Positions 1-64,000 of a stretch of DNA of 64,000 nucleotides are shown one piece after another. A program made the translations under genes and the position numbers. This DNA comes from Patescibacteria group bacterium (GTDB taxonomy: Bacteria; Patescibacteriota; Minisyncoccia; Phycocordibacterales; SBAW01). The stretch lies in NCBI GenBank assembly GCA_040389385.1, contig JAZKAA010000003.1, positions 39,295 through 103,294 on the forward strand, in the 5' to 3' direction. The notes below the pieces were generated by a model that saw only the letters and a program-made list of their open reading frames with translations, had not been told where the DNA came from and made no database searches. Each line of letters opens with the position of its first letter. Positions within the stretch are counted from its first letter, which is position 1.

Positions 1-1209
1 CTGCTGATAGTTTTCCATAATCGCGATAAGCGGTCGCTGCGAGAGCGCGGTGGCGTCGTTCATATGCACGGGCTCGATGCTGCCGTCTGCGCGCTTAAGC
101 CGCGTGTTGAGCCTGCGTGCTTGGAAGCCGCCGATGTAGTCGCTCGTGTGTGTCTCGCGGTACGTGTCTTGGCCCGGCATCCATGTCTCAATGTCGATTT
201 GCCGCTGGTCAGGGAAGCCCATATCCCCTGTGCAGATAGCCATAACCTGATACGGCAATTTGAGCTGTTGCATTAAGTACTCCTGTATCGCCACCATCAG
301 CTCCTGCTCGGCCAGGCCGTCTTCGGGTTTGGTAAAGCTCTCCATCTCCAATTTATTAAACTGGTGCAGGCGCAAAATCCCGCGCGTGTCTTTGCCCGCA
401 GCGCCGGCCTCGCGTCTAAATGCCGGCGTGAGCGCCGCATAGCGTATGGGCAAGCGCCCTTCTTTAATAACCTCGTCCATGTGCAAAGGCCCAAGCGTGT
501 GCTCTGCGCTCCCGATGAGCATTGTCTCGTCCTCGGGGAAAAGATACATCTCGTCGGGTGTCAGATATCGCGCCATACGTATCTGTACCTGCTTTTTTAT
601 TATCAGGGGCGGCGCAACAGGCACAAAGGGTTTGTCGGAGGCTGTAAGACCAAACTGCGCAATAATTTTTTGCAGAGTTTCGCGCGAGGTGATGGTATCA
701 AAAGCAAAGCGCATCATGGCCGCCTCGAGCATCACTAGGTCGCCCTTTAAATACGTAAACCGCGCGCCCGATACCTCGGCCGCCTTTTCGTTATCAATAA
801 CACCCAGATCTTTGCCGATGTCCCAGTGTGCCTTGGGCGTAAATGCAAACTGCGGTTTGTCGCCCCACTGGCGTATAACCTTGTTGCCACTCTCGTCGGG
901 CCCTACCGGCGTGTCGGCCGACGGGATATTGGGGATTTTTATCAGCAACCCGACCAACTCTTTTTCTGTCTCTTTATATTTATCTTCCGCCCGCTGCAGC
1001 TCGTCTTTGAGCCGCTTGCCCGCCTCGGCGTCGCGCGCGGCCTGCGCCTCGTTGCGCTTGCGGTTGATATCGCTTACATCGCCGGCTATCTTTTTGCGCT
1101 CGTCGGCCAGCACCAACACACGGTCAAGGTCGACACCCTCGCGGTTTTTGTTTTTGAGCGCGGCGCGCACTATGTCCGGATTCTCCCGTATAAACTGAAT
1201 GTCGAGCAT
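1..1209 (-). CDS. serS: seryl-tRNA synthetase, C-terminally truncated by the window edge; start ATG at ~1209. Absent from the ORF track because it runs off the edge.
   Basis: Manual minus-strand translation from ~1209 gives MLDIQFIRENPDIVRAALKNKNREGVDLDRVLVLADERKK... with a long N-terminal coiled-coil arm and a class II core (ALTPAFRREAG, motif 2-like), typical of SerS. Confidence 0.8.
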   Translation of the reverse strand, partial: MLDIQFIRENPDIVRAALKNKNREGVDLDRVLVLADERKKIAGDVSDINRKRNEAQAARDAEAGKRLKDELQRAEDKYKETEKELVGLLIKIPNIPSADTPVGPDESGNKVIRQWGDKPQFAFTPKAHWDIGKDLGVIDNEKAAEVSGARFTYLKGDLVMLEAAMMRFAFDTITSRETLQKIIAQFGLTASDKPFVPVAPPLIIKKQVQIRMARYLTPDEMYLFPEDETMLIGSAEHTLGPLHMDEVIKEGRLPIRYAALTPAFRREAGAAGKDTRGILRLHQFNKLEMESFTKPEDGLAEQELMVAIQEYLMQQLKLPYQVMAICTGDMGFPDQRQIDIETWMPGQDTYRETHTSDYIGGFQARRLNTRLKRADGSIEPVHMNDATALSQRPLIAIMENYQQ

Positions 1210-1235
1210 AAAAGTGAGTGTAAAATAATCTTATC

Positions 1236-2099
1236 ATGGCCGCTTTCCCCATGCGACAGCTTAAAACCAGCGAGTGGCCGGTGCTCTTAAAAGAGATACC
1301 TGACAAGCCCTCTACTTTATATATCCGCGGCACCATGCCGCCTAAAGACTACGCGCTCTTGTGCGTTGTCGGCAGCCGCGCGTGCTCGCCGTATGCGCGC
1401 CGCATGACCCAAAAAATAATCGCGGGGCTCGCACAATACCCGGTAGCTATAGTCTCCGGCATGGCGCTCGGCCTGGATAGCGAGGCGCACAAAGCCGCGC
1501 TTGATGTCGGCCTGCCCACCATAGCGGTGCTGCCATCATCGGCCGACGAGGAGAGTATCTACCCCTCGACCAACCGGCCGCTTGCTCAGCGTATACTTGC
1601 GCGCGGGAGCGCACTCATAAGCGAGTCGGGCAAACCGCACAAGGCCGCTATATATGACTTCCCCAAGCGCAACCGCATTAGCGCAGGCATGTGCACGGCG
1701 ACACTTATAGTAGAGGCGGGCGAAAAGTCGGGCACGCTTATCACCGCGCGCCTGGCACTCGACTACAACCGCGAGGTGCTTGCTATCCCCCACGAAATCG
1801 GCCGCGAGACAGGCGCCGGCGTCAACCGCTTGATACGCGAGGGTGCAACCTTGGTGCGTGACGCAAGCGACGTGCTGCAGGCGCTCGGGCTAAAAGAGAC
1901 CGAGCCTACGCAGCAAGCGCTGCCGACTGACCTCTCCGAGACAGAAGCGCGGGTACTCCACACTCTCACCGAAGCGCTCGTGCGCGACGAACTTATTGAG
2001 CTTGCCGAGCTTAGCGCGCAAGATGCCGGTGTCGCATTGTCGTCGCTATTAATCCGCGGATTGATAACCGAACGGCTTGGCAAAATTGAAAGGGTGTAG
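1236..2099 (+). CDS. dprA: DNA processing protein DprA/Smf
   Basis: 287 aa; LCVVGSRACSPYA...VSGMALGLDSEAHKAAL Rossmann-like DprA core. Confidence 0.85.
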   Translation: MAAFPMRQLKTSEWPVLLKEIPDKPSTLYIRGTMPPKDYALLCVVGSRACSPYARRMTQKIIAGLAQYPVAIVSGMALGLDSEAHKAALDVGLPTIAVLPSSADEESIYPSTNRPLAQRILARGSALISESGKPHKAAIYDFPKRNRISAGMCTATLIVEAGEKSGTLITARLALDYNREVLAIPHEIGRETGAGVNRLIREGATLVRDASDVLQALGLKETEPTQQALPTDLSETEARVLHTLTEALVRDELIELAELSAQDAGVALSSLLIRGLITERLGKIERV

Positions 2100-2117
2100 T
2101 ATCAAGGAGCACTACTG

Positions 2118-4346
2118 ATGAAATTGGTAATTGTAGAAAGTCCTGCGAAAGCAAAGACCATAGAAAAATATTTGTCGGAGATAGACTCCGGCGGCGACTT
2201 CCGCGTACGCGCCAGCGTCGGCCATGTGCGCGACCTGCCCAAAAACAACAAAAAGGCTATCGACATTGAGGGCGGCTTTGTCCCTCACTACGAGGTGGTG
2301 GCCGGCAAGGCCGAGGTTATAGCCGACCTCAAAGCCTTGGCCAAAAAGGCCGATGAGGTAATACTCGCGACCGACCCCGACCGCGAGGGCGAGGCTATTG
2401 CCTGGCACATCCAACAGGAGCTCAAGCTCAAAAAGCCCGACCGCATCGTATTTCACGAAATCACAAAAGACGCGATAGCCGAGGCGCTTGCACACCCGCG
2501 CGCGATAGACGAGCACCTGCGCGCGGCGCAAGAGGCACGCCGCGTCTTGGACCGCCTGGTGGGGTACGATCTCTCAGGCCTGATTTGGAAAAAGGTCCGC
2601 TATGGATTGTCTGCAGGTCGCGTGCAGTCGCCGGCGCTGCGCATACTCATGGAGCGCGAGCGCGAGATACGCGCCTTTGTGCCGGAAACTTTTTTTGTAA
2701 TAACCGCACAAACAGAGACGCCCAAAAAGGCCACGCTGGCTCTAACCTGTGTTGAGGAGCCTAAGAAGAAGGGCGAGGCCGAACATATAGTAGAGGCGGT
2801 CAAAAAAGACGGTCTCACAATTGCCGACGTCGGCGAGGCAGAGGCCAAGCGCGCTGCGCGCCCACCGCTCACAACCTCGACCTTGCAGCAGGCTGCCAGC
2901 TCGCGCCTGGGCTACTCGCCCGCTAACACCATGCGCATTGCGCAAAAGTTGTACGAGCAGGGACACATAACCTACATGCGCACAGACTCGGTCAACTTGG
3001 GTGCGCCGGCGCGCGCCGCAATACTGGCTGCGGTAGAAAAAAAGTTTGGCAAAGAGTATGCCGAGTCGCGCACCTATACCGCCAAGTCTAAAAACGCGCA
3101 GGAGGCGCACGAGGCTATCCGCCCCACCAATGTGGCCAAAGAGTCGGCCGGCACCACGCCGGAGCAAAAAAAGCTGTACGAGCTTATCTGGCGCCGCGCG
3201 GTTGCGTCACAAATGGCCGATGCCAAGGTACTCAAGACAAAAATTGTCGCCAAGACCAAAGACGCCAAAGTGCCGGAGTTTGTGGCCACCGGCTCGCGCG
3301 TACTCTTCCCGGGTTGGCTGGCGTGCGACACCGCCGCGCGCGGCGAGGATGTCGAGCTACCCAAAGTTGCTGTAGGAGAGGCGCTCAAAGTTAATAGTGT
3401 TGATATTGAGGAAAAGCAGACCACGCCGCCGCCGCGCTACACCGAGGCTGGGCTGGTTAAGGAGCTAGAAAAGCGAGGCATCGGCCGCCCCAGCACCTAC
3501 GCGTCAATAATGAAGACGCTCGCCGACCGCGGCTATGTCGAGAAGGAGGGTCGCAGCCTCAAGCCCACTGACACGGGCGACGTGGTATCGAGCTTTTTAG
3601 AAGCGAACTTCCCCACCTACATATCCGACACGTTTACCGCCGAGATGGAGGATGAGTTGGACGACATCGCCACCGGCAAGCGCGAGTATGCAAAAACGCT
3701 CAAAGACTTTTATGGTCCGTTTCTTAAAGAGGTAAAGATAAAAGACAAAGAGGCCGGCAAGATTACCGACCTGGGGCCCACTCCGGCCGAGTTTACGTGC
3801 CCGCTCTGTAGCAGCACGATGGTGTACAAACTCTCGCGCCAGGGCAAGTTTATGTCGTGCAGCAAGTTCCCCGACTGCATTGGCGCACGCACAGAGTTGG
3901 GCGAAATCTTGAGCAACGAGCCCGCCAAACCAATCGGCAAGCACCCGGAGACCGGCGAGGATATTTATGTACTGGACGGCCGCTTTGGGCCGTATGTGCA
4001 GTTGGGCGAGATGCCGACCGGTAAAGGCAAAACTAAAAAGGCCAAGCCGCGCCGCTCGAGCTTGCCCAAAGACAAAAAGCCGGAAGACGTAACACTGGCC
4101 GACGCTTTGATTTATCTCTCGCTCCCACGCGAGCTTGGTGTGCACCCGGTAACTGGAGAGAAAATAATCGCCAACGTGGGGCGCTTTGGCCCGTACATTG
4201 CACATAACACCAAACCCAAACCCGACTTCCGCTCCCTAAAAACCGACAGCCCGTACGACATCACCTTTGAGCGTGCGTTGGAGATATTGAAAGAAGAAAA
4301 GAAACGTAGAGGCTTTGCACGCAAAACAAAAACCACCGACAAGTAG
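2118..4346 (+). CDS. topA: DNA topoisomerase I
   Basis: 742 aa; N-terminal Toprim (MKLVIVESPAKAKTIEKYL), catalytic-Tyr region (YMRTDS), C-terminal Zn-ribbon (CPLCSS...CSKFPDC). Confidence 0.92.
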   Translation: MKLVIVESPAKAKTIEKYLSEIDSGGDFRVRASVGHVRDLPKNNKKAIDIEGGFVPHYEVVAGKAEVIADLKALAKKADEVILATDPDREGEAIAWHIQQELKLKKPDRIVFHEITKDAIAEALAHPRAIDEHLRAAQEARRVLDRLVGYDLSGLIWKKVRYGLSAGRVQSPALRILMEREREIRAFVPETFFVITAQTETPKKATLALTCVEEPKKKGEAEHIVEAVKKDGLTIADVGEAEAKRAARPPLTTSTLQQAASSRLGYSPANTMRIAQKLYEQGHITYMRTDSVNLGAPARAAILAAVEKKFGKEYAESRTYTAKSKNAQEAHEAIRPTNVAKESAGTTPEQKKLYELIWRRAVASQMADAKVLKTKIVAKTKDAKVPEFVATGSRVLFPGWLACDTAARGEDVELPKVAVGEALKVNSVDIEEKQTTPPPRYTEAGLVKELEKRGIGRPSTYASIMKTLADRGYVEKEGRSLKPTDTGDVVSSFLEANFPTYISDTFTAEMEDELDDIATGKREYAKTLKDFYGPFLKEVKIKDKEAGKITDLGPTPAEFTCPLCSSTMVYKLSRQGKFMSCSKFPDCIGARTELGEILSNEPAKPIGKHPETGEDIYVLDGRFGPYVQLGEMPTGKGKTKKAKPRRSSLPKDKKPEDVTLADALIYLSLPRELGVHPVTGEKIIANVGRFGPYIAHNTKPKPDFRSLKTDSPYDITFERALEILKEEKKRRGFARKTKTTDK

Positions 4347-4376
4347 TGGCTTTTGCCCTTTCTTGTTGGTGGTTGA

Positions 4377-4598
4377 TTAGTTTGACAGCCAGCGGTAGCA
4401 CAGGCGACGCTGGAAGAAAAACGCGTCCATGATGTCGATGCCGAGTTCGGCAGCGACTTGCTTTGTGTTGGCCACAAAGTGCTTCAGGGCTTCGAGCCCT
4501 GCAGCTTGGTTGACGCCATCGAGACGATAGCGTTGCATGAACTTGACGCCGATGTCTTCGAACTTTCTTTCCTGTTCAGAATCGCGGTAGTAGTTCAT
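4377..4598 (-). CDS. hypothetical small protein (73 aa)
   Basis: ORF with AGGAG-like RBS upstream of ATG (MNYYRDSEQERKF...); convergent with topA; no recognisable domain. Confidence 0.35.
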   Translation of the reverse strand: MNYYRDSEQERKFEDIGVKFMQRYRLDGVNQAAGLEALKHFVANTKQVAAELGIDIMDAFFFQRRLCYRWLSN

Positions 4599-4710
4599 TG
4601 TGGGCTCCTGCCAAGGTTCAGTATTTCCTCTCTATTATACACCCAGACAATAGGTTTGTCAAGGTGTCAAATAGACCCTTATTTTAAGGCTTATTGGTTA
4701 TACTGGGCGT

Positions 4711-6210
4711 ATGCCTCTATCCGGCGCACAGGAGATTACGGCGCTTATGCGCTCGCCCAGCTCGGCTGATAAGGAGCTGGTGGAAAAGGCCTACGCCTTT
4801 GCGATGGTCGCGCACAAGGACCATAAGCGCTACAGCGGCGAGCCATACATCGGCCACCTGGTAGAGACTGCCAAAGGCTTGGCCGGGCTCGGGCTGTCGG
4901 CCAAAACAGTCGCGGCCGGTTTATTGCACGACAGTATCGAGGACGCGGGCATTTTACCCGAGACATTGGAAAAGGAGTTCGGCAAAGAGATACGATTTTT
5001 GGTGGAGGGCGTAACCAAGCTCGGACACGTTAAGTACCACGGAGCGGAGCGCCATCGCGAGAGCATGCGCAAGCTGCTGGTGGCAACCGGCAAAGATGCG
5101 CGGGTTTTGATAATCAAGCTGATGGACCGCCTGCACAATATGCGCACGCTTGTGCATGTGCCCGAGGCCAAGCGTGCGCGCATTGCGCTGGAGACACTAG
5201 AAATATACGCAGCCATTGCCCACCGCTTGGGTATGGGGCTCGTCCGCCGCGAGTTGGAGGACCTTGCGTTTGAGTATGCTTTGCCGGCAGAGTTTAAAGA
5301 AACAAAAACGCTCCTCAACACTCAAAGCCGCACGACGCTCGAGCGTCTGGAAAAGATGGTCAAAACGCTGCGCAAAGAGTTTGGAAAAAATGGCATCACC
5401 AAGTTTCGCACCGACGCGCGGGTTAAGGGCCTGTACAGCTTGTACCGCAAACTGCAGCGCAAAGAGGGCGATATAGAAAAGATTTATGACATCGCGGCGC
5501 TGCGCATTATTGTGCCAAGCGTCACCGACTGCTACCGCGTCTTAGGATTGGTCAACAATATTTGGCAGCCGCTGCCGGGCAAGATTAAAGACTACATTGC
5601 CTTCCCCAAGCCCAACGGGTATCAATCGCTCCACACCACCGTCTTTACCGGCGACGGCGGCATTGTCGAGGTACAAATACGCACCGAGGAAATGCACGCC
5701 GAGGCCGAGCTTGGTATCGCCGCGCACGTCGGCTACAAAGAGGGCGCGCCCAAGTCGGGCAGCTTTGACTGGATAAAAAGTCTGGTGCCCGGCTTTAAGA
5801 GGGAGAAGGCCGCCGAGGACGCCGCGCACAAGCGCTACAGCGCGATAGGTGCGCCCGACTGGCTAGCCGACATAGGCGACGACGCACAAGAGCCCGATAT
5901 CGAGACGGCGCTTAAGACCGACCTCTTTAGCCGCCGGGTGTTTGTCTTTACCCCCACGGGCGATGTCGTCGACCTCCCCGCCGACTCGTCCCCTATCGAC
6001 TTTGCGTACGCGATACACTCCGACATCGGCGACCACGCGTTTGGTGCCAAGGTCAACGGCAAGATGGTCCACCTGGACACACATCTCCACAACGGCGACA
6101 TTGTCGAGATACAAACGCGAAAGACTGCCCACCCCTCAAAAAAATGGCTCGACTTTACCAAAACCACCATGGCGCGTCGCCACATCCGCAACGCGCTCGA
6201 GAAGCAGTAG
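4711..6210 (+). CDS. rel: bifunctional (p)ppGpp synthetase/hydrolase Rel/SpoT homolog (short form: HD + synthetase + TGS, no ACT)
   Basis: 499 aa; HD motif (HDSIED), RelA/SpoT synthetase region (RIIVPSVTDCYRVLG...), TGS-like C-terminus (GKMVHLDTHLHNGDIVEI). Confidence 0.88.
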   Translation: MPLSGAQEITALMRSPSSADKELVEKAYAFAMVAHKDHKRYSGEPYIGHLVETAKGLAGLGLSAKTVAAGLLHDSIEDAGILPETLEKEFGKEIRFLVEGVTKLGHVKYHGAERHRESMRKLLVATGKDARVLIIKLMDRLHNMRTLVHVPEAKRARIALETLEIYAAIAHRLGMGLVRRELEDLAFEYALPAEFKETKTLLNTQSRTTLERLEKMVKTLRKEFGKNGITKFRTDARVKGLYSLYRKLQRKEGDIEKIYDIAALRIIVPSVTDCYRVLGLVNNIWQPLPGKIKDYIAFPKPNGYQSLHTTVFTGDGGIVEVQIRTEEMHAEAELGIAAHVGYKEGAPKSGSFDWIKSLVPGFKREKAAEDAAHKRYSAIGAPDWLADIGDDAQEPDIETALKTDLFSRRVFVFTPTGDVVDLPADSSPIDFAYAIHSDIGDHAFGAKVNGKMVHLDTHLHNGDIVEIQTRKTAHPSKKWLDFTKTTMARRHIRNALEKQ

Positions 6211-6846
6211 CTACTCCGCCAGGTGCGCGTGGTCGTTCCACACCCATAGACGCCACGACTGAGCTCTTTGCTCGTCGTGTGTAAATAGAGATACGGACGT
6301 ATTGAGTGGGGTGTCTATGTTCCACGTTATACTCTGTATCTCCTGTGCTGTGGGCTTGAGATTAAAAATTACATGGGCCAGTAGAATTCGCACAAAAAAC
6401 CCGTGCGTGACAACTACTATGTGCTCTTCTTGCCGCTTGGCTAAAAAATCCAACGCCGCATTTGCGCGTGCCGTATGTTCGTCGTAACCCTCCTCATCTC
6501 CAAAGTGATACCCCGGACCATAATTAGAGCGGAGCGTTTTGTATGCGGCAACAGCTTCAGGGCTTGTTTCAGACATGCCTATAAACTGGGTCATACCCCG
6601 ACCTTCAGCAAATAATGCGTTGTACTCGGGCTGTATGCCTATTTTTTGTGTAATACATTCAGCGGTCTGCTTTGTCCGTAGAAAAGGACTGGCTATAAAT
6701 GCTTCAACCGGTAGTTTGGACACCCGATCGGCAATAATAGCCGCCTCCTTGAAACCCAGCTCAGTGAGAGGACTGTCCGGAGCTTGGTGTACTTTTTTAA
6801 CATTATCTTCCGATTGACCGTGGCGGACAAAGTAGACTGTCTTCAT
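6211..6846 (-). CDS. histidine phosphatase family (phosphoglycerate-mutase-like) protein
   Basis: 211 aa; N-terminal RHGQS catalytic motif, later VVVTHG. Confidence 0.75.
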   Translation of the reverse strand: MKTVYFVRHGQSEDNVKKVHQAPDSPLTELGFKEAAIIADRVSKLPVEAFIASPFLRTKQTAECITQKIGIQPEYNALFAEGRGMTQFIGMSETSPEAVAAYKTLRSNYGPGYHFGDEEGYDEHTARANAALDFLAKRQEEHIVVVTHGFFVRILLAHVIFNLKPTAQEIQSITWNIDTPLNTSVSLFTHDEQRAQSWRLWVWNDHAHLAE

Positions 6847-7820
6847 AGACTAAAACTTGACGGGTCGAAGGTATTTTCGTCCCTTTCTATTTCGTCTTTG
6901 CTGCGGTCATCCAGAGGTCCCGCAAAAGTTTCCGACGGAGGAGTTGGGGTCGTGTCTATCTCTCCGGAGGCGGAAAGCTTTTGCGGGACCTCTGCCCTAT
7001 TTGAGAGCTGCGCCAGTATCGACTTCAAATCCTCCTCGGCCATGTAGTCAATCACCAGCTTGCCTCCCTTTTCTTTTGGCTCGATGACGACGCGTGTACC
7101 AAGCACACTGGAGAGTTCGCGCTCCATCTCAAGCACATCGGGGGAGAAAAGATATTCCTTTTTGCGCACACGGTCTTGGGCAATGCGCCGCGCCATGTTC
7201 TCCGCGTCGCGCACCGTAACGCGCCGAATCAAAATCTCTTTAAACAGCACCAGCTGCTCCTCTTTGCGGTCGGCCAACATCAACAAAGGTCGCGTGTGGC
7301 CTTCGCTTATCTTGCCGTCTTGCAGCGCCTGCTGCATCTCTACCGGCAGCGCCAACAGGCGTATCGAGTTGCTGACATACTCCCTGCTCTTGCCCACTTT
7401 CTCAGCAATCTCGGTGTGTTTGAAATTAAATTGCTTGGCCAACTGGTCAAACGCCTTGGCGCGGTCTATCGGGTTGAGGTCCTCGCGCTGCAGGTTTTCT
7501 ATAATAGCGAGCTCCAGCTTGGTCTTGTCGTCGTCAAAAGCGGCACGGATAAGCACCGGCACCTCGCGTACGCCCGCCAACTTGGCCGCGCGCAGGCGGC
7601 GCTCGCCGGCAATCAGCTCGTACTCGGCGGCGATGCCGCCATCGGGCTTTTCTACCTCTTTGCGGCTGACGGTAAGCGGCTGGATAACGCCGTACTGTCG
7701 TATCGAGCGCGCAAGGTCGGCCAGCTTGGCCTCGTCAAACTCCCTGCGAGGTTGAAAGGGGTTAGGCGTGATTTTATCCACCTCGACCCAAAAAATCGCG
7801 TTATTGTAAAACTGCGACAT
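6843..7820 (-). CDS. parB: ParB/Spo0J-like partition/nucleoid-occlusion protein (start adjusted to MSQFYNN... ~7820)
   Basis: ParB N-domain motifs ITPNPFQPRR, IQPLTV, YELIAGERRLRAAKLAG; HTH; no parA adjacent in the window. Confidence 0.8.
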   Translation of the reverse strand: MSQFYNNAIFWVEVDKITPNPFQPRREFDEAKLADLARSIRQYGVIQPLTVSRKEVEKPDGGIAAEYELIAGERRLRAAKLAGVREVPVLIRAAFDDDKTKLELAIIENLQREDLNPIDRAKAFDQLAKQFNFKHTEIAEKVGKSREYVSNSIRLLALPVEMQQALQDGKISEGHTRPLLMLADRKEEQLVLFKEILIRRVTVRDAENMARRIAQDRVRKKEYLFSPDVLEMERELSSVLGTRVVIEPKEKGGKLVIDYMAEEDLKSILAQLSNRAEVPQKLSASGEIDTTPTPPSETFAGPLDDRSKDEIERDENTFDPSSFSL

Positions 7821-7866
7821 ACGGGATATTCTAACACAGCACACAATGCCGGGATGGCGGAATTGG

Positions 7867-7950
7867 TAGACGCACAGGACTCAAAATCCTGCGGGGGCAA
7901 CCCCGTGAGAGTTCGATTCTCTCTCCCGGCACAAAGAAAAAAGCCGCACC
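7867..7950 (+). tRNA. tRNA-Leu (anticodon CAA), type II with long variable arm, no encoded CCA
   Basis: Acceptor GCCGGGA/TCCCGGC, D-arm GGAATTGGTAGAC, anticodon loop CTCAAAA, T-arm GAGAG-TTCGATT-CTCTC. Confidence 0.85.
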
Positions 7951-7961
7951 GAGTGGTGCGA

Positions 7962-8701
7962 CTAGAGCCCGAGACTGCTCGTGCATTGAAACGCCGCGGC
8001 CCTCATTTGCTCAAGGCTCGCCAGCTGATTCTTGCCATAGATGGCGCTGCCGACAATGGCGTGGAAACGTGGCCCCGCCGCCTTGCCACACTTAGTGATG
8101 TCTCCACCCTGCGAGATGAAGCCGGGTGCATAGGCGTCATAGTTGCCATGGCCGAGACCATGCTCGAGCCATTGGCAAATCTTTTGCACCCATTCGAGCT
8201 TGGTGCCCGGCATGACAAAGTCGGTCACTTCTTGCTCTATGGCCGACTTGTAGATCCGCTCCGGCGTGTCGTTGTCGATGTAACCGCCCTCGCTCACCAG
8301 AAACCTGTCGTGCGTCATCATGCCGCCGACCAGCACGTGCAGACCCTCGCCTTTGCAGGCCTTGGTCCACTCGCGTTGCACATCAGGGCCGGTAAAGGGA
8401 AACAAAATCACCGCGTCGACGCCGAAGATCTTGAGCTGACTTGCCAACTTGGCTCCCATGTCGGGGATATCGTTGCCGGCCTTCTGATGGTCGTAGATGA
8501 CGACTGTATGGCCGGCACTGTGGCGTATGCTCTGGACGACTCCTTCGAGACCCTTGAGCCCAAGCTGGAATCCCACCTTGTAACTGCTGACTCCGGTATT
8601 GGTAAGGCCCACCGACGCCAACAGCTTTGCTGCAGCAATGGTGGGGACGTCCGCAGCAATCATTATGCTCCGGTCAGCAGCGATCAAACGCTTTGTCATG
8701 C
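7962..8701 (-). CDS. pyrF: orotidine 5'-phosphate decarboxylase (start adjusted to MTKRLIAADRS ~8701; the ORF-track N-terminal extension to 9083 is unlikely)
   Basis: OMPDC-like motifs IMIAADVP...; DHQKAGNDIP (D-x-K-x-x-D-I-P); divergent from pyrE. Confidence 0.7.
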
Positions 8702-8817
8702 GTAGCCCTTTCGTAAGGACAACGAAACTTGTTGCCGAGCACACTCTACTGCGCTTTTTATTTTTATGCCACTGTGATAGTTTTGTCAGCGGAGCTTCAT
8801 CGGCAGGGAGTCGTGCC

Positions 8818-9453
8818 ATGGACGAGAAACGTGCTACAGAGTTGTTGACCCGCGCCGGAGCATTTTTGGAGGGACATTTTGTCTTTACCTCCAAAGTGCA
8901 CTGCGCAACGTACTTCAATAAAGATGCGGTGTTTGCGCACCCGCGGATTACCGACGAGTTGGCGCAAGCGTTGGCGCTCGCGTTTGACAAAGACCGCGTG
9001 GAGGTCGTTGTCGCGCCGGAAAAGGGCGCGATTGTGCTTGGGCACAGCGTTGCGGGCTGGCTGGACAAGTTTCGTACCACCAACGACCACCCACCCGTGT
9101 TGTCAGCCTATGCGGAAAAGAGCGACAACGGCTTTGTGATCAAGCGCGGATACAGCAAACTCATACTCGGCAAGCGCGTGCTTGTGGTTGAGGACCAGCT
9201 GACAACCGGCGGCTCTGCCGGCAAGGTGGTAACAACCGTTGAGCGGCTGGGCGGCATAGCGGTGGGCGTGGCTGCTCTCAACAACGGCGGCACGACCGCG
9301 GAGAAACTTGGTGTTCCCAAGCTCGTCACGCTGTTGCAGAAAGTGCAGCAAACATATCCCGAGCACGAGTGCCCCATGTGCTTCAGTGGGATCACCGTCA
9401 ACACAGAAGTTGGCCACGGCAAGGAGTTTGTCGCATCAACAGCACCGGTCTAA
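8818..9453 (+). CDS. pyrE: orotate phosphoribosyltransferase (start at MDEKRATE ~8818)
   Basis: PRTase motif VLVVEDQLTTGGS; FLEGHFVFTSKVHCATYFNKD typical OPRTase N-terminus. Confidence 0.85.
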   Translation: MDEKRATELLTRAGAFLEGHFVFTSKVHCATYFNKDAVFAHPRITDELAQALALAFDKDRVEVVVAPEKGAIVLGHSVAGWLDKFRTTNDHPPVLSAYAEKSDNGFVIKRGYSKLILGKRVLVVEDQLTTGGSAGKVVTTVERLGGIAVGVAALNNGGTTAEKLGVPKLVTLLQKVQQTYPEHECPMCFSGITVNTEVGHGKEFVASTAPV

Positions 9454-9488
9454 CTGGCCGGTGTTTTTTATTGTGCTAGAGTGCCATC

Positions 9489-10322
9489 GTGCTAAAGAAA
9501 AAGGTTATAGCTATCGTCGGGCCTACTGGCTCGGGCAAGTCGAGCTTGGGCGCGTATCTTGCCCATAATCTGGGCGGAGAGATTATTGCCGCTGACTCCA
9601 GACAGGCATACCGCGGCATGCGGGTTATATCGCGCGCCGACAAAGCCCACATGGTGGGCGTGGCCGACCCACGCCGGCAATTTAGTGCTGGCGAGTATGT
9701 AAAGGCTTGTTCCAGTGTTTTGCAAAAGACTAGAATACCAATTGTCGTTGGGGGTACCGGGTTTTATATAGACACATTGCTTGGGCGCATGGCTATGCCC
9801 GAGGTTGCTCCAAATAAGAAATTACGAGAGCAACTAGAACAACTAACAACAAGACAAATAGCCGCAAGGCTCAAAAAACTCGATCCTGCGAGCGCAAAGC
9901 GCGTTGACCTCAAAAACAGACCGCGCATAGTCCGCGCAATCGAAATAGCAAAAGCGCTAGGCAAGGTCCCCGCCCCTGCCCTCTCAACGCAATACAACGT
10001 GTTGTGGCTGGGGCTCAAAGAGCAGAAAAATCTTACAGCGGGCGTCGAGGCACGGCTCAAAGCAGGTATGGTCGCCGAGGCCAAAAAGCTCCGGTCTACC
10101 CTCTCCAAAAAGCGCTACGCTGAACTCGGGTTTGAGTTTGCATTGCTTGCAGATTATTTGGACGGAAAGTTAGCAAGGACTACCCTTGCTAAAGAGCTTG
10201 TACGAGGCGAGCAAAAATATGCCAAGCGCCAATGGCGCTGGTTTAAACGCAACAAAGACATCTATTGGATCAAAAACAAAAGTGAGGCTCTACGTCTGGC
10301 GAAAGGCTTCCTTTCGCGCTAA
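9489..10322 (+). CDS. miaA: tRNA dimethylallyltransferase
   Basis: 277 aa; P-loop GPTGSGKS followed by IIAADSRQAYRGM. Confidence 0.9.
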   Translation: MLKKKVIAIVGPTGSGKSSLGAYLAHNLGGEIIAADSRQAYRGMRVISRADKAHMVGVADPRRQFSAGEYVKACSSVLQKTRIPIVVGGTGFYIDTLLGRMAMPEVAPNKKLREQLEQLTTRQIAARLKKLDPASAKRVDLKNRPRIVRAIEIAKALGKVPAPALSTQYNVLWLGLKEQKNLTAGVEARLKAGMVAEAKKLRSTLSKKRYAELGFEFALLADYLDGKLARTTLAKELVRGEQKYAKRQWRWFKRNKDIYWIKNKSEALRLAKGFLSR

Positions 10323-10335
10323 GATAAACGCGTTT

Positions 10336-10406
10336 GGGCGATTGGTGAAATGGTATCACAACGGTCTCCAAAACCGTTAGTGGAGGTTCGATTCCTCCAT
10401 CGCCCG
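10336..10406 (+). tRNA. tRNA-Trp (anticodon CCA), no encoded 3' CCA
   Basis: Acceptor GGGCGAT/ATCGCCC, anticodon stem ACGGT/ACCGT with loop CTCCAAA, T-arm GGAGG-TTCGATT-CCTCC. Confidence 0.85.
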
Positions 10407-10427
10407 CTACGATATAAAAAGACCGCC

Positions 10428-10865
10428 TTAGTGGCGGTCGCAACACTGCTTCATCAAAGGTTTGAGTATCCCGACAACGCATTCGGGCAACTCATCCACA
10501 TATTTAGGCAAGCGGTGCTCGCTGACGGTCATGCCAAAGGTAACGATGCTCTCGGCATTGTCCGGAATCCAGAGGACCGAGCGCCGTACGACGCAACGGT
10601 CCGGACTGCGGTAGGTGAGCGTCACGAGTATCGAAATCCTGTCGTTTGATGCCTCGATGCTCACCCAGCGACCGACTTTGCAACCGGGATACTGCCCTTG
10701 TAATGCATCTATCAGCCTGAGCGGCAGTATCCGGTCATACAACTTCTGGACTTTTTCTTTGCTGTAGTCGCATGGCCAGCTCGACGGCATTTCACTCACA
10801 ACCTTGAAGAATGACTTTGTAGGCAAGCGGTCATCAGCCGCCTGTACATGCTGCGTGGCATGCAT
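10428..10865 (-). CDS. hypothetical protein (145 aa), last gene of the 13625->10428 minus-strand operon
   Basis: ORF only; Cys-rich ends (CDY...CCDRH); no recognisable domain. Confidence 0.4.
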   Translation of the reverse strand: MHATQHVQAADDRLPTKSFFKVVSEMPSSWPCDYSKEKVQKLYDRILPLRLIDALQGQYPGCKVGRWVSIEASNDRISILVTLTYRSPDRCVVRRSVLWIPDNAESIVTFGMTVSEHRLPKYVDELPECVVGILKPLMKQCCDRH

Positions 10866-11118
10866 TGCAGACCCTCCTCTCCTATTCTGTGCTAAAGGAT
10901 ACTACTTCTTGGCCTCTTTGTGCACGGTCGAGGCCCGGCACCAGTTGCAGAACTTTTTAAGCTCTATCTTGCGGGTAACCAGTTTTTTATTTTTGGAACT
11001 CCAGTAGTTAATGCGCTTGCATTTGGAGCACTGCAGTTTTATGAGTCGGTCTTGGGACATACGTAAAATGCGCCTTGGCGCGTATAGGGAATATACAGGA
11101 TTGCCCTATCCTTGGCAA

Positions 11119-11646
11119 CTAAGGAAGCTTGGTCGCCCCGGGGCAGAAGCTAAACCCAAGACTGGTATTGGCATATGCGGTGCTAACCCACGCCGGCGTG
11201 GTAACCATATATTTGAGGTGGCACATCTCGGTCTGGGTGATACCCAAGTGCTGCATCAAGTACTGCTCCGCCTGCATGCGGGCGCTGCCCAAAGGCTCCT
11301 GCATAAGTGCAATATTAAAGTAATCGGTCGCCGCAATATACTCGATAACATACGGGACCGTAGGCGACGTATTAACTGCTGGGTTGATATAATTTCCTAC
11401 AAAGTAATGCCCTTTGTTGTTAGAGTCCTCTTTTGTCTGAGGGTCCTTTAATATGTCCTTTCGGAGCGAGGTGCCGGTATCGGGATTTATCGCAGGCCTA
11501 CTGTCCGGCAAACCATTTTGTGATGTGGTGTCAGCAGGGGCAGCGGCGGGCGCACCAAGGCCGCCAAAAATAAACATCACGACAACTACCGCTGCAATAA
11601 GTACCGCGACAATAAGGCCAAGGACTATGTATTGGGTTTTATTCAT
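11119..11646 (-). CDS. hypothetical membrane-anchored extracytoplasmic protein (175 aa)
   Basis: N-terminal TM (IVLGLIVAVLIAAVVVVMFIFGG) then Pro/Ala/Thr linker and a globular domain; immediately downstream of the 655-aa secreted protein. Confidence 0.5.
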   Translation of the reverse strand: MNKTQYIVLGLIVAVLIAAVVVVMFIFGGLGAPAAAPADTTSQNGLPDSRPAINPDTGTSLRKDILKDPQTKEDSNNKGHYFVGNYINPAVNTSPTVPYVIEYIAATDYFNIALMQEPLGSARMQAEQYLMQHLGITQTEMCHLKYMVTTPAWVSTAYANTSLGFSFCPGATKLP

Positions 11647-11657
11647 ACGCGATCGAA

Positions 11658-13625
11658 TTAATTATTCGCATAATTTTTTACACATGTGCTTGCGGCCGCG
11701 TTCCATGGTTGACCATACGCGGTGCCTCCACATCCTGACGGGGAATTACATGTGCCCGTCCACGGCTGATATGGGTTGTTGGGGTTAGCATTCATCAGCG
11801 CTATGGCCACCTGCTGGTTGCACTGCACGTTATTTTGGGCGGCGGTTATATTTCCTCCAAAATCAGCCGCGGTGCACCCGGACGGAGCGTACTTGGTCCA
11901 ATTGCCTCGCGTAATTTGGAAAGCGCCGCACGCATTGGTATCACTACAGCCTACAGAGTTGCCGGACAGTTCAGTCACGGCTATACACGACATCACATTA
12001 GCTTGCGTTTGCGTCATTCCGAGTCCGGCAAGTGTACCAACATCGCAGTTGGTATTACCGGTCATACATTGAGCGTAACCTCTCGAGCCACCGCTGATCC
12101 CGCCGCCAGGAACCTCCTTCCAATTATCTTCGTTGTTGGGGTTGTTTGGATCAAAGGTGGTGCCGTTTTTTTGACACCAATATTCTTTACCGTCATTTGC
12201 ACATGCGTATCCCGCTCCGCAATTGCCGCAAATATCCCCGCCCACATAGCCTTGATTTTGTCCCGACGTGTATTGAGAGGTGTAGCCGCCCACTGCAACT
12301 CCCGGCTTGCTGGTATCCAAGCCGCCGTTTTGACCAAACACGGAGTTAAATAACTTGTCCAACGAGGTTGTGTTGCCGTTGGGGCCGAGGATTGTGCCGG
12401 CGCGCTGGGCCTTTGAGCAATCGAGCCGATTCCAACTCTGATACTGCTGCGGATTTAAAATAAATTTGAGCATAGTCTGGATAATGAGCCATGCGGAGAT
12501 AGCGATAAGAAAGCCCCAAAACGCAACGCGCAGAGCCGCCTTGGCGCGCTCAATATTGCTTAGGCTCGATGCGGAGGTAAAGTACAAAATGCCCGCCCAT
12601 GCAAACATCAATGCCGCAATGGGTATCGAAAATCCGATGACAAAGTTAATTATTTTTTGCCCGAGAGATGCAAAGTCGCATAGCTGACAATTGAGCCCTG
12701 TACACACTTGCGCGATGCCAGGGCCGGTGCTCCCGTTGGTTGTGGCCGGCGTAACGGTTGTCTGCTGGCCCGGGGTCACGGTGCCCGCGCCGGCCGAGCC
12801 CGGAGTGCCAACCGCGCCCGGGGCACCTACTGACCCGCCTGAGTCGACACCGCCCGGGTCGACAAAGCTCCCGTTGCTGGGGTTAAACGTGATGGGTACC
12901 GAGCACGTGCCCGTGCCGCCGGGGCCGGTAAAGGTGCCTGTATATGTCGTCTGCACATTTGAGGACAAGGAGGTCGGGGGCAATATCCCCTGCTGGCCGC
13001 TCGGGCCTACAGAGCCCAAGCCCGTGATGGTGCCGCCGGTCGCGTCGACACTCTGCCACTTGAGCGTGACGGTTTGGCCGGTGGTGTAAGTGCTTGGGGT
13101 GGCAAAAATTTGGCATGTCGGTTTTTGGACGCCGCTGTTTAGCGTCAGCTGCGCGCCAAATAGAGGCAAGGCGCCGTTGACCACTGCCGACGTGTTGATG
13201 GCGGTGATGTTTATGTCAAAAAACTGGCCCTGATTAGCCGTAAGGTTGCCCGCCACCGTCGCAAACACCACTACCGTGCGAGCCTCGCCTGAAGGGATAG
13301 AAAGCGACAGCGGCACGGTTGCGGTGCCTCCCGACAACGTCGCCGACCCTAGCGTATTGTTTTGAGTATCAACCGCAGTGAGCTTGGTAACAACGCTGTC
13401 GGGGGCTGAGCCCACACGCTGCACTGTAATGCTGCTGATAGTCGCGGCGCTGCTTGCAGTAAAGGTAACCGCCACCGCCGGCAAGTTGGCACCGGGCATA
13501 ACGGTAGCGTTGGGCGGCTGGCCGCCGTTAGGCGTACTGACGCTCACCAACGGCACCGTCTGTGCCATAGCAAGCATCGGGGCCAAATATGCAACGACCA
13601 ACACAAGGGCAAAGACCCGCTTCAT
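11658..13625 (-). CDS. large secreted mosaic protein: signal peptide + beta-rich repeat region + Cys-rich segment + embedded VirB2/TrbC-like two-TM 'pilin' module + C-terminal lysozyme-like (SLT/goose-type) domain
   Basis: 655 aa. Signal peptide MKRVFALVLVVAYLAPMLAMAQT. T/S/G-rich beta region. CTGLNCQLCDF followed by two hydrophobic helices (INFVIGFSIPIAALMFAWAGILYF ... VAFWGFLIAISAWLIIQTML) resembling the small paralogs at 26.1-27.5 kb. C-terminus has E-L-S ... GAFQI, reminiscent of SLT motifs ExS / GLMQ. Confidence 0.6.
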   Translation of the reverse strand: MKRVFALVLVVAYLAPMLAMAQTVPLVSVSTPNGGQPPNATVMPGANLPAVAVTFTASSAATISSITVQRVGSAPDSVVTKLTAVDTQNNTLGSATLSGGTATVPLSLSIPSGEARTVVVFATVAGNLTANQGQFFDINITAINTSAVVNGALPLFGAQLTLNSGVQKPTCQIFATPSTYTTGQTVTLKWQSVDATGGTITGLGSVGPSGQQGILPPTSLSSNVQTTYTGTFTGPGGTGTCSVPITFNPSNGSFVDPGGVDSGGSVGAPGAVGTPGSAGAGTVTPGQQTTVTPATTNGSTGPGIAQVCTGLNCQLCDFASLGQKIINFVIGFSIPIAALMFAWAGILYFTSASSLSNIERAKAALRVAFWGFLIAISAWLIIQTMLKFILNPQQYQSWNRLDCSKAQRAGTILGPNGNTTSLDKLFNSVFGQNGGLDTSKPGVAVGGYTSQYTSGQNQGYVGGDICGNCGAGYACANDGKEYWCQKNGTTFDPNNPNNEDNWKEVPGGGISGGSRGYAQCMTGNTNCDVGTLAGLGMTQTQANVMSCIAVTELSGNSVGCSDTNACGAFQITRGNWTKYAPSGCTAADFGGNITAAQNNVQCNQQVAIALMNANPNNPYQPWTGTCNSPSGCGGTAYGQPWNAAASTCVKNYANN

Positions 13626-13667
13626 ACGGTAATTGTAACCCCTAATTTTTCTGTCTAGCTCTACTTC

Positions 13668-13754
13668 TGGTGCGCCGGGTAGGATTCGAACCTACGTAGC
13701 CACAAGGGCGACTGGTTTACAGCCAGTTGCGATTGACCACTCCGCCACCGACGC
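13668..13754 (-). tRNA. tRNA-Tyr (anticodon GTA), type II long variable arm, CCA encoded
   Basis: Revcomp shows anticodon arm ACTGG-CTGTAAA-CCAGT, T-arm GTAGG-TTCGAAT-CCTAC, 3' ...GCGCACCA. Confidence 0.8.
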
Positions 13755-13838
13755 ATGGAGAACTGCTCTAGAATAGCGCAAATTGCCCAATTTTTAAAGT
13801 GTGGTACATTCCCATCAAACCTGTACACGGAGGGTGCA

Positions 13839-14162
13839 ATGTCCGATTATGCCGGCACTGACCTCCTGTTCTTCACGGAACCGAAGGTAACCAAATACCC
13901 TTTCCCAATCGAGGTCCCCGCCCTTGCCGGAAAATTTATGGTCCAGGGCTTGGCTATAGCTCCCAAAGAACACTATCCATACTACTTCTATCTGTATCCC
14001 TCCGGCATTTGGCGGGATGTTGCACAAACAGAGAACCAAACAGCATATTACGATACCGAAGCGTCAGCAAAAAGGAGCCTTCTGCAGGCAAGAATATCTC
14101 GACACCCAGAATGGGAGCGTGACGCGGACGAAAGCAAGATTATAATGAGCTACAGAGATTGA
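13839..14162 (+). CDS. hypothetical protein (start adjusted to MSDYAGTD with GGAGGG RBS)
   Basis: ORF with RBS; Tyr/Pro-rich (HYPYYFYLYPSGIWRD); no domain recognised. The track ORF started inside tRNA-Tyr. Confidence 0.4.
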   Translation: MSDYAGTDLLFFTEPKVTKYPFPIEVPALAGKFMVQGLAIAPKEHYPYYFYLYPSGIWRDVAQTENQTAYYDTEASAKRSLLQARISRHPEWERDADESKIIMSYRD

Positions 14163-14204
14163 GCCCCAGCCTTGTGCCGGGGCTTTTTTATTACGTACTT
14201 TTAG

Positions 14205-16916
<2,712 letters not shown>

Positions 16917-16938
16917 AGTGCGATTTATAACTACACGG

Positions 16939-17769
16939 CTAAGAAGAAGATTTCTTGGTGGGGGCTACAGGAGTCGGACTGGGCGCCGGCATAGCGGGGA
17001 CACTGTAATAATCGGCCCCTTGTGCGATAGAGTCGCCGGTCATAATTCCGACAACCTCGCCAAAGAGATTGAGCAGGACCGAGCCCGGTGTGGCTGATGG
17101 TACGGAGGCCTCGATGAGCCCTCCGTGAGGCAAACTCGCAACGACACCGGTATTGACCGTGTCGGCACCGGTGCCGCCGATGCGGATGACGGAGCTGCCG
17201 AGTTTTACTTTCGACGGGTCGGCAATGGTTGCCGGCGCCCAGCCGGTGGTGGTCCCTACTGCCAGGCTAAGTACAAGCGTGTCCGTACTAGTGGCCTGGT
17301 CTTTGGGTATCATCACATCAACGAGCTCGCCGCCGGGAAGTATTGCCAGAAAAGTCTTGGCGCCGGATGCATAGACAGCAGTGCGGTCGGTCAGCGCCAA
17401 ACCTGTTTTGTCGACGATGATGCCGCGGGCCACAAGCGTGTCTGGGTCGGCCGCATCCACGATGCGTACCATCGCCTTTTGTACGAGGCTAATGGACTGC
17501 GCCGTCAGGTCGTCCTCTTTAACCACCACGGTGTGCTCGGTTGCAACCGCCGCAGGGTTTGCCGCAGGCGCAGACACGGTCTCTACCGTGCGCTCTACTA
17601 TCTGGTTGATTGTGCGCGATACGGAAGGGGGTGCCTGATCCATAAGCGACACCGTAACAATGCCCGTCGCGATGGACGTAACAAAGCTCACAAGGAGCGT
17701 CAGGAGAACGATTTGATGCTTATTCAAATGCTCCAGGTCCATATAGACATTATATCGTATGTGTACCAA
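16939..17769 (-). CDS. membrane-anchored trypsin-like (HtrA/S1C-like) fold protein, catalytic residues apparently not conserved (possible pseudoprotease)
   Basis: N-terminal TM, then segments resembling S1C ([17 protein letters not shown] where LTNxHV is expected; [20 protein letters not shown] where GNSGGPL..G.vIGI is expected). Confidence 0.45.
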
Positions 17770-17807
17770 AAAGAAAAACCGCCGAGCTACAAGCTAGGCG
17801 GAATGAT

Positions 17808-18431
17808 TCAGGCAAGAACAGGCGGATATATTTTGATTATCGGGCGCCAGCGGGACTGCACAACCATACAGACTGCCAGCAACATAAGGCCCACAAATCG
17901 CTCGCCTCCAAAGGCTCCGTACGCGCCGCCAAATACAGCCATTGGCAACAGCATTTCCCAGTCAAACCTGCTCCAAACACCGGAAAATCTGACCCCGGGC
18001 TGCATCTCCTGAAAGATGCGCAGAATGGCGGCAACAAATGCCGCACACCCCGCCAAGCCCCAGATGCTTACTGCAAAGAACGGGTAGAGCTGCGGAGGCA
18101 GCGGAACCGGCCAGTAGGGCGGGTCCATGAAGAAGAGACCGTTGTTCCAGACATATCCCGCCACGCCGGCAAGCACAGCCGACAACAACGCCAGAAGCGA
18201 ACTGGGCCAGTAGCCTGCGATCTCGTGGAAGAATGCAAAAAGAACGAGGATGGACAGTATGCCGACCACAACCGCAGCGAGCAGCAGCCAGTGCGGCCAC
18301 GTTGCATTCAAGACAAAATAAATCGTAATTGCAAAGGTTGCGATTGCCGCACGATAGTTGGCTTCACGTTGAGTGATAGTGTGCATCGAGCACTCCCGTT
18401 GGATGGGAGCCCGGACGGGCATCCATCTCAA
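17808..18431 (-). CDS. hypothetical polytopic membrane protein (207 aa)
   Basis: Five or more hydrophobic helices; no motif recognised. Confidence 0.5.
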   Translation of the reverse strand: MRWMPVRAPIQRECSMHTITQREANYRAAIATFAITIYFVLNATWPHWLLLAAVVVGILSILVLFAFFHEIAGYWPSSLLALLSAVLAGVAGYVWNNGLFFMDPPYWPVPLPPQLYPFFAVSIWGLAGCAAFVAAILRIFQEMQPGVRFSGVWSRFDWEMLLPMAVFGGAYGAFGGERFVGLMLLAVCMVVQSRWRPIIKIYPPVLA

Positions 18432-18445
18432 GAATACCGCGCTAC

Positions 18446-19543
18446 TTACTTTTGTCTATAAAGATTAACCACGTTAGCTATCTCTTTTACAATACAGCTA
18501 GTGTCGGTTTTTGTTGCATTGGGCAATAGCGAAATACGGATTGCGCCGCGAGCCAAATTAGGCTCGACGCCGAGCGCGAGGAGGACATGGCTCGGGGCGT
18601 CGTCGCCGGTGTCACACGCGCTGCGCGTGCCTGCGGCTATGCCTGCGGCGTCCAGCGCTATCACGGCCATTTGGCCGTCCAAACCGGGGATAGAAAAGTT
18701 TAAATTATTTGCAACGCGCGGCTCGGGCCCATGCAGCACGGCATCCGGTGCGATTTTTTTTATTTCCTGCCACAGATAGTCGCGCACCTCCCCCACTTTT
18801 TGTACTCGCTCTTTTATATTTGTTTGTGCGTCTTGCAAAGCCACCGCAAACGCCCCAACAAGCGGCACATTTTCTGTCCCGCTGCGCATTCCCCGCTCTT
18901 GCCCGCCTCCATATATAAGGGGGTCTAGCTTGGTACCCCTCTTTATATATATACAGCCCACACCCTTGGGCCCGCCTATCTTTTGGCCGTCCAAGGTCAT
19001 CATGTCGACATGGAGCTTTTCCACCTGTATATCCACCCACAGAGGCGCTTGAGATGCGTCGGCGTGGAGCAGTATGTTTTTGCCGTGTATTTTTTTTGCT
19101 ATGTCAGCAATCGGCTGGATAGTCCCCACCTCGCTATTAACCAACTGGATTGATATTAGCGTTGTCTCCGGCGTTATTGCATCTTTAATATCATCAAACT
19201 CATACAAACGCGTTACTGTTGCGCCACTTTTTTCTAACGGAGCCAAAACAGATGAGTGCTCTATTGCACTTGTAACCACGTGCCCATGCGCATTGTGCAG
19301 GGCAAGATTGTTGGCCTCGGTGCCGCCGGAGGTAAAAATAATTTCGTCCGGGTGCGCACCTATCGCGTCGGCAACTATTTTGCGTGCCTTTTCCAATTCA
19401 TTTTTTGCGGCGACGGCCTCTTTGTGTAGCGCGCCCGGGTTGCCGTACAAGTCTAAAAGGCGCACCAGCTCCGCTTTGGCGCGCGGAAACAGCGGCGTTG
19501 CGGCTGCCGCGTCTGCATAGATGCGTGATTTCTTAAACCACAT
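18446..19543 (-). CDS. cysteine desulfurase (class V aminotransferase, IscS/NifS/SufS-like)
   Basis: 365 aa; FTSGGTEANNLALH..., PLP-lysine region LDGQKIGGPKGVGCIYIKRG, C-terminal active-site Cys region (TRSACDTGD). Confidence 0.85.
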   Translation of the reverse strand: MWFKKSRIYADAAAATPLFPRAKAELVRLLDLYGNPGALHKEAVAAKNELEKARKIVADAIGAHPDEIIFTSGGTEANNLALHNAHGHVVTSAIEHSSVLAPLEKSGATVTRLYEFDDIKDAITPETTLISIQLVNSEVGTIQPIADIAKKIHGKNILLHADASQAPLWVDIQVEKLHVDMMTLDGQKIGGPKGVGCIYIKRGTKLDPLIYGGGQERGMRSGTENVPLVGAFAVALQDAQTNIKERVQKVGEVRDYLWQEIKKIAPDAVLHGPEPRVANNLNFSIPGLDGQMAVIALDAAGIAAGTRSACDTGDDAPSHVLLALGVEPNLARGAIRISLLPNATKTDTSCIVKEIANVVNLYRQK

Positions 19544-20069
19544 GACTTGCAGTATACTAGTTTGTATGTTGTTAGCTACTGCTTATTTGCAGCTTGTATC
19601 GCCGTATCTTGCGGCGGCTGCGTTGGTGCTTGCGCTCGGATGTCTCGTCTACGCCTTTTTGCTTACACGGCGCCTCAAGCGGCTCGCGCTCGGACGGACC
19701 GGCAGCATCGAGGAGTCGGTCAATATCATCAAGCGAGAGCTGGACGAGCTTAAGACCTTTCGTGTCGAGTTGCAAAAGTACCTCAAGACCGCCGAGGCCC
19801 GTTTGCGTGGCGCAGTAACCGGTATCGGTGTCGTGCGCTTCAACCCGTTTGAGGGCCAAGGCCAAGGCGGCAACCAAAGCGCCGCAGTAGCACTGATGGA
19901 CGAGCGCGGAGTAGGTGTGGTACTGTCGACGCTCTACTCGCGCGACCGCGTGGCGGTCTACGCCAAGCCGATTGATGGAGGAAAGTCGGAGTTTGAGCTG
20001 ACCGCAGAGGAAAAGGCGGCCATCACCAAGGCTAAAGAGGAGATAGCAAAGCTCACCAAGAGCACATAG
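19521..20069 (+). CDS. hypothetical membrane protein with C-terminal coiled coil (start uncertain; overlaps 3' end of the desulfurase gene)
   Basis: TM segment LVLALGCLVYAFLLT then charged coiled-coil and EEKAAITKAKEEIAKL. Confidence 0.45.
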   Translation: MRDFLNHMTCSILVCMLLATAYLQLVSPYLAAAALVLALGCLVYAFLLTRRLKRLALGRTGSIEESVNIIKRELDELKTFRVELQKYLKTAEARLRGAVTGIGVVRFNPFEGQGQGGNQSAAVALMDERGVGVVLSTLYSRDRVAVYAKPIDGGKSEFELTAEEKAAITKAKEEIAKLTKST

Positions 20070-20074
20070 AAACC

Positions 20075-21649
20075 ATGGCTAAAAAATCCAACACAGACCC
20101 TGCAACAGTGCCGGGGCCAAGCCAGCCCCCCATAGTCGCTGTCGTGGGCCATATCGACCACGGCAAGTCCACGCTGCTCGACTACATACGCAAGAGCAAT
20201 GTTGCCGAAGGCGAGGCGGGTGGCATCACGCAACACCTCTCCGCATATCAGGCGACGCACAAAAACGCCGCAGGCGAGCATGTGATCACTTTTTTGGACA
20301 CACCGGGACACGAGGCCTTTGCCGCGATGCGCTCGCGCGGCTTGCGCGTGGCCGATGTGGCAATACTTGTTGTCGCGGCCGACGACGGCGCAAAGCCGCA
20401 GACCAAAGAGGCGCTTAGTTTGATAGCAGAAGCCAAGATACCGTACATCGTTGCGTTTACAAAAATAGACAAGCCCGGCGCCAATATCGAGAAGGCAAAA
20501 ATGTCGATGCTTGAGGCGCAGGTGTTTTTGGAGGGACTCGGCGGTGATGTGCCGTGGGTGGGGGTATCGGGCAAGAGCGGCGAGGGCGTCCCCGAGCTGT
20601 TGGACTTGATATTGCTGCAGGCCGAGCTAGAGGGCCTGACATCAGACGCGCTCGCTCCCGGCTCGGGCCTCGTGATAGAGGCGCATGTCGACCAGCGCCG
20701 CGGCAACACCGCGACCATTATCGTGCAGGACGGCACGATTAATAGCGGCGAGTTTGTCGTCTCCGGCGAGGCGCTCGCGCCGGTGCGTATTATGGAAAAC
20801 TTTTTGGGCAAGCCTATTAAGGAGGCCCCGCCCGGTAGCCCCGTGCGCATTGTGGGCTGGAGTGTCTTGCCCGCGGTAGGCGCGAGCGTCAAAACAGTCG
20901 AAACAAAAAAAGAGGCGGAGATAGACGTGGCAGAGGCGCGCCTGCAACGTCCTGTCCAACATGGTCTGGTTGAGGCGAAGACGACCCGAGGACCTGTTGG
21001 CAGCGGTGTTGCAGGCGCGCCCGAAGAGCCTGTAGAGATGGCTGTGTTCCCTCTCATTATCAAAACAGACGTCGCGGGCACGGGCGAGGCGGTGATGCAC
21101 GAGCTGGCCAAACTGCCGACACATGACAACTTGGAGGTGCGCTTTGTTAATCGCGCCGTGGGCACCATCAACGAGGCGGATGTTAAGACCCTTGCAGGCG
21201 GCAGCGCGCCGGGCGTTATCGTCGGCTTTAACGTCAAGGTCGAGCGCGAGGCAAAAGACCTCGCCGAGCGCCAAGGCGTCACTATCGAGACCTTTGACAT
21301 TATTTATAAGCTTGCCGAGTGGCTTGGTGCACGTATAGAAGAGCGCCGTCCGCGCACAAAAGTGGAAATGGTTGTCGGCGCCGCCAAGGTGCTCAAGTTT
21401 TTCTCTGCAACAAAAGGCCGCGTGATTTTGGGCGGCCGCGTTGAGGAGGGTGTACTCAAAGACGGCGCGGAGGTAAAGATACTGCGGCGCGATATAGAGA
21501 TTGGCCGCGGCAAAATCACCTCACTCCAGTCGAGCAAAAAGGATGTCAAAGAGGTCGAGATCGGAAGCGAGTTTGGCGCACAGGTTAAGACAGAGGCGCT
21601 GCCCGCCGCAGGCGACCGGATAGAGGCGTACTTGGTCGAGCAAAAATAG
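20075..21649 (+). CDS. infB: translation initiation factor IF-2 (compact form lacking the long N-terminal region)
   Basis: 524 aa; G-domain VVGHIDHGKSTLLD, DTPGHEAF, TKIDK; C-terminal beta-barrels. Confidence 0.92.
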   Translation: MAKKSNTDPATVPGPSQPPIVAVVGHIDHGKSTLLDYIRKSNVAEGEAGGITQHLSAYQATHKNAAGEHVITFLDTPGHEAFAAMRSRGLRVADVAILVVAADDGAKPQTKEALSLIAEAKIPYIVAFTKIDKPGANIEKAKMSMLEAQVFLEGLGGDVPWVGVSGKSGEGVPELLDLILLQAELEGLTSDALAPGSGLVIEAHVDQRRGNTATIIVQDGTINSGEFVVSGEALAPVRIMENFLGKPIKEAPPGSPVRIVGWSVLPAVGASVKTVETKKEAEIDVAEARLQRPVQHGLVEAKTTRGPVGSGVAGAPEEPVEMAVFPLIIKTDVAGTGEAVMHELAKLPTHDNLEVRFVNRAVGTINEADVKTLAGGSAPGVIVGFNVKVEREAKDLAERQGVTIETFDIIYKLAEWLGARIEERRPRTKVEMVVGAAKVLKFFSATKGRVILGGRVEEGVLKDGAEVKILRRDIEIGRGKITSLQSSKKDVKEVEIGSEFGAQVKTEALPAAGDRIEAYLVEQK

Positions 21650-21674
21650 TTCGACATGACTCACCACAAGTAAC

Positions 21675-21983
21675 ATGCACGAGCGCGACACAGAAACACT
21701 CCGCACGACCGCAGCCGAGTTTTTGGCTAGGGAGGCCGGCCGTGAGTCGCTTATAACCGTCACCCGCGCCGAGATGGGCGAAGACCGCAAGCACGGTGTC
21801 ATCTACATAACGGTATATCCCGACAGCGCCGAGGTGGGTGCTCTCAATTTTTGCAACCGCAACCGCGGCGAGTTTGGCAAATTTTTTGAAAAGCGCGTGC
21901 GCGGCATGAGGCTGCCGCACGTAGAGTTTGTCATAGACGAGGGCGAGAAGTACCGCCGCCGGTTAGACGAGCTCGGAAAATAA
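21675..21983 (+). CDS. rbfA: ribosome-binding factor A
   Basis: 102 aa, immediately after infB; ESLITVTRAEMGEDRKHGVIYITV matches the RbfA KH-like core. Confidence 0.75.
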   Translation: MHERDTETLRTTAAEFLAREAGRESLITVTRAEMGEDRKHGVIYITVYPDSAEVGALNFCNRNRGEFGKFFEKRVRGMRLPHVEFVIDEGEKYRRRLDELGK

Positions 21984-22085
21984 GGATAAAGTAAGGGCTC
22001 TGGCCACGTGGCGAAGAAGCAACGCGGCGGTCTGCAAAACCGCTATGCGAGGGTGCGAATCCCTCCGTGGCCTCACGTTTAAAAT

Positions 22086-22175
22086 GCCGGGGTGATGGAA
22101 TTGGTAGACATACGGGACTTAAAATCCCGAGAGGAATTAAACACCCTCATGAGAGTTCGAGTCTCTCCCCCGGTA
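22086..22175 (+). tRNA. tRNA-Leu (anticodon TAA), type II, no encoded CCA
   Basis: GCCGGGGTGATGGAATTGGTAGAC..., anticodon loop CTTAAAA, T-arm GAGAG-TTCGAGT-CTCTC. Confidence 0.8.
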
Positions 22176-22177
22176 CT

Positions 22178-23047
22178 ATGTATCCCTACGGCCCATGGAT
22201 CGAGCAGTTGCCGAGCGGCTATGTGCCCCGCCAACAATGGCCCGAGTATGACATTACGACCACGCTGCTCCCCAGAGCTCACCCCCGCTACGTGGGCTCA
22301 GGCACGCGTTGGGGTATGTGGCCCCTCTATTTTGAAGAGTATGTACAACAAGCCGAGCCTGTACTGTCTCCCCAACGCAAAGACCCTGCACGCATAGTTA
22401 TATGGCAACGCGTCGTCCCTCTCGGTAGATGTATCGGTTGGACGCAATTTTCTTTTAAGCCTGCAAAGCTTGAGGGATTTTCCATGCTCGAGCCAGGAAT
22501 GCCGTACGAAAAAACGTGGTCCGAATCGGCACGGCGGTATCTCAAAAAATGGCGCACGCAGTATGCAGGCACGCAGTATGTCATAGAGCCCATCACATAC
22601 GAGGAATTTGCAGAGACATACAAGGACGGTACCGTATATAAACACGCACAGGAGTATCAATTGAGGGTCGTTAAGGCTCTCCTCGGTTCTCCCAAAAGCC
22701 GGCAACACACAACACTGTGGGGAGCGCGGCGTCTTGATATAGGCAAGATAGATGCGACGCTTGTTGTAGTGTCTTCTCCCTCTACCCACTCTTCGTATTA
22801 TCAAGCGGCGTGTATCCGCCGGAATATCGCCGACGCCCCTCTTATGATTGGGCTTATGGACCATTGGCACGCCTACGCAGTTACAAACGGAATCAAGTTT
22901 CTGCACTTTGGCGGATTTTGGAAACCCGGCGACCCAAAGCAATGGAAAGGGTTTTCTCTATTTAAGTCCAAATTTAATCCTCAGTACATCGCCTATCCCC
23001 CGGCGCTATTCCGTTTCGCTAAAGGCACTATACTGAGACGTACATGA
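22178..23047 (+). CDS. FemAB/CelD-like GNAT-fold acyl/aminoacyl-transferase family protein (start adjusted past tRNA-Leu to MYPYGPW)
   Basis: C-terminal QWKGFSLFKSKFNPQYIAYPPALFRF resembles the FemAB/Acetyltransf_6 signature (...FK.KFG...); paralogous to the C-terminal half of the next gene (TRWGMWPLYFEEY vs TRWCLWPLCFELY). Confidence 0.55.
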   Translation: MYPYGPWIEQLPSGYVPRQQWPEYDITTTLLPRAHPRYVGSGTRWGMWPLYFEEYVQQAEPVLSPQRKDPARIVIWQRVVPLGRCIGWTQFSFKPAKLEGFSMLEPGMPYEKTWSESARRYLKKWRTQYAGTQYVIEPITYEEFAETYKDGTVYKHAQEYQLRVVKALLGSPKSRQHTTLWGARRLDIGKIDATLVVVSSPSTHSSYYQAACIRRNIADAPLMIGLMDHWHAYAVTNGIKFLHFGGFWKPGDPKQWKGFSLFKSKFNPQYIAYPPALFRFAKGTILRRT

Positions 23048-24483
23048 GTTGGCTGACCCGAAAAGACGTTGTCCCCTCGCCAAAAAACGGCGAAATAATT
23101 ACCCGCCGAAGAGGTAGAGCTCAAGAAGTGTTTGTAAAAGGCTGCGGCCAGACCACCGACTATACCAACGCCATGTGGACAGGGGCGTTTGAGCGCCTTG
23201 CTGTTCGTCCGGTACGCCCCGCAGTACTTATGCTAGGCCTTGGCGGTGGCGGCGGTGTCTCCCTTCTGTACGAATATTTTCCCGGCTGCACCATTACAGC
23301 GGTGGAGTACGATCCGGTAATGATAAAACTGGCGCGGGAAGCTCTTACACAACAGGCTGTCACCCTTCCAACGATAATGGAGATGGATGCCGCATTAGTA
23401 TTTAGCCACATTGCAGAAAAGTTTGACGTCATTATTGTGGACCTCTTTGACGGACCGGAACCGTCCTTACTGTCTAAAGATACGACATACCTCCGGGCGC
23501 TGCAGGCACACCTAAACCCTTCTGGTGTCGTACTACTCAATGTATACAAAAATAAAGAATACCTAGAAGCGGCTTCAGGGATCTTTGGATGGTCTGACGT
23601 ATGGACCTACAAAGAGAATCATCTCGGCGCTTTCCGCACTACTGCTGTTGGGTTTACTCCGCCCGATGCATGGAAGGAGTACGGCATGGTCGCTCTACCC
23701 GCGCCCTTATGTCGTCGCGAAAATGTTGAGGGAGGTACGCGGTGGTGTCTATGGCCGCTGTGCTTTGAGCTCTACACAAGCGATACCGAGCCCAACATTG
23801 CGTCCAACGCGCATGGCGCGCTTGCCTACAATCGCATTGTGCTGTGGAAACGGGTTGCCCGCACGGACGTGCCTGCCGGATGGCATGCACCTATGCGGCC
23901 GCGACCGTGGCGCACAGACGGTTTTTTTGAATTACAATCCGGCGTCGATTACACCGAGCTATGGCATAAGAAAGCTCGTCATGATGTGCGTAGGTGGCGC
24001 GAGGACGCCGCCGCAGGGAAATACCGTGTCGAACCGTTGTCATTTGGGCAGTTTGCCGAATCGTATAAAAAAAGTACGGCATACAAAAAAGCCGGGTCTC
24101 ATTTACTCGAGATATTTGAACGCAAGTGGGCGCTGCCGGAGACGCGCGCACAACTCGTGTTGTGGGGCGTACGCGATGTTGTAGCAAACAAAATAATTGC
24201 AGGGATGGCTGTACATTATCCGCCGAGCCAGAGTGCCTCTGTGCGTGAGTGCCCCTTTATGCTCAAAGAGGCCACGTCATCGCATGCAATGACCGGAGTT
24301 ATGGATTATTGGTTTGCCGAGTCACAGCGACGCGGAGTTATGTATCAGGTGTTTACCTATTTTTGGCAACGCGGAGACTCTCGGCAGTGGAAAGGGTTCT
24401 CCGTCTTTAAGTCGCACTTTGTGCAGCAGTATGTCGTGTACCCTCCCCTCTTGTGGCGGTTTGTCCGCGACAAATTTTGGTAA
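23044..24483 (+). CDS. fusion protein: N-terminal spermidine-synthase-like (class I SAM-dependent MTase / aminopropyltransferase fold) domain + C-terminal FemAB/CelD-like domain
   Basis: N-domain VLMLGLGGGGGVSLLYEYF...AVEYDPVMIKLAREAL...DVIIVDLFDGPEP (SpeE-like GGGDGG and DVIIvD motifs). C-domain ends QWKGFSVFKSHFVQQYVVYPPLLWRF, paralogous to 22178-23047; 4-nt overlap with the upstream gene. Confidence 0.55.
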   Translation: MSWLTRKDVVPSPKNGEIITRRRGRAQEVFVKGCGQTTDYTNAMWTGAFERLAVRPVRPAVLMLGLGGGGGVSLLYEYFPGCTITAVEYDPVMIKLAREALTQQAVTLPTIMEMDAALVFSHIAEKFDVIIVDLFDGPEPSLLSKDTTYLRALQAHLNPSGVVLLNVYKNKEYLEAASGIFGWSDVWTYKENHLGAFRTTAVGFTPPDAWKEYGMVALPAPLCRRENVEGGTRWCLWPLCFELYTSDTEPNIASNAHGALAYNRIVLWKRVARTDVPAGWHAPMRPRPWRTDGFFELQSGVDYTELWHKKARHDVRRWREDAAAGKYRVEPLSFGQFAESYKKSTAYKKAGSHLLEIFERKWALPETRAQLVLWGVRDVVANKIIAGMAVHYPPSQSASVRECPFMLKEATSSHAMTGVMDYWFAESQRRGVMYQVFTYFWQRGDSRQWKGFSVFKSHFVQQYVVYPPLLWRFVRDKFW

Positions 24484-24515
24484 GAAGAGAGAAAGTGTGG
24501 TAAAAAAGAAGTCAC

Positions 24516-24588
24516 GCGCCCATAGCTCAGTTGGTAGAGCAACTCCCTCTTAAGGAGATGGTCGTAGGTTCGAATCCTACTGGGCGCA
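24516..24588 (+). tRNA. tRNA-Lys (anticodon CTT), no encoded CCA
   Basis: GCGCCCATAGCTCAGTTGGTAGAGC, anticodon loop CTCTTAA, T-arm GTAGG-TTCGAAT-CCTAC. Confidence 0.85.
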
Positions 24589-24776
24589 CAAAGCAGCTTC
24601 ACGCGATTTTAAGGTGCAACAGGATACAACTGGCGCTTAAAGCGTCGCATTTGTTTTATATATTTAATTACACATTTGTATGCCCTCTCACTCACGCATA
24701 CTTGTATGGCCCACCGTACTTCTTGCCGGTGCGGTCATCTTCTTGTCCTCGGCGATAGCCGTCTTTGCTTAACGGG

Positions 24777-24858
24777 TGCTGGAGAGAGGACTTGAACCTC
24801 CATCCCTTGCGGGACCTGCTCCTAAGGCAGGCGCGTATACCAATTCCGCCACTCCAGC
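24777..24858 (-). tRNA. tRNA-Leu (anticodon TAG), type II, no encoded CCA
   Basis: Revcomp GCGCTGGAGTGGCGGAATTGGTATACGCG CCTGC-CTTAGGA-GCAGG ... GGAGG-TTCAAGT-CCTCT CTCCAGCA. Confidence 0.8.
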
Positions 24859-24887
24859 GCTATAGCACGGGGCTATTTTAGCACGCT

Positions 24888-24916
24888 TGACAATATTGTA
24901 CAATATGATATAATAC
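24888..24916 (+). promoter_or_regulatory. near-consensus sigma70-type promoter TTGACA-N16-TATAAT with a palindrome (TATTGTACAATA) in the spacer
   Basis: Read directly: TTGACAatattgtacaatatgaTATAAT ~50 nt upstream of the 24967 gene. Confidence 0.5.
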
Positions 24917-24966
24917 CCCCTAGGACACCCGTCCTTCTCATTCAACTCAAACCGAAGGGGGCCAAA

Positions 24967-25401
24967 ATGACTCAACTGCCAAGGACGGTAAAGAAGACAG
25001 ACCGCCATACGGCGCGCTGGGCGACGCTGTTGCTCATCGTGTTTATGTTGGGGGTTCAGTACGCACCCGAGTCAATTCTGCTCTTGATAAGAATCAAAGA
25101 GTGGTTGCCGGACGTGCTTCTTCTTTACATGACGATCGAAATCTACGAGACATCACAACAAAGCTGGACCAAAATCACGGAATTCTTCTGGGACAACGGC
25201 TTGTCCTTCGCCGGCATGATCGTCGGCATCGTGATATTTGTCCTGCTGTTTGCCCGCCCGGGATATACGCTCAGCTACGAGCATATCCTGATCGAGCGTT
25301 GGTGCACACTCGCGTGCGCGTTCGACTTCTTTCTCGGTCTCGCAATCGTGTTCAGAATCACGTCTGCAGCCCGGGAGCGTGAAGAATTTCCCGCCCATTA
25401 A
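24967..25401 (+). CDS. hypothetical membrane protein (144 aa)
   Basis: Three or four hydrophobic helices; no motif recognised. Confidence 0.45.
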   Translation: MTQLPRTVKKTDRHTARWATLLLIVFMLGVQYAPESILLLIRIKEWLPDVLLLYMTIEIYETSQQSWTKITEFFWDNGLSFAGMIVGIVIFVLLFARPGYTLSYEHILIERWCTLACAFDFFLGLAIVFRITSAAREREEFPAH

Positions 25402-25418
25402 GACAACAGGAGACATCT

Positions 25419-25982
25419 ATGCGTGGTTTGTTTCGAATCCTCCTCGGGTTGGGAGCACTCGCTCTCTTCATCGGTGGAATCTACGGCGGTATCTGGTTCA
25501 AGGGTGCCCCGGCTGAACAACCGCCGCCCGAAAAGGTGGTGGAGAAAAAAGTCGACCCTGCCAAGCCGGCAGACGGCGGCACGTGCGAGGAGCGCGGGTT
25601 GCGCCTCGTTGCGTGCCGGACCGACGACATCCGCCGGGAGAAAGAGGCAAAGTCTGCTGCCAAGCCGGAGTCCAAAACCGACAGTAAGTGGCCTGCCTGG
25701 CTTCCGTCGCTGCCGGAGTACGAGCAGGGGGTGCCGAGCTACTGCGGCGGTACATACCCCAAGATCGTGCTCTATCGCGACCCTCAACAGATACCCGAGG
25801 GCTGCAAGAGCGCAACCATGCGGCCCACCGAGGGTGCCATTGAGTATCTCGACAAAGACCTCAACCCCTTGGTAAGAGAAAAGGCCAAGGGTCCCTCGGC
25901 CGGCAAGCTGCCCACCGCCTACTGGGTGCGCTCGGTCGGACCAAGGGCGGTTGCCATCGGCATCTTCCCGCCCAAGGACTAG
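25419..25982 (+). CDS. hypothetical secreted/membrane-anchored protein (187 aa)
   Basis: N-terminal signal/anchor LLGLGALALFIGGIYGGIWF; Lys/Pro-rich linker; Cys-containing C-domain. Confidence 0.5.
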   Translation: MRGLFRILLGLGALALFIGGIYGGIWFKGAPAEQPPPEKVVEKKVDPAKPADGGTCEERGLRLVACRTDDIRREKEAKSAAKPESKTDSKWPAWLPSLPEYEQGVPSYCGGTYPKIVLYRDPQQIPEGCKSATMRPTEGAIEYLDKDLNPLVREKAKGPSAGKLPTAYWVRSVGPRAVAIGIFPPKD

Positions 25983-26014
25983 ATCTTTGGTCTCAACAAA
26001 CAATACGGCGCGCT

Positions 26015-26097
26015 ACGAAAGTAGCGCGCCGCTTTATTTCCCGACGCTCTGGTCGGGACCCCGACCGCTTTCGCGCGTCGGGGTTTATTTTTTTAAT
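26015..26097. terminator. triple-hairpin bidirectional terminator region; its last two hairpins (26040-26097) form a repeat shared with 58726-58770
   Basis: GGCGCGCTAC-gaaa-GTAGCGCGCC, then CCCGAC-gctctg-GTCGGG, then CCCCGAC-cgctttcgcgc-GTCGGGG followed by TTTATTTTTTT. Confidence 0.6.
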
Positions 26098-26344
26098 GCA
26101 GCGAATTGACCGTATTTTGTATCAGCGTCAGTATCCCAAACGACGCGACCATAATAAACATGCCCACCACGCCCCATAGCATGTGCTGCTTGCCGGTGTT
26201 GCTCTCTTTGCCGCCCACGTTGGCTGCCCACAAAAATTGCACTAACCCCCAGATAAACACCACAAGCGCGATCCCAAAAATAAGCAGTATCGCGGGGTTG
26301 ATAAGCACTCTCGTCACGTTGTTGACGAGTGTCGTAACGTCCAT
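26093..26344 (-). CDS. small two-TM protein, VirB2/TrbC-like pilin-family paralog 1 (83 aa)
   Basis: Pattern hydrophobic helix-FIWGLVQFLW-Gly/Lys loop-MLWGVVGMFIMVASFGILTLIQNT; array of four similar genes. Confidence 0.55.
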   Translation of the reverse strand: MDVTTLVNNVTRVLINPAILLIFGIALVVFIWGLVQFLWAANVGGKESNTGKQHMLWGVVGMFIMVASFGILTLIQNTVNSLH

Positions 26345-26353
26345 ACAGTTAGC

Positions 26354-26632
26354 TTAGCGTTGTGGGACCTGCGGGATAGCCACCGGCGCCACCGAGACGC
26401 CGAGCGTGTTTTGCATCAAGCGGATGATACCCCAGACCGAGACCATCACAAAGAGTGCCAAAAGGCCTGCGATCATGATATGTCTACCGCTTGCGGCATC
26501 TTTGCCTGCACCTTTAACGTACTTAAAGAGACCCCAGAAAAAGATAATGACTGTAAGCGCAATGACTACCGGGATAAGCCGGTTGAGTGTGTCCCCTACA
26601 AAAGCAATGAGCTGCGGGATGTTGGATAGCAT
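26354..26632 (-). CDS. small two-TM protein, VirB2/TrbC-like paralog 2 (92 aa)
   Basis: IIFFWGLFKYVKGAGKDAASGRHIMIAGLLALFVMVSVWGIIRLMQNT. Confidence 0.55.
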   Translation of the reverse strand: MLSNIPQLIAFVGDTLNRLIPVVIALTVIIFFWGLFKYVKGAGKDAASGRHIMIAGLLALFVMVSVWGIIRLMQNTLGVSVAPVAIPQVPQR

Positions 26633-26700
26633 AAAAATCTATAAATGGTTATGTTAGTAAGTGTAGCATCCTCTAAACGGGCAAGGCCGGGCTCTGTGGA

Positions 26701-27033
26701 TTACGGCTGCCACTGTCCATAAGAGCTCGGACTGGTAAAGTTGGACGCCGTACCCGCATTTGGGGTCCCGCAATTTGACGCGAGCAAAGAGTCGCAGGCT
26801 ATACGCAGTATCCCCCAGATAGAAAAGAGGATAAACAGCGCCACGAGGCTCCAGACCATTGTTTTCCGGCGGCTTCCTGCACTTTTGCCTCCGGACGATT
26901 GGTATACATACTGAAACGCCCCCCACATAAACAAGAGCACCGCGGCTGCAGCCAGCACCCCCACCAGCTGATTGAGTATCCCCACAAGGTAGGCAATGAC
27001 CGAGGCAAACGTGGCAGTGGATGAGGTGACCAT
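26701..27033 (-). CDS. small two-TM protein, VirB2/TrbC-like paralog 3 (110 aa)
   Basis: LLFMWGAFQYVYQSSGGKSAGSRRKTMVWSLVALFILFSIWGILRIA. Confidence 0.55.
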   Translation of the reverse strand: MVTSSTATFASVIAYLVGILNQLVGVLAAAAVLLFMWGAFQYVYQSSGGKSAGSRRKTMVWSLVALFILFSIWGILRIACDSLLASNCGTPNAGTASNFTSPSSYGQWQP

Positions 27034-27453
27034 TTAGTTGCAGGTGAGAATATTGGCGCCGCCTATGGCGTTGATGGTGCCGGCTATAATCATCGCCAAG
27101 ACCCATGCGCCCACAAACAGCGCTATGCCTATAACGGTGTAATAAAAGTTGCGGCGCGCCGCCTGTAAGTCTTTTGGCTTGCCTTGCGCCAGGACAAACC
27201 TAAAGCCCGACCAAATAATAAACAGTACCGCCACAGGGATCCCGACAGCGACAGCGCCCTCGAGGATCTTTTTGAGCAGGCCGCAGACGCTGGTTACCTG
27301 GAGCGGATTGTTGACCGAGTAGGAGCCGTTAGAGGGTGTCGGTTGAGGTGTATCAAATGTAGCGGCTCCCGCCAACAGCGGCGCAGAAATCAAAAACATA
27401 ACAACAAGCCCGATAATAAACCGCTGCCTATATAAAGCTAAAGCCATATGCAA
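27034..27453 (-). CDS. small signal-peptide + two-TM protein, VirB2/TrbC-like paralog 4 (139 aa)
   Basis: Signal peptide; VLFIIWSGFRFVLAQGKPKDLQAARRNFYYTVIGIALFVGAWVLAMIIAG; directly abuts paralog 3 (no gap). Confidence 0.55.
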   Translation of the reverse strand: MHMALALYRQRFIIGLVVMFLISAPLLAGAATFDTPQPTPSNGSYSVNNPLQVTSVCGLLKKILEGAVAVGIPVAVLFIIWSGFRFVLAQGKPKDLQAARRNFYYTVIGIALFVGAWVLAMIIAGTINAIGGANILTCN

Positions 27454-27455
27454 AA

Positions 27456-28760
27456 TTACTGTCCGCGGTTGGGCAAAAGCGCGTTAAATCCTTGTGCCGC
27501 CTCGCTCACCGCGCCCGCCGGGTCGTTGGCGCCCGATAGCACCGATTGTATCATGGAGGCAAACAGCTGGTCGGTCGTTACGGGGTCCGGGTCTACCCAG
27601 CCGTGCGCAAGCAAAGCTGATTGTAAAAACACGCTCGCCGCCGCGTTGGCGGAGGTGTCCGCCGCCACGTCACGCCGCCCGGAGGGCAAGCCGGTGGTAG
27701 TCATCCATGTCGTTGCGGCCGCAGGCGAGGTGAGCTTTTGCGCCACGGCGAGCGCTCCGTTGGGATTTTTAGCACTGCGCGGTATAGCAAGCCCGCTCAG
27801 TCTGCCAAACGTGCTCTGGCTGCTCGACCCCTTAAGCTGCGGCAGTACCGCCACACCCACCGAGAGGTTGGGGTTGCGTGCCAAGAGCGCGCGGTACTCG
27901 CTCGCAAACCCAAAGTATGTGGCCAAGTTGCCCGCGGCAAAGGCGTCTGTGGAGTTGGGCAGAGCCCTGTTCCAAGAGTAGGTGGCCTTGGTCGGATTGG
28001 CAAACTCGGTGTAAAAGCGCAATGCCGCGGCGGCCGGCGCCTCTGTCGCACCGTTGGGGACCGACCCAAAGGTCGATACAAGCGCGCCGCTCGCCGTGCG
28101 CCCCGTCAGCAACTCCCCCGCCTGGATAAACAGTGCCGAGAGTATCGCCTTGGCGTCCGTAATGTTGCCCCAGGTGCCAAGTGCTACGGCGCTGCGCGTA
28201 ACACCCTGCGAGCTGTCGAGTTTGCGCAGGATTGGCGATATGTTGAGCAGGTCGCTCCAGTATTGCGGCGGCGAGGCTTGGCCTGCGCTCACGTACAAAT
28301 CGCGGTTCCAGTACATCACCAGCGGGTCGACATCAAACGGCAACGCAAGCACCCCTTGCGGCGTCAAAAACAGCCGCCCCTCGTCTATATAATTGGCAAG
28401 AAACGTCGCCTGCGACACCGCGGCGTACGGCACGAGCGCCACCTTGTCGCCAAACTGGCCGATGTCCTCTTGCGACACGACAAACAGGTCGGGCGCGGTG
28501 CCGGCGGCCATGGCGTTGAGCAGGTCGGCGCTGTAGGTGGTCGCGCTTTTTTCTATATATGTGGTGTCACTGAGCGAGCTGTCGCTTTGCCGCAGACTAT
28601 CGAGCAGGTACTGCATCGTGGCCTGGTCCTCGGTGCCCCAGATAGTTACCGCGCCGACGCTTTGTCCGCCAAAGGCACCGCCAAATATCGCAAAAATGGC
28701 AACCCCCGCGATGAGGAAAAAGGCAAACAACCCTATGACAACCATTTGGAATCCCGACAT
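27456..28760 (-). CDS. extracellular solute-binding protein (ABC-transporter SBP family 1-like), N-terminally membrane-anchored; no permease or ATPase adjacent
   Basis: 434 aa; N-terminal TM then DLFVVSQEDIGQFGDKVALVPY..., typical of sugar-type SBPs. Confidence 0.65.
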   Translation of the reverse strand: MSGFQMVVIGLFAFFLIAGVAIFAIFGGAFGGQSVGAVTIWGTEDQATMQYLLDSLRQSDSSLSDTTYIEKSATTYSADLLNAMAAGTAPDLFVVSQEDIGQFGDKVALVPYAAVSQATFLANYIDEGRLFLTPQGVLALPFDVDPLVMYWNRDLYVSAGQASPPQYWSDLLNISPILRKLDSSQGVTRSAVALGTWGNITDAKAILSALFIQAGELLTGRTASGALVSTFGSVPNGATEAPAAAALRFYTEFANPTKATYSWNRALPNSTDAFAAGNLATYFGFASEYRALLARNPNLSVGVAVLPQLKGSSSQSTFGRLSGLAIPRSAKNPNGALAVAQKLTSPAAATTWMTTTGLPSGRRDVAADTSANAAASVFLQSALLAHGWVDPDPVTTDQLFASMIQSVLSGANDPAGAVSEAAQGFNALLPNRGQ

Positions 28761-28761
28761 G

Positions 28762-29337
28762 CTAGTGTTTGGTGCCCTGACTCTTCTTCTTTAGTATACA
28801 GCCCCAATGATAGGCGCCTGCGGGTAATGCATCTCCCGCCACAAAACCGTTTTGCTCAAAAACTTCGCGCGCTTGGTCTTGGGTAACCACGTGGTCCTCG
28901 CGGGGCCCGAGGCCACCAAACGTGCCCGCCCAGTCTACAAGTGCAACCTTGCCGCCCGGCTTAAGCACCCGGGCGGCCTCTCCCGCCACACAGCCCTTGC
29001 ACTCCATCGCAAAGAGCGTGTTGCAGATAAACACCATATCAAAATAGTTTTCCGGTAGGTGTGTGCCGCCCAGATGCGAGACATCGCCCTGCATCACCTC
29101 GATATTTTTGAGCCCTTCGCCTTGCGCGACATTTTTTATCCGCGGCAGCAGGTCGCGATTTTGGTCCACAGCCCACACCACACCGCCGGGGCCTACCGCG
29201 CGGCCCAACGCGCGCGCGACAAAGCCCGAGCCGGCGCCAAAGTCGGCGACCTTCATCCCCTCATGCACCATCGCGGCGTGCACAAGCTTGGCAGGATTTA
29301 AAAAAGAGCTTTCAGCCATGCACTCATTGTAACGCAA
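28762..29337 (-). CDS. class I SAM-dependent methyltransferase
   Basis: Motif I VADFGAGSGFVA, post-I acidic residue, LKPGGKVALVDW. Confidence 0.75.
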   Translation of the reverse strand: MRYNECMAESSFLNPAKLVHAAMVHEGMKVADFGAGSGFVARALGRAVGPGGVVWAVDQNRDLLPRIKNVAQGEGLKNIEVMQGDVSHLGGTHLPENYFDMVFICNTLFAMECKGCVAGEAARVLKPGGKVALVDWAGTFGGLGPREDHVVTQDQAREVFEQNGFVAGDALPAGAYHWGCILKKKSQGTKH

Positions 29338-29355
29338 AATAAAAAGACGCCCTTG

Positions 29356-29745
29356 TTAGAGCGTCCCGGTGTAGCCGACCAATTGGGCAAAGCGGATTTT
29401 GGCGTTCATCCAACCGCTAGTCAGTGGTGCGAAGAAACACTTGCGCGAGCCACCCCACTGACAGCGCCAGTAGGAATATTCTGCCCCCGGCCACGTCGGA
29501 GTCGCTTCCGAAAACGGCACCGTCTCCTTAATTGAGACAACGTAGTACCCAGCCGAGGTGATTTTGACATCTGCGTCGGTTAGCCCGAAGCAGTCCCGCT
29601 CGCCGCAACACAACTCGCCGGCCGCATTTTTGAAGCCCCCGCGCTGAATCCACTCCGCAGGCCCATGCGCGTGAGCCACCGACAGCGCAATCCACAAGCA
29701 CGCTCCCGCCACAAGCAAAGCCAAGCCGTAGCATATAGCTCGCAT
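29356..29745 (-). CDS. hypothetical small secreted Cys-rich protein (129 aa)
   Basis: Signal peptide LALLVAGACLWIALSVAHA; CCGERDC motif. Confidence 0.45.
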   Translation of the reverse strand: MRAICYGLALLVAGACLWIALSVAHAHGPAEWIQRGGFKNAAGELCCGERDCFGLTDADVKITSAGYYVVSIKETVPFSEATPTWPGAEYSYWRCQWGGSRKCFFAPLTSGWMNAKIRFAQLVGYTGTL

Positions 29746-29866
29746 AGCATCCTCCTGACGCTAGGGGTTGCCGGCATGGAGATAAACCGCTCCACTGTTC
29801 AGCCTATTTTCATATTGCCCCGCTGTCAAATGACAACAATAAAAAAGCTCCGCGCAGTGGCGGAAC

Positions 29867-30484
29867 TTATTTCTGACAGTTTGGGGACTTAGCGATATCT
29901 TTGGGGATAGTGAGAGAATTCTCTTTCTCCAGAAAACTCATCACCTGCCACTTGTCGGGTATCAACACCTCCGCGACGCCACTATGGAGACGCTCCGGCT
30001 GCTGGTTGGCGGCGCGCACTTTGGAGATATTGAGCTGTACCTTGCTGAGCACAGGTCGGCCGGGGGCCAGAAACGTTTTGAGTACCCGCTGACACGGCTC
30101 CAGACTAATGGCGGTGGCCCCCATCTGAGCAAAGGCTGACTCGCCAAACTCTCTGGCGTACAACGCCTGCACAGAGACCTTGAGGGGGTGTGGGCTGTCG
30201 TTGTCGACAATGATCCCCAAGCGATAGACATCGTGTATGTCCACCCCCTCGTTCTTGAGGTCGCTTTGCCACTTGTCGGCGGCAAGTCCCGCAGAGCGCA
30301 GCAGACTCACAAACTCAATCGGGATTTTGGTGCAAAAGCGGGAGATTACGACGCGAGACTCCTTGTCGCGCTGGAGCCCGATGTCGAGCGGGGCCAGCCT
30401 ATCGGCACCGCAGTAGTCGCGGCCCTCGGCAGCAGCCGGGGCAACAAACAGGCAAAGCATCAGCAACAGGGCGCCGAGGCGCAT
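29867..30484 (-). CDS. hypothetical secreted protein (205 aa)
   Basis: Signal peptide MRLGALLLMLCLFVAPAAAEG. Confidence 0.45.
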   Translation of the reverse strand: MRLGALLLMLCLFVAPAAAEGRDYCGADRLAPLDIGLQRDKESRVVISRFCTKIPIEFVSLLRSAGLAADKWQSDLKNEGVDIHDVYRLGIIVDNDSPHPLKVSVQALYAREFGESAFAQMGATAISLEPCQRVLKTFLAPGRPVLSKVQLNISKVRAANQQPERLHSGVAEVLIPDKWQVMSFLEKENSLTIPKDIAKSPNCQK

Positions 30485-30785
30485 CGGTAGCTCCTATACA
30501 AGAGGCAGATTCGTCCGCCGCTACCGTATCACAAAAAAGAGTTGTGGCCTACTGGTTAGTGGCCACCTGGCCCCGGTCGGCCGAGGCGTGTTTTTGAGTT
30601 TCTAAAAGAGTGACGCCCCAAAGCGAGTAGAGAGCAATAACGGTCAGCGCCAAGGCCACCGTCCCGACCAACCCGATGTTTTTCTCTACTCGCGCGCGCA
30701 TACTACTATATACGCACAGCGAGCGTGATTCTTACATGAATTTTTGCCGGAAATAAAAAATCTCCGCACCAACTGTGGGCGGAGA

Positions 30786-31001
30786 CTAGCCGATTACAAC
30801 AGCAACAAAGGCTGCCAAGAACAGAGCTGCAATTGTTACGGCGGTGATAGGCAGCGGCATTAAAGCCGACACCAATGACGGCCCGCGGTCCTGCACCAAC
30901 GGCTGCTGCGGGACCCAGCTGATATCAGCCGGCGTGGGCCTGCGCGGAGGGGGTGGCCCCTTCCACTGATCAACCCGGCGGCGGATTACTTGTGCTGACA
31001 T
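30786..31001 (-). CDS. hypothetical small Pro-rich protein with C-terminal TM (71 aa)
   Basis: C-terminal helix ITAVTIAALFLAAFVAVVIG; followed on the minus strand by a hairpin plus T-run (plus 30750-30780). Confidence 0.4.
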   Translation of the reverse strand: MSAQVIRRRVDQWKGPPPPRRPTPADISWVPQQPLVQDRGPSLVSALMPLPITAVTIAALFLAAFVAVVIG

Positions 31002-31042
31002 GGTACGCCCCTTTCTCCCCCACTATGCCACGGCTTTTGTAC

Positions 31043-31390
31043 TTAAGCAATCTCTTTTAGCACCACCAAATGCGCGTGCAGGTGATCAGGTATTGAGCCC
31101 ATGCGCGGGGTTGCCTCTATCCAAAAGTCATACAGCTTGTTGATAACATCGGCGCGTATTTGTTGGAGCTCGGCCCACGCCTCGGCAGATACATCTTTGG
31201 TGATGCAGTGCTCAACCGGCACTATCATGTCATGCTTGCCCGCCACCAAGTCGTAGGGGAACTTATTTTCGACTATCTTCCAGTGTTTAAAAGTCTGCAG
31301 GGCCGGCGCGTCGCACAGCCGGCAGCCGTTGTCCAACCCGCCTTTGTGCTTGTACGCGTCGTACGCGGCCTGGGCTTCTTTAGTGCGCAT
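31043..31390 (-). CDS. HIT-family hydrolase-like protein
   Basis: C-terminal histidine triad HLHAHLVVL (H-phi-H-phi-H-phi-phi). Confidence 0.65.
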   Translation of the reverse strand: MRTKEAQAAYDAYKHKGGLDNGCRLCDAPALQTFKHWKIVENKFPYDLVAGKHDMIVPVEHCITKDVSAEAWAELQQIRADVINKLYDFWIEATPRMGSIPDHLHAHLVVLKEIA

Positions 31391-31429
31391 GCGCAGTATT
31401 TTAACAAATAAAAAAGAAAAGTCCCGCTC

Positions 31430-31633
31430 CTAAGAGCGGGCCGGCGTCAGATATCCAAAATACTGATTCTCCCAGTAGAGCGCTACCGGGGGCACAAACA
31501 TCCAAAAACAAATCGCAGCGTTTGCCGCAGCCATTGCAGTCCATGCCTCCAGGTCGCGGACGGGAGTCGCCTGCTGACGCTTGGTAGCTCGGTCAAAGAT
31601 CTGCACCGCTTCTTGCCCGTGTGTACTGACCAT
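31430..31633 (-). CDS. possible small tail-anchored membrane protein (67 aa; sub-ORF of track ORF 31430..31795)
   Basis: ATG with GGGAGAG upstream; C-terminal hydrophobic AAANAAICFWMFVPPVALYW; lies in the 250-nt gap between the HAD and HIT genes. Confidence 0.3.
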   Translation of the reverse strand: MVSTHGQEAVQIFDRATKRQQATPVRDLEAWTAMAAANAAICFWMFVPPVALYWENQYFGYLTPARS

Positions 31634-31644
31634 AGCATCTCTCC

Positions 31645-32244
31645 CTAAAAGCCCCTCCCCAACTGTAGCACCTGTTTTAAATCCTCTACCGAGGTAAACA
31701 AAAACGCGTTGATGCCGACCGAGCGGGCGGAGTCGACATTGTGCTGCATGTCGTCCCAAAACCACATCTCTTGGGGCGTGTAGCGCCTCTCCCATCGCTT
31801 GATAATTTCCTTAAAAAACTCCGGTTGCGATTTGGTATAGCCCAAGTCGCACGCAAACCAGGCACCGTTAAGCCGCCCGAGCAACTTTTGCACTATATAT
31901 TCGCTGCGGTATACCTCCTGGTCGCTTGCGAGATAGCACTCCGTTCCCTGTTTTTGCAGTTCTTTCGTTACAGCCAAAACCTCCTCGTCTAACTCTGTGT
32001 CGTTGCTAAACCACCACTCCAGATACTCCTCCACCGACTTAGGCCAGCCCCATGCGGGCAAACGTTTAGCCAGCTCCTCTTTCAAATCCGCTTTGCCTCG
32101 TGTACAGAGTTTGAACTCATTTTTAAAAAACGTCTCCACCTCCTCTCTCGGTGCGCCGTACTCGCGGCAAAACCGCTCGCTAAAGTACTCGGGCGATTTC
32201 TTAAATACAACCCCATCCGCATCCAGCAATACAACCTTTTTCAT
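31645..32244 (-). CDS. HAD-superfamily hydrolase (start adjusted to MKKVVLLDADGVVF)
   Basis: HAD motif I DxDGV (LLDADGVVF); alpha/beta core; the track ORF started at a TTG 7 codons upstream. Confidence 0.75.
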   Translation of the reverse strand: MKKVVLLDADGVVFKKSPEYFSERFCREYGAPREEVETFFKNEFKLCTRGKADLKEELAKRLPAWGWPKSVEEYLEWWFSNDTELDEEVLAVTKELQKQGTECYLASDQEVYRSEYIVQKLLGRLNGAWFACDLGYTKSQPEFFKEIIKRWERRYTPQEMWFWDDMQHNVDSARSVGINAFLFTSVEDLKQVLQLGRGF

Positions 32245-32257
32245 ATAGCCATTATTA

Positions 32258-32533
32258 CTATTCAAGCTTTTTGCAAAATACTTGAATAACTTCTGCGCGG
32301 GCAGTTAATTTGTGCCGTACATTTAATCCATCAGAACGCTTCAGAACAAGTCCGGCAATTGCCATTTTGCGCAAATGGTCCGAGATGTTGAAATAGCTAC
32401 TCCCTAATCGCTCCGCTATTTCATCCACAGCAAGCTCGGGCTCCTTTTTGAGTACATCCAAAATTTCAATCCGCCGATGGTTGGCAAATCCTTTGACTAT
32501 CCGCTCTAGCTTTCTGTACTCGTTTGGTTTCAT
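32258..32533 (-). CDS. ArsR/SmtB-family winged-helix transcriptional regulator
   Basis: 91 aa; HRRIEILDVLKKEPELAVDEIAERLGSSYFNISDHLRKMAIAGLV, the classic ArsR HTH. Confidence 0.8.
   Translation of the reverse strand: MKPNEYRKLERIVKGFANHRRIEILDVLKKEPELAVDEIAERLGSSYFNISDHLRKMAIAGLVLKRSDGLNVRHKLTARAEVIQVFCKKLE
32261..32286. promoter_or_regulatory. 26-bp palindromic operator copy 1 (TTCAAGCTTTTTGCAAAATACTTGAA); overlaps the ArsR C-terminal codons and sits just upstream of the HAD gene start
   Basis: Read directly; near-perfect inverted repeat. Confidence 0.55.
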
Positions 32534-32558
32534 TCAAGTATTTTGCAAAATGCTTGAA
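32533..32558. promoter_or_regulatory. 26-bp palindromic operator copy 2 (TTCAAGTATTTTGCAAAATGCTTGAA) abutting the ArsR start codon
   Basis: Reverse complement of copy 1 with one mismatch. Confidence 0.55.
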
Positions 32559-32567
32559 TTAATACTA

Positions 32568-32834
32568 CTACACTTTAGTGAAGCGGGCGATTTGGGTGCC
32601 TTGCCATTCGACCAGCTCGGCCCACTCGCGGAGCGGGCGGGTAAAGTAGGGCGCGCCGGGGCCGGGGTACATAGGCTCGTACACCACCATCCACTCGTTG
32701 TCGTTGGAGTGCAGCGCAAGTAGCACCACTTTGTAGCTGTCACCTTTGTAATGCCTATATGCCTCCTCCGCCTTTGGCGCATCTGCAGGCAGTAGCGGCA
32801 CTAAGTCTCCCTTACTCATCGCTTGAGTATACAA
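32568..32834 (-). CDS. DUF1653-like small protein (88 aa)
   Basis: YRHYKGDSYKVVLLALHSNDNEWMVVYEPMY...TRPLREW resembles the DUF1653 signature. Confidence 0.55.
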   Translation of the reverse strand: MYTQAMSKGDLVPLLPADAPKAEEAYRHYKGDSYKVVLLALHSNDNEWMVVYEPMYPGPGAPYFTRPLREWAELVEWQGTQIARFTKV

Positions 32835-32861
32835 ACAAAAAGCCCGCTCTGTTGATCGGGA

Positions 32862-33613
32862 CTAACCGTCTGGATATGTCCGGATTGCCTCAAACTTACA
32901 CGCGTCAAGGATGTCCCGCTCATCCGGCTTGACTAGCCAGTGAGCGGGGCGATTGCGAATAGGCCGCAGTGTGTCGTTGGACAAACGCCGTAAGACATCC
33001 ACCTGGAGCGCGTGCTCTTGCCGCAGTATGCGGCGCTTGAGCCCCTTTGGAGTATCCACTTTTGTACGGTCGTTGATGTCGACACGCCTAACACCAAGTA
33101 CCTCGCCCCGGTCGAGCTCACCGACCCGATGCGCGACGGCCTCGGTCCAGTAATTGCGCTCCACCCTGCGACAAAAAAGTATTGCGGTCTGCATCACACG
33201 GCGCCCATGCATACCCTTGCCACCATAGTCATAACCGGGTGGTGCTTTTGGATCGAGACAGCCCGGATGCTGGTTGACCGACATATTGCGGAAGTGCTTT
33301 GCAACCGCGTCCGGGGTCAGCGGCAACAGGCCATACTGCCCCAAAAATTGATGCCGTACCTTTTGCAGTTGGTGAGGATAAAGTCGGCGAGCATGTCCGG
33401 GTCTTTGGAGTAGCCCTTGGGATACACCAAGATGCGCTCGCGCGGGACCCCCTCCTCCTGCATCAAGCTGATGAGCCCGGCCTTTTCCGAACTGGCAAAC
33501 ACCAGGCCAATCTGGACCTTGGGCAACCGCCCATCCTTGGTGGCGCGCTGGATAGTCGCCATCGTCGTACCGCCGCCACTGCCGGCGACAGCCGCATTAA
33601 TACTGATCATGGT
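32862..33613 (-). pseudogene. purN: phosphoribosylglycinamide formyltransferase (PurN/formyl-transferase family)-like gene split by a 1-nt frameshift in a homopolymer run (ORFs 33317..33652 and 32862..33344)
   Basis: N-part MISINAAVAGSGGGTTMATIQ...VQIGLVFASS matches the PurN N-terminus (iavliSGsGsNl...). C-part LAGYGLLPLTPDAVAKHFRNMSVNQHPG...EAVAHRV...DT...L..RIL..EHAL matches the PurN core. Frames switch at plus-strand run ccccaaaaatt (~33339-33349). Confidence 0.55.
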
Positions 33614-33683
33614 GCAGTCCTCTCTTCCGTAGACAAACCGATCCGCCCCCACCTTACTGCATCATGCGCAGTAGTTCAAATTT

Positions 33684-33707
33684 AGGTACGTACATAATTA
33701 CGTACTT
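33684..33707. repeat. two phased direct repeats AGGTACGTACAT / AATTACGTACTT (12-nt period) upstream of the purN-like operon
   Basis: Read directly; similar element at 40822-40857. Confidence 0.5.
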
Positions 33708-33712
33708 TTGCT

Positions 33713-33740
33713 ATGCTAGTGTTTTGCAAAACACTAGCAT
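33713..33740. promoter_or_regulatory. 28-bp perfect palindrome ATGCTAGTGTTTTGCAAAACACTAGCAT sharing the GT-TTTTGCAAAA-AC core with the ArsR operators
   Basis: Read directly; ~60-90 nt upstream of the purN-like gene start. Confidence 0.5.
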
Positions 33741-33933
33741 AAGGAAATTATGAGCTCCAAAATATTGTCTTTAAAAATGAAACTACAACGTCAATAATAT
33801 CCACCTTCGGATTGCGATACACTATCAGACCAAAAGCTATCCCGAGGAAAAGTAAAATAACTATAAAAGTTATATTCATGCCATTACTCTACCAAAGAAA
33901 AAGCCCGCGAGTAATCTCGCGGGCTACATCGGC

Positions 33934-34173
33934 TCACACGATGGCGTAGAGTCTGCCGTCGTGGCCCGGGGCGTAGTGCGGGTCCATCTTGCGCCTATAA
34001 GCGACGTACTCGGCCTCGGTCGCAAAGTCCTTGCGCTCCGGCCAACCCATGCCCCAGCCCCAGCCATGCGGGACGCCGGTGTCGCCGCCCGTTTTTGCTT
34101 TTTGCTTTGCTCTCAAGGCAGCCTTTACCTTGTGCCGCTCGATCGACTTTTCGACCGCACTCTTCTTTCTCAT
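33934..34173 (-). CDS. hypothetical small basic protein (79 aa)
   Basis: Lys/Arg-rich N-terminus, GWGWGMGW motif; preceded by a ~230-nt leader from a TTGACC-N16-TACTAT promoter (plus ~34415-34443, minus strand). Confidence 0.45.
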   Translation of the reverse strand: MRKKSAVEKSIERHKVKAALRAKQKAKTGGDTGVPHGWGWGMGWPERKDFATEAEYVAYRRKMDPHYAPGHDGRLYAIV

Positions 34174-34474
34174 GCTCTGCTCCTGTGTGAGAAAAAGAAA
34201 AAGCTCGCCACTACAAAGAACTTTCGTTCCGTGTAAAGACGAGACTTCTCTCGTGGTACCACTTTACGTTTGTCCAAATATTGCTATTTGGACCTTGGTA
34301 GCTAGCTTTGGCCTGTTTAACTTCTAGGCAACACTAGCCTCCCTGTTTTACGCTTGGGCCTGCGTCGCAAGTTATTAGCCTGCGCAGCTCCCGAGCCGGT
34401 TCCCCTTCGCAAGCAAAGGGTACTGTTCCCGTTCATCGCTTTGTATTTTGATAGTAACGTTTTAAAAACTTTGG

Positions 34475-34825
34475 TCAAGCAACCGGTTTTATCTGCCCCA
34501 AACCCTCTAACACCTGCACATTAGGGAGGGAGGCGAGGAAGGAGCCTGGGACCAACAGTTTGGACTTGCGGATGCCGGCGCCTATTATTACGTGCGCGGA
34601 GTCGACGACGGCTTTGTCTACTAATATAGGCCAGCTTGCGGGCAGGCCAATAGGAGTGATTGCGCCAAACTCCATGCCGCTCCCCTGCACAGCCTCCTCC
34701 ATCGGTGCAAAAGAAATCTTTTTGGTGCCAAGCACGTCGCGCACAAGGCCGTTAACATCCGCGCGCGTTGTCGCGAGTATTACGCAAGCAACGTACTGCA
34801 CCTCCTCTATTTTTCTTTGTCCCAA
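34475..34825 (-). CDS. YbaK/ProX-like aminoacyl-tRNA deacylase domain protein (short)
   Basis: GAITPIGLPASWPILVDKAVVDSAHVIIGAGIRKSKLLV resembles the YbaK/ProRS-editing fold. Confidence 0.45.
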   Translation of the reverse strand: MGQRKIEEVQYVACVILATTRADVNGLVRDVLGTKKISFAPMEEAVQGSGMEFGAITPIGLPASWPILVDKAVVDSAHVIIGAGIRKSKLLVPGSFLASLPNVQVLEGLGQIKPVA

Positions 34826-34842
34826 GCTTTAATCTTGGGAGT

Positions 34843-35226
34843 TTATAAGTCAGGAAAAGCTTTTTGGCACGTTGTTGTTTGTCCATTAGCAAATGTAACC
34901 GTAGTAGTGGGGTCCTGCTTACACCAACTTCTATATCTTGTTTCATTAGATGCTTGTTGATCCAAAATAGGCTTTACCTGGAGGTACGCGAGAAATATTT
35001 GTACACACGCGAGAACGAAAAGAAGGGAATTCAGCCAAAATACCAGTGAGTTAAATTCCTTAGTTTCTTCATTGTTACGAGTGATTGTATCGTTCAGTTT
35101 CTTTAAACTTCTCCGTGTCAATTCTTCCGACGGAAGTACTCCAAAAGTTGGATTGTTAGTATTTGTCCACTGCAATAATTCCTCATCAGTAGCGTGCTGA
35201 AGAGGTTTTGGAAAAAGGTTTGGCAT
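34843..35226 (-). CDS. hypothetical membrane protein (127 aa)
   Basis: One TM (LVFWLNSLLFVLACVQIFLAYL); ORF only. Confidence 0.4.
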   Translation of the reverse strand: MPNLFPKPLQHATDEELLQWTNTNNPTFGVLPSEELTRRSLKKLNDTITRNNEETKEFNSLVFWLNSLLFVLACVQIFLAYLQVKPILDQQASNETRYRSWCKQDPTTTVTFANGQTTTCQKAFPDL

Positions 35227-35229
35227 ATT

Positions 35230-37743
35230 TTACAAACAAACGAAAGATGCTATCGCGTCGCCTTCTCTCAATTTCATTACACGGACGCCTTGGGTACTGC
35301 GGGAAAGACTGGGGATTTCTTTCAATTCAGTTCTTATGACTTGGCCTTTTTTGGAGATTACGACGATTTCGTCTTCGCCTACGCCTTCCTCTTTAGAAAT
35401 TACTTGCGCGGCGATTAGGGGGCCGGTTTTGGCGGTCATGTTCATTGTCTTGATGCCCGAGCCGCCGCGGCCTTGAGTTTTGTACTCGGTAGTCTTGGTA
35501 GTTTTGCCGTAACCGTTGCGCGACACTACAAGCACCTCGTATTTGTCGCCTTCTTTGCCCTTGGGGATTACATCGGCGCCCACTATGGTGTCGCCGGCAC
35601 TCAACTTCATCCCGCGTACGCCACCGGCACTGCGGCCCATCGGGCGCACATCTCCCTCTTTAAACCGGATTGACTGCCCCTTGGCCGTGCTCAAAAAGAT
35701 TTCGTCACCCTTCTCTACCAACAACGCGGCAATCAACTCATCACCCCCGCCTCGCGTCGGCTCGCCTTTGCGAGTCGAGGCGGGCTTTTGCATCAACTTA
35801 ATTGCAATCAAGCCCGAGCGGCGTACATCATGGAACGCGGTTGCATCACACTTTTTGACAGTGCCCTGCTTGGTAATCATATATAGATACTTCTCGCCCT
35901 CTTTCTGCTTCTTGCGCATCGGGAGTATCGAGGTAATCCGCTCCTCGCCCGAGACGGAGAGGAAGTTAACTATAGGCCGGCCCTTTGTAGAGCGCTTGCC
36001 CTCGGGCAACTCGTACATCTTGAGCTGGTACGCCTTGCCCGCGTTAGTAAAGAAGAGCAGATCGCTGTGGGTCGAGGTGGTAAGGAACGTCGTTACAAAG
36101 TCCTCCTCCTTGGTATCAAGGTCAATAACCCCTACCCCGCCGCGCTTTTGCTTGCGGAACTCCTCGGGGTTGGTGCGCTTAACATAGCCGCCTTGGGTCA
36201 ACACCACCACCTGCTCCTCGTCGGGCACCAGGTCCTCGACGTTGATGATGCCTGCGGCACTCTTCATCACCGTGGTCTGGCGGTCGTCGGCAAACTTTTT
36301 GGCGACATCGGCAAACTCGGTCTTAACTACGCCGAGCATTTTCTTTTCGCTCTTAAGCAAAGCAGTCCACTCCTCTATAAGCGCCTGCACCTCGGCAAGC
36401 TCGTCCTCTACCTTTTTGCGCTCGAGGTTGGCAAGCCGGCTGAGGCGCATCTCCAAAATTGCTTTGGCCTGCAGCTCACTAAACTTAAACTTTTTAATCA
36501 AATTGATCTCAGCCTCGGCAACATCTTTAGATGCCCTGATGACTTTAATCACCTCGTCGATATGGTCGAGCGCTTTAGTAAGCCCGAGCAAAATATGCTC
36601 GCGCTCCTGTGCGCGCGTAAGGTCAAACTGCGTGCGGCGCTTGACCACCTCTTTGCGGTGCTTGATAAACTCTTCCAAAATCCCTTTGAGCGAGAGTGTT
36701 TGAGGCACCCCGTCTACAAGGACAACCATGTTGAAGTGGAACGTGTCCTCTAAAGCCGTGTGCTTGTACAAATAGTTGAGCACCTTTTGCGGATGTGCGC
36801 CCTGCTTGAGGTCTATAACAATACGGATATCGCTTGTGGACTCGTCGCGCAGCCCGCGGATGCCGTCTATCTTTTTATCGCGCACCAAGTCGGCGACACG
36901 GACAATAAGATCGGCTTTGTTGACGCGGTATGGCAGGCTCGTGATGATGATTTGGTAGTCGCCCTTTTTCCCTTCCACAGTCTCGGCGACGCCGCGCACA
37001 ACAAGCGGCCCGCGGCCGGTGGAGTACGCATGGAGCAAATCTTTTTTATTAAACGCAACCGCCCCGGTCGGAAAGTCGGGTCCGGACACAAACTGCATAA
37101 GGTCCTCTACAGTTGCGTCGGGTGTATCTATCAAGTGCGCGAGCGCCTGCATCAACTCGCCCAAGTGGTGCGGCGGGATGTTGGTCGCCATACCGACAGC
37201 AATGCCGAGCGTGCCGTTGAGCAAAATGTTGGGCACGGTAGATGGGAGCACCTCGGGCTCTTTGAGCGTGCCGTCGTAGTTGGGGCGCCAGTTGACCGTA
37301 TCCTTTTCCAAATCCTGCAGGAGCTGCGTGGCCATCGTAGACATCTTGGCCTCGGTGTAGCGCATGGCTGCCGCACTATCGCCGTCTATCGAGCCAAAGT
37401 TGCCCTGCCCTACCACCAACGGGTAGCGCATCGCAAAAAGCTGCGTCATCTTGACCATCGCCTCGTACACGGCACTGTCGCCATGTGGATGGTACTTGCC
37501 GAGCACGTCGCCCACCACGAGCGCGCTTTTGCGGAAGCGCGACTGTGGTGTGAGCCCCAGCCGGTGCATGGTGTAGAGGATGCGGCGGTGCACGGGCTTG
37601 AGCCCGTCGCGCACATCGGGCAGCGCGCGCGATGTGATAACCGACATGGCGTAGTCGAGGTACGCCTCGCGCATCTCGGTTGAGATGTTACGTCCTATCG
37701 TTTTGCCGCCGTTGTGGGGCTTTTTATCTTCCATGTCTGCCAT
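35230..37743 (-). CDS. gyrA: DNA gyrase subunit A
   Basis: 837 aa; [19 protein letters not shown], active-site Tyr region, C-terminal beta-pinwheel repeats. Confidence 0.95.
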
Positions 37744-37748
37744 ATGCG

Positions 37749-37997
37749 CTAGTAGTTATATAAAGTTGTGCTGGCAACCTCAAGCTGCGCAGGGTTGTAC
37801 TGCGCGGCCGCCGCTGCGGCGGCCACTTGGTCGCTCGCTGTTGCCTTGGCTGCAACCGTGTCGGTGTTGAGCCGCGCCGGCAGCGTTACCAACCACGCCA
37901 ACGCAAACAGGCCCGTGATTGCGCCCGCAATACGCAGCGCGTGCTTGCGGCGCACATGCGGCTCTTGCAACTTGATGTGGTTAAAGTATTGCTTCAT
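37749..37997 (-). CDS. hypothetical small membrane protein (82 aa)
   Basis: Single TM ([13 protein letters not shown]); ORF only. Confidence 0.35.
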
Positions 37998-38002
37998 TTT
38001 AT

Positions 38003-38629
38003 TTAGTGAGAGAGCACCACAACCTCGACCTCTTTACCCTCCAAATCTTTTCTCTTGACCGTCAGCTTGTCCTCCGGCTTGGTGCCCTCGGCGCCCGCCT
38101 CTTTAAGAAATGCCTTGAGCTGCGCCGCGTCGTAGTGCATCGGCACCACCACTTTTGGCTCGAGTTTGACCGACAGCTTGTACGCCTCGGCGGCGCCGAG
38201 TGTGGCAAGCGGCACAAACAGCACGTCTATGTCGTCGAGCTCTTGCTTGGCCGCCGCGGGCACATCGCCTGTTTGCGCGCCCAAAAAGGCCAAGTTCATC
38301 CCCTCTAGGGTTACGCCGTAGACGGTATTTATTTTTTGCTCGCCGTCGTACGGCACCGTGTTGCCAAAGCCGCGCACTTGCACGCCCTTTATCTCGTACT
38401 CGCCCGGGCCCTCGACAACAAACGGCTCGCGCTCGCCAAAGGCGGCGTTTTCTACCCCCGCAAAGTCGTCGTGATGCATGCTCACAAGGGCGATATCGGC
38501 GCCAAATTTAGTCGCCGCAATGGAGGAGTCTTTGGACGGGGGGTTGTACGCAATGGTCAAATCACCCTGCGTGATTTTGAAGCATTCACCGCCCTGGTAA
38601 CTGATCACCATATGGCTTAATTCTAGCAT
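38003..38629 (-). CDS. metallo-beta-lactamase-fold-like hydrolase family protein
   Basis: 208 aa; ALVSMHHDDFAG and later histidines, consistent with an MBL-fold metal site; weak. Confidence 0.5.
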   Translation of the reverse strand: MLELSHMVISYQGGECFKITQGDLTIAYNPPSKDSSIAATKFGADIALVSMHHDDFAGVENAAFGEREPFVVEGPGEYEIKGVQVRGFGNTVPYDGEQKINTVYGVTLEGMNLAFLGAQTGDVPAAAKQELDDIDVLFVPLATLGAAEAYKLSVKLEPKVVVPMHYDAAQLKAFLKEAGAEGTKPEDKLTVKRKDLEGKEVEVVVLSH

Positions 38630-38683
38630 ATTTCAGCCATTTTTGCTACCATAAAAACATCGCAGTTTAGTAGGAGTTCTTCG

Positions 38684-38866
38684 ATGGCTGACAAGCATGG
38701 CGCAGTCACTAAAAAGACGGCAGCGGAGCAGCGCCGAACGCAACATGCCAAAGACCAGGTGCGCAAGCTCCCTCCTCACGCCTCTGTGGTTTCCGCGCGC
38801 CGTTGTGGTAGCCCAAGCTTGGGCCATATCCCCCTCCGGCCCTTTAGCGGCCTCGATAAGAAGTAG
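38684..38866 (+). CDS. candidate small hydrophilic protein (60 aa) followed by an intrinsic terminator
   Basis: AGGAG RBS 9 nt upstream of ATG (MADKHGAVTKKTAAEQRRTQHAKDQVRK...); terminator at 38867-38898. Confidence 0.3.
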   Translation: MADKHGAVTKKTAAEQRRTQHAKDQVRKLPPHASVVSARRCGSPSLGHIPLRPFSGLDKK

Positions 38867-38898
38867 CCCCAGCAACGCTGGGGTATTTTTTTACCCTG
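38867..38898 (+). terminator. rho-independent terminator (CCCCAGC-aacg-GCTGGGG + TATTTTTTT)
   Basis: Read directly. Confidence 0.6.
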
Positions 38899-38914
38899 AG
38901 CCTGTCGAAGGGTT
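38892..38914. promoter_or_regulatory. copy A of the 23-nt motif TACCCTGAGCCTGTCGAAGGGTT (inverted repeat ACCCT-N11-AGGGT), 12 nt upstream of the -35 of a TTGACT-N17-TAGGAT promoter (38927-38955)
   Basis: Read directly; second copy at 39328-39350. Confidence 0.5.
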
Positions 38915-39058
38915 GTCCCGTATTAATTGACTTTTCAGGCAAGGCGGGTTAGGATGGAGGCACGTTCGGGCGAAAGACCGCGAGGTCCAGTACCACCTAT
39001 GAGGTGGTATTTCGTTTGTGACGGGGAGATCATTAATTTACGAGGGGACAGTACCAAT

Positions 39059-39266
39059 GCAAAGTTGGGAACTCGGAATATCGCAGAGGATGCAACGGCA
39101 CGGTGGCAGCAACAAGGCACCGGCCAAGAAGCAGCTCTACAAGAGCGACTTGATCGAGGTCGAGCCTCGCACAACCGACACCAACCCTGGTGACGGTCGC
39201 AAGCACATCTACGACGGCGCCTACGCGGCGTACCAGCATCATCAGTCGCAACAAGCGACGGTCTGA
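39059..39266 (+). CDS. candidate small hydrophilic protein (69 aa, MQSWELGISQRMQRHGGSNK...)
   Basis: GAGGGG RBS upstream; the upstream in-frame ATG (39018) lies in the 3-nt loop of an 8-bp hairpin TACCACCT-atg-AGGTGGTA; followed by the terminator at 39297-39326. Confidence 0.35.
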
Positions 39267-39296
39267 TTCCGAGGGAGGAATCGCCCCACCCACAAG

Positions 39297-39326
39297 CCCG
39301 ACCAACACTGTTGGCGGGTTTTTTAT
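39297..39326 (+). terminator. rho-independent terminator (CCCGACCAACA-ctg-TGTTGGCGGG + TTTTTTATTT)
   Basis: Read directly. Confidence 0.6.
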
Positions 39327-39327
39327 T

Positions 39328-39350
39328 TACCCTGAGCTTGTCGAAGGGTT
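39328..39350. promoter_or_regulatory. copy B of the 23-nt motif TACCCTGAGCTTGTCGAAGGGTT, 14 nt upstream of the -35 of a TTGACA-N16-TACTGT promoter (39365-39392)
   Basis: 22/23 identical to copy A; same terminator / motif / promoter order. Confidence 0.5.
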
Positions 39351-39392
39351 TGTGCACAGCGGCGTTGACAGGTTTTCTGCAAGCGCTACTGT

Positions 39393-39620
39393 TACCTTGC
39401 ACACCCCGCGGCCCCTGTCCAAGGTTCGTCCTGGATGACACAGTGGAGCGGAAGATGGTGATGCGAACCTGGAGAACGGTCATGAAAATGACTATCGCGC
39501 GCGTCTCGGCTCACGACGGATCCTAAGTCAGGGTCGTCGTTGAGCTGATGCTTTGCTGGGCTCGGAAGAGCCTTACTATCGGCCCCCGGTGATTCGTCAC
39601 CGGGGGTTGAATCTTTTTAT
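39393..39620 (+). ncRNA. candidate ~225-nt non-coding transcript or long leader between promoter B and a strong hairpin + T-tract (39583-39618) upstream of rpsA
   Basis: No convincing ORF (the 71-aa ORF 39311..39526 looks non-protein-like); ends with CCCCCGGTGA-ttcg-TCACCGGGGG then TTGAATCTTTTT. No tmRNA, RNase P or SRP signature motifs recognised by eye. Confidence 0.25.
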
Positions 39621-39634
39621 ATACCGTGTATAGT
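39607..39634 (+). promoter_or_regulatory. putative rpsA promoter TTGAAT-N16-TATAGT immediately 3' of the hairpin
   Basis: Read directly; 89-nt leader to the rpsA ATG at 39724. Confidence 0.4.
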
Positions 39635-39723
39635 GCCTATCAATAAGAAGCCTCGTGCTTTTTATTAACCGGCTCGGTGTTAATCCTGGCATTTAGCTAG
39701 AGCGCCGACCAACAACCAAATAA

Positions 39724-40824
39724 ATGTCTAAAGAAGCTGAACAAGTTGATATTGATGTACCTGCATCCGTGATGCAGGCCTTTGCCGAGCAGGCACAGGA
39801 GGTCCCGCGCGAGGGCGAGATAGTCGAGGGCAAGGTTTTGGCCTTGGACCGCGCACGGCTCTACATCGACCTGCCGCCGTGGGGCACGGGCATTATCTAC
39901 GGACGCGAGTATATGGCCGCCCGCGAGGTCATCAAGCGCACCAATGTCGGCGATATTATCGCCGCCAAAATAATCTCCACCAATACCAAAGACGGCTACA
40001 TCGAGCTCTCGCTCAAAGAGGCGCGCCAGGCCGCCACATGGGCGCAGGCCGAGGAGATACTCAAGAGCAAGGCTTTGCTCGAGCTGGTTATCAAAGAGGC
40101 AAACAAGGGCGGGCTTATTATCGAGTGGCAGGGTCTGAGTGGCTTTCTCCCCGCGTCGCAGCTCAAGGCCGAGCACTACCCGCGCGTAGCCGACGGCGAC
40201 AAGGACAAAATACAAGTCGAGTTGCGCAAACTGGTCGGGACTAAAATTCCGGTCTCGGTAATCGGCGTCAGTCCGAAGGAAGGCAAACTAATATTTAGCG
40301 AAAAGGGCGTTGATGATAAAGAAAAGCAGGAGCTCATACAAAATTACAATGTCGGCGACACCGTTACCGGCGAAGTTACGGGCATGGTTGACTTTGGCGT
40401 CTTTGTTAAGTTGGAAGAGGGCTTGGAGGGCCTCGTGCACATAAGCGAAATTGACTGGGGCTTGGTAGATGACCCGCGCCACTTCTTTAAGGTGGGCGAA
40501 AAGCTCAAGGTTAAGATAATTGATATAAAAGAGGGCAAGATAAGTCTGTCTGTGAAGCAGCTCAAGGACAACCCGTGGCAGGTCGCAAGCGAAAAGTATC
40601 ACAAGGGCGACAAAGTCGAGGGCGTGGTGATTAAATTTAACAAGCACGGCGCGCTCGCCTCTATCGAGGAGGGCATCGCAGGGCTTATCCACGTCAGCGA
40701 GTTTGGCACCGAGGAGGGTCTGCGCCGCAACCTCTCGCTCGGCAGCCGCTACCCGTTTACAATCTCGTTGTTTGACCCCAAGGAAATGCGCATGGCACTC
40801 TCCTACACCGGCGACAAGAAATAG
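39724..40824 (+). CDS. rpsA: 30S ribosomal protein S1 (compact four-S1-domain form)
   Basis: 366 aa; repeated S1 OB-fold motifs (GEIVEGKV..., GDTVTGEVTGMVDFGVFVKL, GDKVEGVVIKFNKHGALASI). Confidence 0.9.
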   Translation: MSKEAEQVDIDVPASVMQAFAEQAQEVPREGEIVEGKVLALDRARLYIDLPPWGTGIIYGREYMAAREVIKRTNVGDIIAAKIISTNTKDGYIELSLKEARQAATWAQAEEILKSKALLELVIKEANKGGLIIEWQGLSGFLPASQLKAEHYPRVADGDKDKIQVELRKLVGTKIPVSVIGVSPKEGKLIFSEKGVDDKEKQELIQNYNVGDTVTGEVTGMVDFGVFVKLEEGLEGLVHISEIDWGLVDDPRHFFKVGEKLKVKIIDIKEGKISLSVKQLKDNPWQVASEKYHKGDKVEGVVIKFNKHGALASIEEGIAGLIHVSEFGTEEGLRRNLSLGSRYPFTISLFDPKEMRMALSYTGDKK

Positions 40825-40857
40825 TACGTACATAGGTACGTACCTAAGTACGTAATA
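40822..40857. repeat. three phased direct repeats TAGTACGTACAT / AGGTACGTACCT / AAGTACGTAATA (11-12-nt period) in the convergent rpsA / response-regulator intergenic region
   Basis: Read directly; followed by the bidirectional terminator AAAAAAACCGCCTCGTCA-cttt-GACGGAGCGGTTT. Confidence 0.5.
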
Positions 40858-40871
40858 AAAAAACCGCCTCG

Positions 40872-41558
40872 TCACTTTGACGGAGCGGTTTGCGTTTGAG
40901 CGGGTTGTTCAGGGTGCTTCCAGGAGTAGCCAACTCCATACAGAGTCAAAATGTGATCCGTCCTGCATCCGACTGACCGAAGGATGTCGCGCACTTTGCG
41001 TATATTGCTATCCACCGACCTCATATCAAGGTGGCCGGGAATGCCATACCGGTCGGCAAGAAACTCACGGCTTACAAACTTGCCAGCGCGCAGGAGCAAC
41101 GCCTCGATAGCGCTAAACAGCGCTGTCGGGACGTAAATCTCTTCCCTCTCACCATACCGGATGCGGTGTGTCTCGATATCCACCTCAAGGTCGCCGGATC
41201 GTATCACCGATGACGCAAATCCGTGATATCTTCGCGCCACCGCAAAGAGCCTTGGCAAGAGTTCCTTCCGCGAGCAAACAAAGTCGTCTGCTCCCGCCTC
41301 AAGACTCTCAATCTCGCCGATTGCCCACTCGTTGTCGACCACGACCACGAGCGGTGCTGCTGCGAGTAAGTGGATTTTTGTTATGTCTGCAAAGTCGTCG
41401 TCAACCAACGTTGACCTCGCCAACACAATCGCGTCAGCCTTGCAGGAGTCGGCGAGCTCGACCGCCCTGCTTATGGACGTAACTTGCGAGACATGCCACA
41501 GGCGGCTTAGCGCCGTGGCTCCCCGAAGGCGGGCGTCGCCCACAACTATTGCACGCAT
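40872..41558 (-). CDS. OmpR-family response-regulator-like protein with an atypical (phospho-acceptor-less) receiver domain
   Basis: 228 aa. C-terminal winged helix YVPTALFSAIEALLLRAGKFVSREFL...LYGVGYSW (trans_reg_C). N-terminal receiver-like fold, but DD -> GD (IVVGDARL) and the DLVLLD phospho-Asp position reads AIVLAR; GADDFVCSRKELLPRL retained. No histidine kinase in the window. Confidence 0.65.
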   Translation of the reverse strand: MRAIVVGDARLRGATALSRLWHVSQVTSISRAVELADSCKADAIVLARSTLVDDDFADITKIHLLAAAPLVVVVDNEWAIGEIESLEAGADDFVCSRKELLPRLFAVARRYHGFASSVIRSGDLEVDIETHRIRYGEREEIYVPTALFSAIEALLLRAGKFVSREFLADRYGIPGHLDMRSVDSNIRKVRDILRSVGCRTDHILTLYGVGYSWKHPEQPAQTQTAPSK

Positions 41559-41630
41559 GGTCTCTCCTTGTCGTTATCCACCCCGAGCATACGCAAGGCC
41601 GGCTATGTAGTCAATTAAAAAACCGCCTCG

Positions 41631-42020
41631 TCATGTCGACGGGGCGGTTTTGGTTGATGGAGGCCGAAGTACGTACCCCCTCTTCATGGTCTGCGGCAAA
41701 TACAAATCCGCATCGTCCCCAAACTTTGACCTAAGGTGGTTGTAACAGGCGGTGACGATTCTTTGTTGCGGCAGCCCGCTGGACCCATAGATATGAAGAG
41801 CCAACGTTGACAAACTGACAGGGACACCGTTCCTAAGAGCAAGGTAGCGCAAAAGATTGTGCTCTTTTACACTTACACTCAAGAACTTGTCTTTGAAGAA
41901 AACCATAGTCGACACCAGACTAAGTTTGAGTTCCCCCACTACAATTTCGTAGGGATAAGGGCTCTTGCGTACACGTACATTCATGCCGTGTCTCCCCTGT
42001 TCCGTCGTGAGTATACCCAA
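41631..42020 (-). CDS. stand-alone OmpR-type winged-helix DNA-binding domain protein (129 aa)
   Basis: LSVSVKEHNLLRYLALRNGVPVSLSTLALHIYG...YNHLRSKFGDD...TMKRGYVL = trans_reg_C pattern without a receiver. Confidence 0.55.
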   Translation of the reverse strand: MGILTTEQGRHGMNVRVRKSPYPYEIVVGELKLSLVSTMVFFKDKFLSVSVKEHNLLRYLALRNGVPVSLSTLALHIYGSSGLPQQRIVTACYNHLRSKFGDDADLYLPQTMKRGYVLRPPSTKTAPST

Positions 42021-42073
42021 GCGCCGTTTTGCGGCAAGGCAATAAAAAAACCGCTCCCAATGTGGGGCGGTTT

Positions 42074-43039
42074 TTATGTGCGTGCGGTTATCATCTCCGA
42101 AAGCGACTGCCCGTCGTGCGTACGACGGATTGCCTCGGCGACTTTTGGCGCAAGCGACAGCACCGTTACCTTGACCCGCTTGGTCTCAAGCCGTTCCGGC
42201 GTATGAGGGATCGAGTCTGTGACGATAATCTCGGAGAACGGACTGTCATCAAAGATTGCCGCTCCTTTGGAAAAGAGCGCGTGCGTGGCAAAGGCATACA
42301 TGTCTTTTGCCCCGGCATCCTTTGCAGCCTTGGCGTTGGCAATAAGTGTGCCGCCGCTGTCGATGATATCATCGACAATCAGCACATGTTTGCCGGCAAC
42401 ATCGCCGATGATGTTCACCTTTTCGACGGCACCTGCATTTTTACGCCGCTTGTCGCAGATGACCAGACTTGCCTCGCCGTTGTTAAGGAGCTCGAGGTAC
42501 TTCGAGGCCCGGGGCACCGCACCATTGTCCGGGGCAGCAACCACGTAGTCCCCGCTGAGTATGGTGCGGAGGTACGGCACCGCCACGATAGAACCATAGA
42601 GGTGGTCCGTGACCATTTGGGGATGAAAGTGTGCTGCCGTCTGCTCCGAGTGGAGATCAAACAGCAACGCACGGTCAGCCCCGCGGTGTTTCAGCATATC
42701 CATCATCACGTGCGCGCTGATGGGTACGCGCGGCTTGTCCTTGCGGTCTTGCCGGTTGTAGCCAAGGTAGGTCGGCACGAGCGTGATGCGCTCCGCCGAC
42801 GAGTATCGGGCTGCCTCGCATAAAAGCATCATCTCGATCCAATTTTCCGCCGGCGGACACAGTGAGCCGACGATGTAGAGGTCGGCGCCGCGCACGTTCT
42901 GCTTTATCTCAACGCGCACCTCGCCGTCGCCAAAGCGCCCGACCAATGCGTCGCCAAGATTGACGCTAAGATGCCCGCAAATCTTTTCGGCGAGCACCCG
43001 GCCTGAGCCGGTGGCAAAAACCATCATCCTGTCAGCCAT
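42074..43039 (-). CDS. prs: ribose-phosphate pyrophosphokinase (start adjusted to MADRMMVFATGSG ~43038; the track ORF has a 60-codon TTG-started extension)
   Basis: Prs N-domain, PRPP-binding VLIVDDIIDSGGTL, C-terminal flexible loop. Confidence 0.88.
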   Translation of the reverse strand: MADRMMVFATGSGRVLAEKICGHLSVNLGDALVGRFGDGEVRVEIKQNVRGADLYIVGSLCPPAENWIEMMLLCEAARYSSAERITLVPTYLGYNRQDRKDKPRVPISAHVMMDMLKHRGADRALLFDLHSEQTAAHFHPQMVTDHLYGSIVAVPYLRTILSGDYVVAAPDNGAVPRASKYLELLNNGEASLVICDKRRKNAGAVEKVNIIGDVAGKHVLIVDDIIDSGGTLIANAKAAKDAGAKDMYAFATHALFSKGAAIFDDSPFSEIIVTDSIPHTPERLETKRVKVTVLSLAPKVAEAIRRTHDGQSLSEMITART

Positions 43040-43127
43040 GATGTCAAACTCCCGGTGAATTTTTTCGACGAATCCGCGCCAACTATACGCGAGTACGGAG
43101 TGGCAAGCAACAAAAAAACCGCCAATG

Positions 43128-43523
43128 TCATTTGGCGGCTTGTGTGTCGGGATTAATGAGCTTATAGCCCTTGGAACGCACGGATTTGATGAAGTTCTTC
43201 CCCTCGCACTGGCTCGCAAGGGCTCGCCGCAATAGAGATGCCTGCGTGTCCAGGTTTCGCTTGCATCGGCACTTAGAGCCGTAGAGATGTGTGTGCAACT
43301 TGTCGTGCTCTACCACCTCCTCGGCATCTTGTGCCAGACGATCAAGAAGCAAAAACGACTTCTTGAGCAACGAGACAGGCCTTCCTTTGTACATGACGCA
43401 TATCTGACTGAGATGAATAGCCAACCCGCCGAGCTGCACCACGCGCTCTTTTGTTGCCGCTTCTTGCATGCTCAACGCTCCCCTGTTCCGCAGAGAGTAT
43501 AGCGCCCCTACTCGCGCACGCAA
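43128..43523 (-). CDS. stand-alone OmpR-type winged-helix DNA-binding domain protein (131 aa)
   Basis: VSLLKKSFLLLDRLAQDAEEVVEHDKLHTHLYG...LLRRAL...IKSVRSKGYKL = trans_reg_C pattern. Confidence 0.55.
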   Translation of the reverse strand: MRARVGALYSLRNRGALSMQEAATKERVVQLGGLAIHLSQICVMYKGRPVSLLKKSFLLLDRLAQDAEEVVEHDKLHTHLYGSKCRCKRNLDTQASLLRRALASQCEGKNFIKSVRSKGYKLINPDTQAAK

Positions 43524-43526
43524 CCC

Positions 43527-44045
43527 TTAGCGGCTGTTTATTTCGCTCATCGCACGGTCTTTGCCGTGCTCTATTAGTAGCTCGAGCGCTTCGCCCACCA
43601 GTTTTTTAACTTTCTTTAGCTTTTCTTTGTCTGCGGGTTTAAATTTGCCCAGCACAAAGTCGGTAATCTTTTCGGGCGCGGGGCGACGCAGCTTGCCGCC
43701 CGCCGTTGCATTGCTTATCCCCACGCGCACGCGCACATACTCCTTGGTCTTGAGCGCCTTCTCTATACTTTTTACCCCGTTGTGCCCGCCAGCGCTGCTA
43801 CCGTAAGAGATTTTGACACGGCCAAGCGGCATGTCGAGCTCATCATGCACCACGACCAGATTTTTGCCCATGCCTATTGCCTTTTTTATCGCAGGACCGC
43901 TGTTGTTCATATACACATTCAGCTCTATCACCTTGGCGCCGGACAATTTGTCCTTAAGCTGCTCTACAAGCTCCTTGCCGACGTTGTGCCGGGTACTTGC
44001 GTACTCGTCGCCGGGGTTTCCCAATCCTACAATCGTGTATTTCAT
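43527..44045 (-). CDS. pth: peptidyl-tRNA hydrolase (start adjusted to MKYTIVGLGNPG)
   Basis: IVGLGNPGDEYASTRHNVG; HDELDMPLGRVKISYGSSAGGHNGVKSI. Confidence 0.85.
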   Translation of the reverse strand: MKYTIVGLGNPGDEYASTRHNVGKELVEQLKDKLSGAKVIELNVYMNNSGPAIKKAIGMGKNLVVVHDELDMPLGRVKISYGSSAGGHNGVKSIEKALKTKEYVRVRVGISNATAGGKLRRPAPEKITDFVLGKFKPADKEKLKKVKKLVGEALELLIEHGKDRAMSEINSR

Positions 44046-44080
44046 ATTGACTCCTACACAATAACCCATACAATTGCTCC

Positions 44081-44635
44081 ATGCCACAGGAGAGAAGTGA
44101 AAATTTTTTCACCGAGCTCCTCAAGTTTATAGTAGTTGCGGCCGTTATCGTCATACCGATACGCTTTTTTGTCGCGCAACCCTTTATTGTCTCGGGCGAA
44201 AGCATGCACCCCACGTTTGAAAACGGCCAATACCTCGTAGTAGATGAGCTCTCGTACCGCTTTGTCCCGCCGGCACATGGCGATGTAATTATCTTTAAGT
44301 ATCCGCGCGATCCGCGCGAGTACTTTATCAAGCGCATCATCGGCTTGCCCGGCGAGACAGTTAGTATTGCAGGCGGCGAGGTGTCCGTCACCGACGCGAG
44401 CGGCCACACCACCGCCCTGCAGGAGCCGTACGTACACGGAGCAACCAGCGGCAACGACGCCACCTACAGAGTCGGCGCCGACGAGTACTTTGTGATGGGC
44501 GACAATCGCACCCAGAGCTCCGACAGCCGCATCTGGGGCCTCTTGCCGCGGCAAAATATTGTCGGCCGCGCGATCGTGCGGCTCTTCCCCATCTCCTCCA
44601 TTGGCATTTTCCCCGGCAGTATCAGCTCTCAATAA
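44081..44635 (+). CDS. lepB: signal peptidase I
   Basis: N-terminal TM, SGESMHPTF (Ser box), GDNRTQSSDSRIWG (Lys/Asp box region). Confidence 0.85.
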   Translation: MPQERSENFFTELLKFIVVAAVIVIPIRFFVAQPFIVSGESMHPTFENGQYLVVDELSYRFVPPAHGDVIIFKYPRDPREYFIKRIIGLPGETVSIAGGEVSVTDASGHTTALQEPYVHGATSGNDATYRVGADEYFVMGDNRTQSSDSRIWGLLPRQNIVGRAIVRLFPISSIGIFPGSISSQ

Positions 44636-45779
44636 TATGAGCATCACAGTACGAGTACCTGTCATCAAAGCTGCTGCACCGCGGCGCGGCGCACCGGTTG
44701 GATTTATCAAACTCTCCTCCGACGTCTCGTCGTTTTACGGCTTTAAACCTATCAAGGCACAGAGCTTTGCTGCGGCCGCCGCTGCACTCTCGGCCCAGCA
44801 TGCGGCACATCCCACCGAGCCCGCGCTGGCATACTTTGCATCGCACTCGCCGGCGCAGCTGCCTTTGCAGACCGGCCTTAACCTGCGCGAGGTGAGCGAG
44901 TTTACTATCTCGGCGGTCGGCGCACCGGGGAGCGTCGGCGAGGTCATACTGATAAAAACGGCCGCCAATATTGCCGAGGAGTGGGGTGCAACCGTGTCGC
45001 GCGTACGCGTCAACGCGCTCGGCGACAAAGACAGCAAGCTGCGCTTTGCACGCGAGCTGGCCAGCTACCTCAGGCGCCACGCGACCGAGCTTAACGACGA
45101 GTGCCGCGAGATGCTGGGCCGCGACCCTATCGCCGCGTTTGCCTGCCAGACACTTGTGAGCCGCGAGGTGGTCGAGGCCGGCCCGCGCCCAATGAACTTT
45201 CTTACAGAAAAGAGCCGCGCGCACTTTAGGGAGGTGCTAGAACACTTGGAAAAGATTGGTCTCCCCTACGAGTTGGACGACACGCTGGTCGGCGACGAGC
45301 GCGAGCCTCGCGTCGCCTTTGCGCTCGACTTGGCCGAGGAGGATGCCACGATACGCCTGGTCCAGGGCGGCAGGTTTGATGACTACCTGCGGCGCATCAC
45401 CAACAAAAAGGAGGGCTCGGCAGTATCGGCCTCTTTGTTTTTTGAAAAGCAGGGCCCCGCCCGCGGCGCCGTTGCACTGCCCGAGATCCGCCGCCGCGCC
45501 AAGATATTTTTTGTCCAGCTGGGCCTGCCCGCCAAGCTTATGGGGCTACGTGTACTCGAGGAGCTGCGCCGCGCGGGCGTGCCGGTGCTGCAGACGTTTA
45601 ACTCCTCATCGCTGGGGCCGCAATTGCAGGCAGCCCGCGACGCCAAAGTGACGCATTTGATAATTATGGGAGCGCGCGAGGCCCTCGACGGCACGGTCTT
45701 GGTGCGCGAGATGTCCAACTCATCGCAAGAGGTCATGCCTGTCGCCCACTTGGCCCGCCACTTGAAAAATTTGAAGTAG
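44634..45779 (+). CDS. hisS: histidyl-tRNA synthetase-like class II aaRS (divergent; start adjusted to MSITVRV overlapping the lepB stop)
   Basis: HisRS-like segments LNDECREMLGR, TEKSRAHFREVLEHLEKIGLPYELDDTLVGDE...VQGGRFDDY (HisRS motif-3 region GGRYD) and C-terminal anticodon-binding fold IFFVQLG...LEELRRAGVPV...IIMGAREALDGTVLVREM. Motif-2 region degenerate (LNLREVSEF where GRYREF is expected). Confidence 0.6.
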   Translation, partial: NMSITVRVPVIKAAAPRRGAPVGFIKLSSDVSSFYGFKPIKAQSFAAAAAALSAQHAAHPTEPALAYFASHSPAQLPLQTGLNLREVSEFTISAVGAPGSVGEVILIKTAANIAEEWGATVSRVRVNALGDKDSKLRFARELASYLRRHATELNDECREMLGRDPIAAFACQTLVSREVVEAGPRPMNFLTEKSRAHFREVLEHLEKIGLPYELDDTLVGDEREPRVAFALDLAEEDATIRLVQGGRFDDYLRRITNKKEGSAVSASLFFEKQGPARGAVALPEIRRRAKIFFVQLGLPAKLMGLRVLEELRRAGVPVLQTFNSSSLGPQLQAARDAKVTHLIIMGAREALDGTVLVREMSNSSQEVMPVAHLARHLKNLK

Positions 45780-45800
45780 TCTGCTACTCTGTGCAGGCTT

Positions 45801-46055
45801 ATGGCAGTAAACGCAGAGGTCCAGAAAAACGATAACGAGACGGCGGTCAACCTGATCCGCCGCTTTAGCAAGCGCGTACAAGGCGCCGGCCTACTTCCGC
45901 GCATGCGCTCTAACCGCTACAAGACCCGCGCACTGTCCCCCGCTGTCCGCCGCAAGAACGCGCTCAAGCGCCTTGCCCGCCGCGAAAACGTCCAAGAGCT
46001 CATCAAACTCGGCAAAATGATAGAAACTCCCCGCCGCGGACGTGGTAGACGCTAA
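45801..46055 (+). CDS. rpsU: 30S ribosomal protein S21
   Basis: 84 aa, basic; VNLIRRFSKRVQGAGLLPRMRSNRYKTRALSPAVRRKNALKRLARRE. Confidence 0.8.
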   Translation: MAVNAEVQKNDNETAVNLIRRFSKRVQGAGLLPRMRSNRYKTRALSPAVRRKNALKRLARRENVQELIKLGKMIETPRRGRGRR

Positions 46056-46404
46056 ATTCAACAAAATTAAAGAGTATGTGCTCGGCAAACGCTACGACCT
46101 GTCCGTGGCGTTTTTGACTGCTCCCAAAATGCGAGCGGTCACCAAAAAGACCAAGGGCACAAATCACGTCAGTAATGTACTCTCCTTTCCCCTCTCCAAA
46201 ACCTCGGGCGAGATACTCATCTGTAAAAGCGCGGCAAAGCCCTTTACGGTTGAGTATCTGTTTATCCACGGGCTCTGCCACCTCAAAGGGCTCAAACATG
46301 GTGCTAGTATGGAGGCTAAGGAAGCCCAAATTTTAAAAAAGTTTGGTCTCCGCCAGTATGCAATCAATAGTAACCGGCATAGACGTAGGCTCGCATCACG
46401 TTAA
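46042..46404 (+). CDS. ybeY: rRNA maturation endoribonuclease YbeY
   Basis: Metal-binding motif IHGLCHLKGLKHG (H..G.xHLxGxxH). Confidence 0.75.
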   Translation: MVDAKFNKIKEYVLGKRYDLSVAFLTAPKMRAVTKKTKGTNHVSNVLSFPLSKTSGEILICKSAAKPFTVEYLFIHGLCHLKGLKHGASMEAKEAQILKKFGLRQYAINSNRHRRRLASR

Positions 46405-47539
46405 GGTCGTTATTGCGCAATCTCCAACCGACCCGCGTGAGCTCCCCCAGATACTGGGCACCGGCTACGCCGAGAGTCGCGGGGTACAAAAGGGCTACGT
46501 CACCGGCGTGCAAGACGCGGCACGCTCTATCGCAGCTGCGCTCTCACAGGCCAGCAAGGCCGCACGGGTCAAGGTCAAGCGCGCGCACCTATCTATCGGC
46601 GGTATGGGGCTCGAGGAGGCCGCCGCGCGCGGCGAGGTGGTTGTCGAGAGGGGCGACAGCATGGTCACCGACAGAGACTTGGCGCGCGCGGCCAAAGCGG
46701 CCGAGGCCGCACTGGCGCCGCAAAACACGCTTAACCGCCGCATACTGCACTCGATACCATTAAGTTATTGGATAGACGGCACCAAAGTACTGGGCAAAAA
46801 CCCCGCGGGGATGAAGGGGGCCCGCGTCAGCGTTGAGATGCTGTTTGTAACCGCGCTCGAACGCCACGTACACGACCTTGTCGAGGCCACCGAGAGCGCG
46901 GGTGTGGAGGTCGAGGACGTGGTCGCGTCGCCGATTGCGGCCTCGTTTGTGGCACTCAACAAAATGCAAAAGCGCGTGGGTTGCATCTTGTGCAACATCG
47001 GCGCGGAGACAACATCTGTTGCCGTGTTTGAAGACTCAGCGCCCGTATCGGTAAAGGTATTCCCCACCGGGGGCTCGGATATCACCAACGACCTTGCGCT
47101 TGGTTTGCGCATCAGTCCTGAAGAGGCCGAGCAATTTAAATTGGGTGCGGTATTGGGCAGCACATTCCCCAAGCGCACGGTCGAAACTATTCTCAACCGC
47201 CGCACGCAAGACCTCTTTAAACAAGTCGAGGCTCATTTAAAAAAGATTGGGCGCGCGGAGTTGTTGCCCGCAGGCGTGGTCCTGACCGGCGGCGGCTCGC
47301 AGCTACATGGCGCGGCCGAGTTGGCCAAGCAGGTGCTCAAATTGCCCGCGCGTATCGCAGGCGCCGACAACTCCAGCCAAGGCGGCCGCTGGCAAGGCCA
47401 GGGCGGCAGCTGGGCGGTGGCCTACGGCCTGACTGTCTGGGGCGCGAGCGAAGGGGCGGAGTTCGAAAATCACGAGCAGGGGGTCTTTATGGACGGGCTC
47501 CGTTCGCTCTGGCGCTGGTTTAAAAAATTCTTGCCGTAA
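46343..47539 (+). CDS. ftsA: cell division protein FtsA
   Basis: 398 aa actin-like ATPase; GIDVGSHHVKVVIAQ..., LTGGGSQLHG. Confidence 0.85.
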   Translation: MVSASMQSIVTGIDVGSHHVKVVIAQSPTDPRELPQILGTGYAESRGVQKGYVTGVQDAARSIAAALSQASKAARVKVKRAHLSIGGMGLEEAAARGEVVVERGDSMVTDRDLARAAKAAEAALAPQNTLNRRILHSIPLSYWIDGTKVLGKNPAGMKGARVSVEMLFVTALERHVHDLVEATESAGVEVEDVVASPIAASFVALNKMQKRVGCILCNIGAETTSVAVFEDSAPVSVKVFPTGGSDITNDLALGLRISPEEAEQFKLGAVLGSTFPKRTVETILNRRTQDLFKQVEAHLKKIGRAELLPAGVVLTGGGSQLHGAAELAKQVLKLPARIAGADNSSQGGRWQGQGGSWAVAYGLTVWGASEGAEFENHEQGVFMDGLRSLWRWFKKFLP

Positions 47540-47683
47540 CCAATGACCCGTCGGTCAAAAGATTTATTCGTGTTGGTTGCCATAATTTTGGCGGCTATCC
47601 CGGAGACGAAACTACTATCTAGGGTAACATTGTATATAGTTCCCTTTTTTAGGCTATTGACATTTTAAATAAATAGGAGTATA

Positions 47684-48193
47684 ATGGGTAGTGAAAGCCC
47701 GCCGAATTTTTCGGCTTTTAAATCGCAATCAAGGGAGAGAGTGATGATCGGAGAGAATAACGCGAGTCTGTCGCATACGCGCAACGAAGGAGGCAACGTG
47801 TGGGTGATTGGCGCAGTGTTCCTGTTGCCGTTCTTCTACATGTGGCGACTCACCAAGGGTGCCGACTTCCTGAGCACCTACATTTGGTACGTGTCGACTG
47901 CGTTCAATGTGGCGGAGGTGGTTGGTGGGCTATGTCTGCTCGGATACCTCATCCAGAAACGCTGGCCGACGGTGTTCGAAAAGCCCCCTACCAAAATCGA
48001 AGGTGGCGCAGTCTACGGCGCCATCAACGGTGCCGGAGGTGCGTTGGCGGCAATTGCCGGGCTGTTGCTCGACAGCTGGACCACAGCGGCCTTGGCATTC
48101 TGGCCCGGGATCTTTATTACCTGTGCTCTGCAGCATGTCGCACACTGGACGTGGCATCAGCTCAAGCGCTGGTACCGTCTATACTCGACCTGA
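47684..48193 (+). CDS. hypothetical membrane protein inserted between ftsA and ftsZ (start uncertain)
   Basis: Four predicted TM helices; no motif recognised. Confidence 0.45.
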   Translation: MGSESPPNFSAFKSQSRERVMIGENNASLSHTRNEGGNVWVIGAVFLLPFFYMWRLTKGADFLSTYIWYVSTAFNVAEVVGGLCLLGYLIQKRWPTVFEKPPTKIEGGAVYGAINGAGGALAAIAGLLLDSWTTAALAFWPGIFITCALQHVAHWTWHQLKRWYRLYST

Positions 48194-48368
48194 TACAACC
48201 AAGCTCCACTGCGAAGGCTCCTCCTTCGATGGTGGAGCTTTTCGTTTGAAACATAAGCGTTTTTTGTCAAACGGGGCCCTCATGGGGCCCCTATTTGCAT
48301 ATGTAAGAGGGCTGGTGGTAGAGTAGCTGGGCATTAACCGCTGAACTATCAATTACTCAAACCCTGAT

Positions 48369-49562
48369 ATGGCGCAAGTACAACCGGAAATAGAGGCATT
48401 CGCACGGATTCGCGTCATTGGTGTTGGAGGCTCGGGCAAAAACGCCACCAACCACATGATAGAGGACAAGGTCCGCGGCGTTGATTTTATCGCCATCAAC
48501 ACCGACGCGCAGGACCTGCACAACTCGCAGGCCAAGAAAAAGATTCATATCGGCAAAAATCTGACGCGCGGCCTTGGCGCAGGGATGAATCCGGAAATAG
48601 GCAAGCGCGCATCGGAGGAAACTAAGGAGGAAATCCAGCAGGCCATAAAAGGCAGCGATATGGTCTTTGTAGCGTGCGGTATGGGCGGCGGCACGGGTAC
48701 CGGCGCGGCGCCTGTTGTTGCGCGCACGGCCAAAGAGATGGGCGCGCTTACGGTAGCTGTTGTTACTAAGCCGTTTAGCTTTGAGGGTCAGCAACGGATG
48801 AAGCTGGCCGAGATAGGACTCGACGAGCTGCGCAAAGAGGTAGACGCGTTGATTGTCATCCCCAACGACCGCTTGCTCGCCACGGTACAAAAAGAGACAA
48901 CTCTTAAGGCCGCATTTGCTATGTGCGACGACGTACTTAAGCAAGCCGTCGAGGGTATCTCCGACCTCATCACCCACCCGGGCATCATCAACGTAGACTT
49001 TGCCGACGTGCGCGCCGTGATGGAAAACTCGGGTAGTGCACTCATGGGCATAGGCGTCAGTAGCGGCGAGGGCCGCGCGGCCGCTGCGGCCAAGGCGGCA
49101 GTCTCTTCTCCTCTCCTCGAACTTTCTATCAACGGCGCAAAGGGCGTGCTGTTTGCCATTGCCGGCCAGGACGACCTCGGCATGCTCGAGGTGCACGAGG
49201 CCGCCAAGATAATCACCGAGTCGGTTGACCCCAACGCCAAGATAATCTTTGGCGCTATCAAAGACGACAAACTCAAAAAGGGCGAGATACGCGTGACTGT
49301 TATTGCGACCGGCTTCCCCACCGGACCATCGGCACCACGTGGCATGCCGCTGTTTAGCTCCTTCCCCAAAGAGGCGGAAAAAGACGTAGCGCCGCTGGGC
49401 AAGATATTTAACTCCCCAACCCGCAAAGAGGAAAAGAAAGAGGAGGTAAAGATGGAGGAGCCCAAAGCCGCTCCCGCGCCGATGGCCCCCAAGCCCGCCA
49501 CCGAGGATGAGGACGAGTGGGGTGCAGTGCCATCCTTCCTCCGCCGCCCAAAAATTAAATAA
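48369..49562 (+). CDS. ftsZ: cell division protein FtsZ
   Basis: GGGTGTG tubulin signature, NTDAQDL, T7 loop; Glu/Lys-rich tail and C-terminal peptide; terminator hairpin CCTAG-cca-CTAGG + Ts after the stop. Confidence 0.95.
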
Positions 49563-49847
49563 AAAAAACCTAGCCACTAGGCGGGGTTTTAAGGCCTTCG
49601 GACACAAGTCGAGAAATCGCTGCCTTTGCAATAGCGCGGCGTTGTTTGGGACCGATGCCAAAACCGATGCACTTGTGTGCTGCCGTGCGCAAAATTTTTA
49701 TCGGATCAGGGTCGCGTTGAGTTCGAAAATCAGCGCGGGCATTTCTCAAGGCGATGTCGATAAAATCGGGATTGAATTCGACCATCTCTTTTCTCTCCAA
49801 TTGCTCCCACTCGCCAATAAATCACGGGTGGGGTAAAATAGCAATCC

Positions 49848-50783
49848 ATGTACGACTTGGCGATTATCGGGGGCGGCCCCGCGGGGGTGGCTGCCGGTGT
49901 GTATGCCGCGCGCAAGCGGCTCAAGACGGTCTTTATCGCCGAGCTTATCGGCGGACAATCAACAGACAGCCAGGACATTCAAAACTGGATAGGCACGCCG
50001 CATATCGCCGGTATGGACCTGGCCAAGGCGCTCGAGGTGCACCTGCGCGAGTATGCTACCGACGTTGTCGAGATCAAGCTCGGCGGCCGCGCTATCAAAG
50101 TTACAAAAAACGGAGAGATGTTTGTAATAGAAACAAGCGGCAGCACCACATATGAGGCGCGCGCAGTTTTGATAGCCACCGGCGGCTCGCGCAAAAAGCT
50201 GTTGGTCCCGGGCGCCGCCGAATACGAAAATAAGGGCGTCACCTACTGCGCCAGCTGCGACGGCCCGCTCTTTGGCGGACAAGACGTCGCCGTGGTGGGC
50301 GGCGGCAACGCGGGGTTTGAGACAGCGGCGCAGCTCTTGGCTTACTGCAAGTCGGTTACGCTTATACACCGACACAAGGACTTTGCCCGCGCCGACAAAT
50401 CAACCGTCGACGCCGTGCTCGCCCACCCCAACATGCGCGTTATCTACAATGCCGAGCCTGCGAGGGTTTTGGGCAAGCAGTTTGTCTCATCTATTGTTAC
50501 AAAAGATGTCGAGACAGGTGCGCTGACCGAGACACCCGTCGCGGCTGTGTTTGTCGAGATTGGTATGGTATCTAACACGGGGCTTGTCGCCGGCTTGGTA
50601 GACATGGATGAGTGGGGCCGGGTTAAGGTAGACGGCAAAAGCCAACGGGCGAGCGTAGCGGGTATCTGGGCCGCGGGCGATTGCTCCGACGGTCTGTATC
50701 ACCAAAACAATATTGCCGCGGGCGACGCGGTCAAAGCGCTCGAAGACATCTACTTTTACCTCCGCGCTGCTAAGGGCGTCTAA
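49848..50783 (+). CDS. trxB: thioredoxin-disulfide reductase
   Basis: FAD motif GGGPAG, redox CASCDG, NADPH motif GGGNAG. Confidence 0.9.
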   Translation: MYDLAIIGGGPAGVAAGVYAARKRLKTVFIAELIGGQSTDSQDIQNWIGTPHIAGMDLAKALEVHLREYATDVVEIKLGGRAIKVTKNGEMFVIETSGSTTYEARAVLIATGGSRKKLLVPGAAEYENKGVTYCASCDGPLFGGQDVAVVGGGNAGFETAAQLLAYCKSVTLIHRHKDFARADKSTVDAVLAHPNMRVIYNAEPARVLGKQFVSSIVTKDVETGALTETPVAAVFVEIGMVSNTGLVAGLVDMDEWGRVKVDGKSQRASVAGIWAAGDCSDGLYHQNNIAAGDAVKALEDIYFYLRAAKGV

Positions 50784-51157
50784 GGCCGCTGTATTTCGTG
50801 CAGCTCCTGCTCAATATGCTTGAGCTCAGTTAAAATTTCTTTAGTCTCCAACTGCTCGGTCTCAACCTCCTTCTCTGTCTTTTCGGCCAGCTTTTTTTCG
50901 CGCCGCAGGCCCGACATTATGATACTGTCTCCGATAAAAAACGACACCAAAAGCCCACTCAGGAGCAGTATCGCCACCCCAAGTACAAACGAGCCGGGCC
51001 CGTACAAAAACGGAAAGAGCCCCGCGGTTTCCTCTACCCCTTTCCAAATCAGGATAACGCCAACTGCGCCGATGAGCGCGTAGGCAATTGGGCTGCGGCT
51101 AAGGCCCGCGCGTACCCAGTCCTCGAGCTTGTCAAAAAATACCAGTATTTTCCTCAC
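50780..51157 (-). CDS. hypothetical membrane protein with C-terminal coiled coil (125 aa)
   Basis: Two TM helices then a Glu/Lys-rich helix; ORF only. Confidence 0.4.
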   Translation of the reverse strand: MRKILVFFDKLEDWVRAGLSRSPIAYALIGAVGVILIWKGVEETAGLFPFLYGPGSFVLGVAILLLSGLLVSFFIGDSIIMSGLRREKKLAEKTEKEVETEQLETKEILTELKHIEQELHEIQRP

Positions 51158-51291
51158 CGCTATATTGTACCAGTTAGGTGCCCGGCTGCTCGGGATACGC
51201 CGAGGGTTCCTGTTGGGGGCCAGGTGCAGGCGTGGGCGACACCTTGAGGCTTATATAAAGAGCGACCGCCGCAAGCGCTATAAATACCACG

Positions 51292-51720
51292 ATGCTAAGT
51301 GCTGCGGTGCGCGGAGTCATGAGTGTTAGTATATCAAAGATGGACAACCCGATTAATTATGCGGAAAAAGAGTTGCTGATTGAGACCGCGCCTGAGCGCA
51401 AATTTTTAAAAACTCCCGTTGGAATATTTTTACTTGGAGCTACTTTGGGCGAGCTGGCGCCCGACCCTACCGATGCCATCCACTTTTGGCTGCAGACGCA
51501 CGTGTTTAATAACCCCGCTTACTCTAAAACATTTATCGCGGTGCTGCAGGTGTTTGACTGGTACTTTATGAGCGCGCTGTACTTCTTTTTGCTATTGGTG
51601 CTGGCATACGTGCTGCACATAAAAAAAGTAGGCACCGTAAAAAAGATATCGCTCATCGGCGGCCTCCTCGGCATCGGCGCCGTGGTCGGCCTCTTGGCGC
51701 AGTTTTTCTTTAGCTCGTAG
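51292..51720 (+). CDS. hypothetical membrane protein (142 aa)
   Basis: Three hydrophobic helices; ORF only. Confidence 0.4.
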   Translation: MLSAAVRGVMSVSISKMDNPINYAEKELLIETAPERKFLKTPVGIFLLGATLGELAPDPTDAIHFWLQTHVFNNPAYSKTFIAVLQVFDWYFMSALYFFLLLVLAYVLHIKKVGTVKKISLIGGLLGIGAVVGLLAQFFFSS

Positions 51721-51727
51721 TTTTAAA

Positions 51728-52090
51728 TTATCTATAATTAGGGTCTTTGCAATTGTTGTAAGTTGCTTTTCCATTCTCCGCAAGATAGTTGTCATTTTGA
51801 CCGCCTTCTACAAATTGGATGGTCGTATCTTTACTGGAGTATGAGGCACCCATCGCAAGATGGTCGTTTTGTAACTCAAGATGCCTGCCGTCTGAAAGGG
51901 TCATTGAGACGCTGTCCGAAGAATTGTAGTAGGCAGGATTAGGTGGACTGTATACTGCTTCAATTGTCTTATTCCCGTCACACATAAAAACAATAGAATC
52001 CTTATCCGAGGACGGGGGTTTAAGAAAATAATAACCAACACCCGCTCCTATAATTATTAGGATTCCAATCCCTATCAAATATTTCTTCAT
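51728..52090 (-). CDS. membrane-anchored MliC-like (lysozyme-inhibitor fold) protein, tentative
   Basis: N-terminal TM; IVFMCDG...SVSMTLSDGRHLELQNDHLAMGASYSS...QFVEGGQNDNYLAENGKATYNNC resembles the MliC pattern C..g....L.dG...L.q..SASGA.Y.....f..KG.eA........C. Confidence 0.4.
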   Translation of the reverse strand: MKKYLIGIGILIIIGAGVGYYFLKPPSSDKDSIVFMCDGNKTIEAVYSPPNPAYYNSSDSVSMTLSDGRHLELQNDHLAMGASYSSKDTTIQFVEGGQNDNYLAENGKATYNNCKDPNYR

Positions 52091-52276
52091 ACCAAAAGTA
52101 TATACCCGGATTTACGTGGCCCACAACTCAAATTTTGTTTCGCGTGGTCACAAGTTCGTTCGCGCCGTCGCGCAAACGCCTCGCGACCCCGGCTCGTGGT
52201 TTTGCAAGTGCAAAACATCACTGCGCCCGTCACAAAAGCACAAAACCTGCCGCAGGGCAGGTGTTTGTGTCTTTTG

Positions 52277-52348
52277 TGACCCCGGAGGGAATCGAACCCT
52301 CGTTCTGAGCTTGAAAAGCTCATGTCCTAACCGTTAGACGACGGGGCC
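52277..52348 (-). tRNA. tRNA-Glu (anticodon TTC), no encoded CCA
   Basis: Revcomp GGCCCCGTCGTCTAACGGTTAGGAC, anticodon arm TGAGC-TTTTCAA-GCTCA, T-arm GAGGG-TTCGATT-CCCTC. Confidence 0.8.
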
Positions 52349-52361
52349 GTAAGCGCACGGG

Positions 52362-52448
52362 CGGAGGAGGTGAGATTTGAACTCACGGTAGGGTTTCCCC
52401 CACGCCACATTTCGAGTGTGGTGCCTTAAACCACTCAGCCACTCCTCC
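52362..52448 (-). tRNA. tRNA-Ser (anticodon CGA), type II, no encoded CCA
   Basis: Revcomp GGAGGAGTGGCTGAGTGGTTTAAGGC, anticodon arm CCACA-CTCGAAA-TGTGG, long variable arm, T-arm GTGAG-TTCAAAT-CTCAC. Confidence 0.8.
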
Positions 52449-52521
52449 TTAACAAACAACAGCAAAATACCACTTTTTTACTCTTTTGACAAAGAAAAAA
52501 CCACCGCGCGGTGCGGTGGCG

Positions 52522-53274
52522 TTAGTCGCCTAAGTGTTTGTTGCGGAGCGTCACGCTCGACTTGCCAGACGCGATCTCGATAAACTTGATCGCTAAGCCG
52601 ACGCGATTGTCGACATTTAGCGCCGACCACAGCGTGTCGGCGACCTCCTCCATCCCGCCTTTCAACGGCAGCGAGTAGGGCTTGCCGCGATAGCTTGGTA
52701 GCTCGCCCTTGCTGTCGCCCTCATACGTCTGCAAGCACCAGGTAATGCCGGGCGGCATTTGTGCTCTCGCATAGTAGTAGTCGTAGTGCTCGTGGAGTGC
52801 GTGTTCTTTGGCATCCTCCGCATTTTGCAGTTTGCAGATGCGCGAGAGAGTGAGCCGTAAGGGATCAATCTGAATCACCGCCGTGATCCGTGGTGTGTAG
52901 TTTGGAGCATCGGGTTCGTAGGTCCGGGTCTGCAAAGCCTCAGTCGAGAGCTTGCCCTGTTTGAGAAACTCGACAACCGTGTCTGTCTGGTCACCGTTGC
53001 TCGCTACCCAGTGAGGACCCCACTCGTTCATCGCGTTGTAGACGGTGAGCACGGTGTTAGCCTTGGGATCGGGTTCAAACAGGTCAGTGTAGACCCGGCA
53101 ACCGTCCTGCCTGTAGACACGGTTGCGGCTGTTGTGGCTACGCCCCATGATGGCCGACCCAAGCATGAAGTACTTGCCACTTTCGTCGAGCCTGCCCGCC
53201 ACAATACGGCCGGGGTAGGAGTTAGCCTTGAGCGCCTCCAGGTTGCAAGGGGCACTAGCAACAAATTCATGCAT
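52522..53274 (-). CDS. IMP cyclohydrolase PurO-like protein (archaeal-type)
   Basis: 250 aa; SYPGRIVAGRLDESGKYFMLGSAIMGRSHNSRNRVY...WVASNGDQTDTV...YTPRITAVIQ matches the PurO N-terminal signature (YLGRI.AVG...Y..YRVSSRSFPNR ... SNGSHTD ... TPRIAA). Confidence 0.55.
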   Translation of the reverse strand: MHEFVASAPCNLEALKANSYPGRIVAGRLDESGKYFMLGSAIMGRSHNSRNRVYRQDGCRVYTDLFEPDPKANTVLTVYNAMNEWGPHWVASNGDQTDTVVEFLKQGKLSTEALQTRTYEPDAPNYTPRITAVIQIDPLRLTLSRICKLQNAEDAKEHALHEHYDYYYARAQMPPGITWCLQTYEGDSKGELPSYRGKPYSLPLKGGMEEVADTLWSALNVDNRVGLAIKFIEIASGKSSVTLRNKHLGD

Positions 53275-53356
53275 GCTCGTTCTCCGGGTTGCCGTTCCGC
53301 CCCTACCCTACCAAAAGTGTGTGCTCATAACAAATTAAGAAAAATGCGTATACTGG

Positions 53357-53785
53357 GTGGATATGAACAGAGTTGTACATTTCGAAATCCATGCAGACGA
53401 CATGGCACGCGCGCAAAAGTTTTATCATGATGTGTTTGGGTGGGAGATGATAGGTATGGGCGGCGAGTACGGCGACTACGTCGTACTTAAAAGCGGGCCG
53501 GGGCCGGACGAGCTCGGCGGCAAGCCAATCGCCATGAAAGACATCGGCATCAACGGCGGGATGATGAAGGCAAACGCCCCGCGTCCGCCCAAAGGGGTCG
53601 GGCCCAACGCATACGTGTGCATTATCGGCGTGGACGATGTCGACCAAATGATGAAAAAAGTTATTGAGGCGGGCGGCGGTGAGCATATGGCGGCGATGGA
53701 TGTACCAAACGTGGGCCGCCTGGCTTACTGCGGTGACACCGAGGGCAACACCTTTGGCATCATCCAACCAAAAATGCCCGCCTAG
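53357..53785 (+). CDS. VOC-family (glyoxalase / bleomycin-resistance fold) protein
   Basis: 142 aa; VHFEIHADDMARAQKFYHDVFGWEM and a second beta-alpha-beta-beta-beta half. Confidence 0.7.
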   Translation: MDMNRVVHFEIHADDMARAQKFYHDVFGWEMIGMGGEYGDYVVLKSGPGPDELGGKPIAMKDIGINGGMMKANAPRPPKGVGPNAYVCIIGVDDVDQMMKKVIEAGGGEHMAAMDVPNVGRLAYCGDTEGNTFGIIQPKMPA

Positions 53786-53853
53786 ACTCGCTAGGCGAGG
53801 CTGGTAGCCTGTGACAAAAGCTGGGCGTTTTGTTATTGTAACTGCGCTAGCAA

Positions 53854-53926
53854 TGCGCGGTTAGCTCAGTTGGTAGAGCGTTTCTTTGACGTAGAAAAGG
53901 CCATAGGTTCGAATCCTATACCGCGC
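53854..53926 (+). tRNA. tRNA-Val (anticodon GAC), no encoded CCA
   Basis: GCGCGGTTAGCTCAGTTGGTAGAGC, anticodon arm TTTCT-TTGACGT-AGAAA, T-arm ATAGG-TTCGAAT-CCTAT. Confidence 0.85.
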
Positions 53927-53930
53927 ACAC

Positions 53931-54971
53931 ATGAGAATTTTAGCGTTTGAGACCTCGTGCGACGAAACGGGCATTGCCCTTGTATCCGGCGAAAAGTCCG
54001 GAGACGGTTTTGTGTTTAAAACAGAACATGCCGCTCTTTTGAGCCAGGCTGCGCTCCACGCCGAGTACGGCGGCGTGTACCCCAACTTGGCCAAGCGCGA
54101 GCACGAAAAGAATTTGCCCATTTTGTACCGCGAGTTTGCGGATATGCCATGCGACGCTGTGGCCGTAACGGTGGGCCCGGGGCTCGAGCCCGCGCTGTGG
54201 CAGGGTGTGGGGTTTGCCAAGCGCGTAGCCGCGGAGCGCGGCGTGCCCCTACTCCCCATCAACCACATGGAGGCACACCTGATATCATCTTTGGCTCAAT
54301 CAAACGTTTTGCAAAACGTTAGAATGTCAGTACTTGCTCTACTTATATCCGGAGGGCATACGGAGTTTGTGCATATGCCGGAGTGGTTTAGCTACAAAAT
54401 AATCGGCCAGACTCTCGACGATGCCGCGGGCGAGTGTTTTGATAAGGTAGCTCGAATGTTGGGGTTGAAATACCCTGGTGGACCCGAGATTTCAAGAATA
54501 GCCAAAACAGCGAAATCAAAATCAACTATCGCACTCCCCCGCCCGATGCTCAGCTCCGGCACATGCGACGTATCTTTTTCTGGTTTAAAAACCGCCGCGC
54601 TGTACGCCTTGCGCGACCGCGGCGGCATACAAACACTCTCGGCCGACGAGATAGCCGCCTTTGCGGCGGAGTTTGAGGAGGCGGTGGGCGACGTCTTTGT
54701 GCACAAAACCCGCGCGGCGCTCGAGCAAACAGGCGCACAGACATTTGTTATAGGAGGGGGTGTGGCAGCCAACACTTACCTGCGCGAGCGGCTACAAAAA
54801 TTGGTGAGCGAAGAATTTTCTGATGTAGAGTTCCGCCTCCCCGACCCGGCAATAACAGGCGACAACGCCGTAATGATTGCCCAGTGTGCCCTCGCCCGCG
54901 CCCTCTCGGGCAAAAACGACATCTCTCCCATCGACCTAAAAGCCGTTGGAAATCTTTCTATAGCAAGCTAG
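53931..54971 (+). CDS. tsaD: tRNA N6-adenosine threonylcarbamoyltransferase TsaD
   Basis: MRILAFETSCDETGIALV...; HxxAH metal site (NHMEAHL); ASKH fold. Confidence 0.9.
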   Translation: MRILAFETSCDETGIALVSGEKSGDGFVFKTEHAALLSQAALHAEYGGVYPNLAKREHEKNLPILYREFADMPCDAVAVTVGPGLEPALWQGVGFAKRVAAERGVPLLPINHMEAHLISSLAQSNVLQNVRMSVLALLISGGHTEFVHMPEWFSYKIIGQTLDDAAGECFDKVARMLGLKYPGGPEISRIAKTAKSKSTIALPRPMLSSGTCDVSFSGLKTAALYALRDRGGIQTLSADEIAAFAAEFEEAVGDVFVHKTRAALEQTGAQTFVIGGGVAANTYLRERLQKLVSEEFSDVEFRLPDPAITGDNAVMIAQCALARALSGKNDISPIDLKAVGNLSIAS

Positions 54972-54983
54972 AATGGGGCCTAC

Positions 54984-57053
54984 ATGCCCGAGATACCAGA
55001 GAAGTTTCTAAAACCCTACGACCCCAAGGCCGTTGAGGGGCCTATATACAAAAAGTGGGAGGAGTCGGGGTATTTTAATCCTGATAAATTACCGGGCAAT
55101 AGGACGGAGCCCTATACCATCATCATGCCGCCGCCCAATGCCAATGGGTCGCTCCATGTCGGTCACGCGCTGTTTGTCACCATCCAAGACTTGCTCATAC
55201 GCTACAAGCGCATGCGCGGGTACAAAACATTGTGGCTCCCCGGCGCCGACCACGCCGGCTTTGAGACCCAACTGGTGTACGAAAAAAAGCTGGAGAAGGA
55301 GGACCGCTCGCGCTTTAAGATGCACGCGCAGGAGTTTTATAATGGCGCACTCGAGTTTACGATGGCCAACAAAACATTTATGGAGGGCCAGCTGCGCCAA
55401 CTGGGTGCATCATGCGACTGGAGCCGGGAGAAGTTTACCCTCGACCCTGCAATCGTCTCGATTGTATACGCAACGTTTAAACAACTGTTTGACGACGGTT
55501 TGGTGTACCGCGGCGTGCGGCCGGTCAACTGGAGCACCAAGTACCAAACATCGCTCTCCGACCTCGAAACAAAGTCGATCGAGCGCAAAGACCCGCTGTA
55601 CTACATGAAGTACGGTCCCTTTGTCGTAGCGACGGTGCGCCCCGAGACCAAGTTTGGCGACACGGCCGTAGCTGTTAACCCCAACGATGCCCGCTACAAG
55701 GAGTGGGTGGGCAAAGAAATTGAGTTCGAGGGCCTAATCGGCCCCGTCAAGCTTACGGTGGTGGCCGACGACTACGTCGACATGGAGTTTGGTACCGGTG
55801 TGGTCAAGATTACGCCTGCTCACGACCCAAACGACTTTGAGGTAGCAGAGCGACACGAGTTGCCCATGGTCGAAGTCATAGACAAGTTTGGCAAGCTCAA
55901 CGAAAAGTGCGGCAAGTATGCGGGGCTTAAGGTTATGGACGCGCGTAAAGCGGTGGTCGCAGACCTGATAGAAAAAGGCATGATGGAAAAGGTCGACGAG
56001 GAGTACACCCACAACGTGCTGGTCAACTACAAAAACGAAAACGATGTCTTGGAGCCGCGCGTCATGCCGCAGTGGTTTATGAAGATGGAGCCCATGGTCA
56101 AGTTGGTGCGCAATGCTGTCGACTCCGGCGCAATAAAAATCTATCCCGACTTTCAAAAAAAGGTGCTCGACCACTGGCTCGACAACCTGCACGACTGGAA
56201 CATCAGCCGCCAGATTGTCTGGGGCATCCCTATCCCCGCATGGTTTAAGGGCGAGGAGATTTTTGTCGGCGAAAGCGCGCCCGGCGAGGGCTGGGAGCGC
56301 GACCCGGACACCTTTGACACCTGGTTTAGCTCCGGACAGTGGCCGTTTGCTACGCTTGGCTACCCCGACTCCTCCGACTTTAAAACCTACTACCCTACGA
56401 GCGTGATGGAGACGGGGTACGACATACTCTTTTTTTGGGTGATGCGGATGATTATGTTTGGGCTGTATCGCACGGGCCAAGTCCCCTTCCGCGATGTGTA
56501 CCTGCACGGGCTGGTGCGCGATGCCGCGCGGCAAAAAATGAGTAAGAGCAAGGGCAACGTCATCAATCCACTTGACGTCGCCAAGCAATATGGCACCGAC
56601 GCACTGCGCATGGCGCTATTGGTCGGTAACACCCCCGGCCAAGACATGGCGCTCGCCGAGCCAAAAATAAAGGCGTACAAAAACTTTGCCAACAAGGTGT
56701 GGAACATCGCGCGGTTTGTGCTCGCGCAACCGCCGGCCGGTGAGCTTATGGGCGACTTGGTGCAGGAGTTTGATACGATGGCAGCCGATATTACCAAAGA
56801 CATGGACGAGTATCGCATCTACATGGCGGCGGACAAACTCTATCACTACATCTGGGACCGCTTTGCCGCCGAGATTATCGAACAAAGTAAAGGCAAGCCC
56901 GAGTATAGCGCAACTCTCTATTACATTTTGGAGAACTCACTCAAACTGCTGCATCCTATAATGCCGTTTGTTACAGAAGAAATCTGGCAAAGCCTACCCG
57001 GCAAAACTGGGCTTATAATGGTTGAGTCATGGCCGGAGGCCCACTCTTCTTAA
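54984..57053 (+). CDS. valS: valyl-tRNA synthetase (compact form lacking the C-terminal coiled-coil)
   Basis: 689 aa; HIGH (LHVGHAL), ValRS signature WLPGADHAGFETQ, KMSKS (KMSKSKGN). Confidence 0.85.
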   Translation: MPEIPEKFLKPYDPKAVEGPIYKKWEESGYFNPDKLPGNRTEPYTIIMPPPNANGSLHVGHALFVTIQDLLIRYKRMRGYKTLWLPGADHAGFETQLVYEKKLEKEDRSRFKMHAQEFYNGALEFTMANKTFMEGQLRQLGASCDWSREKFTLDPAIVSIVYATFKQLFDDGLVYRGVRPVNWSTKYQTSLSDLETKSIERKDPLYYMKYGPFVVATVRPETKFGDTAVAVNPNDARYKEWVGKEIEFEGLIGPVKLTVVADDYVDMEFGTGVVKITPAHDPNDFEVAERHELPMVEVIDKFGKLNEKCGKYAGLKVMDARKAVVADLIEKGMMEKVDEEYTHNVLVNYKNENDVLEPRVMPQWFMKMEPMVKLVRNAVDSGAIKIYPDFQKKVLDHWLDNLHDWNISRQIVWGIPIPAWFKGEEIFVGESAPGEGWERDPDTFDTWFSSGQWPFATLGYPDSSDFKTYYPTSVMETGYDILFFWVMRMIMFGLYRTGQVPFRDVYLHGLVRDAARQKMSKSKGNVINPLDVAKQYGTDALRMALLVGNTPGQDMALAEPKIKAYKNFANKVWNIARFVLAQPPAGELMGDLVQEFDTMAADITKDMDEYRIYMAADKLYHYIWDRFAAEIIEQSKGKPEYSATLYYILENSLKLLHPIMPFVTEEIWQSLPGKTGLIMVESWPEAHSS

Positions 57054-57715
57054 GTATCCTTGGTGGCGTACTGCCCGCGCTGGTGTGGTTGGCCTTTTGG
57101 CTCTTAGAGGATAGGTGCCAGCCCGAGCCCAAGCGGTTTATCTTTTTGTGCTTTGTCGCCGGCATGCTCGCCGTGTGGCCCGCGCTGCTTTTAGAAAAGG
57201 CTCTGGTCCCCTACGCATCGGGCACTACACTCCTACTTGGCTGGGCCAGTATCGAGGAGCTGCTTAAATTTGGTGCGGCAATGATAATGGCACTTATGTG
57301 GGCCAGCTATGACGAACCCTTAGACGCAGTGGTGTACATGGTTACGGCGGCGCTCGGCTTTAGTGCGATGGAGAACGTGCTCTTTTTGCTCACACCTATA
57401 GGCCACGGCGACCTCCTGCGCAGCGTCGTTACGGGCGACCTGCGGTTTATTGGCGCGACCCTACTGCATACGCTTACATCTGCGACTATCGGTATTATGC
57501 TGGCGCTGTCTTTTGTGCGGCCGGCGGTGGAGCGGCGTGTGGCCGCATTGGGCGGACTTATCCTCGCTATTTTCTTGCACACGGTGTTTAACTTTTTTAT
57601 ACTTAAGGGGGGTGGAAGTTCGACCTTTTGGGTCTTCCTCCTGATTTGGTGCGGTATAATAGGAGTGCTGCTGATTACCGAGCACCTCAAGCAGCCGACA
57701 AAGGACTACTGTTAA
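57029..57715 (+). CDS. prsW: PrsW-family intramembrane metalloprotease (start may be downstream of the listed 57029)
   Basis: Motifs IEELLKFG (EExxK), FSAMENVLF (FxxxEN), LLHTLTSA (HxxxS/T); polytopic. Confidence 0.65.
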   Translation: MAGGPLFLSILGGVLPALVWLAFWLLEDRCQPEPKRFIFLCFVAGMLAVWPALLLEKALVPYASGTTLLLGWASIEELLKFGAAMIMALMWASYDEPLDAVVYMVTAALGFSAMENVLFLLTPIGHGDLLRSVVTGDLRFIGATLLHTLTSATIGIMLALSFVRPAVERRVAALGGLILAIFLHTVFNFFILKGGGSSTFWVFLLIWCGIIGVLLITEHLKQPTKDYC

Positions 57716-57748
57716 CCATGAAAAGTCTGCTTTTCACAAATTAATAAG

Positions 57749-58261
57749 ATGGCACGTAAAAAAAGCTTATTTGAGTGGCTGACCGGCTCCGCCGAGGATG
57801 ACTACTCTTTTGACGACCTCGAGCAAGGCGGAGCCGCTTTCCCTGTGCGCAGCCCTGCAGGTAAAACCAAACATGTGCCCATTTCTATAGAAGACGATCC
57901 GACCAAACCTGCCTTGACAGAGGAGGAAGAGGCCGGCGAGCTCGCGGTAGACGTCTACCAGACCCCCACCCACATCATCATCAAGGCGATGATAGCGGGC
58001 GTTAAGCCCGAGGACTTGGACGTATCTATCACCCGCGACATGGTTACTGTCCGCGGCAAGCGCGAGCGCCACACAGAGTCATCGGGCGGCGACTTTTTCT
58101 TCCAGGAGCTGTACTGGGGCGCGTTTACCCGCACAGTTGTCTTGCCTCAAGAGGTTGAGATAGAAGAGGCCGAGGCCAGCGAAAAGCACGGGCTCCTTAC
58201 TATCCGTCTCCCCAAGCTCGACAAAGGCCGCCAGGCAAAATTGAAAGTTAAGTCTAACTAG
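57749..58261 (+). CDS. Hsp20/alpha-crystallin family small heat-shock protein
   Basis: 170 aa; alpha-crystallin domain LAVDVYQTPTHIIIKAMIAGVKPEDLDVSI...GLLTIRLPK. Confidence 0.85.
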   Translation: MARKKSLFEWLTGSAEDDYSFDDLEQGGAAFPVRSPAGKTKHVPISIEDDPTKPALTEEEEAGELAVDVYQTPTHIIIKAMIAGVKPEDLDVSITRDMVTVRGKRERHTESSGGDFFFQELYWGAFTRTVVLPQEVEIEEAEASEKHGLLTIRLPKLDKGRQAKLKVKSN

Positions 58262-58278
58262 GCTACAATCGTGCGTAC

Positions 58279-58351
58279 GCTTGGGTAGCTCAGTTGGTAG
58301 AGCGCTTCCCTGAAGAGGAAGATGTCGCCGGTTCGAGCCCGGCCCCAAGCA
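58279..58351 (+). tRNA. tRNA-Phe (anticodon GAA), no encoded CCA
   Basis: GCTTGGGTAGCTCAGTTGGTAGAGC, anticodon arm CTTCC-CTGAAGA-GGAAG, T-arm GCCGG-TTCGAGC-CCGGC. Confidence 0.85.
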
Positions 58352-58360
58352 CATAGGTAA

Positions 58361-58639
58361 TTACTGCGTTTGATGCCCAAACTGAGCAAAAAAGTTTTGC
58401 ACCTGCAGCTGGAAGTCGTGCGCGTTGCTGTATGCATGCAAAAACTGGTCGACATACGGCTGTATATAGTAGTAGTACGCCGCGCCCGATGCGCCAAGCA
58501 CCAGTAACCACCACGCAATCCTAAACAGCATGTGCCAGCGCTGGCTGCGGCGCATGCCGCGTATCATGTGGTTGGTTTCCTCTATCACCTTGCCCTGCCG
58601 CGCCACGAGCGCCTTCAACTCATCTATCTCCGGATCCAT
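58361..58639 (-). CDS. hypothetical small membrane protein (92 aa)
   Basis: Charged N-terminus, one TM (WWLLVLGASGAAYYYYI); ORF only. Confidence 0.4.
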   Translation of the reverse strand: MDPEIDELKALVARQGKVIEETNHMIRGMRRSQRWHMLFRIAWWLLVLGASGAAYYYYIQPYVDQFLHAYSNAHDFQLQVQNFFAQFGHQTQ

Positions 58640-58664
58640 ATCGCTATAGTATACAAGCTATTTT

Positions 58665-58716
58665 TGGTGTCTCCGGCCGGAATCGAACCGACATCCTCTC
58701 CTTAGGACGGAGTAGC
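58665..58716 (-). other. partial tRNA-like element: diverged copy (~85% identity) of the anticodon-arm-to-CCA portion of the adjacent tRNA-Arg candidate, lacking a matching 5' acceptor strand
   Basis: Revcomp CTACTCCGTCCTAAGGAGAGGATGTCGGTTCGATTCCGGCCGGAGACACCA, canonical T-arm and CCA; the required 5' strand GTCTCCG is absent upstream. Confidence 0.45.
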
Positions 58717-58725
58717 TCTATGCAA

Positions 58726-58770
58726 GCCGACGCCTTGGTCGGCTCCCCGACCGCCTTGCGCGTCGGGGTT
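58726..58770. repeat. double-hairpin repeat (GCCGAC-gccttg-GTCGGC, CCCCGAC-cgccttgcgc-GTCGGGG), second genomic copy of the element at 26040-26097
   Basis: About 85% identical over ~45 nt to the 26.0-kb copy; lies between the partial and the full tRNA-Arg-like sequences. Confidence 0.55.
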
Positions 58771-58781
58771 GAGCACTACAC

Positions 58782-58856
58782 TGGTGTCCCCGGCAGGAAT
58801 TGCACCCACATCTACTCCTTAGGACGGAGCTGTTCTATCTATTGAACTACGGGGAC
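58782..58856 (-). tRNA. candidate tRNA-Arg (anticodon CCT) with non-canonical T-loop, CCA encoded
   Basis: Revcomp GTCCCCG TA GTTC-AATAGATA-GAAC A GCTCC-GTCCTAA-GGAGT AGAT GTGGG-TGCAATT-CCTGC CGGGGAC A CCA; acceptor pairs perfectly, T-stem needs two GU pairs, T-loop lacks TPsiC. Confidence 0.5.
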
Positions 58857-58861
58857 GTTAC

Positions 58862-58893
58862 GAACAAACCGGCCTTGCGGCCGGGGTTTCTTT
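58862..58893 (-). terminator. terminator hairpin CCGGCC-ttgc-GGCCGG + T-run downstream of the glutaredoxin-like gene
   Basis: Read directly (AAACCGGCCTTGCGGCCGGGGTTTCTTT, bidirectional-capable). Confidence 0.5.
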
Positions 58894-58907
58894 CTATGTG
58901 CAAAGAA

Positions 58908-59147
58908 TTAGGCCGCGATACCGAGTTTGCCCGCTACCCTCTCCCTGTCAAACCCGACCATCACCGAGTCGCCCACCACTATAACCGGCACGCCAAGCTG
59001 GCCCGTCATCTGTATCATCTCCTCGCGCTTAGCCGCGTCGGTGGAGACATCGTAGGCGGTAAATTGGACGTTTTTCTCCGCAAAGAAGTCCTTGGCAAGC
59101 TTGCAGAAGTGGCACGTGGGTGTGGTGTATATGGTTACGTTTTGCAT
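58908..59147 (-). CDS. glutaredoxin-like protein (NrdH/Grx family; start adjusted to MQNVTIY)
   Basis: 79 aa; TIYTTPTCHFCKLAKDFF (CxxC), GQLGVPVIVVGD (cis-Pro region). Confidence 0.75.
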   Translation of the reverse strand: MQNVTIYTTPTCHFCKLAKDFFAEKNVQFTAYDVSTDAAKREEMIQMTGQLGVPVIVVGDSVMVGFDRERVAGKLGIAA

Positions 59148-59172
59148 AAACCTATTATACCAAATATTGGAT

Positions 59173-59246
59173 TGGTGCGGAATGGGAGAATCGAACTCCC
59201 GTCCTATGCTTGGGAAGCACATGTTTTGCCACTAAACTAATTCCGC
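59173..59246 (-). tRNA. tRNA-Gly (anticodon CCC), CCA encoded
   Basis: Revcomp GCGGAATTAGTTTAGTGGCAAAAC A TGTGC-TTCCCAA-GCATA ... GGGAG-TTCGATT-CTCCC ATTCCGCACCA. Confidence 0.8.
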
Positions 59247-59269
59247 AGTATGGTCTCGGCGCTAACAAC

Positions 59270-59662
59270 TTACCACACAAAGAGGGCGTGCCATAGCTTG
59301 CCCCACCAGCCCTGGTCGGAGGCGTCGCCTGAAGTGCTGCTGGCCGCCTGATGCACGACCGTTATCTGACCCTCACCGGGGCGGGCGACTCCATAGCGCT
59401 CGCGCAGCGCTCCCTCTACGCCGCGCGGGGTGCCCAATTCGGTCGCCTCTGTCTCTACCTCGGCGTGGCGCGCCTGGAGCTCGGCAAGGTTCTGCTCGGC
59501 AGCGGCCGATGCAGCCGAGGCTGCGGCAAACTTTTGGTACATACCCCACGCCCCATGGACGGCAAAGTAGGCCAACACCCCCACCCCCACAACCCCCGCG
59601 GTCGAGATAGTCGCGCGTAAGACCTCGGAGCGGATATTGCGGCGCTTTCTAAAATCCTGCAT
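59270..59662 (-). CDS. FtsB/DivIC-like septum-formation-initiator family membrane protein, tentative
   Basis: N-terminal TM, coiled coil (AEQNLAELQARHAEVETEATEL), then RERYGVARPGEGQITVV resembling the FtsB C-motif. Confidence 0.45.
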   Translation of the reverse strand: MQDFRKRRNIRSEVLRATISTAGVVGVGVLAYFAVHGAWGMYQKFAAASAASAAAEQNLAELQARHAEVETEATELGTPRGVEGALRERYGVARPGEGQITVVHQAASSTSGDASDQGWWGKLWHALFVW

Positions 59663-59783
59663 CTTTGTTATTGTACTACCGTATGTTTGGCAAAAACAGA
59701 GACCGCAATGTCCGCATTGGCAGCATCATCATAGGGGGCGTCGTTATACTCTCGATGGTGCTCTACACCTTTGCGCTGACTTT

Positions 59784-61580
59784 CTAATCGCTTTTCACCA
59801 TTTTTAAAAACACATCCTCGGGGATATTGACTCTCCCGCGCTCTTTCATCTTGGCTTTGCCCTTCTTTTGCTTTTCGCGCAACTTCATCTTGCGGGTGAT
59901 ATCGCCGCCGTACATATGCTGGGTAACATCTTTGGACATTGCCGAGAGCGTGCGTGAGGCAAGAATGCGCCCGAGCGCGACCCCTTGTATCTTGGTTGCA
60001 AACATTTGTCTGGGCAAAATTTTGTACAACTTTTCTACCGCGGCCACCGCCTCCTCGTTGGCGCGGCGGCTCGAGACCACACGGGTAAACGCCGGCACCG
60101 ACTCCTCGGCGACAAGCAGGTCAAGCCGTGTTACATCCGCCTCGCGCAGCTCGCGCATCTCGTAGGAAATGCTCGCGTAACCGGCCGAGGCGCTCTTAAC
60201 CTTGTCAAAAAAGCCGCGCATCAGCTCGCGCAGCGGCATCACCACCTTGAGCATCATCCTGCCCTCTGAAAACAAATCAGTCGACTCCAACACAGCCTCG
60301 TGGTCGTACAAAAGGGTGCTCAAGGGGCCCACGTACTCGGCCGGCGCGATAATTTCGGCCTCGACAAACGGCTCCCAGACCTTGGCGACCAATCCGTGGT
60401 CGGGGAATAGCGGCGGCGAGTACACCGTAAGCCGCTTGCCTTGTTTGGTCTCTACCTCGTAGGTGATAGTTGGTGTCGTGACAATGAGTGAGAGATTGAA
60501 CTCACGGCGCAGGCGCTCGGTGACTATCTCCATGTGGAGCATGCCGAGCATCCCACACCGGAAGCCGCGGCCCAAGAGCCCTGACGACTCCTCCTCAAAC
60601 GATAGCGACGAGTCGGAGAGTTTAAGACGCGTGAGCGCTTGGCGCAGCGTAACAAAGTCGTCCTGACTTTCGGGATACACAGACGCCCACACCACCGGCT
60701 TGGGCTCGCCATAGCCGGCGAGCATTGGGGTTTTACTCCCCTTTTGGCGTATCGTGTCCCCCACGCGTGCAAACCCCGCCTCTTTAATGCCCGTTACAAC
60801 ATATCCCGTCGAGCCTGCACTAAGCGTACCGGTGGGCTTGGGCTGAGGCGAAAATACGCCGACCTCGAGCGCATTAAATTGCCGCCCGCTCGCAACAAAC
60901 TCAAGCGCGTCGCCTTTCTTGAGCGTACCCTCAAACATACGCAGGTACACAATGATGCCCTGATGGTCCGAGTATTGAAAGTCAAAGATAAGCGCGCGCG
61001 GCTCTTTGCCCCCCACTTCCTTGGGCGGCGGAACGCGCTCGATAATAGCCTTGAGCACGTCCTCGACGCCCTCGCCGGTGCGTCCCGAGCAGGACAAGAT
61101 CTCGCTCTCCGGAATCTCAAGAAGTTTGGCCACCTGGACTTTAGTATTTTCTACATCTGCCAGCGGCGAGTCTATTTTAGAAATCACGGGCACAATCACC
61201 AGCCCCAACTCGCGCGCCATGCGCAGCGTGGTTAATGTTTGTGCCTGCACGCCTTGGGTCGAGTCCACCAGCAGTATGGAGCCCTCTACCGCGGTGAGCG
61301 CGCGCGACACCTCGTAGCTAAAGTCGATATGCCCCGGCGTGTCGATGAGGTTGAGCTCGTAGCCATCGTACTCCATGCGCACGGGCTGCATCTTAATGGT
61401 GATGCCGCGCTCGCGCTCGAGGTCCATGCTATCGAGTACCTGGTCGCGCATCTTGCGGACCTCGACAGTCTTGGTCACCTCCAAAAAGCGGTCAGCCAAA
61501 GTGGACTTGCCGTGGTCAATATGGGCAATTATTGAAAAATTTCTGATTCCTTTCATATTAAGCATCCTCCCAAGCACCAT
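59784..61580 (-). CDS. lepA: elongation factor 4 (LepA)
   Basis: 598 aa; G-domain IRNFSIIAHIDHGKSTLADR, DTPGHIDF; LepA-specific C-terminal domain. Confidence 0.95.
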   Translation of the reverse strand: MVLGRMLNMKGIRNFSIIAHIDHGKSTLADRFLEVTKTVEVRKMRDQVLDSMDLERERGITIKMQPVRMEYDGYELNLIDTPGHIDFSYEVSRALTAVEGSILLVDSTQGVQAQTLTTLRMARELGLVIVPVISKIDSPLADVENTKVQVAKLLEIPESEILSCSGRTGEGVEDVLKAIIERVPPPKEVGGKEPRALIFDFQYSDHQGIIVYLRMFEGTLKKGDALEFVASGRQFNALEVGVFSPQPKPTGTLSAGSTGYVVTGIKEAGFARVGDTIRQKGSKTPMLAGYGEPKPVVWASVYPESQDDFVTLRQALTRLKLSDSSLSFEEESSGLLGRGFRCGMLGMLHMEIVTERLRREFNLSLIVTTPTITYEVETKQGKRLTVYSPPLFPDHGLVAKVWEPFVEAEIIAPAEYVGPLSTLLYDHEAVLESTDLFSEGRMMLKVVMPLRELMRGFFDKVKSASAGYASISYEMRELREADVTRLDLLVAEESVPAFTRVVSSRRANEEAVAAVEKLYKILPRQMFATKIQGVALGRILASRTLSAMSKDVTQHMYGGDITRKMKLREKQKKGKAKMKERGRVNIPEDVFLKMVKSD

Positions 61581-61770
61581 TTGAAATTCCAGCCTGTCGT
61601 AAAATTTCTGATATGAGCCCCGCAGAAATATCTCCTTTGTGTTGGTTAGGGATATGTACCTTAAGAGAATCTTTTACCATAAACAAATGACGACCGCCGG
61701 AGTATGGGCCCTCAAATCCAAGGTGGCGAAACTTTTGGACAAGTTTCCGCCAAGATATGTTCCTAGCCAT
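61558..61770 (-). CDS. hicA: HicA-like mRNA-interferase toxin (type II TA)
   Basis: 70 aa; ISWRKLVQKFRHLGFEGPYSGGRHLFMVKDSLKVHIPNQHKGDISAGLISEILRQAGI (dsRBD-like YcfA/HicA pattern, catalytic His). Confidence 0.7.
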   Translation of the reverse strand: MARNISWRKLVQKFRHLGFEGPYSGGRHLFMVKDSLKVHIPNQHKGDISAGLISEILRQAGISNGAWEDA

Positions 61771-62014
61771 TGCGCACGAGAGAGCGACGGTCTGCCTTCA
61801 ACTTTAGCCCCGGTACGGCCTCGTGGTCGCGCACTTTAAGCAGCAACCAATCTTCTAACACCTCGCGCAATTCTCTGCGGCAACCTTCTAAAGTACGAGC
61901 ATCAGCCCACACACCGCGCAGGCCCGGAATTTCGCCAAAATAGGTCTTGTCCTTAAGCAACTTGTACTTTGCCTGGGCAAGCTTTTTCTCCAAAAACTCG
62001 CTTAACATGGACAA
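61763..62014 (-). CDS. hicB: HicB-like antitoxin
   Basis: 83 aa; YFGEIPGLRGVWADARTLEGCRRELREVLEDWLLLKV (HicB RNase-H-like N-domain pattern); overlaps hicA by 8 nt. Confidence 0.6.
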   Translation of the reverse strand: MSMLSEFLEKKLAQAKYKLLKDKTYFGEIPGLRGVWADARTLEGCRRELREVLEDWLLLKVRDHEAVPGLKLKADRRSLVRNG

Positions 62015-62167
62015 ACTATACCATACCTCTCCTATTTTTTCTCCTGCCTATTTTACCCTTATTTCTAGCCCTATTTTGTCGCTGTATTTGACACCTTGAC
62101 TTTTATGTTGTTTAGGAGTATACTTGAGAGGAAAGTAGGCGCTGGCACAACCTGGAGGAAAATAGCC

Positions 62168-62419
62168 ATGACCGACACGACCCGCGTTCCGTTTTCATTC
62201 GAAGGCAAGAACTATGCGTTCGAGTTGCCGGCAAACGGCGACACGCCGCACAACATCGTCCTGCCGGACCTCACACTGCTCGAAGTCGACAGCTGGGTAG
62301 AAGTCCTGCCGCCTGTCCCGGAAGGCATTCGGCGCGCTGCTTCTCAGCCGAAGATTCATTCGCAGGAGCAAGGGGTCCAATACATCCCCGGCACCGTTGC
62401 CGCAGTCGAGCAGAAGTAG
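62168..62419 (+). CDS. hypothetical protein (start adjusted to MTDTTRV with GGAGGA RBS)
   Basis: ORF + RBS; no domain recognised. Confidence 0.4.
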   Translation: MTDTTRVPFSFEGKNYAFELPANGDTPHNIVLPDLTLLEVDSWVEVLPPVPEGIRRAASQPKIHSQEQGVQYIPGTVAAVEQK

Positions 62420-62477
62420 TTCGCAGAGCCCTGCGAGGAATAGAGCACCATGCTCACCTCGTGGGGCTTTATTCTTT

Positions 62478-63974
62478 TTACGACTGGACTTCGGTGGTTT
62501 CTATTACTATTGGCTCGGGACGGAGTTTTTGGTGGAGGGTGCGGTACGTTTCGAATAATTCTTGATTTTTTAGGAGGATGAGCACACCCGTTGTGACAAT
62601 AAGGCCCACTATGCCCGCTGCGGCGCCTTGCGCCGCCACGGCGGGCGCGGTGTCGATGTTTACATACGAGCCGGTTGCAGCGAGTACCCAGTACGCCGCA
62701 AAGCCGCCGATAATAGACGCGGCAAAGCTCTCAAAGGATAACTTCCACAGTCCGCTGGCGTTTAATTTAAAATCGCGCTGCAAGTACCACATCCCCACCG
62801 CAAACTCCGCAATAGAGCCAAGCGCCATCGCAAGTGCAAGCATAAGCACGGTCGTACCCGCAATGTCGGAGACGCGCAAGAGCGACTCCAAAAAGTACCG
62901 CCAAAAATGGCTCGCATGAAATGCATCCACCAATATAAGCGCCGAGCCGACCGACACCACCACATCTATAATGCCAAACACAAACGGCTTGCGACTGTCC
63001 CCCGCCGCGTAGTACGCGCGGGCAATCAAAAGAGAAACTGCCTGCGCCAATAGCGCGAGTATAAAGAGCGCCAGCGCCGCGGCCACAAGGCGCGTGGACG
63101 GCCAGTCAAACTGCCCCGCCCCGAGTATCGCGCGCACTAGCTGCGCGCGCAACACGACAACAAACACCATCGCCGGGATAGACCAAAAAATGATATGCCG
63201 CAGCGCGCCGGTAAGATGCTGCAAAAACTCCTCATGCCCGCCGCCGGCAAACAATCGCGAGAGCGTAGGGAATGCCGCCACCGAGTACGAAACGCCAATG
63301 ATAGTCAAAGGCACAGCCTGCAAATTCCATGCAAAGGTAAAAATCGAGATGGAGCCCGCAGAGAGAAACGACGCCAGCGCGACAAGCACCACAAGCGAGA
63401 GTTGGTTAGCCGCCAAGGAGAGCGTACGCGGCACAGAGAGCATCAGTACCTCGCGCAGCGCTCTAAACGAGTCGGCAAAGCGTACGCGCACCGGCCCTGC
63501 AACCCTCTCACCAAAAAAGTACGGCAACTGTATGGCCAAGTGGAGCACCGCCCCGCCGACAACGCCCCATGCCAAGCCCGCGAGTCCATAGTGCGGATAC
63601 AGCCACAGGATGCCTGCGATAATACCGAGGTTATACAAGAGCGGCGAGAGCGAGTAGAGCAAAAAGCGATGCCGCAACTGCGTCAGGTTGGCGACAATGT
63701 TGGATGCACCCAAGAGTATCGGTTGCAAAAGTAAAATGCGGGTCAATATCACCAACATTGCACCGTCCGGACCACCGCTGAGGCCCGGCAATAAGTAATG
63801 GAGCAGCTCCGGCACAAACACAAACGCAATACTGCACACCACCGCCATCGCCGCAAAAAAGTACAACAACATGTGCTCGATAAAGGGCACGAGGCTCTCC
63901 CCTTTAGCCTCGAGCCGCGATATCACCGGCAAGAGCGCATACAAGGACAGCAGCGACGCCACCGTGGCAAACAA
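62478..63974 (-). CDS. murJ: MurJ/MviN-like lipid II flippase (MOP superfamily)
   Basis: 498 aa, ~14 TM; MurJ-like segment FAWNLQAVPLTIIGVSYSVAAFPTLSRLFAGG; could alternatively be another MOP/Wzx flippase. Confidence 0.55.
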   Translation of the reverse strand: MFATVASLLSLYALLPVISRLEAKGESLVPFIEHMLLYFFAAMAVVCSIAFVFVPELLHYLLPGLSGGPDGAMLVILTRILLLQPILLGASNIVANLTQLRHRFLLYSLSPLLYNLGIIAGILWLYPHYGLAGLAWGVVGGAVLHLAIQLPYFFGERVAGPVRVRFADSFRALREVLMLSVPRTLSLAANQLSLVVLVALASFLSAGSISIFTFAWNLQAVPLTIIGVSYSVAAFPTLSRLFAGGGHEEFLQHLTGALRHIIFWSIPAMVFVVVLRAQLVRAILGAGQFDWPSTRLVAAALALFILALLAQAVSLLIARAYYAAGDSRKPFVFGIIDVVVSVGSALILVDAFHASHFWRYFLESLLRVSDIAGTTVLMLALAMALGSIAEFAVGMWYLQRDFKLNASGLWKLSFESFAASIIGGFAAYWVLAATGSYVNIDTAPAVAAQGAAAGIVGLIVTTGVLILLKNQELFETYRTLHQKLRPEPIVIETTEVQS

Positions 63975-64000
63975 GAGGTCGGGGATACGGAAGGCTGCGT

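Follow-up and report, generated by a model that had tools for sequence, protein, structure and literature searches.

A 23-nt motif repeated upstream of rpsA in a Patescibacteria group bacterium is probably a solo REP-like DNA hairpin of a family that brackets small GIY-YIG nuclease genes

REP repeats are spread by RAYT (Y1) transposases. Class-I activator sites, e.g. that of CRP, which is centred at -61.5, are another type of short element found near promoters. The Ssn single-strand DNA nucleases are encoded by genes flanked by SRM/NTS repeats (Chenal et al., Nat Commun 2025, PMC11893778). Binding of the hairpin by an Ssn nuclease is restricted to single-stranded DNA, and cleavage takes place just upstream of the tag; SsnA cuts single-stranded DNA beside its hairpin, is inactive on double-stranded DNA or RNA, does not bind RNA, and depends crucially on the GTC tag for cleavage of its NTS (PMC11893778). 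In Neisseria, NTS repeats (dRS3) bracket genes and modulate the recombination of incoming DNA (PMC11893778). CGTC-tagged REPs have an 8-9-bp stem starting with A-T and T-A, a 4-5-nt loop and a CCA tail, and were reported without a dedicated transposase; for REPs that follow genes, a role at the RNA level has been proposed (Di Nocera et al., BMC Genomics 2013, PMC3733652).

The window analysed here is a stretch of 64,000 nt (64 kb) from a Patescibacteria group bacterium. Its region upstream of rpsA had been described, in an initial annotation, as a duplicated cassette of terminator, palindromic 23-nt motif and promoter. The repeated motif itself was confirmed: TACCCTGAGCYTGTCGAAGGGTT occurs in exactly two copies in the window, at 38892-38914 and 39328-39350 of the + strand. 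The scan with the 23-mer tolerated up to 3 mismatches, shuffled sequences predict 0 matches, and even at 3 mismatches no third copy was found in the 64-kb window. A looser scan of the window for the core yielded no extra copy having a convincing stem. The elements of the region are the following.

38684-38866, + strand: unit 0, an orphan ORF of 60 aa with AGGAG upstream (38672-38676)
38866-38892, + strand: intrinsic terminator A, a GC stem (38866-38884) and a run of seven T (38886-38892)
38893-38913, + strand: hairpin repeat copy A, ACCC-TGAGCCTGTCGAA-GGGT, solo, with TTT instead of the 5' GTC tag
38927-38955, + strand: promoter-like site A, TTGACT-N17-TAGGAT, with 9 of 12 consensus matches; passes the promoter scan
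38989-39020, + strand: leader hairpin AGTACCACC-TAT-GAGGTGGTAT followed by TTTCGTTTGTG, between promoter A and the 69-aa ORF
39057-39266, + strand: unit A, a hydrophilic orphan ORF of 69 aa with GAGGGGA upstream (39042-39048)
39294-39328, + strand: intrinsic terminator B, a bulged stem (core 39296-39318) and TTTTTTATTT (39319-39328)
39329-39349, + strand: hairpin repeat copy B, ACCC-TGAGCTTGTCGAA-GGGT, solo, without the 5' GTC tag
39365-39392, + strand: promoter-like site B, TTGACA-N16-TACTGT, with a weak -10 box
39396-39622, + strand: unit C, a structured RNA candidate of ~225 nt that ends in terminator C
39579-39620, + strand: terminator C, a stem (39579-39610; -27.2 kcal/mol, z -6.0) and CTTTTTAT (39613-39620)
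39607-39634, + strand: promoter-like site of rpsA, TTGAAT-N16-TATAGT; passes the scan and overlaps the 3' side of terminator C
39724-40824, + strand: rpsA, encoding ribosomal protein S1 (366 aa) with S1 domains (PF00575)

Both motif copies have the same orientation and share the core ACCC-TGAGCYTGTCGAA-GGGT with the inverted repeat ACCC-N13-GGGT. Their placement next to terminators held up as well: both directly abut T-tracts, the junctions being TTTTTTT/ACCC for copy A and TTATTT/ACCC for copy B (the four bases preceding the core are TTTT and ATTT), and the adjoining terminator hairpins fold well (-14.2 kcal/mol, z -3.8 for terminator A and -15.8 kcal/mol, z -4.4 for terminator B). The described gap of 12-14 nt between the motif and the -35 box proved correct, with 12 and 14 nt at the two sites. 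Relative to both inferred transcription starts the motif spans about -48 to -73 and is centred at ~-59/-60. In their position relative to the -10 box the copies differ by 1 nt, and a phase argument against an activator was dropped on this account. A promoter inside the motif was also considered and rejected, as an acceptable hexamer pair was absent by eye. The notion of a duplicated cassette was not upheld. Only the motif is repeated, and apart from it and from the generic G-rich stem and T-tract, the flanking terminators and promoters are unlike in shuffle tests (the upstream alignment was equalled by 14 of 500 shuffles, the downstream alignment by 500 of 500).

The data support the view that the region is a string of three small independent units, each with a promoter-like site and an intrinsic terminator, which agrees with the series of small units proposed before. 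The terminators at 38866-38892, 39294-39328 and 39579-39620 all consist of a G+C-rich hairpin followed by a T-tract, as is characteristic of intrinsic terminators. In a 3.5-kb stretch the number of terminator-like sites was above chance (10 vs 4.1 expected), and that of promoter-like sites, taken as a class, was not (3 vs 1.8). Both proposed promoter pairs are present; site A passes the scan, but in site B the -10 box matches the consensus at 3 of 6 positions only and the site is below the threshold. Judging from its consensus match and its position between a terminator and an SD-preceded ORF, site A may function as a promoter.

The products of the three small transcription units are lineage-specific. 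Among 5.8 billion proteins the sole match of the 60-aa ORF was itself ('hypothetical protein V4474_01020, Patescibacteria group bacterium'), and its codon score was ambiguous (10th percentile of real-gene segments, with 9% of off-frame segments as high). The 69-aa ORF, which was called as a gene on Logan contig L001, matched only itself among 1.84 billion representative proteins; its codon score of 0.30 lies at the 32nd percentile of real-gene segments and is equalled by just 3% of off-frame segments, making its codon usage plausibly gene-like. A Pfam search with these two ORFs gave no match. Unit C has a predicted fold of -101.4 kcal/mol (z -4.9; none of 200 shuffles was as good) and contains a possible 23-aa ORF (39455-39526, GGAG at 39445-39448) with an ambiguous codon score. 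By eye the region had been judged to match none of tmRNA, RNase P, SRP and 6S RNA, and the Rfam/Infernal searches found no match to any known RNA family: at the gathering threshold 13 tRNAs and nothing else were found over the window, and at E<=10 the best score between 38500 and 39800 was 21 bits, compared to a gathering threshold of 39, and reflected merely the terminator. Ten repeat-bearing loci had no Rfam match either.

Syntenic relatives carry similar small units between the gene of an MBL-fold hydrolase and rpsA, and a hairpin with a T-run is found past their promoters at a position matching that of the leader hairpin. The small genes and units at this position differ in sequence among the relatives. 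Units 0, A and C showed no nucleotide homology to them beyond the promoter-B stretch, and the proposed check for conservation of the 60- and 69-aa ORFs yielded no homologues besides the ORFs themselves. Over 38 nt promoter B shares 76% of its bases with L003:915-952 (E 0.07), and on the basis of this alignment the L003 promoter is probably orthologous to promoter B; it has no hairpin repeat upstream. The motif was not found in the corresponding intergenic region of three relatives, L002, L003 and L005 (S1 83% identical). The best matches of the rpsA product come from Paceibacteria, Adlerbacteria and Nomurabacteria, and the TATAGT/TATATT box and the leader of rpsA are conserved in the relatives. 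Since rpsA has its own promoter-like site and conserved leader and the units upstream differ between relatives, the suggestion of a nested attenuation system feeding into S1 was not retained.

The motif was found to be widespread in other bacteria. Among the matches listed, the exact 21-mer ACCCTGAGCYTGTCGAAGGGT is present in more than 120 genome contigs from more than 20 phyla, compared to a chance expectation, by arithmetic, of ~0.5 matches in 596 Gb. The hosts belong to Nitrospirota, Planctomycetes, Chloroflexi, Bacteroidota, Acidobacteria, Clostridia, Alpha-, Beta- and Gammaproteobacteria, Spirochaetota, Omnitrophota, Dependentiae and several CPR lineages. The 17-mer core was present in more than 120 viral contigs among the matches listed. 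The hairpin family with the TGAGC loop is present in nearly all bacterial phyla, and the two window copies are members of it. Many family copies are solo or paired, and they are intergenic. In BLAST searches a typical doublet was present in annotated plasmids of Moraxella, Sphingobium, Comamonas and Methylobacter, where it was always unannotated, and was absent from annotated phage records. The hairpin is presumably familiar as the spurious peptides PELVEG, LSLSKG and FDKLR of genome annotations; in the window, ORFs over the hairpin read ...YPEPVEG... and ...YPELVEG.... A full-text literature search with nucleotide strings and their translated peptides gave nothing relevant.

The family consensus is (T/C)GTC-A-NN-C-TGAGC-N3-4-TCGAA-G-N'N'-T. 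Across the family the 13-14-nt 'loop' is conserved and the short 4-nt stem covaries. At least three flanking bases are paired in 85 of 98 loop copies, which were not chosen by CC/GG flanks, and the stems were highly varied, among them ATGC/GCAT, ATGG/CCAT, GTGC/GCAC and AGGC/GCCT. Position -1/+1 pairs in 124 of 133 copies, as CG, TA or TG. Genome-wide, NTC precedes 116 of 142 copies, and the TTT junction of both window copies just 3 of 142.

The initial annotation had interpreted the motif as a class-I activator site or UP element defining a regulon. In this interpretation the two copies, perhaps as repeat copies that had been co-opted, would co-regulate two of the small units and possibly further genes. 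The span of the motif, its common orientation and short distance to the -35 boxes, the almost constant centre and the inverted repeat (see above) all fit such a role. However, more than 20 phyla have the same 21-mer, in unrelated contexts as well as at the ends of GIY-YIG cassettes (see below), and in the family the 'half-sites' vary and the 'spacer' is conserved, which is the reverse of what selection by a dimeric DNA-binding protein would produce. The motif is G+C-rich and not A/T-rich, unlike an UP element. It recurs at no other promoter of the 64 kb, although dozens must be present there, and is missing at the locus in three relatives, including the position before the probable L003 orthologue of promoter B. 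Promoters of this lineage lie ~5-30 nt past the preceding terminator; insertion of 21 nt at a T-tract boundary would therefore yield equal geometry and would explain the constant distance more simply. Taking these observations together, we consider a regulatory site improbable and no longer regard the motif as the mark of a regulon, although co-option may be compatible with the geometry alone.

A lead to the function of the family came from its neighbourhood. When ORFs around the hairpin were clustered, viral loci were dominated by phage structural genes, and the genome loci alone pointed to a GIY-YIG protein; no Y1 transposase family emerged from the clustering of neighbouring ORFs. Among 120 genome loci selected by the hairpin, a GIY-YIG gene was right beside it in four (L229, L161, L203 and L137). 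In a reciprocal approach 80 metagenomic loci were picked solely by similarity to the ~95-aa GIY-YIG protein (PF01541). Within the 173 kb of these loci the 13-mer occurred 140 times at <=1 mismatch, where ~0.2 copies were expected. The generalised core was upstream of the gene in 62 and at the stop codon in 54 of the 80 loci, and inverted hairpins were present at both gene ends in 50; a TGAGC-type core was found in 71 loci and the published SRM pattern in only two. Beside the GIY-YIG genes the individual positions of the 5' tag T-G-T-C-A are conserved at 77-95%. Loop class and protein similarity go together (the observed value was attained in 0 of 1000 permutations). The structures closest to the associated proteins are those of UPF0213 (1ZG2, 1YWL), and the identity to B. 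subtilis YazA is 47%. GIY-YIG relatives encoded in viral contigs had no hairpins, so the association applies to cellular gene copies. These results show that hairpins of the family form the terminal inverted repeats of ~400-bp cassettes encoding ~95-aa single-domain GIY-YIG nucleases.

With SRM/NTS repeats the family shares a short hairpin, an orientation set by a non-palindromic 5' tag, (T/C)GTC-A, inverted copies around a ~95-aa single-domain GIY-YIG gene (in the family, not in the window), and many solo and paired intergenic copies across phyla. SRMs described in the literature have an equal tag, HGTCW (PMC11893778). The window copies have the hairpin of an SRM (an inverted repeat of 20-50 nt, here with the ACCC/GGGT stem) but lack the 5' HGTC(W) tag that the family as a whole possesses, and a nuclease gene is not nearby: no GIY-YIG ORF was found within the 64-kb window or at the loci of the relatives. 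The present family also differs from SRMs in its TGAGC...TCGAA core, and its proteins, which may or may not belong to the Ssn clade proper (cd10448), look closest to UPF0213/YazA. The SRM pattern HGTCWYN(0-2)YYVSBRHN(0-5)WNVSBRGN(0-2)RNCYNB matched an NTS control and failed on the window copies, on canonical family copies and on the whole window.

The likeness to CGTC-tagged REPs lies in the family tag (CGTC, TGTC or CCTC, then A), the mostly intergenic location, the frequent head-to-head dimers and the occurrence in several phyla. The window copies do not carry the tag, and the family does not conform to the CGTC-REP description: a perfect 4-bp stem surrounds a conserved 13-nt segment, the second pair is C-G and the CCA tail is absent. 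A sequence matching the motif was not found in the text of PMC3733652. As in REP/REPIN-RAYT systems, there are short palindromes, often as inverted doublets, the gene of a cognate enzyme is flanked by repeats, and non-autonomous copies are intergenic. The family nevertheless falls outside this class, being without GTAG at either end and having a GIY-YIG neighbour instead of a Y1 (HUH) transposase; moreover, REPINs are lineage-specific, whereas the present 21-mer is identical across phyla.

The hairpin might also act in RNA, as was proposed for REPs 3' of genes (PMC3733652), by forming a second hairpin on read-through transcripts and thus serving as backup terminator or protecting 3' ends. It is located 0-1 nt past the T-tract of the terminator and on the strand that is transcribed in all three units, and inspection of the sequence suggests that additional pairs might form within the 'loop' (U-A, tandem G.A/A.G, G-C) and that one strand would then be favoured. 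But little read-through is expected with strong terminators, no T-tract follows the hairpin, and the hairpin alone is weak as RNA (-5.8 kcal/mol, z -0.6 and -1.1). Nor does SsnA bind RNA (PMC11893778). The orientation of family copies relative to upstream genes is unbiased by crude gene calls (65 vs 63), which fits a DNA-level element, though it proves nothing. Of the explanations considered, we find this one hardly credible.

The copies are part of 35-nt direct repeats (T-tract plus hairpin, 38880-38914 and 39316-39350), which are 89% identical, lie exactly 436 nt apart and bracket one complete small unit. This arrangement would be expected if the hairpins were recombination or insertion sites between which a 436-bp segment with promoter A, the 69-aa ORF and terminator B had been captured. 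The lack of homologues of the 69-aa ORF, the presence of other small genes at this position in relatives and the rare TTT junction common to both copies are in line with such a capture, as is the precedent of the Neisseria NTS repeats (PMC11893778). On the other hand, within the repeat the T-tract is ordinary terminator sequence, and terminators A and B have different stems. The sole difference between the copies, C/T, is at the sole position that is polymorphic family-wide (49 vs 56 copies), which fits independent copies equally well as local duplication, and a circular or empty-site form was not observed. Capture appears unlikely.

We consider it most probable (at roughly 0.7) that both 23-nt motifs are solo copies of the REP-like DNA hairpin repeat, and that the two are passengers and not activator sites. 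Solo and doublet copies would be recognised, and mobilised or maintained, by such a GIY-YIG nuclease, much as REPs are by RAYT transposases, and the repeats would act at the DNA level, not as transcription-factor sites. The two tag-less copies would occupy a harmless slot between the terminator T-tract of one small gene and the promoter of the next, most likely with little or no effect on the expression of the neighbouring units.

Some features of the window copies run counter to this explanation. They are tag-less, and in SsnA the GTC tag is crucial for action on NTS; their TTT junction is rare. The lack of a GIY-YIG ORF in the 64-kb window and at the relatives' loci, the failure of the SRM pattern on the hairpin and the nearness of the associated proteins to UPF0213 also count against it. 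Their shared -59/-60 position and contact with the T-tract are more regular than two random landings. This regular placement leaves room for a target-site preference, for local copying of the 35-nt T-tract-plus-hairpin, or for co-option.

A bolder reading seems doubtful to us: the family would be the most widespread, hitherto overlooked class of nuclease-associated repeats, its tag-less TTT variant would insert at terminator T-tracts, and the copies would mark the capture of orphan mini-genes and drive the turnover of small genes upstream of rpsA. It has in its background a 21-mer that is kept identical across more than 20 phyla and would be paired with GIY-YIG proteins resembling UPF0213/YazA, and a captured mini-gene cassette that would consist of promoter, 69-aa ORF and terminator.

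On the preferred explanation, that of passenger hairpin repeats, what was tempting to read as a regulatory motif in 'activator position' is a copy of a repeat, and three ordinary small units remain in the region. The hairpin is tied to small GIY-YIG genes in the way REPs are tied to RAYTs and NTS repeats to SsnA. The Ssn/SRM idea is extended to a hairpin class that is missed by the published search pattern, annotators gain a masking rule for hairpin repeats, and a function is suggested for UPF0213-like proteins.

The motif noted in the initial annotation lies in a 1.1-kb gap separating an MBL-fold hydrolase gene from rpsA, with the following features in and around it.

38003-38629, minus strand: MBL-fold hydrolase gene (PF13483), divergent from rpsA
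38892-38914: 23-mer copy A
38989-39020: leader hairpin, then TTT(T)GTTG (in relatives, L002:3143-3170, L005:3570-3595 and L003:546-570)
39328-39350: 23-mer copy B
39396-39622: unit C, ~225 nt from promoter-like site B to terminator C
39455-39526: possible 23-aa ORF in unit C, with GGAG seven nt upstream
39579-39610: third terminator, overlapped by the rpsA promoter-like site
39635-39723: rpsA 5' leader (in relatives, L002:3900-4000 and L003:1330-1424)
39724-40824: rpsA (S1 protein)

Gene order in this stretch (gyrA, 89-aa gene, hydrolase, gap, rpsA) is shared with relatives whose S1 is 83% identical, and the best S1 matches are MAGs of Paceibacteria, Adlerbacteria and Nomurabacteria (one NCBI match is 100% identical). 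The 23-mer TACCCTGAGCYTGTCGAAGGGTT is indeed present twice; no further copy was found in the window even with three mismatches, and none is expected by chance. Each copy is directly preceded, without a gap, by a good intrinsic terminator and followed 12 or 14 nt downstream by a -35-like hexamer; site B has a weak -10 box, TACTGT. The third terminator was also found as described. The description of the motif sites was accurate, that of a duplicated cassette was not: beyond the motif and the generic terminator end, the flanks are no more alike than shuffled sequence.

Because we took the motif core to be one known from spurious peptides in annotations, public sequence collections were searched. 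The 17-mer CCTGAGCYTGTCGAAGG matched at least 120 viral contigs and the exact 21-mer ACCCTGAGCYTGTCGAAGGGT at least 120 genome contigs, about 0.5 chance matches to the latter being expected in 596 Gb by our own arithmetic. Among the matches listed, hosts of the 21-mer belong to more than 20 phyla, several CPR lineages included. Comparison of the flanks revealed a hairpin, in which a 13-nt centre, TGAGCYTGTCGAA, is constant and 4-nt arms vary in complementary fashion, ACCC/GGGT being just one of many pairs (also ATGC/GCAT, ATGG/CCAT, GTGC/GCAC and others). Among 98 copies collected without regard to their arms, 85 pair at least three flanking bases, and inverted doublets are frequent. Plasmids of Moraxella, Sphingobium, Comamonas and Methylobacter carry family copies that lack annotation. 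No Rfam family matched the motif or the hairpin repeat, nor did any family other than tRNA reach the gathering threshold in the whole 64-kb window; a full-text literature search gave no occurrence of the hairpin sequence. The window has 13 tRNA genes, single or paired, scattered over both strands. At locus L209 (minus strand, ~7655) a hairpin copy separates a tRNA-Ile(GAU) gene from a TATAAT-like box, and its GGGT arm doubles as the first bases of the acceptor stem. A possible degenerate copy in the window, TGAGTCATGTCGAA at 21650-21663 on the minus strand, has four flanking pairs rich in G-U and is more probably a coincidence.

Clustering of the ORFs near genome copies showed a ~95-aa GIY-YIG protein closely bracketed by inverted hairpins in two loci, and an HMM made from the protein family gave two further bracketed loci. 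In the reverse test, the 13-mer occurred 140 times in the 173 kb of 80 metagenomic loci taken solely for encoding a relative of this protein, where chance would give about 0.2. With a generalised core, which takes in variants such as TGAGCGGAGTCGAA, a copy was found upstream of the start in 62 of the 80 loci, an inverted copy at the stop in 54, and copies at both gene ends in 50. The 5' tag TGTC-A is strongly conserved on hairpins adjoining GIY-YIG genes, and the loop variant correlates with protein similarity; shared ancestry could account for part of this correlation. No hairpin repeats flank the phage homologues (viral contigs L246-L250; E 1e-23 to 1e-26 against the family HMM). One GIY-YIG gene (L137:3978-4347), interrupted by an in-frame stop, retains flanking TGAGC-type hairpins and appears to be a copy in decay.

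CGTC-tagged REPs lacking a dedicated transposase have been reported from several phyla (Di Nocera et al., PMC3733652), and hairpin repeats bearing a CGTC tag (NTS/SRM) were shown on either side of the small single-domain GIY-YIG proteins termed Ssn, cd10448 (Chenal et al. 2025, PMC11893778). The Ssn enzyme of N. meningitidis cleaves upstream of the hairpin that it binds, and does so solely in single-stranded DNA, with neither dsDNA nor RNA as substrate (PMC11893778). The architecture of gene and flanking hairpins is identical in kind here and the tag equals the published one, but the TGAGC-type hairpin sequence is distinct and fails the published degenerate search pattern, which matches 2 of the 80 GIY-YIG loci versus 71 for the TGAGC-type core. 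The hairpin-linked proteins are nearest to UPF0213 structures and B. subtilis YazA. A GIY-YIG gene of S. meliloti pSymB (L350, 1664692-1664982), 44% identical to the query, carries on both sides CCTC-ATCCCTGTG-CTCG-TCACAGGGAT-CCA repeats, which are NTS-like (CCTC-ATCCCTGTG...CACAGGGAT-CCA) and belong to the CGTC-type REPs reported as without transposase (PMC3733652); both hairpin types thus occur with one protein family. In three genome loci (L146, L153, L209) NTS-like repeats GTCATTCCCGCGnAGGCGGGAATCC, of the published SRM type, lie tens of bases from TGAGC-type hairpins, so that the two classes coexist in one genome. The motif is best read as an Ssn/SRM-type hairpin repeat with links to nuclease genes.

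Copies A and B share one orientation, are solo and lack the GTC tag; ahead of them stands TTT, a junction seen in only 3 of 142 copies genome-wide. No GIY-YIG ORF was found in the 64-kb window or in the relatives' loci, and the hydrolase-rpsA gap of three relatives has no motif copy, not even ahead of the stretch that matches promoter B at 76% identity (E 0.07) and, judged by this similarity, is probably orthologous to it. Together with the conserved centre and variable arms, these observations argue against a site for a dimeric transcription factor; what the initial annotation observed is confirmed, its regulatory interpretation is not. Both motif copies centre about -59/-60 from the inferred transcription starts. 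Promoters in this lineage sit just behind the preceding terminator, so a 21-nt insertion at the edge of a T-tract would yield this geometry without selection, and the geometry does not discriminate between the readings. The regular placement after a T-tract does need explanation. Candidate explanations are that a CPR-type variant prefers TTT targets, that a 35-nt segment of T-tract plus hairpin was copied locally, or that copies survive in harmless slots only. A minority reading, that the two copies mark a captured cassette, draws on their bracketing one complete small unit. Most likely, the two tag-less solo copies are passengers.

The 60-aa ORF (unit 0), with a good SD, is annotated as a hypothetical protein, "Patescibacteria group bacterium". 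The proposed conservation check found no homologue for it in 5.8 billion proteins or for the 69-aa ORF (unit A) in 1.84 billion, and neither has a Pfam match; codon usage is gene-like for the latter and ambiguous for the former. In the relatives, the same gap holds other small hydrophilic ORFs, equipped with near-consensus promoters and terminators; it thus looks like a place of fast turnover of short genes. The leader hairpin, about 30-45 nt downstream of the promoter and 40-60 nt ahead of the start codon in the window and three relatives, looks like a shared attenuator-like leader despite the unrelated ORFs. Unit C is far more stably folded than its shuffles (-101 kcal/mol, z -4.9), with no match in Rfam or nucleotide homologue in the relatives; it could be a small RNA specific to the lineage, or carry the 23-aa ORF. 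Nested attenuation into S1 found no support, rpsA having its own promoter-like site and leader blocks conserved in relatives (CTTTATTAAYYG ... TAATC ... CAT/ATTA...); with a small stem showing some compensatory changes between relatives, this leader could be an S1 autoregulatory element in this lineage. The locus itself is ordinary; it is the link of a ubiquitous hairpin to UPF0213-like GIY-YIG genes that deserves follow-up.

Follow-up and report, generated by a model that had tools for sequence, protein, structure and literature searches.

Three OmpR/PhoB-type winged-helix proteins encoded around prs, one of them with an extremely degenerate pseudo-receiver, likely act without His-Asp phosphotransfer

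Three genes for OmpR-type winged-helix (wHTH) proteins, all on the minus strand and each with an intact ORF, lie next to prs in the 64-kb stretch of DNA analysed here (the window). We consider it likely that they encode three OmpR/PhoB-type DNA-binding proteins that act without His-Asp phosphotransfer, one of them (p228) keeping a receiver-like domain as a dimer scaffold and the other two (p129 and p131) being bare effectors. The locus is a known kind of phosphorylation-independent regulator and not a new system: p228 is an extremely degenerate new addition to the pseudo-receiver (atypical) OmpR class, which is already known, and p129 and p131 are its single-domain paralogues. What is new here, as predicted from sequence, is the arrangement in single-gene transcription units with control modules common to the three wHTH genes.

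The p228 gene (40872..41558, minus strand) encodes a 228-aa OmpR/PhoB-family regulator and has an ATG start and an AAGGAG Shine-Dalgarno sequence. Its database record, NCBI MES2202897.1, is annotated only as 'winged helix-turn-helix domain-containing protein'. The genes for p129 (41631..41984, minus strand; no NCBI accession on record) and p131 (43128..43469, minus strand; NCBI MES2202899.1) encode effector-domain-only OmpR-type proteins. Between these two short genes is the housekeeping gene prs (42074..43039, minus strand), whose product is a 321-aa ribose-phosphate diphosphokinase (NCBIfam PRK01259, 311 bits). The maximal ORFs of the short genes run from TTG codons at 42020 (p129) and 43523 (p131). 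Internal ATG codons at 41984 and 43469, giving proteins of 117 and 113 aa, are nevertheless the most likely starts, because a GGAG Shine-Dalgarno sequence accompanies the ATGs and neither TTG, and because the TTGs lie inside or upstream of predicted promoter hexamers. The database records of p129 and p131 begin at the same ATGs. The start of prs is most likely at 43039, so that prs and p131 do not overlap; the Logan gene call for Prs is 321 aa as well. A Logan contig of 3.6 kb, matching the window with 100% identity, carries the p131 gene as well. This contig probably comes from the same sample, and it confirms the assembly while saying nothing on conservation. An exact look-up of p228, aimed at more of the source contig, returned no match.

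All three proteins score above the gathering score of Pfam Trans_reg_C (PF00486; 26.2 bits): p228 with 37.8 bits (E 2e-9, residues 140-212), p129 with 33.9 bits (E 3.3e-8) and p131 with 46.6 bits (E 3.7e-12). They thus belong to the OmpR/PhoB effector-domain family, as a preliminary description of this DNA had claimed when it reported three OmpR-family wHTH proteins around prs. When a response-regulator profile was run against the six frames (907 stop-to-stop ORFs with a length of at least 40 aa), only the three wHTH ORFs matched (95, 47 and 28 bits); the next match had E=3.6, and no fourth OmpR-type copy was found in the 64 kb. The effector domain of p228 occupies residues 118-216 (40911..41207, minus strand). 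In the AlphaFold model, which like that of p129 was built on alignments of distant homologues (25-30% identity), its elements are E118-135, H145-156, H164-170, H179-195 and E203-213, and it resembles the PhoB effector domain (Foldseek, TM 0.84, rmsd 2.1 Å). The models of p228 and p129 both contain the complete effector fold, with an N-terminal sheet of four strands, then three helices and, as the wing, a hairpin at the C-terminus. The p129 model (pLDDT 83.5, pTM 0.76) reaches a pLDDT of about 90 over residues 11-110, has about 10 disordered residues at each end, and resembles the DNA-binding domains of GlnR, VicR, YycF and PhoB (Foldseek, TM 0.79-0.89). Residues 16-122 of p131 align to positions 119-225 of the NCBIfam PhoB profile. 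No second Pfam domain was matched in either short protein. As modelled, p129 is a complete effector domain and nothing else, and p131 is predicted to be the same from its profile alignment. The preliminary description was therefore right in calling the two proteins effector-only, and its length of about 130 aa gives way to the probable 117 and 113 aa.

Since p129 and p131 have no inhibitory receiver, they would be constitutively competent to bind DNA, and their activity would then be set by the amount of protein. Isolated effector domains of the family have been crystallised bound to their cognate DNA (PhoB 1gxp, GlnR 8hig, RstA 4nhj, OmpR 6lxn). The use of an OmpR-type winged helix without a receiver is shared with ToxR/CadC- and SARP-type regulators. 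ToxR and CadC have transmembrane and periplasmic sensor domains, and SARPs have a BTAD domain, whereas p129 and p131 lack any additional domain.

The receiver-like domain of p228 covers residues 1-112 (41223..41558, minus strand). No match to Response_reg (PF00072) was obtained at E<=1 for p228, p129 or p131, so a canonical receiver is not recognised in any of them. Full-length response-regulator models cover residues 22-215 of p228, and its AlphaFold model (pLDDT 82) has a predicted (βα)5 fold. Its elements, by DSSP, are β1 2-7, α1 14-17, β2 22-26, α2 29-38, β3 43-48, α3 53-65, β4 70-74, α4 79-88, β5 92-94 and α5 97-111. Helix α1 is vestigial in the model, with about 4 residues, and the N-terminal domain resembles the KdpE receiver domain (Foldseek, TM 0.74). 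The (βα)5 fold by which pseudo-receivers are recognised (PMC12632262) is therefore present in p228 at the level of a predicted model.

The other mark of a pseudo-receiver, the loss of catalytic residues (PMC12632262), is pronounced: four of the five positions of a canonical response regulator are gone from p228, and p129 and p131 have no receiver to carry them. G7 replaces the first acid (D8 is kept), A47 followed by R48 stands at the phospho-Asp position, V74 at the Thr/Ser position, and the Lys-Pro-Phe motif is removed by a three-residue deletion. A deletion of that size is absent from the other 126 sequences of the alignment. G7-D8 at the acidic pair, A47 at the phospho-Asp, V74 and the loss of Lys-Pro-Phe are seen in all three independent alignments (phmmer against KdpE and RegX3, MAFFT with 126 relatives, and MAFFT with 68 canonical regulators). 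They also fit the secondary structure of the AlphaFold model, in which A47 sits where strand β3 has its C-terminal end. The substitutions named in the preliminary description, GD for the acidic pair and Ala/Arg at the phospho-Asp, are thus upheld, and the mapping to PF00072 and its catalytic positions that it had proposed gives no PF00072 match and an acceptor position held by Ala, with no Asp. V74 and the Lys-Pro-Phe deletion are further losses that it had not listed. In the alignment with 68 canonical regulators the D+4 Pro and D+8 Gly are lost as well (P51L, G55D); such losses are pseudo-receiver markers (PMC12632262). The alignments support the view that the receiver-like domain would be incapable of His-Asp phosphotransfer. 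Given the missing acceptor and catalytic residues, we infer that the activity of p228 is independent of Asp phosphorylation.

Degeneration is uneven along the protein. Relative to the 68 canonical regulators, β1-α3 has 13% identity to the consensus with 3 of 11 conserved columns kept, β4-α5 has 34% with 10 of 18 kept and mostly conservative changes, and the effector domain has 31% with 17 of 29 kept. By these counts the α4-β5-α5 half is conserved as well as the DNA-binding domain. Retained in p228 are GADD (89-92), E99, R103 and R109-R110, and eight of its residues (P69, G89, A90, D91, D92, R103, R109 and R110) stand in columns invariant across all 69 sequences. Phosphorylation chemistry has been lost together with the elements that dock a kinase (α1, β5-α5 loop), and the α4-β5-α5 surface, on which OmpR/PhoB proteins dimerise, is retained. 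Most likely, by analogy with HP1043 and ChxR, p228 would be a constitutive dimer that places two effector domains on repeated DNA sites. The canonical α4-β5-α5 dimer is not assured, because the α4 Lys, which in canonical members contributes a salt bridge to the interface, appears from inspection of the phmmer alignment to be replaced by E82, and because the three-residue deletion alters the β5-α5 loop. With phosphorylation site, γ-turn and kinase-docking elements gone and the α4-β5-α5 half kept, p228 would be a clean natural example for pseudo-receivers that persist as dimerisation scaffolds.

A different suggestion can be made for the same domain, namely that p228 is still regulated by a signal through a route other than Asp, its pseudo-receiver being a sensor and not a passive dimerisation scaffold. 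The route might be Ser/Thr phosphorylation, a redox-active cysteine (the case of RitR), binding of a small molecule (JadR1) or contact with a partner protein (Rem-MirA). Both direct and indirect pseudo-receiver mechanisms remain open possibilities in the literature (PMC12632262), the RitR structures 5u8m and 5vfa are among the structural neighbours of p228, and p228 has three cysteines, with C95 beside the deleted Lys-Pro-Phe motif, as well as an acidic D53-D54-D55 run in the β3-α3 loop. However, no Ser/Thr kinase or candidate partner was found in the window, there are no orthologues that show a conserved sensing residue, and nothing is specific for a ligand. We regard this suggestion as unlikely and prefer the scaffold.

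About 6% of bacterial receivers are pseudo-receivers, and those without the Asp are most numerous with OmpR-type outputs (609 sequences, about 2% of REC-OmpR) (Bourret et al. 2025, PMC12632262; Maule et al. 2015, PMC4395418). Like that class, p228 combines an Asp-less receiver fold with an OmpR-type winged helix, has no adjacent kinase, and is expected to have phosphorylation-independent activity. It is more degenerate than the surveyed pseudo-receivers, being missed by PF00072 (E<=1) with four of five catalytic positions gone, its Lys-Pro-Phe deleted and not substituted, and its α1 reduced to about 4 residues. Since PF00072 misses p228 and the NCBI label mentions only a winged helix, surveys of pseudo-receivers that rely on PF00072 count too few proteins of this kind, above all in CPR lineages that evolve fast. 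The findings open no long-standing question.

The best structural matches of the p228 model (Foldseek) are KdpE, RpaA, CosR, PrrA and PmrA, and the model is nearest to full-length OmpR/PhoB regulators, including three atypical ones, HP1043, GlnR and RitR. The linker motif RR..G..S.VI..GDL of p228 also occurs in its top representative matches. HP1043 (HsrA) of Helicobacter pylori is described as an orphan with a highly degenerate receiver that works independently of phosphorylation (PMC8345958, PMC5253667); it is an intrinsic dimer (PMC12632262). HP1043 (PDB 2hqr) is, like p228, a degenerate OmpR/PhoB regulator, and ranks 25th in Foldseek for the p228 model. As a master regulator HP1043 is essential, and its regulon has been mapped. 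In a phmmer search of the PDB, p228 scored 54.9 bits with RegX3, 41.2 with KdpE, 40.7 with BaeR and 28.9 with HP1043 (2hqr_A), and 2hqr aligned with p228 only from residue 69 onward. Orthology to HP1043/HsrA was dropped on account of this low score, weaker than that of many canonical regulators, and the partial alignment. The degeneration of p228 is thus, as far as sequence comparison tells, independent of that of HP1043. The preliminary description had called p228 an atypical regulator like HP1043; the catalytic losses sustain the class, and the 28.9 bits speak against the kinship.

ChxR of Chlamydia trachomatis dimerises, binds DNA and activates without phosphorylation (PMC3960148). It is reported to bind direct repeats as a homodimer. 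p228 resembles ChxR in being an atypical regulator of the OmpR/PhoB family encoded by a reduced genome; ChxR was looked for among the significant PDB sequence matches of p228 and was absent. The acceptor position of ChxR is an acidic Glu, and that of p228 is Ala. Among NCBIfam models CtrA (NF045991) is the best for p228, at 60.4 bits against a cutoff of 350. Membership of the CtrA or ChvI group was dropped, the scores being far below the family cutoffs (60 vs 350 bits). CtrA/ChvI-type regulators have partner kinases and, unlike p228, intact catalytic residues.

The main domain scan used gene products from a codon-usage-trained call, as a longest-ORF call gave shadow ORFs. HisKA, HATPase_c and Response_reg were all absent from the about 70 gene products of the window, and a phmmer search of the six-frame ORFs of the whole window with a real kinase as query gave no match below E=0.6. 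These searches agree with the preliminary description, which had stressed that no histidine kinase occurs in the window. As evidence the absence has almost no weight: CPR MAGs have a mean of 0.289 kinases per 100 genes and 81% of them have kinases (PMC10805038), so about 0.2 would be expected in roughly 65 CPR genes, and 64 kb without one is uninformative. Kinases may lie elsewhere in the genome. Among relatives, the canonical P0002 has a HAMP-HisKA-HATPase_c kinase following it, whereas the receiver-degenerate P0062 has no kinase nearby. Of 20 characterised atypical regulators 18 are kinase orphans, and many are intrinsic dimers (PMC12632262). If the whole genome were free of kinases, its OmpR-type regulators would run entirely without two-component signalling, a tidy regulatory simplification in a reduced genome, though not an unprecedented one.

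The cluster could be read as an operon. We dropped this reading since p228, p129, p131 and prs each have their own predicted terminator and promoter-like site, and each is thus a predicted transcription unit of its own. The promoter-like site of p228 (41586..41614, minus strand) is TTGACT-17-TATGCT, and that of p129 (42010-42037, minus strand) is TTGCCG-16-TATACT. Upstream of p129, in a control region at 41992..42037 (minus strand), lies the leader 13-mer CGGAACAGGGGAG (41992-42004). The control region of p131 (43478..43523, minus strand) contains the -10 hexamer TATACT (43496-43501), the same 13-mer (43478-43490) and a weak -35 TTGCGT (43518-43523), picked by eye, which overlies the TTG taken as the start in the preliminary description. 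Only these two exact copies of the 13-mer exist in the window, and the leaders of p129 and p131 are identical at 21 of 24 positions. The two genes have in common a near-identical -10/leader/RBS module, through which they would be co-regulated and are probably co-expressed.

The 3' ends are alike too. In the predicted intrinsic terminator of p228 (40861..40891, minus strand; inverted repeat I6) the hairpin overlaps the stop codon, T7 comes after it, and the 5' arm of the hairpin is translated as the ...QTAPSK tail. Those of p129 (41619..41651, minus strand; I3) and p131 (43110..43147, minus strand; I5, a 10-bp stem with T7) also overlap the stop codons. The p129 and p228 terminators are identical at 36 of 43 positions, and the exact arm GGCGGTTTTTT has three copies in the window, found only at the 3' ends of p228, p129 and p131. 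The predicted terminator of prs (I8) is at 42046-42075 (minus strand). An Rfam scan of the window returned tRNAs only, with no other known RNA element in the cluster.

That these leader and terminator modules are exactly alike suggests that the control regions have been maintained, which counts against the view that decay has left the three genes, or p129 at least, as functionless remnants of former two-component regulators. Their codon-usage scores are the lowest of the window (0.089, -0.036 and 0.061 per codon, where the median is about 0.22, p129 being lowest and negative), p129 has the weakest domain score of the three and no NCBI accession, and about 15 billion proteins contain no close homologue, all as decay would have it. 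Yet no ORF of the three is broken, in each case the annotated frame scores best among the six, and every gene comes with a Shine-Dalgarno sequence, promoter-like site and terminator. Confidence in the predicted folds is high (pLDDT 82 for p228, about 90 over residues 11-110 of p129). A hidden receiver remnant upstream of the short genes is excluded, as the gaps are only 57 and 89 nt. Decay is in our judgement quite unlikely, and we keep to three working DNA-binding proteins.

The homologue searches covered 5.8 billion clustered proteins and 1.84 billion representatives, and neither set contained a close homologue of p228, p129 or p131. In the word-indexed search of the 5.8 billion, p129 and p131 retrieved self records only, and p228 nothing above 32% identity, mostly ChvI-annotated proteins at about 30%. 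In the exhaustive phmmer search of the 1.84 billion representatives, the best match after p228 itself had E=2.6e-18 and 33% identity. A Prs probe in GTDB species representatives and JGI metagenomes found only Prs proteins 34-44% identical, from unrelated phyla. By these searches the three-gene set is lineage-specific and not a conserved feature, so that the claim of the preliminary description that it is a hallmark of signalling-poor reduced genomes fails.

Another potential origin would be as cargo of a mobile element or prophage among housekeeping genes. The wHTH genes have atypical codon usage, are interleaved between the conserved pth and prs, and their products all match the phage family phrog_731, whose label gives no function. 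That family, however, the only phage family matched, is a generic response-regulator-like profile of 227 positions; the vicinity has no gene for an integrase, a transposase or a phage structural protein, and a search for flanking direct repeats found none. In type, the terminator of prs matches those of the wHTH genes, which speaks for native DNA. We find this origin extremely unlikely and treat the genes as native.

A more ambitious speculation is a self-contained, kinase-free and lineage-specific module in which a constitutively dimeric p228 and co-expressed p129 and p131 compete or cooperate at the same repeats, possibly TACGTA-N6-TACGTA. It is very unlikely to hold in this full form. If it did, the ratio of the three proteins alone would determine the output, the common leader and terminator modules would be the means of paralogue co-control, and a minimal transcriptional circuit would be built from OmpR effector domains alone. 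Such repeats are enriched in the window, with 5 exact copies of GTACGTAC against 0.53 expected and 3 of TACGTA-N6-TACGTA against 0.09 expected. Three tandem GTACGTA(C) palindromes with a 12-bp period (40824..40855) form an array in the 47 nt that separate p228 from the convergent S1 gene, and a further repeat array is at 14183-14202. The preliminary description had proposed intergenic repeats (33684-33707 and 40822-40857) as candidate targets of the three proteins; they lie beside terminators and not in promoters, and TACGTA/GTACGTAC repeats were dropped as operators of the wHTH proteins, their sites being at gene 3' ends beside terminators. The clear intergenic copies directly follow terminator T-tracts and have (T)nATTACGTACTT in common, and two of the three repeat sites are between convergent genes.

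Three OmpR-type winged-helix (wHTH) genes lie around prs, as the preliminary description had claimed. The minus-strand order is pth (43527-44045), p131 (43128-43469, from the ATG at 43469), prs (42074-43039), p129 (41631-41984, from the ATG at 41984) and p228 (40872-41558), on which the plus-strand gene of an S1-domain protein (39724-40824) converges. The DNA fragment that holds them has 55% GC. Here p228 is a 228-aa protein with a pseudo-receiver and an effector domain; p129 and p131 have the effector domain only, and their names keep the lengths of the maximal ORFs. All three score above the Pfam Trans_reg_C gathering score of 26.2 bits (p228 37.8, p129 33.9, p131 46.6 bits). A response-regulator profile built from 68 canonical homologues matches only these three (95, 47 and 28 bits, respectively) among all 907 six-frame stop-to-stop ORFs of at least 40 aa. 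The next match has E=3.6, so the profile finds no fourth regulator in the window. The three genes are real and not chance matches. A Logan assembly, probably from the same source sample, is identical base for base over 3,627 bp of the locus.

The N-terminal half of p228 has no match to Pfam Response_reg (PF00072) at E<=1; full-length regulator models (CtrA, PhoB, CreB and others, RegX3 and KdpE too) cover residues 22-215. We read the catalytic positions from three independent alignments, which agree. Of the acidic pair, the first residue is replaced by G7 and the other is kept as D8; V74 stands at the Thr/Ser position and A47 at the phospho-acceptor position. A receiver with no acceptor Asp had been proposed, and this mapping bears it out. 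At the end of β5 the whole Lys-Pro-Phe motif is deleted, and from GADD (89-92) to the conserved Glu (E99) there are six residues in p228 versus nine in nearly all relatives. The Pro at D+4 and the Gly at D+8, typically degraded in pseudo-receivers (PMC12632262), are L51 and D55. Among 127 aligned sequences (p228 and its 126 best-scoring relatives of 200-270 aa), just 74 have Asp in the acceptor column.

An AlphaFold2 model of p228 (69-sequence alignment, mean pLDDT 82) has a complete (βα)5 N-terminal domain followed by a standard effector domain; A47 terminates β3, and α1 is just about 4 residues long. Its Foldseek neighbours are full-length OmpR/PhoB regulators (KdpE, RpaA, CosR, PrrA, PmrA, MtrA, PhoP), with the atypical HP1043, GlnR and RitR likewise among them. 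By domain, TM is 0.74 to the KdpE receiver and 0.84 to the PhoB effector. Measured against the consensus of 68 canonical regulators, conservation is uneven. Identity is 13% in the β1-α3 half, which holds the phosphorylation site, with 3 of 11 highly conserved columns kept; in the β4-α5 half it is 34%, with 10 of 18 kept and mostly conservative changes; in the DNA-binding domain it is 31%, with 17 of 29 kept. Alignment-invariant columns that are kept are P69, G89, A90, D91, D92, R103, R109 and R110. OmpR/PhoB regulators dock their kinase through α1 and the β5-α5 loop and, once activated, dimerise through α4-β5-α5. From this distribution and these roles we infer that p228 has given up phosphorylation and kinase docking and has retained the dimerisation scaffold. 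One caution concerns the dimer interface: where canonical regulators have the α4 Lys that forms its salt bridge, p228 appears to carry Glu (E82), and with the loop shortened the interface may have another shape.

NCBIfam full-length models match p129 and p131 across the effector portion only: positions 119-225 of the PhoB model correspond to residues 16-122 of p131, and positions 125-223 of the CtrA model to residues 24-120 of p129. No further domain was found in either protein with Pfam. The gaps upstream of the two genes, of 57 and 89 nt, are too short to hide a receiver remnant. Of the three proteins p129 is the weakest: its Trans_reg_C score is the lowest, its codon score is negative and it lacks an NCBI accession. 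Its model is confident (pLDDT about 90 over residues 11-110, pTM 0.76) and superposes on the solved DNA-binding domains of GlnR, VicR, YycF, PhoP and PhoB with TM 0.79-0.89 and about 2 Å rmsd. Both proteins had been described as effector-only and about 130 aa long; the first point stands and the second does not. The TTG starts assumed earlier have no Shine-Dalgarno; that of p129 lies inside its predicted promoter, in the spacer that separates the -35 from the -10, and that of p131 is itself the candidate -35. The internal ATGs are preceded by a GGAG Shine-Dalgarno and are likely the true starts, which makes p129 117 aa and p131 113 aa, the same lengths as in database records.

Could the four genes from p131 to p228 form an operon? 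We reject this. All four (p131, prs, p129, p228) have a separate terminator, a GC-rich hairpin with a T-tract, and each carries an upstream TTGnnn/TATAnT promoter-like pair starting directly past the preceding terminator. The adjacency to prs therefore has no functional implication. The wHTH genes have control modules in common. The 13-mer CGGAACAGGGGAG occurs exactly, on the minus strand, at 41992-42004 (p129) and 43478-43490 (p131), its only two copies in 64 kb. In both leaders it occupies the same position, 4 nt past a TATACTC (the -10 box TATACT and the next base) that the two have in common, and it covers the Shine-Dalgarno; the surrounding 24 nt match at 21 positions. Probably p129 and p131 are co-expressed. 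The exact terminator arm GGCGGTTTTTT has three copies in the window, one at each wHTH gene 3' end, and the p129 and p228 terminators are identical at 36 of 43 positions. The coding regions extend into the 5' arm of the hairpin, which accounts for the alike C-terminal tails (...KTAPST, ...QTAPSK, ...QAAK). Pairwise identity among the proteins is just 23-25%. In our reading the wHTH genes form a local family of paralogues: the proteins diverged, and the flanks were meanwhile maintained or homogenised. No other gene in the window has codon-usage scores as low as theirs (0.089, -0.036 and 0.061 per codon; median about 0.22), which could reflect weak expression, rapid evolution or a foreign origin.

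There is no histidine kinase in the window, as previously stated. No HisKA, HATPase_c or Response_reg domain was found in its approximately 70 gene products, and a genuine HAMP-HisKA-HATPase_c kinase from a comparison locus (L014) had no match in its six frames. This says little about the genome, because about 0.2 kinases would be expected here anyway: the mean for CPR MAGs is 0.289 per 100 genes, with 19% of them lacking kinases altogether (PMC10805038). A full RelA/SpoT homologue (4711-6210, plus strand; HD_4, RelA_SpoT and TGS domains) means that (p)ppGpp signalling is retained, whatever the two-component content.

Regulators of this kind are already well known. About 6% of receiver domains in bacteria are pseudo-receivers (PMC12632262), and no output type has more Asp-less receivers than the OmpR type (609 sequences, about 2% of proteins so built; PMC4395418). 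Of the characterised atypical regulators 18 of 20 are kinase orphans, and many, including ChxR, HP1043, GlnR and RamR, are intrinsic dimers (PMC12632262). The suggested likeness to HP1043 holds for the probable mode of action and fails for descent: at 28.9 bits over a partial alignment, p228 is not its orthologue. We place p228 in the pseudo-receiver OmpR/PhoB class, as a new member of unusual degeneracy; p129 and p131 are OmpR-type paralogues that consist of a single domain. We consider it rather probable that all three are phosphorylation-independent putative DNA-binding proteins, with a predicted activity set by expression. What is particular here is the degeneration of p228 (invisible to PF00072, Lys-Pro-Phe deleted, α1 vestigial), three such genes with common control modules inside 2.7 kb, and the fact that all are sequence orphans. 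Their individual transcription units with shared modules are a new observation. Neither 5.8 billion clustered proteins nor 1.84 billion representatives yielded a close homologue. A Prs probe found no related genome: homologues in GTDB representatives and JGI metagenomes reach at most 44% identity, which marks the lineage as very sparsely sampled. Orphan status contradicts the idea that such a regulon is a hallmark of reduced genomes. The observation made earlier holds once gene starts are corrected, and its interpretation in part.

Palindromic repeats had been proposed as targets of these proteins. They are non-random: exact GTACGTAC has 5 copies in the window versus 0.53 expected, and TACGTA-N6-TACGTA has 3 versus 0.09. 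The stretches 33686-33705 and 40824-40855 are TACGTA arrays with a 12-bp period. Copies that are clearly intergenic, with a common (T)nATTACGTACTT, are at 14184-14200, 33696-33709 and 40848-40864 (reverse strand). They directly follow terminator T-tracts, and two of the three (14184-14200 and 40848-40864) lie between convergent genes. Given that position, the repeats may be terminator-associated or REP-like palindromes, a reading that fits better than promoter operators. Binding by the wHTH proteins is conceivable but finds no support. A perfect 28-bp palindrome (33714-33741; halves ATGCTAGTGTTTTG and CAAAACACTAGCAT) adjoins a TACGTA pair, flanked by a 43-codon minus-strand ORF (about 33750-33878, by eye) and the gene at 33317-33652.

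Several other features of the window may be mentioned. Two adjacent plus-strand genes that overlap (22067-23047 and 23044-24483) encode proteins whose C-terminal regions are conserved between them (...KQWKGFSLFKSKFNPQYIAYPP..., ...RQWKGFSVFKSHFVQQYVVYPP...) and have no counterpart in Pfam; the second additionally encodes an N-terminal SAM-methyltransferase domain. A 655-aa protein (11658-13625, minus strand) with no Pfam match at E<=0.001 begins like a signal peptide and has regions rich in Thr/Gly/Ser and in Cys, as well as a hydrophobic segment in its interior. A run of small membrane proteins (26093-27453, minus strand) includes a TrbC/VirB2-type (T4SS pilin-like) Pfam match at 27034-27453. 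The tRNA density is high, with 13 tRNA genes in the 64 kb.

Follow-up and report, generated by a model that had tools for sequence, protein, structure and literature searches.

tRNA gene fragments that arise when genetic elements integrate are common in prokaryotes; they are same-strand 3′ partial copies lying downstream of the intact gene, are non-functional and can mislead annotation (PMC9897764). An arrangement with these same traits was analyzed here in a genome from soil Patescibacteria, in a stretch of 64,000 nucleotides (GCA_040389385.1 JAZKAA010000003.1:39295-103294; hereinafter referred to as the window). In this arrangement, a complete tRNA-Arg(CCU) gene is followed by a truncated second copy. 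The locus differs from the described att duplications in that it has neither an integrase nor an element body and its spacer measures 60 nt. In addition, the complete gene differs from the allele represented by the fragment over its whole length and not just 3′ of a crossover, and the closest relatives have the allele seen in the fragment, the complete gene being of the clade-wide type.

Between the two copies lies a pair of hairpins that recalls REP/BIME and MITE-like repeats, which are likewise short, GC-rich, imperfect palindromes occurring in adjacent pairs, outside genes and often near terminators. Here the stems are also kept by compensation, and one related locus (L030) points to insertion into pre-existing sequence. 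The number of copies seen was low, with two in the 64 kb of the window and one in the ~590 kb of related loci that were scanned.

Homology-facilitated illegitimate recombination during natural transformation is a mechanism known from work on Acinetobacter and Streptococcus. It gives mosaics and partial duplications, as we infer here, and the present locus would resemble its products in having a diverged segment joined through homology at one end (that of ORF92 or of glutaredoxin) and through a junction lacking homology at the other, although the hairpin-pair element found at this junction is not required by that model. Tandem duplication with subsequent random loss, as described for organelles, also leaves an intact gene beside a decaying copy of the same isoacceptor, in genomes where tRNA genes move or flip while protein genes stay fixed. 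In contrast to that process, the locus lies on a bacterial chromosome and involves two alleles (~82% identical, with compensated pairs) and not a fresh duplicate; moreover, duplication and random loss alone does not give the same allele in both orientations, which is seen among the relatives. We propose, with a probability of about 0.6, that the region is the scar of a tRNA gene replacement by recombination, with a REP-like insertion element at the junction.

Gene arrangement of the tRNA-Arg region

The features of the region are listed in Table 1. On the minus strand, the complete tRNA gene is followed by the 13-nt spacer, the hairpin pair, the tetranucleotide TTGC and the partial copy, and the two copies are separated by 60 nt in total (58722-58781). 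ARAGORN identified 13 tRNA genes in the window, including the complete tRNA-Arg(CCU). A search with Rfam at permissive settings between 57.5 and 60 kb returned three tRNAs and otherwise nothing.

Table 1. Position of the features discussed in this study, in coordinates of the window.
Feature	Position	Strand	Remarks
Complete tRNA-Arg(CCU), A18:G55 type	58782..58856	-	ARAGORN, Rfam; D-loop AAUAGAUA, T-loop UGCAAUU, CCA encoded
13-nt spacer GTGTAGTGCTCAA	58769..58781	-	Directly 3′ of the CCA of the complete gene; possible decayed 5′ stub
43-nt hairpin pair	58726..58768		At the break of the putative old tRNA gene
Truncated second tRNA-Arg(CCU) allele, putative pseudogene remnant	58665..58721	-	57 nt; positions 19-73 and CCA
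Terminator hairpin of the glutaredoxin gene	58869..58884	-	CCGGCCGCAAGGCCGG followed by TTTGTTC; 12 nt upstream of the complete tRNA
ORF92, small membrane protein	58361..58639	-	Starts 25 nt downstream of the partial tRNA
Glutaredoxin-like gene	58908..59147	-	Upstream of the complete tRNA; 97.5% amino acid identity to L004
Second hairpin pair	26039..26083		Followed by a T tract

The genes around the two copies are arranged in the order LepA, DivIC, tRNA-Gly, glutaredoxin (Grx), tRNA-Arg, ORF92, tRNA-Phe, sHSP, a membrane protein and ValRS. Searches by tblastn with the neighboring proteins recovered this order in ~20 related loci, where the slot between Grx and ORF92 was always occupied by a tRNA-Arg of the A18:G55 type.

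Complete tRNA-Arg(CCU) gene

The cloverleaf of the complete copy scored above the Rfam threshold (RF00005, 56.8 bits; gathering score, 29), with CCU in a 7-nt anticodon loop, and ARAGORN assigned it to tRNA-Arg(cct). The gene has neither the canonical U54-U55-C56 T-loop nor the G18-G19 D-loop. The first-pass annotation had described a complete tRNA-Arg(CCU) with an encoded CCA and the T-loop TGCAATT, with which both programs agree, and had regarded it as the odd copy because of that T-loop. The comparison with other genomes reverses the latter view, as G55 covaries with A18 and this type is the norm for the clade.

For this comparison, tRNA-Arg(CCU) genes with the T-arm GGTGCRAWTCC were sought in JGI metagenomes (6 loci) and in GTDB representative genomes (74 loci). 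The loci belonged mostly to MAGs labelled Kaiser-, Adler-, Nomura-, Taylor-, Davies-, Berkel-, Peri- and Saccharibacteria, and every real match had A, not G, at position 18 of the D-loop. Among the distinct tRNAs of the fetched loci, a TG T-loop was combined with an AG D-loop in 61 and a TT T-loop with a GG D-loop in 101, leaving two with mixed combinations; A18 was found in 61 of the 63 tRNAs with G55 and in none of those with U55. The elbow contact between G18 and Psi55 is universal in tRNA. The joint occurrence of G55 and A18 would represent covariation of this contact, and points to a coherent variant rather than to decay.

The complete gene and the syntenic tRNA-Arg of four related loci (L025, L038, L045, and L048) differ by a single compensated pair (29:41) and are otherwise the same. 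The anticodon stem of the complete gene reads CUCC/GGAG, as in the G18:U55 allele described below, whereas the nearest orthologues have CCCC/GGGG. The A18:G55 type is the standard tRNA-Arg(CCU) at this exact locus in Kaiser-, Adler-, Nomura- and Taylorbacteria-like genomes, and the complete copy is presumed to be the working gene. The pattern of the G55 allele had no match in IMG/VR and therefore gave no sign of a phage origin. A literature search on tRNAs with A18 and G55 yielded nothing relevant.

Truncated second allele

The partial copy is identical to the complete gene at ~47 of its 57 positions (~82%) in an ungapped alignment, has the canonical T-loop TTCGATT, and lacks the 5′ acceptor strand and the 5′ strand of the D-stem. 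It was called by neither ARAGORN nor Rfam. The missing 5′ strand was sought across the window, and only the 5′ end of the complete gene itself was found, with 3 mismatches. A split or permuted gene was rejected on the outcome of this same search for a missing 5′ half.

These results refine the first description of the copy, which gave ~52 nt, 85% identity and a distance of 65 nt. The copy and its canonical T-loop were real, with a length of 57 nt, an identity of ~82% and a spacer of 60 nt. The reported lack of a complementary 5′ acceptor strand agrees with the search of the window, and the check with ARAGORN and Rfam revealed no complete canonical tRNA at the partial locus.

The origin of the partial copy became apparent from the closest relatives found, L004 and L009, which are short metagenome contigs, both syntenic with the window. 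Each of them has one tRNA-Arg(CCU), located between the glutaredoxin terminator and ORF92, with a G18-G19 D-loop and a UUCGAUU T-loop. Positions 19-72 of the partial copy are identical to this intact tRNA at 54 of 54 positions, so that the partial copy is a second allele in truncated form and did not arise by decay of a duplicate of its neighbor. The complete gene differs from the allele of L004 and L009 at 13 positions spread along the whole gene. From that allele to the complete gene, the base pairs change from U-A to C-G at 4:69, from C-G to U-A at 11:24, from C-G to G-U at 51:63, and from A.A to G.U at 27:43, where the pair is restored; the tertiary 18:55 contact is also among the differences. 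The canonical-looking G18:U55 partial copy is thus the unusual allele within the clade, and it is most readily taken as a pseudogene remnant for which no acceptor stem is possible.

The 3′ half of the canonical allele (TCCTAAGGAGNNGATGTCGGTTCGATTCCGGCC) was searched for by exact scans, with no match among the GTDB representatives, which do not include the source MAG or its close kin, and no match in IMG/VR. As regards a possible descent of this allele from another Arg isoacceptor through a change of anticodon, its D arm is the same as that of a tRNA-Arg(UCU) from Berkelbacteria, while the remainder of that tRNA does not match.

The spacer GTGTAGTGCTCAA can be read as tRNA positions ~7-15 (GTAG..CTCAA), which would correspond to the decayed 5′ D-arm region of the old gene. 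When the spacer was locally aligned with the first 18 nt of either allele, ~1% of composition-preserving shuffles did as well (p ~0.01). This is suggestive only of a 5′ stub, in which case the old gene would be almost whole and interrupted in its D-loop by the hairpin pair. A real stub would have ~4 changes in 15 nt as against 0 in the 54 nt of the 3′ part; to account for this difference, the 3′ part would have to be recently imported or converted, or else under selection.

Flanking sequences

The identity of the window to its relatives varied along the locus. The similarity to L004 at the amino acid level was high in the C-terminus of LepA (96%), as in Grx (Table 1), and lower in DivIC (78%). 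For L009, sHSP was 100% identical over 45 amino acids, and the flanks showed ~94-95% nucleotide identity. The terminator hairpin of Grx (ACCGGCCGCAAGGCCGGTTTGTTC) was the same in the window, L038 and L048 and showed compensated divergence in L004 and L009; the block formed by the terminator hairpin and the complete tRNA was nearly identical in L038 and L048. The window and L009 were ~94% identical over the partial tRNA, the 25 nt that follow it and the start of ORF92 (~92 nt), up to a conserved CATGATACGCGGCATGCGCCGC block. Beyond this block the identity of ORF92 to L009 dropped steeply and the 3′ half differed; the ORF92 C-terminus common to L004 and L009 is a different and longer one, and that of the window resembles more distant relatives. 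The identity to L009 was again similarly high in tRNA-Phe and sHSP, and the sequences upstream of the tRNA were diverged. The locus is thus a recombination mosaic of tracts with different histories, in which the partial tRNA lies at a tract boundary.

Hairpin pair between the two copies

On the plus strand, the pair at 58.7 kb consists of (A)GCCGAC-gccttg-GTCGGC(T) at 58726-58743 and CCCCGAC-cgccttgcgc-GTCGGGG at 58745-58768. A repeat of this double hairpin near 26.0 kb, accompanied by a T tract, had been noticed in the first-pass annotation and was found there (Table 1). The motif CCCGAC..GTCGGG occurred 3 times in the window, where 0.05 occurrences were expected. A scan for neighboring hairpins with shared arms covered ~650 kb, comprising the window and ~590 kb of related loci, and the core CCGAC/GTCGG occurred in 3 of the 11 listed pairs, namely the two copies of the window and one in L030. 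As single-stranded DNA, the two pairs of the window fold with -18.3 and -17.9 kcal/mol (z = -3.9 and -4.4, respectively). All three copies with the CCGAC core have stems of 6-8 bp and folding energies of -16 to -18 kcal/mol as DNA, and their loops are also similar. The stems are kept by compensation, with A-GCCGAC/GTCGGC-T against T-CCCGAC/GTCGGG-A and CCCCGAC against GGCCGAC.

The copy in L030, a Minisyncoccia locus with a LepA 75% identical to that of the window, lies beside an intact tRNA-Gly(CCC) gene, a 19-nt repeat of whose own start is found 11 nt beyond its 5′ end. This 19-nt fragment is cut cleanly between G10 and T11 (GCCACTAAA|CTACACTCGC) by the pair tCCCGAC-gctttcg-GTCGGG-a-GGCCGAC-taagc-GTCGGCC, with no target duplication. 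As the pair is located between divergently oriented genes, in a divergent-promoter position, it cannot act there as a terminator.

The position of the copies bears on the possibility that the double hairpins are only transcription terminators, alike by convergence or common descent, and not an insertion element. The copy at 26 kb lies between convergent genes and is terminator-like in form on the plus strand, where a T tract follows the hairpin, and the copy at 58.7 kb comes after a tRNA gene, as this explanation would have it. However, the latter has no T tract on either strand and was not flagged by a terminator scan, and the former is placed between the stop codon of a minus-strand gene for a small membrane protein and, 7 nt away, a strong bidirectional terminator that is already present (26005-26032). 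The copies resemble each other in their loops as well as their stems, none of the relatives compared has such hairpins downstream of the orthologous tRNA-Arg, and the L030 copy, between divergent genes, splits a tRNA-Gly repeat. A purely terminator-based explanation is thus unlikely, although it keeps some weight.

Other sequence features were compared with those of mobile repeats. The tetranucleotide GTAG flanks REPs in REP/RAYT biology; of the three copies here it abuts just one, that of L030, which sits directly 3′ of it, whereas it lies 7 nt from the pair at 58.7 kb and is absent at the pair at 26 kb. A possible target duplication was likewise seen at only one copy, the pair at 26 kb being bordered on both sides by the direct repeat TTTATTT, which is inside the T tract and of low complexity. 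An empty site for this pair was sought via homologues of the adjacent 187-aa protein, and only that protein itself was found. The pattern of the hairpin junction had 4 matches in IMG/VR, all of them single high-GC terminator hairpins and unrelated.

We infer that the hairpin pair is an inserted REP/BIME- or MITE-like element rather than a passive terminator, which is a fair working label. The first-pass annotation had proposed a mobile or terminator-type repeat. The former part gained from L030, which points to a small, insertion-like family, and the pair is not simply a terminator; the case named against a repeat family, that the pair occurs only at two terminators, does not hold, as the third copy is in a non-terminator position.

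Proposed history of the locus

Among close relatives, two tRNA-Arg(CCU) alleles occur in a single slot, from the Grx terminator to ORF92: the clade-typical A18:G55 allele and the canonical G18:U55 allele. In the window, the A18:G55 allele is complete, is in its ancestral position right after the Grx terminator, and is presumably the working gene; of the G18:U55 allele, the part from position 19 to the 3′ end is left, possibly together with a decayed 5′ stub. The alleles, from diverged genomes of the same group, would have been joined without an integrase, by insertion or by non-homologous recombination that was either illegitimate or homology-facilitated. Two directions are conceivable. Either (a) the G18:U55 allele was the resident and was hit by the hairpin element, and an incoming block of terminator and A18:G55 gene displaced the resident 5′ end, or (b) the A18:G55 allele was the resident and an L009-like tract was imported, the left end of which lay inside the tRNA of the donor. 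The direction and the number of events would have to be read from three close genomes only.

Loci with an intact gene and a remnant of another allele tens of nucleotides apart recurred among the relatives, for tRNA-Gly in L045 and L081, for tRNA-Phe in L068, and for lepA in L048.

Both alleles are present within this tight group, and an ancestor of the window, L004 and L009 could have carried both in tandem, with differential loss of A18:G55 in L004 and L009 and of the 5′ end of G18:U55 here. The anticodon stem CUCC/GGAG common to both alleles could then reflect gene conversion during co-residence. Such a history is improbable: L004 and L009 would have had to undergo a deletion so precise that it matches the usual distance of the A18:G55 gene from the terminator, no genome with two complete copies was present among 95 loci, and the truncated copy shows zero decay over its 54 nt. 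Under import in direction (a), import in direction (b) and the ancestral tandem alike, the fragment would be what is left, as a pseudogene, of an allele that was replaced.

The first-pass annotation had taken the partial copy for a scar of site-specific integration. That it is a scar stands, in the sense that it is a truncated allele lacking its 5′ strand and not a gene; the integration does not, given the syntenic locus, the 60-nt spacer and a complete gene that is not chimeric. In such a scenario, an integrative element would have crossed over in the anticodon stem-loop and rebuilt the 3′ half of the gene, and its body would later have been deleted, with 60 nt left. A 3′ portion of the tRNA is indeed directly repeated on the same strand, and a 15-nt core (CTCCGTCCTAAGGAG) in the anticodon stem-loop, a typical crossover site, is identical in both copies, yet the conserved nature of the anticodon arm would equally account for this core. 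Neither an integrase nor additional DNA is present; the gene order is collinear with that of ~20 relatives, and therefore there is no room for an island or an integrase. The 5′ differences of the complete gene (positions 4, 11, 18, 24, 26, and 27) go with its own 3′ part and not with the allele of the relatives. With compensated differences both 5′ and 3′ of the anticodon, the gene does not consist of a native 5′ part fused to a foreign 3′ part. Neither allele was found in the viral contigs of IMG/VR, and several other remnants in the relatives also have spacers of 11-43 nt. An att scar is therefore very unlikely.

There is little to recommend a functional role of the partial tRNA, be it that of a signal for processing or stability, of a piece of the ORF92 promoter or leader, or of a tRNA-like RNA. 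Its 54 nt are perfectly conserved while the putative 5′ stub is degraded; the start of ORF92 lies 25 nt further downstream, and in many relatives ORF92 comes immediately after a tRNA-Arg of the same orientation. However, an identity just as high (94%) is found in the spacer and ORF next to it, as would be the case in a recent recombination tract. Six relatives have the tRNA-Arg in inverted orientation with respect to ORF92, whose expression therefore needs no co-oriented tRNA. Without an acceptor stem, the substrates of RNase P, RNase Z, the CCA enzyme and ArgRS cannot form, and no promoter-like -35 element was found at a proper spacing inside the partial tRNA.

The assembly was also considered as a source of the tandem, which would be artificial if two co-existing strains with one allele each had been stitched together. 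The independent Logan contig L095 (SRR26324622), reached through a look-up of Grx, is identical to the window from LepA onward and stops halfway through the complete tRNA, right after the core common to both alleles; exact look-ups of the ORF92 and sHSP proteins gave no second contig, and the junction from the complete to the partial copy is represented by the NCBI MAG contig alone. A de Bruijn mis-join, however, switches at a shared k-mer, and the sole stretch shared by the alleles is 15 nt, at which the contig is not switched. No sequence is shared at the actual junction (hairpin pair, TTGC, ATAGAGC), a second copy of the hairpin pair is present in the same contig, and analogous structures are found in unrelated assemblies. 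A mis-join at the junction is unlikely and strain heterogeneity at this point is possible; as an explanation of the tandem, a chimera is the least probable of those considered.

Patescibacteria are known to have tRNA genes interrupted by group I introns, but no Intron_gpI match was obtained in 57500-60000 even at E<=10. By contrast, the tRNA-Phe of L022 carries Intron_gpI (58.6 bits).

tRNA gene orientation and remnants in related loci

In the syntenic loci, the protein genes are fixed in order and strand, and each of the three tRNA genes was found in either orientation. Identical tRNA-Gly alleles occurred in opposite orientations in the window as compared with L004 and L038, and in L025 and L031 as compared with L048. 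Intact genes were often accompanied by remnants. In L045, the old tRNA-Gly is split around a new tRNA-Gly; in L068, a 3′ remnant whose loop is of the G55 type lies after the tRNA-Phe; and L081 has several pieces of tRNA-Gly along with a 21-bp palindrome derived from the old T arm.

Further, L081 and L016 have an intact tRNA-Gly(CCC) between homologous inverted repeats of 13-15 bp (CCCGTTAGAA[G/A]TC). This cassette sits in the anticodon loop of another tRNA gene, the host halves of which keep matching acceptor strands. Flanking repeats of 13-15 bp are not expected by chance in 190 tRNAs; as a general cause of flipping, flanking inverted repeats showed no excess over shuffles apart from two striking outliers. 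In L048, arms of CCCGTTAGAA form a hairpin pair of a second family upstream of lepA, beside a diverged remnant of the lepA 5′ end (VQHIRNFSIIAHT). Hairpin pairs of at least two sequence families were thus located, at least three times, exactly where a gene adjoins what is left of another allele: at tRNA-Arg here, at tRNA-Gly in L030 and at lepA in L048.

These observations raise the tentative, still doubtful idea that tRNA genes are small replaceable cassettes in these genomes and that the region is a snapshot of a recurrent or dedicated mechanism of hairpin-associated replacement and inversion. Candidate mechanisms include a REP/RAYT-like process, template switching at structured DNA, uptake or recombination tracts bounded by hairpins, and insertion of a hairpin element followed by rescue. 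A limited literature search on hairpin-associated replacement or flipping of tRNA cassettes, and on tRNA inversion in Patescibacteria, found nothing relevant.

Implications

The locus would hold a tRNA pseudogene remnant left by allele replacement, with a small palindromic element at the junction; the turnover and flipping of tRNA genes across the clade appear to be a more novel lead than this locus.

For annotation, the partial copy should neither be counted as a tRNA nor be read as an att site. Likewise, a G55 T-loop is no sign of a pseudogene; in Patescibacteria it marks the coherent A18:G55 variant.

Patescibacteria are thought to depend on DNA uptake. If the proposed history is correct, the locus would provide a dated, sequence-level case of an essential small gene swapped between diverged relatives, and the hairpin-pair elements, together with the flipping of tRNA genes in place, may serve as tractable markers of gene swapping.

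tRNA gene orientation at the LepA-sHSP locus

The gene order LepA-DivIC-[Gly]-Grx-[Arg]-ORF92-[Phe]-sHSP, in which square brackets denote tRNA genes, Grx is glutaredoxin, ORF92 is a small membrane protein gene and sHSP is a small heat-shock protein gene, was conserved at this locus. Orientation was compared in the window and in the related loci L004, L009, L016, L025, L030, L031, L038, L045, L048, L049, L051, L053, L056, L060, and L090, of which L004 and L009 are the closest relatives found. The protein genes were constant in order and strand across the compared genomes, and each of the three tRNA genes was found in both orientations depending on the genome. For tRNA-Gly, identical alleles were present in either orientation among the compared loci. 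Coordinates of the features are listed in the table.

Features of the window and of related loci
Feature	Locus	Positions	Strand
tRNA genes of the LepA-sHSP locus	window	58279-58352, 58782-58856, 59173-59246	
ORF92	window	58361-58639	minus
ORF92, compared	L009	157-477	
ORF92, compared	L004	1348-1668	
Nested tRNA-Gly(CCC)	L081	about 1320-1610	minus
Nested tRNA-Gly(CCC)	L016	1275-1460	plus
Old tRNA-Gly split around new one	L045	1544-1740	
tRNA-Phe with remnant	L068	5051-5206	
lepA remnant and hairpin features	L048	5011-5118, 5309-5339	
CCGAC-type hairpin pair	L030	4920-4958 (within region 4827-4968)	
26-kb hairpin pair region	window	26005-26094	
Intron-bearing tRNA-Phe	L022	2616-2906 (intron 2634-2872)	
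Intron-bearing tRNA-Phe	L077	3333-3664	
Intron-bearing tRNA-Phe	L089	694-990	

Nested, split, and duplicated tRNA genes

In L081 and L016, an intact tRNA-Gly(CCC) lay within the anticodon loop of a different tRNA gene, between homologous inverted repeats of 13-15 bp (CCCGTTAGAA[G/A]TC). CAAGC was duplicated at the nesting junction in L081, and this locus had a 21-bp palindrome made from the old T arm. In L016, the acceptor strands of the outer tRNA halves still matched, and CCA was retained. The LepA of L016 (2179-4470) had 763 aa rather than about 600 aa, with an insertion of ~165 aa, possibly an intein or an inserted domain, after the G1 region.

In L045, the 5' and 3' parts of a broken old tRNA-Gly lay on either side of a new, complete tRNA-Gly; inverted repeats of 8 bp flanked the new gene, and the break also held a hairpin. 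The complete tRNA-Phe of L068 was followed, after 32 nt, by a 3' remnant of another allele (T-loop TGCAAAT). In addition, a Berkelbacteria tRNA cluster (L057) contained copies of the 3'-terminal 18-24 nt of tRNA-Arg(UCG) and tRNA-Lys(CUU) (2424-2447 and 3173-3191), ~100 nt downstream of the parent genes. These short repeats are att-like.

Hairpin pairs and their surroundings

The hairpin pair of L030, situated between divergent genes, interrupted a duplicate of the 5'-terminal 19 nt of tRNA-Gly(CCC) between G10 and T11, and this split fragment was 11 nt away from the intact gene. In L048, the intact start of lepA and a hairpin pair of the CCCGTTAGAA type were preceded on the upstream side by a remnant of a diverged lepA 5' end (VQHIRNFSIIAHT). 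Another L048 hairpin with the same arms was located within lepA, one arm coinciding with the conserved QPVRM codons. The 26-kb hairpin pair of the window had the direct repeat TTTATTT on both sides; its neighbors were a 12-bp bidirectional terminator on one side and, on the other, the stop codon of the gene that comes first in an array of small membrane (pilin-like) ORFs.

ORF92 and assembly at the tRNA-Arg region

ORF92 of the window is a mosaic. Its first ~92 nt showed about 94% identity to L009. The 3' half, past a conserved block, was unrelated to the L004/L009 type, which encodes 106 aa with a longer C-terminus, and resembled more distant relatives. An independent assembly (L095; Logan SRR26324622) aligned to window positions 58810-59300 was identical from LepA into the complete tRNA-Arg, inside which it stopped at ...CCTAAGGAGTAGATGT. 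This end may reflect a graph branch or strain heterogeneity.

Introns and elbow variants of the tRNAs

The tRNA-Phe genes of L022, L077, and L089, which were missed by ARAGORN, carried a group I intron, about 220-260 nt long, in the anticodon loop (Rfam Intron_gpI, 58.6 bits in L022). Group I intron-interrupted tRNAs are already known in Patescibacteria (PMC13011429).

Across the window (58782-58856, 22002-22074) and loci L015-L094, D-loop A18 covaried with T-loop G55 (UGCRAWU): the T-loop/D-loop combination was TG/AG in 61 tRNAs, TT/GG in 101, and mixed in two. No paper on this variant was found by full-text literature search. The G55-type T-loop was also present in some tRNA-Arg(UCU/UCG) and tRNA-Leu of L020, in the tRNA-Phe remnant of L068, and in the tRNA-Cys of the window (GGGTGCGAATCCC), the D-loop of which had no GG. 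The A18:G55 type was typical for tRNA-Arg(CCU) in many Patescibacteria.
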